A stretch of 5,712 nt of DNA, taken from a virus. The notes below the pieces were generated by a model that searched no databases, had not been told where the DNA came from, and worked only from the letters and a program-made list of their open reading frames with translations. The stretch spans positions 1-5,712 of IMG/VR virus record IMGVR_UViG_3300045988_000103; one strand, written 5' to 3'. Position numbers and translations under genes: made by a program. Positions 1 through 5,712 of this stretch are shown here, one piece after another. The first letter of the stretch is position 1; each line of letters starts with the position of its first letter.

Positions 1-55
1 CGATGGCACGAGGTGGCAGCCGTTACCGTGAACAGGTACAGGCTCTGTGGAATGT
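1..55. repeat. Left copy of the 55-nt terminal redundancy (identical to 5658-5712), an assembly signature of a circular molecule
   Basis: cgatggcacgaggtggcagccgttaccgtgaacaggtacaggctctgtggaatgt is read identically at both ends of the window. Confidence 0.97.
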
Positions 56-704
56 CACAATTAGTGACAAAACAGTACAGATTCCAGAATACCTGGGAGG
101 CGGACGCTATCATGTAAATATGAATCAGATTGTGCAGACATCTGGGCAACAGAGTGAAGCCAATACACCCATCGGTGAAACAGGCGCAATGTCAGTAACG
201 CCAATCAACGAAAGTTCCTTTACAAAATCGTTTGAAGAACATGGATTCGTCATTGGTGTAATGTGCATAAGACACAATCGCACTTACCAGCAGGGACTTG
301 AACGATTCTGGAGTAGAAAAGATAGACTTGACTACTATGTGCCTCAGTTCGCAAATCTAGGCGAACAGCCGGTAAAGAAAAAGGAAATCATGCTAACAGG
401 CGGAGCAAGCGATGAAGAAACATTCGGATATCAAGAAGCCTGGGCTGACTACCGAATGAAGCCAAACCGGGTAAGTGGCTTAATGCGAAGCAATGCAACA
501 GGGACGTTAGATTTCTGGCACTATGCAGACAACTACGAAAAAGTGCCGACACTCTCGCAGGAATGGATGGCGGAAGGTAAAGCCGAAATCGCAAGGACGC
601 TCATCGAACAAAACGAACCGCAGTTCTTCGGGGCAATCCGCGTAGCCAACAAAACCACACGTCGTATGCCGCTGTACAGCGTACCGGGGCTGTATAAACT
701 GTAA
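3..704 (+). CDS. VP1: Major capsid protein VP1 (F-like), C-terminal 233 codons. It continues from 4688-5657 across the circular junction.
   Basis: Position 3 equals position 5660 of the circle, which is in frame with ATG 4688 (5660-4688=972). Characteristic microvirus capsid motifs are present: ARGGSRY.E, IPEYLGG, EHGFVIG, TYQQGLERFWSR, FANLGEQPV, FGYQEAWADYR, LDFWH, RRMPLYSVPGL. The stop is TAA at 702-704. Confidence 0.95.
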   Translation: MARGGSRYREQVQALWNVTISDKTVQIPEYLGGGRYHVNMNQIVQTSGQQSEANTPIGETGAMSVTPINESSFTKSFEEHGFVIGVMCIRHNRTYQQGLERFWSRKDRLDYYVPQFANLGEQPVKKKEIMLTGGASDEETFGYQEAWADYRMKPNRVSGLMRSNATGTLDFWHYADNYEKVPTLSQEWMAEGKAEIARTLIEQNEPQFFGAIRVANKTTRRMPLYSVPGLYKL

Positions 705-714
705 GAAAGGAGGA

Positions 715-742
715 AGCCCGGGAAAAACCCGGGCTATTTTTT
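715..742 (+). terminator. Rho-independent terminator or attenuator after VP1
   Basis: A perfect 8-bp GC-rich stem, agcccggg (715-722) with cccgggct (728-735), has a 5-nt aaaaa loop. It is followed by a T6 run at 737-742. Confidence 0.8.
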
Positions 743-744
743 AA

Positions 745-1617
745 ATGGGAGGCTTAACAGGACTATTAACAGCACTCAACATCGCCGGAAACGTGGCAAA
801 CACAGTAGGAACAATAGCAGGAGCAGCAAAAAACATCGGAGGCGCTCTTGGAGGATGGGGTCAAACAGGCAGCAGCCAAAGCAGCGGCGGAAGCACACAG
901 CAAGGCGGTGGACATTCCGAAAGCGGAAGTCAATCAAGCACCAACGTACAACAGGTTGATGAATGGCTGAAACAGGCATATGCATATCAAGGGCAAGAAA
1001 GCGCCATGCAAGCCAAGTACAACAGCCAAAGTATGCTAAAACAGATGGGTTACAATACATTACAGTCAATTATGCAAGGCGTATATAACCACATTGAAAA
1101 CAGCACTGCCATGAACTACAACAGCGCAGAAGCCCTAGCAAACCGTGAATGGCAAGAACACATGTCTAGCACGGCATATCAAAGAGCCGTAGAGGACATG
1201 AAAAAAGCAGGCATAAATCCTATCCTTGCATTCGCAAATGGAGGTGCAAGCACACCAGGAGGAAGCGCCGGAACAATCAGCGGAGCAAGCATGGGACTTG
1301 CGAGCAGCAGCGCACTAGGAGTAAGCAGAAGTGGAGGATTTGTACCAAACGCATACGAAAGCAGCAGTTGGAGCAAAAGTGACTGGTTCAATGCGGCACA
1401 AAGTTGGCAGCAAATGCTCAGCAGTACACAAATGACACCATACGGACTACAGAAAACACTAACCGAAATTGGAAGCGACACCAGCGAAGTCATTGACAAA
1501 AACGTACCAAAAAAGAGCGACACAAAAAAGGGCGACCAAAAGAACAACTATCAAGCGCCTCAGAACAAAACAGGGGCATACGGAGAAAAAAGAAGGCCAG
1601 GTGATTACTTAAGATGA
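745..1617 (+). CDS. VP2: VP2 minor capsid / DNA pilot protein (H-like), 290 aa
   Basis: It sits directly after VP1, as in gokushoviruses. The conserved block EWQEHMSSTAYQRAVEDMKKAGINPILA matches the MS.TA.QR...D...AG.NP.L signature of gokushovirus VP2. The N-terminus is a small-residue (G/A) zipper-like hydrophobic segment followed by G/S/Q low complexity. The stop TGA at 1615-1617 overlaps the next ATG (ATGA). Confidence 0.85.
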   Translation: MGGLTGLLTALNIAGNVANTVGTIAGAAKNIGGALGGWGQTGSSQSSGGSTQQGGGHSESGSQSSTNVQQVDEWLKQAYAYQGQESAMQAKYNSQSMLKQMGYNTLQSIMQGVYNHIENSTAMNYNSAEALANREWQEHMSSTAYQRAVEDMKKAGINPILAFANGGASTPGGSAGTISGASMGLASSSALGVSRSGGFVPNAYESSSWSKSDWFNAAQSWQQMLSSTQMTPYGLQKTLTEIGSDTSEVIDKNVPKKSDTKKGDQKNNYQAPQNKTGAYGEKRRPGDYLR

Positions 1618-2633
1618 GTTGTTACAAGCCATTAATAAGGCTGTACAACCCAGATGAAAAAGAAATAAGCGGGCGAGTGTATTCACTTGCCCGCTTTTCT
1701 GAAATATGCGGGAAACAGCTTAAATATGAAGATTTGATGTATAATCCAAAAGTAATGCTAATACCATGCGGAAAATGCATCGGATGCAGAATAAGACAAA
1801 GGGAGGACTGGACAACACGTATAGAATTAGAAGCAAGAAACTATGCAAAAGAAGAAGTATGGTTTATTACACTAACTTATGATGACGAACACGTACCAGG
1901 AATGATACTCAAAACAGGCGAAATCATGCGAAAAGTACAATACGTCTGGAAGCCAAGAGAGAAACGCCCAGAAAGCGTCCAAACGTTGCTGTATCCAGAC
2001 ATTCAAAAATTTTTAAAACGCATCAGAAAGGCTTACAGGGGCAAATTACGCTATTTCGTAGCAGGAGAGTATGGAGAACAAACAGCAAGACCACATTACC
2101 ATATGATTCTATACGGATGGAAACCAACAGACCTTGAAAACCTGTATAAAATCCATCACAACGGATACTATACCAGCAAATGGCTAGCAGACCTATGGGG
2201 GATGGGTCAAATACAGATAGCTCAAGCAGTACCAGAGACATATAGATATGTTGCAGGATACGTCACCAAAAAAATGTACGAGATAGACGGAAAAAAAGCC
2301 AACACATACTACGACCTAGGACAGCAAAAACCTTTTGCGTGCATGAGTCTAAAGCCAGGATTGGGAGACGAGTACTATCAAAAACACAAAGAAGAAATTT
2401 GGAAGCAGGGTTATATTCAGTGCACCAACGGAAAACAAGCACAGATACCGCGCTATTACGAAAAAAAAATGGAAGCGGAAAACCCGGAAAGACTATGGAG
2501 AATAAAGCGCAACCGACAAAAGGCAATAATTGAACAGAACAAACTGAAATATGAAAAAGCAGACTACGCAGAGGACTTAAAGACCAAAGAAAGAGTGATA
2601 AAAAAACAGATGAAGAAGAAAGGAACGCTCTAG
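1614..2633 (+). CDS. VP4: VP4 replication initiation protein (HUH rolling-circle endonuclease, phiX174 A-like), 339 aa
   Basis: Motifs present are the Cys cluster CGKCIGCR, motif I FITLTYDD, the HUH motif RPHYHMILYG, and the double-tyrosine catalytic motif YRYVAGYVTKK (compare phiX174 A protein YVAKYVNK). There is an ATGA overlap with VP2. The stop is TAG at 2631-2633. Confidence 0.93.
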   Translation: MSCYKPLIRLYNPDEKEISGRVYSLARFSEICGKQLKYEDLMYNPKVMLIPCGKCIGCRIRQREDWTTRIELEARNYAKEEVWFITLTYDDEHVPGMILKTGEIMRKVQYVWKPREKRPESVQTLLYPDIQKFLKRIRKAYRGKLRYFVAGEYGEQTARPHYHMILYGWKPTDLENLYKIHHNGYYTSKWLADLWGMGQIQIAQAVPETYRYVAGYVTKKMYEIDGKKANTYYDLGQQKPFACMSLKPGLGDEYYQKHKEEIWKQGYIQCTNGKQAQIPRYYEKKMEAENPERLWRIKRNRQKAIIEQNKLKYEKADYAEDLKTKERVIKKQMKKKGTL

Positions 2634-2644
2634 CGGTGTCACCT

Positions 2645-2680
2645 AGCCCAGTACCTATCAAGTAAGGTACTGGGCTTTTG
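2645..2680 (+). terminator. Rho-independent terminator after VP4
   Basis: A perfect 11-bp stem, agcccagtacc (2645-2655) with ggtactgggct (2666-2676), has a 10-nt loop and runs into tttt (2676-2679). It begins 12 nt after the VP4 stop. Confidence 0.75.
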
Positions 2681-2700
2681 TCGCCTAAAGGCTCCATGTA

Positions 2701-2718
2701 TCAGTCTATTCAGTCTAT
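2701..2718. repeat. Tandem 9-mer tcagtctat x2, with a degenerate third copy aatctat at 2724-2730
   Basis: Direct reading: tcagtctat tcagtctat caaat aatctat. Confidence 0.9.
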
Positions 2719-2731
2719 CAAATAATCTATA

Positions 2732-2781
2732 ACGCACATGCGCACACGCGCGATAGCGCGCACGCGCGCACGCGCGATATA
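2732..2781. repeat. GC-rich alternating purine/pyrimidine block (two 21-nt CG/CA runs, each ending in ata), with internal 8-mer tandem gcgcgcac x2.6
   Basis: 2732-2752 acgcacatgcgcacacgcgcg and 2756-2776 gcgcgcacgcgcgcacgcgcg are strictly alternating Pu/Py. cacgcgcgata occurs at 2745-2755 and 2769-2779. The block is self-complementary (multiple CGCGCG registers) and sits in an otherwise A-rich genome. Confidence 0.9.
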
Positions 2782-2795
2782 ATATTAACTTGTTG

Positions 2796-2810
2796 TAGTA
2801 GTAGTAGTAG
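2796..2810. repeat. (TAG)5 trinucleotide microsatellite
   Basis: ttg tag tag tag tag tag agg, read directly. Confidence 0.95.
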
Positions 2811-2814
2811 AGGC

Positions 2815-2989
2815 TGTGGAAAAGTTGAAAAGTAATAAATTTTAACGATGAAACGAAAATTAAAAGAGAAATACACTGTTGAAAGTTTTGTTGAAAACTT
2901 GTTGAAATGTTGAAAGTTCGTCAAAATGACGAAAATCATTGTGCAACATTTTGTGGAAAACCTGTTGAAAGTGTTGAAAGTGTTGAAAA
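2815..2989 (+). repeat. Array of ten same-orientation TGT(T/G)GAAA iteron-like repeats (candidate protein-binding sites, DnaA-box-like on the complementary strand)
   Basis: TGTGGAAAA is at 2815 and 2952. (A)GTTGAAAA is at 2823. TGTTGAAA is at 2877, 2889, 2900, 2908, 2963, 2972 and 2981. Spacings within clusters are 8-12 nt. I did not see the exact 8-mer TGTTGAAA anywhere else in the window. Confidence 0.85.
2922..2953. other. Inverted repeat between the two main iteron clusters, with a nested mini-hairpin
   Basis: caaaatg (2922-2928) pairs with cattttg (2947-2953), a 7-bp stem with an 18-nt loop. An alternative 5-bp hairpin is cgtca aaa tgacg (2919-2931). Confidence 0.5.
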
Positions 2990-2996
2990 CGCGCAC

Positions 2997-3037
2997 AGCG
3001 CTAAAAAGGAATGGATTAAGCCGCATTCCGCTGCGCT
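2997..3037 (+). other. Compound stem-loop, a candidate ssDNA structural element
   Basis: The outer stem is agcgc (2997-3001) with gcgct (3033-3037). The inner stem is ggaatg (3008-3013) with cattcc (3024-3029), with a 10-nt loop. Confidence 0.55.
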
Positions 3038-3048
3038 CCATACGGCAA

Positions 3049-3062
3049 GGCGCTAAAGCGCC
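3049..3062 (+). other. Short GC hairpin ggcgc-taaa-gcgcc
   Basis: A 5-bp perfect stem with a 4-nt loop, read directly. Confidence 0.5.
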
Positions 3063-3118
3063 ACTCAAAACAAAGGAGCAGGAAAAAAGTTACAAATTAT
3101 TACAATACTCAAAAAATA

Positions 3119-3147
3119 TTGAAAAAGCTATTGACACAGGGTAGAAT
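3119..3147 (+). promoter_or_regulatory. Sigma70-like promoter candidate driving the peptidase-to-VP1 gene block
   Basis: The -35 is TTGAAA (3119-3124), the spacer is 17 nt, and the -10 is TAGAAT (3142-3147). It is preceded by an A-rich UP-like tract and lies 45 nt upstream of the first downstream ATG (3192). The host sigma specificity is unknown. Confidence 0.45.
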
Positions 3148-3191
3148 AGAATTGAACCTAACGAACATGACCGAGAGAAAGGTTGACAAAA

Positions 3192-3581
3192 ATGATTAAA
3201 AGCTACATAATGGACACAGACGCAAACGAAAAAGTAGGGCAGCACTTCAAAGTGCGAGAATTTGCGTGCAAAGATGGTTCGCAAGTCGTATTCATCGATA
3301 GCTATTTAGTATCAATCCTGGATATCCTTAGAAACCAAGTCGGAAAACCGGTATACATAAACAGCGGATACAGGACCCCGACAAGGAATAAAGAAGTAGG
3401 CGGTGCAAAGTACTCATACCACATGCGAGGAATGGCGGCAGACATTCGGATTGAAGGCATGACCGCAAAAGAAATTGCCAACAAACTGAACAAAATCATT
3501 CCGTCTGGCTGCGGCATCATCGTGTACAAAACATGGGTACACATTGACACGCGTACCAAAACCTACAGAAAGGGGGTATAA
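3192..3581 (+). CDS. Peptidase M15 family zinc D-Ala-D-Ala carboxypeptidase / endolysin-like cell-wall hydrolase (Peptidase_M15_3-like), 129 aa from ATG 3192
   Basis: The motif layout is F.V.EF.C.....V........L..LR...G.PV.I.SGYR.P..N..VGG...S.H..G.AADI......VHID.R. The predicted Zn ligands are His (SYH), Asp (AADI) and His (VHID). The SD gagaaagg (3175-3182) lies 9 nt before ATG 3192. The track start at 3183 is a TTG lying between the SD and the ATG. Confidence 0.85.
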   Translation: MIKSYIMDTDANEKVGQHFKVREFACKDGSQVVFIDSYLVSILDILRNQVGKPVYINSGYRTPTRNKEVGGAKYSYHMRGMAADIRIEGMTAKEIANKLNKIIPSGCGIIVYKTWVHIDTRTKTYRKGV

Positions 3582-3582
3582 C

Positions 3583-3705
3583 ATGGCACTTATTTCAATT
3601 AAGGACGTCAAACAGGCAATTCGTATCATGATGCAGATTCTGGAAAAACTTGACGAAATCTATCATGCACTGCACGATAGCATCAACGAAAAAGAAAAGG
3701 AGTAA
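3583..3705 (+). CDS. Hypothetical 40-aa protein (MALISIKDVKQAIRIMMQILEKLDEIYHALHDSINEKEKE), not in the ORF track
   Basis: ATG 3583 is 1 nt after the peptidase stop. The SD aagggggt (3570-3577) lies 5 nt upstream. The stop TAA at 3703-3705 is 3 nt before the next ATG, so the ORF fills the gap exactly. The product looks like an amphipathic helix with no TM segment. Confidence 0.45.
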   Translation: MALISIKDVKQAIRIMMQILEKLDEIYHALHDSINEKEKE

Positions 3706-3708
3706 AAA

Positions 3709-3936
3709 ATGACAAGGACAAGCTGGAATGTCAGAGACAGCACTACAGATGCATTGGAAGAGCTACTCGCTCGAAAATACAAAGAAATTGATAAAGAATA
3801 CAAAATGTTACGCAAAGTATCCAATATTGAAGATGCGAAGAAACTGCTAAATGAAATATGGCAGATGAAAAGCTTTGCAAACGCAATCGAGATGGAACTA
3901 ACGAGAAGGGAGTACGAAGATGGCACAACATCGTAA
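3709..3936 (+). CDS. Hypothetical 75-aa helical, charged protein of unknown function
   Basis: The SD aaaggag (3696-3702) lies 6 nt before ATG 3709. It is on the same strand and tightly packed with its neighbours. I recognise no motif. Confidence 0.6.
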   Translation: MTRTSWNVRDSTTDALEELLARKYKEIDKEYKMLRKVSNIEDAKKLLNEIWQMKSFANAIEMELTRREYEDGTTS

Positions 3937-4042
3937 GAAGATGAGCGGCGCAAAAGACCGCCGAATGTTCAACGTAACGGCACGAAAAACCAAAACAATC
4001 AACTTGAGCCAAAAGCCAATGCGGGGCGGCATCCGACTGTAA
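3920..4042 (+). CDS. Small basic DNA-binding/packaging protein (gokushovirus ORF8 / phiX174 J-like), 40 aa, not in the ORF track
   Basis: Translation is MAQHRKKMSGAKDRRMFNVTARKTKTINLSQKPMRGGIRL. It is Arg/Lys-rich and ends in PMRGGIRL, which I recall as typical of gokushovirus ORF8 proteins. The SD aagggag (3906-3912) lies 7 nt upstream. It overlaps the previous ORF by 17 nt. The stop is TAA at 4040-4042. Confidence 0.75.
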   Translation: MAQHRKKMSGAKDRRMFNVTARKTKTINLSQKPMRGGIRL

Positions 4043-4060
4043 GAGAGGAGAAAGAAAACA

Positions 4061-4300
4061 ATGGAACATCTGTATTATGGCATCTGGGACAACGTAGCAA
4101 AATGTTATGCATGGGTAGGTGAAAGCAAAAACAACGAAACGTTCGCACGGATGTGCAACGTGATGCAGAAAGACAAGAGCACGTTCATCGGGCAGTCCCC
4201 GAACGATTACGTAGGCTATAAACTGGCAACGTTTGAAGATGAAACCGGCGAATTCCAGAACATGAACGATAAGGCATGGGAGGGTAAAGCGGATGAATAA
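4061..4300 (+). CDS. VP5: VP5-like nonstructural protein (gokushovirus ORF5 family), 79 aa
   Basis: The pattern LYYGIWDNVA..Y........N...FARM............P.DY..YKLATFEDETGEF resembles the small ORF5/nonstructural proteins of gokushoviruses (..Y...D..A..........N...A.R.F........P.DY.L..LG.FD..TG.). The SD gaggag (4045-4050) lies 10 nt upstream. It sits immediately upstream of VP3. Confidence 0.65.
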   Translation: MEHLYYGIWDNVAKCYAWVGESKNNETFARMCNVMQKDKSTFIGQSPNDYVGYKLATFEDETGEFQNMNDKAWEGKADE

Positions 4301-4691
4301 ACGATACGAAGAGGGGCGCGAGCCCTTCTTTTCGAATCCAGGAGAAACAGAGCGAAAACAGTACGTCTGGGCAAAAGACAAAGAAGGCAAAGAATACCTG
4401 CAAGAAACCGAAAGTATCGACATTCAAGCAGAGATTGAAAGCTACGCAGATGAATGCGATATCAAAAACATTGTGAGAAAGGCAAGTTTCGACCCGGAAT
4501 TTATGAAAAGCCTGTCACAAGGCGCTATGGAAGGCACAGAGGTAGACATCACCGAATTTCCGAAGAATATCCACGAATATCATCAGATGGTAGCAACAGC
4601 ACAAGCTAACGCAATGAAGCTCAGAGAACTGGAAGAACTGAACAAAGAGCAGAAAAAAGAACCAGTAGAAGGGAGTAAAACAGAAGAATGA
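4293..4691 (+). CDS. VP3: VP3 internal scaffolding protein, 132 aa
   Basis: It sits directly upstream of VP1 with an ATGA overlap (4688-4691). It is acidic. The block DIQAEIESYADECDIKNIVRK followed by D.TEFP....E....V..A resembles the gokushovirus/Chlamydia-phage scaffold family. The SD ggagg (4279-4283) lies 9 nt upstream. It overlaps VP5 by 8 nt. Confidence 0.8.
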   Translation: MNKRYEEGREPFFSNPGETERKQYVWAKDKEGKEYLQETESIDIQAEIESYADECDIKNIVRKASFDPEFMKSLSQGAMEGTEVDITEFPKNIHEYHQMVATAQANAMKLRELEELNKEQKKEPVEGSKTEE

Positions 4692-5712
4692 ACAGAAACA
4701 ACGAACGACACTTTCTGCAAATTCCAGAAATGCACGCAAGCCGAACACGGTTCAACAGAGACCAAACGATTCTAACCACATTCGATAGTGGTAAGCTTAT
4801 CCCGTTCTTCGTAGATGAAGTACTGCCAGGCGATACCTTCCAAGTGGATACCAGCGCAATCATCCGCATGACCACACCAAAGTATCCGGTGATGGATGAT
4901 GCATTCATCGACTTCTACTACTTCTATTGTCCGAACCGTATCCTATGGGACAATTTCAAATATTTCATGGGAGAAGTGGAAGATACACCATGGATGCCGA
5001 CAAAAACGTACAGCGTACCGCAAATCGAAGTAAAAAGCACTGGAGAAAATCCAAGAGAAAAAACAATTCTAGACTACATGGGAGTGCCTACGAAAGTAAA
5101 AGGAAACTTCAAAGTAAACGCACTGCCTATCCGGGCATACGTAAAGATTTGGAACGAATACTTCCGAGATCAAAACGTAGGTAACGCGGCAACATCAAAA
5201 AATAATGATGGAAATGTCGTGTACACACGCAACAACGGAACAATGGAAAGCATCTTAAAGAATGCATACACCGGAGACGAATGCTTGCCCGTCAACCGTT
5301 TCCACGACTACTTCTCAAGCTGCCTTCCCTATGCTCAGCGTGGGCCGGATGTAAGCATACCCATGACCGGCAACGCAGCAGTAAACATTTTCGAAAACCA
5401 AGCGCTAACCCAAAAAAAGAGTACAAACGAAGAAATTTACCTAAACAGCCTAGTAACCGGAACAAACAGCGCAGAACCATTTATTGTAAACTGGCCAACA
5501 GAAGGAAACAAAAGCTACCCAGCACTGATAAACGGAGCAGCTACAACCAAAGGAACAACAGTAAGGGATGGATTTTTAGGGGTTGACCTAGGCACAGTAA
5601 CCGCGACCACCATTAACGAACTGCGAAACGCAATCGCGGTACAGCAGTACTATGAAGCGATGGCACGAGGTGGCAGCCGTTACCGTGAACAGGTACAGGC
5701 TCTGTGGAATGT
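4688..5712 (+). CDS. VP1: Major capsid protein VP1 (F-like), N-terminal 341 codons. It is open at the window end and continues at position 1/3.
   Basis: I translated this by hand with no stop from ATG 4688 to 5712: MNRNNERHFLQIPEMHASRTRFNRDQTILTTFDSGKLIPFFVDEVLPGDTFQVD...PKYPVMDDAFIDFYYFYCPNRILWDNF...ILDYMGVP...ALPIRAYVKIWNEYFRDQN...INELRNAIAVQQYYEAMARGGSRY. These are canonical microvirus capsid motifs. The last 18 codons are the same sequence as the ORF at 3-704. Confidence 0.95.
   Translation, partial: MNRNNERHFLQIPEMHASRTRFNRDQTILTTFDSGKLIPFFVDEVLPGDTFQVDTSAIIRMTTPKYPVMDDAFIDFYYFYCPNRILWDNFKYFMGEVEDTPWMPTKTYSVPQIEVKSTGENPREKTILDYMGVPTKVKGNFKVNALPIRAYVKIWNEYFRDQNVGNAATSKNNDGNVVYTRNNGTMESILKNAYTGDECLPVNRFHDYFSSCLPYAQRGPDVSIPMTGNAAVNIFENQALTQKKSTNEEIYLNSLVTGTNSAEPFIVNWPTEGNKSYPALINGAATTKGTTVRDGFLGVDLGTVTATTINELRNAIAVQQYYEAMARGGSRYREQVQALWN
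5658..5712. repeat. Right copy of the 55-nt terminal redundancy (identical to 1-55)
   Basis: Exact match to 1-55 by direct comparison. Confidence 0.97.

Follow-up and report, generated by a model that had tools for sequence, protein, structure and literature searches.

The textbook example of Rep-driven rolling-circle replication is the microvirus, in which a hairpin signal serves to prime the complementary strand; these phages are thought to require only Rep together with host elongation and priming factors, which speaks against a site opened by DnaA in such a phage. Host DnaA is used at the origins of P1 (oriR), pSC101, F and RK2, which combine DnaA boxes with the iterons of their own initiator, and engineered M13-oriC chimeric phages have served to reconstitute oriC replication. 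In the ABC primosome site (Masai and Arai) a DnaA box lies in a hairpin stem on single-stranded DNA. The PriA-type (n') complementary-strand origin of phiX174 appears as the textbook microvirus solution where it is cited in PMC9865509. The basal unwinding system (BUS) of bacterial oriC is defined by one or more DnaA boxes and, across a spacer no longer than 16 bp, three or more DnaA-trios of the form 3'-NAN-5', with the consensus 3'-GAT-5' (PMC8287927). Distal DnaA boxes of B. subtilis act by way of a loop, whatever their orientation and at distances that may vary (PMC6669920). Our literature search found no paper connecting DnaA boxes or trios with Microviridae or gokushoviruses, and an oriC-like module is unexpected in a tiny ssDNA phage. 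Nonetheless, we consider it rather probable that the ten repeats described here are putative DnaA boxes in a mimic of the host oriC, which recruits DnaA to open the duplex replicative form.

The window, that is the whole stretch of 5712 nt that was analysed, is by profile matches a gokushovirus encoding a Phage_F capsid, Rep, Chlamy_scaf, ORF5 and an M15 peptidase. The genome is complete and circular, its ends overlapping by 55 nt, which corresponds to a 5.66-kb ssDNA phage, and gut gokushoviruses match it at 77–81% identity. The original prediction of ten same-orientation repeats within 2815–2989 was borne out: nine are TGTKGAAA (2815, 2877, 2889, 2900, 2908, 2952, 2963, 2972 and 2981) and one is AGTTGAAA, all on the + strand. 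The tenth copy can be read as GTTGAAAA at 2824, and the preferred reading is the 9-mer AGTTGAAAA at 2823–2831. Start-to-start spacing is 9 nt in cluster I (8 nt if the tenth copy is the 9-mer at 2823), 12, 11 and 8 nt in cluster II and 11, 9 and 9 nt in cluster III. TGTKGAAA occurs nowhere else in the 5712 nt and not at all on the − strand, and the count of nine is well above chance, since 200 dinucleotide-preserving shuffles gave a mean of 0.65 and a maximum of 4 (0/200 reached nine). The array is intergenic, between the VP4 and M15 peptidase genes. An oriC is chromosomal, usually near dnaA/dnaN, and the unique origin of its replicon; the module, being outside the chromosome and in a microvirus, would therefore be a mimic of oriC and not oriC itself.

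The whole module occupies 2778–2990 (+ strand, ~213 bp) and behaves as a portable cassette. Its left boundary is a block of GC-rich overlapping palindromes, mostly alternating purine/pyrimidine, at 2733–2776 (repeat families D1 and I1–I4; fold of 2634–2800, z = −4.1). This block would close the AT-rich end of the module and probably limits the extent of DNA opening. The AT-rich stretch itself, ATATAATATTAAC at 2777–2789, borders the triplets on the side away from the boxes and is a candidate unwinding element; over the corresponding 14 nt the median AT fraction in 116 phage contexts is 0.93. Seven in-phase xxG triplets follow at 2790–2810 on the + strand (TTG TTG TAG TAG TAG TAG TAG), and the last five (2796–2810), all perfect TAG, fit the DnaA-trio consensus 3'-GAT-5' on that strand, at distances of 4 nt (proximal box) and 12 nt (upstream box). 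No other run of three or more TAG exists in the window; such a run was present in 26 of 2000 shuffles and adjoined a box in none of them. The spacer AGGC (2811–2814) leads to a tandem pair of predicted DnaA boxes at 2815–2831 on the + strand, TGTGGAAAA (2815–2823) and AGTTGAAAA (2823–2831), which read TTTTCAAC–TTTTCCACA on the − strand. The (TAG)5 run, the 4-nt spacer and the AT-rich end had all been overlooked in the original prediction. Of the two boxes, TTTTCCACA (− strand, 2823–2815) has one mismatch to TTATCCACA, within the limit of two mismatches to a species-specific or E. coli consensus that applies to BUS boxes, and is a published cyanobacterial DnaA-box consensus (PMC4674748).

Two further groups of four same-strand boxes, all exact motif matches on the + strand, lie beyond the tandem pair. 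Cluster II (2877, 2889, 2900 and 2908) spans 2877–2916 and cluster III (2952, 2963, 2972 and 2981) spans 2952–2989, the latter being the best conserved part of the array among 153 unique module versions. The spacer between them (2917–2951) is poorly conserved; the central dyad pointed out earlier is indeed present in it (TCGTCAaaaTGACGA, 2919–2933; repeats I13 and I15) but is not conserved among relatives. In three relatives (L030, L045 and L060) this spacer is 10 nt shorter, and it is therefore not coding. A hidden gene was considered and rejected: neither the 72-aa (+) nor the 113-aa (−) ORF that covers the array matches Pfam or PHROG, and the 10-nt differences and the occurrence of the segment in both orientations speak against it as well. 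No RNA gene was found in the region either (no Rfam match at E ≤ 1, no tRNA). To the right, outside the module, there is a hairpin-rich flank at 2990–3066 (+ strand; GGAATG..CATTCC, GGCGCtaaaGCGCC), a candidate single-strand signal with a modest fold (z = −1.1) that is 95–99% identical, and unflipped, in loci with a flipped module. A perfect 12-bp hairpin followed by TTTT at 2645–2676 (+ strand, repeat I6) is the likely terminator of the VP4 transcript, and the peptidase and late genes have a predicted sigma-70/sigma-A-type promoter at 3119–3147 (+ strand; TTGAAA, 17 nt, TAGAAT). Since the module lies between this terminator and this promoter, the DNA carrying it is probably untranscribed.

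The identity of the repeat was approached through bacterial genomes. We scanned 185,579 species genomes for three close copies of TGTTGAAA; retrieval used the repeat itself, dnaA position and triplet runs were not selection criteria, and taxon sampling is biased. The matches listed included many contigs of Oscillospiraceae and Ruminococcus, and among these no bacterial contig with the repeat carried microvirus proteins. In at least nine loci the repeats lie beside or around dnaA; for three of them (L142, L089 and L094) Pfam confirmed dnaA, dnaN or yidC, and the repeat clusters are dense and two-stranded. In nine dnaA–dnaN spacers from Ruminococcus/Oscillospiraceae the top 9-mer is TGTTGAAAA, or TTTTCAACA as its reverse complement, with 68 copies versus a single canonical TTATCCACA. 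Both beside dnaA and in the dnaA–dnaN interval of these genomes this repeat predominates, taking the place of TTATCCACA. Eight of the nine spacers end with one or two boxes, 4 nt (CCCC, GCCC or TACC, for example), triplets and AT-rich DNA; in the ninth (L131) the available stretch is too short to reach the box–triplet end. The triplets are (CTA)4–5 in five spacers and looser TTA/ATA/CTA runs in L117 and L119.

The phage module agrees with these origins in detail. Its − strand from 2831 to 2778 reads TTTTCAAC, TTTTCCACA, GCCT, (CTA)5, CAACAAGTT, AATATTA, with the same order, and the same polarity of the trio strand relative to the boxes, as the host dnaA–dnaN spacers. The tandem boxes at 2815–2831 and their orientation to the triplets match the dnaA–dnaN origins of L094, L089, L104 and L170, and lone box triplets with a 12/9 spacing like that of cluster III occur in Oscillospiraceae genomes. 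From its position around dnaA we infer that TTTTCAACA is a DnaA box, a variant for which we found no description in the literature although it belongs to an important gut-bacterial group. In six hosts with dense TTTTCAACA origins the DnaA recognition helix reads RDHSTIVY, versus RDHTTVIH in B. subtilis. The changes fall at the equivalents of E. coli DnaA positions 435, 438 and 439, which contact bases (PMC5043019), and such an altered helix fits an altered DnaA box. These likenesses suggest that the probable phage host is a Ruminococcus/Oscillospiraceae-like member of the Clostridia. The earlier reading of the repeats as DnaA boxes is thus strengthened, but its ranking, in which TGTGGAAAA was the genuine box and TGTTGAAAA deviated by a mismatch, is reversed by the host counts (68:1) and by the box types in the 153 unique phage modules, where 933 are TGTTGAAA and 145 TGTGGAAA. 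Direct capture of a host origin fragment was rejected, as similarity is at the motif level and the longest match is 37 nt, covering the box–spacer–triplet core. With a strict pattern, no modules of the canonical TTATCCACA type were found in microviruses; the matches were large contigs without a microvirus protein match. Two such large contigs that were tested carry phage-like genes.

An array for a different factor has to be weighed against this host pattern: sites for a host response regulator that binds direct repeats, decoys of the sigma −35 element TTGAAA, or DNA curved by phased A-tracts. The repeats do contain TTGAAA, the −35 element of the real promoter is TTGAAA, short A-tracts recur every 8–12 nt, and WalR, PhoP and Spo0A sites resemble the 8-mer at one mismatch. 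However, none of this explains why the repeat clusters around dnaA together with triplets in bacteria. Spacings of 8, 9, 11 and 12 nt fit poorly to in-phase A-tract bending, and no −10 element follows the TTGAAA copies, on which ground a promoter array was also rejected. We consider this alternative highly improbable. The host-regulator role put forward in the original prediction is unnecessary, and a Xer/dif-like site and Spo0A, WalR and PhoP boxes were dropped once the dnaA-linked clusters had been found.

Conservation of the module extends to 52 GenBank gokushoviruses and at least 120 microvirus contigs of IMG/VR. Its unique versions number 153. It is not ancestral to all gokushoviruses, as the classical phiMH2K, Chp2 and SpV4 are without it. 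Comparison of the related intergenic regions, which had been proposed as a check, shows the boxes as the conserved columns, with linkers and dyad variable. Box spacings across modules are 8, 9, 11 and 12 nt, almost never 10. At the triplet end we examined 127 unique contexts. CTTGTTG stands directly 5' of the triplets in 116 of them; the triplet count is five in about 116/127 (exactly five in 115 of the 116 after CTTGTTG), and the spacer to the box is 4 nt in 106/116 and 3 nt in 10/116. The three box-proximal triplets are TAG in all relatives examined, a result to be read with the fact that the search pattern partly demanded TAG, while the fourth triplet counted from the boxes varies. The spacer sequence is free (AGGC, GCAA, AGGT, AGAC, AGTA, GGTA, GTTC and others). 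Fixed triplets and spacer length together with free linkers form a constraint pattern that would be typical of a spacing-dependent protein–DNA machine.

The module is independent of both orientation and Rep type. Relative to the genes it is direct in 146 loci and inverted in 31, and it is found in two alternative intergenic locations, after VP4 or between VP2 and VP4. In blastn comparisons with relatives exactly the module span is inverted in place in L017, L024, L054 and L070, both flanks being unflipped, with breakpoints in the GC-rich block at 2733–2776 and at CGCGCAC at 2990. An inverton was rejected. The flanks of inverted loci are up to 94–98% identical to those of direct loci and the flipped modules only 76–81%, which therefore points to cassette replacement and not to recent flips; the boundary repeats are only short ones of CGCGC type, and a recombinase gene is absent from the window. 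It is important to note that the 82:18 bias could mean that orientation matters more than assumed. The same comparison bears on the proposal that the repeats are iterons of VP4, the phage Rep. They are direct repeats in the intergenic region beside the Rep gene, as iterons would be, but an iteron co-varies with its initiator and these boxes do not: the same 8-mer accompanies VP4 proteins 37%, 45–48% and 85–95% identical to that of the window, is unchanged through cassette swaps between backbones, and occurs in bacterial chromosomal origins without any microvirus gene. We reject this part of the original prediction as extremely improbable.

Another possibility is that the array is a DnaA sink or a DnaA-responsive regulator, with no DNA opening or replication start. 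In the multicopy replicative form it would hold back host initiation, relieve the repression of genes under DnaA control or make the nearby phage promoter dependent on DnaA levels. Cloned DnaA-box clusters inhibit initiation in B. subtilis and datA titrates DnaA in E. coli, and the phage carries ten boxes per genome whose identity is supported by the host dnaA–dnaN spacers; in addition, the −35 region of the promoter at 3119 is box-like (TATTGAAAA, repeat D5). A datA-like element would be a box cluster lacking an unwinding element; the phage has a box cluster together with a conserved unwinding-type element. The triplets, the fixed 4-nt spacer and the AT-rich end are unneeded for titration, yet they are among the most constrained features, and as a promoter regulator the module would have to work although its intergenic region and orientation change and it stays with no single promoter. 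The titration role suggested earlier may hold as a side effect; as the whole function it leaves the conserved triplets and fixed spacer unexplained, and we regard it as unlikely.

DnaA could also act on the incoming viral strand, making the array a complementary-strand origin of the single-strand stage that primes minus-strand synthesis, either as an ABC-primosome-like site or through a DnaA filament on the TAG triplets. The TAG strand, to which DnaA would bind, is the coding and presumably packaged strand in 146/177 loci, and 26 modules have, at their far end, a single inverted box with which a direct box could pair. No inverted box exists in the window, and therefore no duplex box can form in it. 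An ABC-type site would hold its box as a duplex within a stable hairpin of the packaged strand, but boxes and triplets are unpaired in the predicted ssDNA fold (MFE and centroid; z = −1.7). In 31 loci the module is on the other strand. Published BUS activity requires a double-stranded box beside the triplets (PMC8287927). We find this reading very unlikely, and the DnaA-box hairpin proposed in the original prediction fails on the same observations. Both orientations, the two intergenic sites and the unpaired boxes in the predicted fold favour action on duplex DNA.

The conserved CTTGTTG raises the question of nicking. If DnaA opened the duplex, VP4 might nick near AACTTG/TTGTTG (2787–2795) and the module would be a complete rolling-circle origin. 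HUH nucleases require a single-stranded substrate, AACTTG has six of the seven bases of the phiX174 cleavage heptamer, CAACTTG, and CTTGTTG, so frequent in the phage contexts, is absent from host origins. On the other hand, it is TTGTTG and not AACTTG that is best conserved (variants are TTTGTTG, GTTGTTG and ATTGTTG), AACTTGTTG is found again at 2896, where it is a plain linker between boxes (repeat D7), and TTG TTG, being in the xxG triplet phase, is perhaps just two degenerate trios. A Rep nick site at AACTTG is weakened by the variants and by the recurrence of the 9-mer. Moreover, ~18% of loci have the module flipped, and their phages would be obliged to package the antisense strand. For these reasons nicking by VP4 at this site is distinctly unlikely. 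With equal reserve we mention the doubtful idea that the module is the whole portable origin, where DnaA and not Rep melts the duplex, VP4 nicks in the bubble by the triplets and the packaged strand follows the module. If this is true, about one in six of these gut gokushoviruses packages DNA antisense to its genes. In a milder version the replicative form would be kept as a DnaA-licensed minichromosome, which would explain the long-term gut carriage of microviruses.

Returning to the oriC mimic that we favour, its layout would copy the host origin with two distal four-box same-strand clusters, a tandem pair, a 4-nt spacer, five DnaA-trios and an AT-rich end. We infer that it acts on the double-stranded replicative form, where host ATP-DnaA would occupy the boxes, a DnaA oligomer would extend from the tandem pair onto the triplet strand, and ~35 bp (2777–2810) would melt. 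Clusters II and III would match the distal boxes of B. subtilis. Through the opening the host machinery for helicase loading and priming would then enter, and replication of the replicative form would start there or be licensed by it. On a multicopy molecule such an array would also inevitably titrate DnaA, as a side effect. The AT-rich end of the phage module is short (~13 nt) and GC-clamped, while host origins have longer AT tracts, and full helicase loading is for this reason uncertain.

If this reading is true, the host initiator DnaA joins the model of microvirus replication for a large and abundant group of gut gokushoviruses, and phage replication would be coupled to host growth state. 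For phages that so far lack a host, the box variant supplies a testable one, namely Oscillospiraceae/Ruminococcus-type Clostridia with the RDHSTIVY DnaA helix. The module is also a natural, heavily sampled origin-like element of ~213 bp whose 153 variants can be used for the study of origin opening, and their comparison points to the number of triplets, the 4-nt spacer and box spacings of 8, 9, 11 and 12 nt as the features of importance.

Among the known systems, the B. subtilis incC BUS (boxes #6/#7 together with DnaA-trios; PMC6669920, PMC8287927) shares with the phage a tandem pair, a short spacer and three or more triplets of the form 3'-GAT-5' on one strand; both also have AT-rich DNA past the triplets and further boxes upstream, in identical order and polarity. 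The phage differs in that its predicted BUS is in an ssDNA genome and not beside dnaA/dnaN, in the box variant (TTTTCAACA/TTTTCCACA, the former being the dominant repeat of the putative host), in the short GC-clamped AT end and in two extra conserved TTG triplets. The predicted origins of Ruminococcus/Oscillospiraceae MAGs (L142, L094, L089, L104, L170 and L186) have the 8-mer/9-mer box, the mix of 8–12-nt spacings, same-strand box runs, the 4-nt spacer and (CTA)4–5 in common with the phage. They are larger, with 15–22 boxes per spacer and a second cluster upstream of dnaA, and unlike the phage they have boxes on both strands and longer AT tracts; no long homologous stretch is shared.

The ABC primosome site resembles the module as a case of a small replicon recruiting DnaA to start priming, but there the box has to be duplex within a hairpin of one particular strand, whereas the phage boxes are predicted to be unpaired and the module occurs in either orientation. 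The PriA site of phiX174 is likewise an intergenic cis element that recruits host replication-restart or initiation proteins; it is an ssDNA hairpin recognised by PriA, without DnaA boxes or triplets. P1 oriR, pSC101, F and RK2 are mobile elements using host DnaA at the origin. There, one to a few DnaA boxes assist the element's own Rep on separate iterons, whereas in the phage module every repeat is a putative DnaA box and no iteron-binding initiator is encoded. The M13-oriC chimeras also place a DnaA-dependent origin on the replicative form of an ssDNA phage. They are laboratory constructs with the E. coli oriC, while the module of the gut phages is natural, miniaturised and widespread.

The window is a complete gokushovirus genome. 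Its first 55 nt (1–55) are exactly repeated at 5658–5712, and this terminal overlap indicates a circular assembly of 5657 nt. The genes are those for VP1 (4688–5712, continuing to 704), VP2 (745–1617), the Rep protein VP4 (1614–2633), an M15 peptidase/endolysin (3183–3581), VP5 (4061–4300) and VP3 (4293–4691), and gokushoviruses from human and pig gut are 77–81% identical to it. The repeat array lies between a terminator-like hairpin on the VP4 side (2645–2676) and a late promoter of the sigma-70/sigma-A type (3119–3147), so this DNA is probably untranscribed. A coding function is ruled out, since ORFs overlapping the array have no family match and the spacer between boxes differs in length by 10 nt among relatives. 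An Rfam search of the region gave no match.

The motif TGTKGAAA, read here as a putative DnaA box, occurs nine times in the window, only on the + strand and only within 2815–2988. The expectation is 0.65, and nine copies were reached in none of 200 shuffles. A tenth copy, AGTTGAAAA, is found at 2823–2831. DNA search with the intergenic region matched 52 GenBank gokushoviruses, and 2778–2990 is the best shared part, even in phages otherwise too diverged to match. The array is present in every one of the 80 IMG/VR relatives whose locus extends that far, and a pattern scan of IMG/VR gave at least 120 further contigs with the module, nearly all 5.3–6.2 kb long. Comparison of 153 unique module versions shows the boxes as the conserved columns, while linkers and the central dyad are not conserved; there are 5–11 same-strand boxes (median 9), spaced by 8, 9, 11 or 12 nt (10 nt once only), and opposite-strand boxes are rare. 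The repeat coordinates, single orientation and 8–12-nt spacing given in the original prediction are confirmed, and the enrichment and conservation that it set as checks were found. A single inverted box (TTTTCCACA) stands at the triplet-distal end in 26 of the 153 modules and could, in single-stranded DNA, pair with a direct TGTGGAAAA box; in the four loci of this kind inspected by eye (L203, L205, L206, L209) the module always lies in the opposite sense to the genes. At the late promoter, 3113–3128 (AAAATATTGAAAAAGC, the −35 region) is 81% identical to a box and its flanks. Here TATTGAAAA has one mismatch to the box, and DnaA could therefore in principle contact this promoter.

Position and context strongly suggest that TTTTCAACA is the DnaA box of certain Clostridia. 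Three closely spaced copies of TGTTGAAA were searched for in one genome per species of 185,579 bacterial and archaeal species. The matches listed are rich in Oscillospiraceae, Ruminococcus and related Clostridia, and no microvirus protein is encoded at these loci. At least 10 of these loci contain dnaA; in three (L142, L089, L094) dnaA with neighbouring dnaN or yidC was confirmed by Pfam. In these three, dense two-strand repeat clusters flank dnaA, lying upstream of it and in the dnaA–dnaN spacer, the usual place of the Firmicute chromosomal origin. Across nine dnaA–dnaN spacers the commonest 9-mer is TGTTGAAAA/TTTTCAACA with 68 copies, versus one copy of the canonical TTATCCACA, and in Ruminococcus and Oscillospiraceae genomes (L142, L131, L094, L170, L104, L089) TTTTCAACA appears to replace TTATCCACA as the box. 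The clusters around dnaA bear out, at the level of sequence, the earlier reading of the phage repeats as DnaA boxes, and the counts reverse its ranking of the two box types, in which the form closer to the E. coli consensus had come first. In the six hosts whose origins are most densely packed with TTTTCAACA, the DnaA recognition helix is RDHSTIVY, versus RDHTTVIH in B. subtilis. In E. coli numbering the changed residues correspond to 435, 438 and 439, all of them positions that contact bases (PMC5043019). The phage boxes at 2815 and 2952 have the form TTTTCCACA, which has been published as a DnaA-box consensus for cyanobacteria; the same paper also lists TTATCAACA as a box (PMC4674748). No description of a TTTTCAACA-type variant was found in the literature.

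Similar repeats were also seen elsewhere. In many Oscillospiraceae contigs a lone triplet, TGTTGAAAanncTGTTGAAAnTGTTGAAAa, spaced 12/9, stands apart from any dnaA in the block examined (L113:6318, L122:3908, L139:428, L143:4847, L151:7818, L153:3796, L156:3716, L154:1507); its layout is that of the right-hand box cluster of the phage. Dense two-strand TGTKGAAA clusters occur in L114, L155, L190 (Mesoaciditoga), L148 (Athalassotoga), L088, L120 (Anaerolineae) and L135 (Eubacteriales). The Thermotogota and Chloroflexota contigs among these have no dnaA within the block examined; they may represent origins built from this type of box in phyla that are not related.

In the basal unwinding system (BUS) of B. 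subtilis and other bacteria, a spacer of up to 16 bp separates one or more DnaA boxes from three or more DnaA-trios of consensus 3'-GAT-5' (PMC8287927); an oligomer of DnaA grows from the boxes over the trios, and the strands come apart (PMC8287927, PMC6669920). Eight of the nine host dnaA–dnaN spacers end with 1–2 boxes, a 4-nt spacer, a triplet run and AT-rich DNA, as in TTTTCAACAgTTTCAACA-CCCC-CTACTACTACTACTA-AT; in the ninth (L131) the examined stretch ends before this position. The run is (CTA)4–5 in five spacers and looser in L117 and L119. On the − strand of the window, 2831–2778 reads TTTTCAAC-TTTTCCACA-GCCT-(CTA)5-CAACAAGTT-AATATTA, with the element order and polarity of the host origins. 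None of 2000 shuffles gave a triplet run adjoining a box. In 116 of 127 unique contexts CTTGTTG precedes five triplets, the number being exactly five in 115 of the 116. The three box-proximal triplets are TAG in all relatives examined, partly because the search pattern demanded TAG there, and the fourth is variable. Boxes and triplets stand 4 nt apart in 106 contexts and 3 nt apart in 10, the spacer sequence being free, and on the far side of CTTGTTG the adjoining 14 nt have a median AT fraction of 0.93. This pattern of constraint fits a spacing-dependent machine. That the array serves only as a DnaA sink or regulator is unlikely given the conserved triplets and spacer, and the host-regulator option of the original prediction found no support. 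It is quite improbable that a DnaA-opened bubble presents the nick site of VP4: the idea is weakened by the conserved core, which is TTGTTG and not the phiX-like AACTTG, and by the 9-mer of the proposed site serving at 2896 as a plain linker between boxes. Both conserved TTG triplets are in the xxG phase of the trios. The module agrees with a BUS in every sequence-level feature that was testable, and as it is not a chromosomal origin but phage-borne, we file it as an oriC mimic.

Larger IMG/VR contigs carry a version with canonical boxes (L352 at about 12,780, L336 at about 1,210, L328/L337/L348, L344, L346, L347), arranged as AT-rich DNA, (TAG)3–5, a 4-nt spacer, TGTGGATAA TGTGGATAA and more box clusters. 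No dnaA match was found in the examined stretch of any of them, and the two tested, L352 and L336, have phage-like genes, a cell-wall hydrolase and DUF1064. Origin mimicry may thus exist in dsDNA phages too. In a 23.6-kb IMG/VR contig (L269), 2054–2313 holds a box/triplet module of the TGTTGAAA type, its boxes distributed over the two strands, and the examined stretch contains no microvirus genes. Either this is a binned host origin, or a further mobile element has the same trick.

The module changes orientation independently of its surroundings. In four relatives (L017, L024, L054, L070) exactly 2778–2990 is inverted in place and both flanks keep their orientation. Divergent GenBank genomes also have the module inverted with respect to their genes: it follows VP4 in KT264800 and MG945867, stands between VP2 and VP4 in KT264784 and MT121961, and follows VP2 in KX513876. 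The reverse-strand hits in MT135268 and MT135258 only reflect deposition of those records in reverse. Strict-pattern loci gave 146 direct and 31 inverted modules, a few loci being the same contig counted twice. The inverted set includes a clade with VP4 only 37% identical to that of the window, and the same module with differing Rep types rejects the Rep iterons of the original prediction. Recent flips are excluded: between flipped- and direct-type genomes the flanks reach 94–98% identity, while the re-flipped module has 76–81%. The module thus acts like a cassette that can be exchanged, with apparent breakpoints in its GC-rich palindromic boundaries, namely the block 2733–2776 and CGCGCAC (2990). 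The block, adjoining the AT-rich end, consists of overlapping palindromes with mostly alternating purines and pyrimidines, a Z-DNA-like composition; between it and the VP4 terminator is an exact tandem duplication, TCAGTCTAT TCAGTCTAT (2701–2718).

The original prediction favoured DnaA boxes on hairpins. In the predicted single-strand fold (z = −1.7) boxes and triplets are unpaired, and no complementary box able to form a duplex site is present in the window. This anatomy, together with the flipped modules, speaks against that mechanism and makes a function of the array on the single strand entering the cell very improbable. A better candidate for a signal of that kind is the flank 2990–3066, which is 95–99% identical among relatives, keeps its orientation where the neighbouring module is flipped and has two short hairpins (GGAATG..CATTCC and GGCGCtaaaGCGCC) in an unremarkable predicted fold; it may be a single-strand signal or a Rep site.

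The layout of the module, its match to host origins, its conservation and its independence of Rep type and orientation lead us to infer that host DnaA opens it on the double-stranded replicative form. DnaA would fill the array, spread from the tandem boxes along the TAG strand and open about 35 bp at 2777–2810. Most likely, the host machinery for helicase loading and priming would then enter and start or license replicative-form replication, DnaA titration being a side effect. If this is true, a very abundant phage group depends on other host factors than expected, the box type offers host prediction, and the module is a naturally occurring minimal origin with many sequences to compare.

No paper linking DnaA boxes or trios with Microviridae or gokushoviruses came up in full-text searches, and a recent microvirus paper assumes a hairpin-based complementary-strand signal (PMC9865509). 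The module is absent from the classical gokushoviruses phiMH2K, Chp2 and SpV4. It differs from the PriA-type site of phiX174 and from ABC-primosome sites, which need a box in a hairpin, whereas the phage boxes are unpaired. In plasmid and phage origins a few DnaA boxes assist an iteron-binding initiator encoded by the element itself, and the module differs from these too. Its nearest laboratory analogue is the engineered M13-oriC chimera. The likeness is to the BUS of oriC: the module is built like one and is predicted to work like one, and would be a host-origin unwinding element carried by a microvirus.

Follow-up and report, generated by a model that had tools for sequence, protein, structure and literature searches.

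A predicted M15A zinc peptidase and probable endolysin in a gokushovirus genome without a recognisable holin

We analyzed a stretch of viral DNA of 5,712 nucleotides, here called the window, and found it to be a complete circular gokushovirus genome of 5657 nt with a 55-nt terminal duplication, in which the sole recognisable lysis-related function is a predicted M15A zinc peptidase of 129 amino acids. The explanation that we favor, and consider reasonably probable, is that this peptidase is a cytoplasmic endolysin, the captured half of a holin-endolysin cassette, released by a holin-free lysis step. Gokushoviruses rank among the commonest phages in the guts of mammals. To our knowledge, no gut gokushovirus lineage has been cultured and the mechanism of gokushovirus lysis has not been defined. 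Enterobacterial gokushoviruses have been booted from synthesised genomes (PMC7062461).

The M15 endolysin gene of gokushoviruses is real and has been known since 2012, when Roux et al. reported that gut Gokushovirinae carry M15_3 peptidases with an affinity to Faecalibacterium and put forward the endolysin hypothesis (PMC3394797), an observation restated by Kirchberger et al. in 2020 and 2022 (PMC7062461 and PMC9239249). GenBank relatives also carry the annotation 'peptidase M15', as in KX513876 (ARQ16041.1). A first-pass annotation of the window had mentioned M15-type genes as sporadically noted in metagenomic Microviridae, which is right and, set beside the 2012 description, understated. To that description we add a quantification of strong purifying selection, the clade-wide absence of a holin (67 of 73 genomes), the location of donor-type genes beside holin-like ORFs, and the exclusion of overprinted, antisense, and dedicated-partner explanations.

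Results

The genome belongs to a described clade of gut gokushoviruses

VP1 (Phage_F), the VP2 pilot protein, the VP4 Rep protein, VP5, and a Chlamydia-phage-type scaffold protein VP3 were all identified in the genome (Pfam and PHROGs), along with a small basic VP8/J-like protein, all encoded on one strand. These are the proteins expected of Gokushovirinae, and the genome falls within the ~4.5-6 kb of their circular genomes. The nearest GenBank genomes are classed as Gokushovirinae, with the closest ~80% identical over the whole genome, and the genome is a new member of an already described clade.

The program-made ORF list placed an open reading frame at 3183-3581 (+) from a TTG, within which an ATG at 3192 yields the 129-amino-acid protein. 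Alignments with relatives begin at residue 1-2 of this protein. The gene and its upstream elements are as follows:

3192-3581 (stop included), + strand: peptidase coding sequence, predicted M15A (Peptidase_M15_3) zinc peptidase with a single catalytic domain, 129 aa (Pfam, phrog_894, AlphaFold, Foldseek, and dN/dS)
3173-3182, + strand: Shine-Dalgarno-like purine-rich stretch GAGAGAAAGG, read from the sequence, ending 9 nt before the ATG
3119-3147, + strand: candidate sigma-70-like promoter, TTGAAA-17-TAGAAT, 45 nt upstream of the peptidase start (consensus scan, 10/12 matches)
2634-3191, no strand assigned: non-coding stretch separating VP4 from the peptidase gene, with DNA-level conservation, repeats, eight GTTGAAA iterons, and a terminator-like hairpin

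GGAG or GGGAG also lies 6-8 nt upstream of most other genes in the genome. Because the upstream region as a whole was not enriched over shuffles, the promoter at 3119-3147 is only a candidate. The hairpin at 2645-2675 has a dG of -26.1 and a z of -6, and GTTGAAA, which occurs 8 times in the non-coding region against 1.07 expected, is kept in relatives; the region is probably a control region that drives expression of the peptidase. An ORF within it, orfU (2926-3144), was rejected as a gene: its dN/dS of 0.4-1.3 with a low dS of 0.09-0.43 therefore marks conserved non-coding DNA.

The gene product is a predicted M15A zinc peptidase under purifying selection

The peptidase matched Peptidase_M15_3 (PF08291) at an E value of 6.9e-23 and 81.3 bits, against a cut-off of 23.2, over residues 18-119, which correspond to profile positions 2-108 of 108. 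Peptidase_M15_2 was the second Pfam match (E 9e-09), and the PHROGs match was phrog_894, 'endolysin' (E 1.3e-41). The full motif set S58-G-Y-R61, N66, G70-G71, S75xH77xxG80xA82xD84, and W115xH117xD119 was found in the protein, and R61, N66, S75, H77, G80, A82, D84, H117, and D119 are invariant in alignment A1, which holds 51 sequences with homologues 39-60% identical. The catalytic elements map as follows:

3363-3374, + strand: S58-G-Y-R61 codons, with R61 the predicted substrate-carboxylate arginine (invariant in A1; aligns with R138 of 1LBU)
3414-3443, + strand: SxHxxGxAxD zinc motif, S75-Y-H77-M-R-G80-M-A82-A-D84, predicted to supply the first two metal ligands (motif residues invariant in A1)
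3534-3548, + strand: W115-V-H117-I-D119 codons, the (W/F)xH motif, with the predicted third zinc ligand and a conserved acid (H117 and D119 invariant in A1)

The role given to R61 follows that of R47 in LysPM1 (PMC13461873), and the SxHxxGxAxD and (W/F)xH motifs are as defined for M15A phage endolysins (PMC13461873, PMC5025407).

Folding with AlphaFold gave a model with a pLDDT of 97.8 and a pTM of 0.90 that has the LAS/hedgehog-DD-peptidase fold. Its best Foldseek match was 1LBU (probability 1.00, E 2.7e-05, TM 0.61), followed by VanY, VanXYc, ChiX, Ply500, LysB4, and hedgehog N-domains. A sequence search of the PDB likewise returned 1LBU as best match (E 2.3e-05) and only chance matches past it; in the alignment, H154 and D161 of 1LBU take the places of H77 and D84. 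From HMM score, zinc motifs, and fold, the product of 3192-3581 is classified as a member of Pfam PF08291 and MEROPS M15A. The first-pass annotation had called an M15_3-type zinc peptidase with an H/D/H triad and proposed a profile search and a structure prediction as checks; the call stands, with a significant profile match, invariant motifs, and a model that matches the known zinc DD-peptidase 1LBU.

Compared with 15 relatives, the peptidase showed a dN/dS of 0.06-0.13 at a dS of 0.55-2.9 and is under strong purifying selection. The gene is carried by 80 IMG/VR loci, and its protein falls into >120 clusters at 85-94% identity; most of the contigs that bear them measure ~5.7 kb or are shorter fragments. 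Relatives in GenBank are 87-91.5% identical to the peptidase, and those in IMG/VR reach 98%. Homologues of the protein number 14,245.

The genome encodes no recognisable holin, signal sequence, or overprinted lysis gene

With a 19-residue window and a Kyte-Doolittle (KD) threshold of 1.6 as the criterion for a transmembrane (TM) segment, no window at or above 1.6 was found in the three + frames of the whole genome with any start codon. The + strand maximum of 1.22 belongs to an internal helix of the peptidase, residues 35-53, in agreement with the first-pass observation that no + strand ORF contains a TM segment. A + strand window of TM grade was likewise absent from 67 of 73 related IMG/VR genomes. 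Neither a small TM gene adjoining the endolysin, as in a canonical holin-endolysin cassette, nor a small TM protein of the phiX174 E amurin type, typically overprinted, was found in the + frames of the genome.

No signal peptide or SAR segment (an N-terminal hydrophobic stretch of ~15-20 residues) was detected in the peptidase or across the clade. The N terminus, MIKSYIMDTDANEKVGQH, is hydrophilic, as had been noted earlier, and AlphaFold builds residues 2-6 into the globular domain as a strand (pLDDT 98).

An overprinted lysis gene, one of the routes raised in the first-pass annotation, is excluded for this genome. No alternative-frame ORF of at least 20 aa starts within the peptidase gene, except for the start of the frame of orf40, no hydrophobic alternative-frame + strand ORF was found there or elsewhere, and dS of the peptidase is high (0.55-1.2). 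Antisense ORFs at 3743-4423 (226 aa), 2727-3068 (113 aa), and 3090-3284 (64 aa) were also rejected as genes. The two long ones are broken by stop codons in most relatives, and the 3090-3284 frame is mostly intact; dN/dS values were ~0.3-1.3, with one of 3.8, and the position of long antisense open stretches varies from genome to genome. On the T-rich minus strand, 281 windows of TM grade arise from composition alone. A complementary-strand ORF was noted by Roux et al. in 2012 (PMC3394797).

A 39-aa TM ORF at 5057-5176 of KT264793 was rejected as the holin of the clade, being present in that record alone. A small TM ORF is thus present in this close relative, and also in Dulem viruses 189 and 195, which are M15-bearing microviruses at a greater distance. 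A TM partner is therefore sometimes used, and in its absence some other mechanism could be at work here, a point against the endolysin explanation that we favor.

Downstream orphan genes are not specific to the peptidase

Two small ORFs follow the peptidase gene:

3583-3705, + strand: orf40, a 40-aa heptad-repeat helical protein, starting 2 nt past the peptidase stop (dN/dS 0.02-0.2)
3709-3936, + strand: orf75, a 75-aa charged protein with a helical or coiled-coil look by eye (dN/dS 0.13-0.2)

Both are real genes. orf75 occurs in 26 microvirus records and had no above-threshold Pfam or PHROG match. Six gokushoviruses without the peptidase (L018-L023) retain orf40, orf8, VP5, and VP3 and have no recognisable lysis gene either; orf40 is 67-75% identical there, and a 68-aa ORF loosely resembles orf75 by eye, with no tblastn match. 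Because peptidase-less relatives carry orf40 and this loosely orf75-like ORF, we rejected the two as dedicated partners of the peptidase. The earlier suggestion of a partner among the downstream orphan ORFs thus holds insofar as these are genes and fails insofar as they were to be peptidase specific.

A broader form of this idea, that the peptidase pairs with a non-canonical phage partner, either orf40 or surplus VP2, able to breach the membrane although it has no classical TM helix, seems to us unlikely. orf40 appears to be translationally coupled to the peptidase, with its Shine-Dalgarno sequence (AAGGGGG) inside the 3' end of the peptidase gene, and the second genome of L012, which represents another lineage, has an orf40 homologue immediately before the peptidase. 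It is also better conserved than VP1, which is 45% identical in the peptidase-less genomes, and its dN/dS is 0.02-0.04 against the nearest relatives. However, orf40 is equally present with and without the peptidase, gene adjacency weighs little in a 5.7-kb genome, and the protein is acidic (pI 5.6); since its maximum KD is 0.95, far under TM hydrophobicity, it is not a TM protein. VP2 might insert through its glycine-rich hydrophobic N terminus, which in the clade has a KD of 1.19-1.57 and GxxxG-like Gly/Ala small-residue repeats (for example, LLTALNIAGNVANTVGTIAGAAKNIGGALGG), although it is composition that links VP2 to lysis.

The peptidase gene was probably acquired from prophages of Clostridia

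Among the 39 closest GTDB loci, 37 are from Firmicutes, mostly Oscillospiraceae/Faecalibacterium, and none is microviral. The closest cellular homologues, 40-50% identical, lie in Oscillospiraceae/Faecalibacterium prophages, and Faecalibacterium phage endolysins are 41-45% identical to the peptidase. A small TM (holin-like) ORF was present within 1.2 kb of the homologue in 31 of the 39 loci; in F. prausnitzii APC923/61-1, a 3-TM, 140-aa ORF lies directly downstream. Neither a close (>50%) copy of the peptidase nor a microviral context was found in any GTDB genome. By sequence affinity, the gene was horizontally acquired from prophages of Oscillospiraceae/Faecalibacterium-like Clostridia, in line with the horizontal acquisition proposed earlier. 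Because 31 of 39 prophage homologues adjoin TM ORFs and the microvirus copy does not, the microvirus appears to have kept the endolysin and not the holin.

Gut gokushovirus hosts have been predicted as Clostridiales (PMC10159846), and the Shine-Dalgarno-rich gene starts of the genome are consistent with a Firmicute host. From the affinity of the gene and this literature, the host is likely a monoderm member of the Clostridia of the Oscillospiraceae/Faecalibacterium type. An integrated prophage was rejected as host evidence: scaffold L013, in which a DUF2079 membrane-protein gene is joined to mid-VP1, is most likely a chimeric assembly, and L012 joins two different microvirus genomes.

Discussion

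An endolysin role remains the best reading of the peptidase, considering its phrog_894 endolysin match and M15_3 family. Precedents are the lysis of permeabilised cells by single-domain M15A phage enzymes of like layout (LysPM1 and the ST79 peptidase) and the in vitro activity of Gp7 of microvirus Ebor. We propose that an ancestor of the gut gokushovirus clade captured the endolysin half of a cassette from a prophage of an Oscillospiraceae/Faecalibacterium-like Clostridia host and that the clade would have retained it, between VP4 and the small-gene cluster, as an accessory gene for lysis. The product would be an active, soluble, cytoplasmic M15A enzyme that cleaves peptidoglycan in its peptide stems or cross-links. 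It would build up in the cytoplasm late in infection and may meet the wall only once a basal gokushovirus lysis step breaches the membrane, whereupon it would dissolve the sacculus and speed or complete virion release. Such a basal step must exist in peptidase-less relatives too. That these relatives evidently lyse without a peptidase makes the enzyme dispensable in principle, which counts against the explanation. Its contribution would count most in a thick-walled monoderm host.

In the canonical model, a cytoplasmic endolysin without an exit is inert, which counts against the endolysin explanation that we favor. Host-dependent routes that need no holin have been described for some Gram-positive phage endolysins. 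The peptidase may use such a route to the wall, activated on collapse of the membrane potential, or may be released at cell death or autolysis; we give this a low probability. The lack of a signal or SAR segment in the clade, the rarity of TM-grade windows in its genomes, and the likely monoderm Clostridia host would suit it, and holin-independent endolysin export has a literature (for example, PMC8541568). Yet the N terminus of the peptidase is the same as in prophage homologues beside holin-like ORFs, which argues that it has no adaptation for autonomous export.

It is highly improbable that the peptidase is not lytic and instead remodels the wall at entry as a virion-associated enzyme or serves another role, such as superinfection exclusion. 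Entry was suggested in the first-pass annotation, and Gp7 of phage Ebor has been detected in virions, though only in trace. The peptidase, however, is a stand-alone soluble protein of 14.6 kDa with neither VP1 nor VP2 fused to it, related gokushoviruses manage infection in its absence, and its close non-microviral homologues all occur in contexts like lysis cassettes. We found no support for the entry role.

A more specific and quite improbable version combines the endolysin with a phage partner: a two-step, holin-free lysis of walled monoderm Clostridia in which a non-TM effector encoded among the core small genes, with orf40 as the best lead and otherwise VP2, first breaches the envelope and the captured cytoplasmic M15A endolysin then completes breakdown of the wall. 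If true, it would supply the long-missing lysis function of gokushoviruses and a new mode of endolysin release.

What our results sharpen is a testable question, how a cytoplasmic endolysin gets out, and not the existing picture. The ancestry of the peptidase is the best sequence clue to the host, pointing to Oscillospiraceae/Faecalibacterium-type Clostridia, and the enzyme could serve as a small lysin against Clostridia.

Comparison with known systems

The same gene occupies the same position, after VP4 and the non-coding region and before the small ORFs, VP5, and VP3, in the gut Gokushovirinae KX513876, MZ821031, KT264793, and the MG945xxx series, which differ from the window genome in sequence only. 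Endolysins of the Faecalibacterium phages FP_Toutatis, FP_oengus, Lelie, and Aster and of Oscillospiraceae/Clostridia prophages are 40-50% identical over 129 aa and share the N terminus of the peptidase, and several are bare catalytic domains of 129-147 aa. They lie in lysis cassettes of dsDNA tailed phages with TM holin-like ORFs, whereas the microvirus copy does not.

The zinc D-Ala-D-Ala carboxypeptidase of Streptomyces albus G (1LBU), the MEROPS M15A type enzyme, resembles the peptidase in catalytic fold and zinc site. This bacterial enzyme is secreted, carries an additional N-terminal domain, and is 21% identical to the peptidase, and its substrate specificity need not be that of the peptidase. 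LysPM1 (Proteus phage Homer), the peptidase M15A of Burkholderia phage ST79, and Spp64 are single Peptidase_M15_3 domains of 116-150 aa that share the SxHxxGxAxD and (W/F)xH motifs and have 1LBU as nearest structure. All three have been characterised experimentally as metal-dependent muralytic enzymes that act on permeabilised cells, with LysPM1 requiring Zn2+ (PMC13461873, PMC5025407). They come from tailed phages of Gram-negative hosts and are likened to the peptidase by layout; ST79 reportedly also has holin, lysB, and lysC genes.

Among microviruses, phiX174 protein E, an amurin that inhibits MraY, shares with the peptidase a presumed lysis function, but E is a small TM protein encoded by an overprinted gene and blocks synthesis of the wall non-enzymatically, whereas the peptidase is a predicted wall-degrading enzyme. 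Gp7 of Ebor ('Tainavirinae', Rhodobacter capsulatus) is an accessory microvirus peptidoglycan hydrolase that degrades peptidoglycan in vitro by zymogram, was found in trace amount in virions, and, according to its authors, is the first experimentally verified peptidoglycan hydrolase of an ssDNA phage (PMC11980548). Ebor belongs to another microvirus lineage with another host, the best HHpred match of Gp7 is 6SSC_A and not 1LBU, and Ebor encodes a predicted 45-aa membrane protein, Gp1, whereas the window genome encodes none.

Genome organization and relatives

Positions 1 to 55 of the window are identical to positions 5658 to 5712, and this 55-base terminal identity indicates that the window is a complete genome, 5657 nt long, that was assembled as a circle. 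The + strand carries every recognizable gene, and the genome is that of a typical gokushovirus:

4688 across the junction to 704, + strand: VP1, major capsid protein, 557 aa (Phage_F, E 8.5e-67, C-terminal part)
745-1617, + strand: VP2, pilot protein (phrog_8742, E 1e-118)
1614-2633, + strand: VP4, replication initiator
2634-3191: noncoding region between VP4 and the peptidase gene, 558 nt
3192-3581, + strand: peptidase, the ORF in question
3583-3705, + strand: orf40, small ORF
3709-3936, + strand: orf75, small ORF
3920-4042, + strand: orf8, basic 40-aa VP8/J-like protein (phrog_10695)
4061-4300, + strand: VP5 (Phage_ORF5)
4293-4691, + strand: VP3, scaffold protein (Chlamy_scaf)

The closest GenBank genomes, about 80% identical to the window, are 'Gokushovirus' or 'Microviridae sp.' records from human, pig, and monkey gut. 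Sample 3300045988 is the source of most of the closest relatives. The 5691-nt genome IMGVR_UViG_3300045988_000107 has an intergenic region that appears near-identical to that of the window (dS 0.013) and a peptidase 98% identical; the two probably represent one virus species. Genome IMGVR_UViG_3300045988_005607 (6683 nt) carries an additional 603-aa ORF at 96-1907 that is missing from the rest of the clade. In the 10.3-kb ERZ28660898 scaffold_2691, a bacterial DUF2079 membrane-protein gene (46-1509) is fused to mid-VP1, after which come about 1.6 copies of the genome of a related microvirus; a chimeric assembly is most likely and a prophage is disfavored.

The orf8 product, with a pI of 12, is probably a VP8/J-type DNA-binding packaging protein; its gene and the end of orf75 share 17 nt. 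It is conserved at 85 to 98% in near relatives and 56% in relatives that lack the peptidase.

Elements of the VP4-peptidase intergenic region

Directly 3' of the VP4 stop, a hairpin at 2645-2679 (+ strand; 12-bp perfect stem, dG -26.1 kcal/mol, z -6.05 versus shuffles) is followed by TTTT. The hairpin resembles an intrinsic terminator or an element with a structural role in the single-stranded DNA genome; it was absent from the output of a simple scan for terminators. Within surroundings that are AT-rich, a GC-rich repeat at 2729-2810 consists of 2.1 copies of a 24-nt unit, whose 8-nt building block was reported as CGCACACG/GCGCGCAC; after the repeat comes (GTA)x5. The heptamer GTTGAAA occurs eight times between 2824 and 2988 (165 nt), always on the + strand, versus 1.07 copies expected in the whole window; none of 200 shuffles reached eight. 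Most close relatives have a 5- to 10-copy cluster starting about 100 to 300 nt past the VP4 end, among them four of six peptidase-less relatives (L018, L019, L021, and L022), and more distant M15-bearing microviruses lack it. The copies may be origin iterons bound by Rep, or they may form a promoter array. The intergenic ORF at 2926-3144 was rejected as noncoding (dN/dS 0.4-1.3, low dS).

The peptidase is an intact M15A enzyme under selection

The first-pass annotation read the 129-aa product as an M15_3-type peptidase with an H/D/H zinc triad, and our profile and motif analyses confirmed this assignment. Peptidase_M15_3 covers the product over the full Pfam profile (E 6.9e-23; 81.3 bits versus a gathering score of 23.2), with a weaker match to the related Peptidase_M15_2 (YcbK/DUF882), and PHROG 894, 'endolysin', matches at E 1.3e-41. 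M15A phage endolysins are defined in the literature by two motifs, SxHxxGxAxD and (W/F)xH (PMC13461873, PMC5025407). Both are present, the first as S75-Y-H-M-R-G-M-A-A-D84 and the second as W115-V-H117, followed by D119. In an alignment of the query with 50 homologues 39 to 60% identical to it, F19, E23, F24, R47, R61, N66, S75, H77, G80, A82, D84, G108, H117, and D119 were invariant.

The sole significant match in a PDB sequence search was 1LBU, the Streptomyces albus G zinc D-Ala-D-Ala peptidase, whose H154, D161, and R138 align with H77, D84, and R61. An AlphaFold2 model built on the 50-homologue alignment (mean pLDDT 97.8, pTM 0.90) likewise retrieved 1LBU first in a Foldseek search of the PDB (probability 1.00, TM 0.61 on the query), with VanY, VanXYc, ChiX, Ply500, LysB4, LysECD7, and hedgehog N-terminal domains, together the LAS/MD clan, among later matches. 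Relatives in this clan include DD-carboxypeptidases, LD-endopeptidases, and L-Ala-D-Glu peptidases.

Compared with 15 relatives, the peptidase has a dN/dS of 0.06 to 0.13 at a dS of 0.55 to 2.9. In a protein search, over 120 clusters matched at 85 to 94% identity, most of them on contigs of about 5.6 to 5.9 kb or shorter fragments, and IMG/VR contains at least 172 relatives, with identities of 69 to 98% among the 80 loci retrieved. The clade is abundant, and its peptidase gene is stable and under selection.

The clade lacks an export signal and a holin

The peptidase N terminus has no hydrophobic stretch, and residues 2 to 6 form a strand of the domain in the model, so that both sequence and model bear out the earlier view that there is no signal peptide; an SAR segment is likewise absent. 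Hydrophobicity was scored as the Kyte-Doolittle mean (KD) over 19 residues, with 1.6 or above taken as transmembrane (TM) grade. No window in the three + frames reached 1.6, even with start codons ignored, which upholds the claim that the + strand has no TM-containing ORF. The peak value, 1.22, fell in a helix inside the peptidase, and the next, 1.19, in the glycine-rich VP2 N terminus. That the peptidase leaves by a host-dependent, holin-free route is unlikely.

Missing holins are general across the clade. The VP2 N terminus aside, 10 of 11 close GenBank relatives were free of + strand ORFs with a TM-grade segment, and 67 of 73 complete-size IMG/VR genomes had no such ORF of any kind; the six exceptions comprised one VP2 N terminus, one contig with extra nonmicroviral DNA, one unusual ORF of 603 aa, and three short ORFs in alternative frames that are not conserved. 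The close relative KT264793, whose peptidase is 91.5% identical, additionally carries a 39-aa ORF at 5057-5176 (product ITFLAIMFSMIACYAIIVGSVYLTIMMVDDIKKWRNEK), found in no other phage record. Its product has a clear TM helix (KD about 2.5) and a charged C terminus. This holin-like ORF is placed between orf8 and VP5 and shares 4 nt with the VP5 start. In Dulem viruses 189 and 195, more distant M15-bearing microviruses, TM proteins of 35 to 58 aa are annotated after VP2. A TM partner is thus occasional in microviruses but not a feature of the window's clade.

An overprinted gene, once proposed as an export route, is refuted: the peptidase gene carries no overprinted ORF and varies freely at synonymous sites. 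A makes up 38% of the + strand, and 281 TM-grade windows occur on the minus strand. Long antisense ORFs were rejected as compositional artifacts, their positions differing in each relative and their dN/dS being near 1; stops interrupt the two longest in most relatives. A 226-aa antisense ORF (3743-4423, - strand) spanning orf75, orf8, VP5, and the VP3 start has stops in several relatives and a dN/dS of 0.6 to 1.0, and is therefore not a gene but a consequence of the A richness of the coding strand.

Adjacent small genes are not peptidase specific

The downstream ORFs had been suggested as partners. Those next to the peptidase are real genes (dN/dS 0.02-0.2 for orf40, 0.02-0.04 versus near relatives; 0.13-0.2 for orf75); specificity for the peptidase did not hold. 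The orf40 start lies 2 nt past the peptidase stop, with its Shine-Dalgarno sequence within the peptidase 3' end. Its acidic 40-aa product, too low in hydrophobicity to span a membrane, matched nothing in Pfam or PHROG. By eye it shows a heptad pattern, with hydrophobic residues at regular 3-4 spacing (I6, V9, I13, M16, L20, L23, Y27, and L30), and an acidic tail. It is 67 to 75% identical in genomes whose VP1 is only 45 to 47% identical, making it the best-conserved protein of the lineage. These genomes are six gokushoviruses with no peptidase at all (L018-L023), so orf40 is a core gene of the lineage; we found in them neither a TM ORF nor a wall hydrolase. The VP2 N terminus (745-860, + strand) has a glycine/alanine-rich hydrophobic stretch (MGGLTGLLTALNIAGNVANTVGTIAGAAKNIGGALGG; KD up to 1.57 in relatives), the most hydrophobic + strand-encoded segment save the peptidase helix. 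We consider it improbable that orf40 or VP2 breaches the membrane for the peptidase as a non-TM partner.

Origin of the peptidase and host

A library at 50% identity contained 14,245 homologues, many joined to other domains. When GTDB was compared at one genome per species, 37 of the 39 closest loci (35 to 50% identical) were from Firmicutes, overwhelmingly Oscillospiraceae, Faecalibacterium, and other Clostridia, with one from Bacteroidales and one from Myxococcota. None carried a microviral VP1 or VP4. At least one small same-strand TM ORF lay within 1.2 kb in 31 of the 39; in the isolate genome of F. prausnitzii APC923/61-1, a 140-aa ORF with three TM segments is directly downstream. Endolysins of Faecalibacterium phages FP_Toutatis, FP_oengus, Lelie, and Aster are 40 to 45% identical. 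Prophage homologues, some equally short, have the same N terminus as the microviral peptidase (e.g., MSIKVYSKAKDGNEKLSTNFRVREFACKDG); together with the adjoining TM ORFs, this indicates that the microvirus acquired, by the horizontal transfer envisaged earlier, an ordinary cytoplasmic endolysin without its holin. The peptidase thus derives from Clostridia prophage lysis cassettes. A role at entry, or another nonlysis role, is highly improbable.

We infer a Clostridiales host, which agrees with published host prediction for gut gokushoviruses (PMC10159846). The GGAG/GGGAG ribosome-binding sites preceding most window genes are consistent with this.

Discussion

Our analyses show an intact, selected M15A peptidoglycan peptidase, of predicted activity, without an export signal and in a genome without a holin, and support the endolysin interpretation as a whole. 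Peptidase-less genomes imply that the lineage has a basal lysis route of its own, to which the peptidase is an addition. Late in infection the peptidase would accumulate in the cytoplasm, reach the wall once the basal step common to peptidase-less relatives compromised the membrane, and then dissolve the sacculus, with greatest use in a thick-walled monoderm host. A non-TM partner, host-dependent export, and a role at entry or outside lysis draw at most on adjacency or composition for positive support. Clade-wide holin absence, holins in donor cassettes, the lack of overprinted or antisense genes, and adjacent small genes that are not peptidase specific narrow a genuine and experimentally approachable question: how a signal-less endolysin gets out in a genome without a membrane protein.

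The first-pass annotation mentioned sporadic M15 genes in metagenomic Microviridae, and the literature bears this out. Roux et al. (2012) described genes for M15_3 peptidases in 11 Microviridae associated with humans, including five Gokushovirinae; four of the gokushoviral genes grouped with Faecalibacterium, and holin genes adjoined the homologues in bacteria. They suggested that the enzymes act as endolysins and that the hosts are Gram-positive (PMC3394797). Kirchberger et al. (2022) treated peptidases as lysis-associated accessory genes exchanged between microvirus families (PMC9239249), and GenBank relatives are annotated 'peptidase M15' or 'similar to peptidase'. Our observation thus repeats what had been described before, and the window is one more genome of a described clade. 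Single-domain M15A endolysins of tailed phages have likewise been characterized (PMC13461873, PMC5025407), and in vitro activity has been shown for Ebor Gp7, the peptidoglycan hydrolase of another microvirus (PMC11980548).
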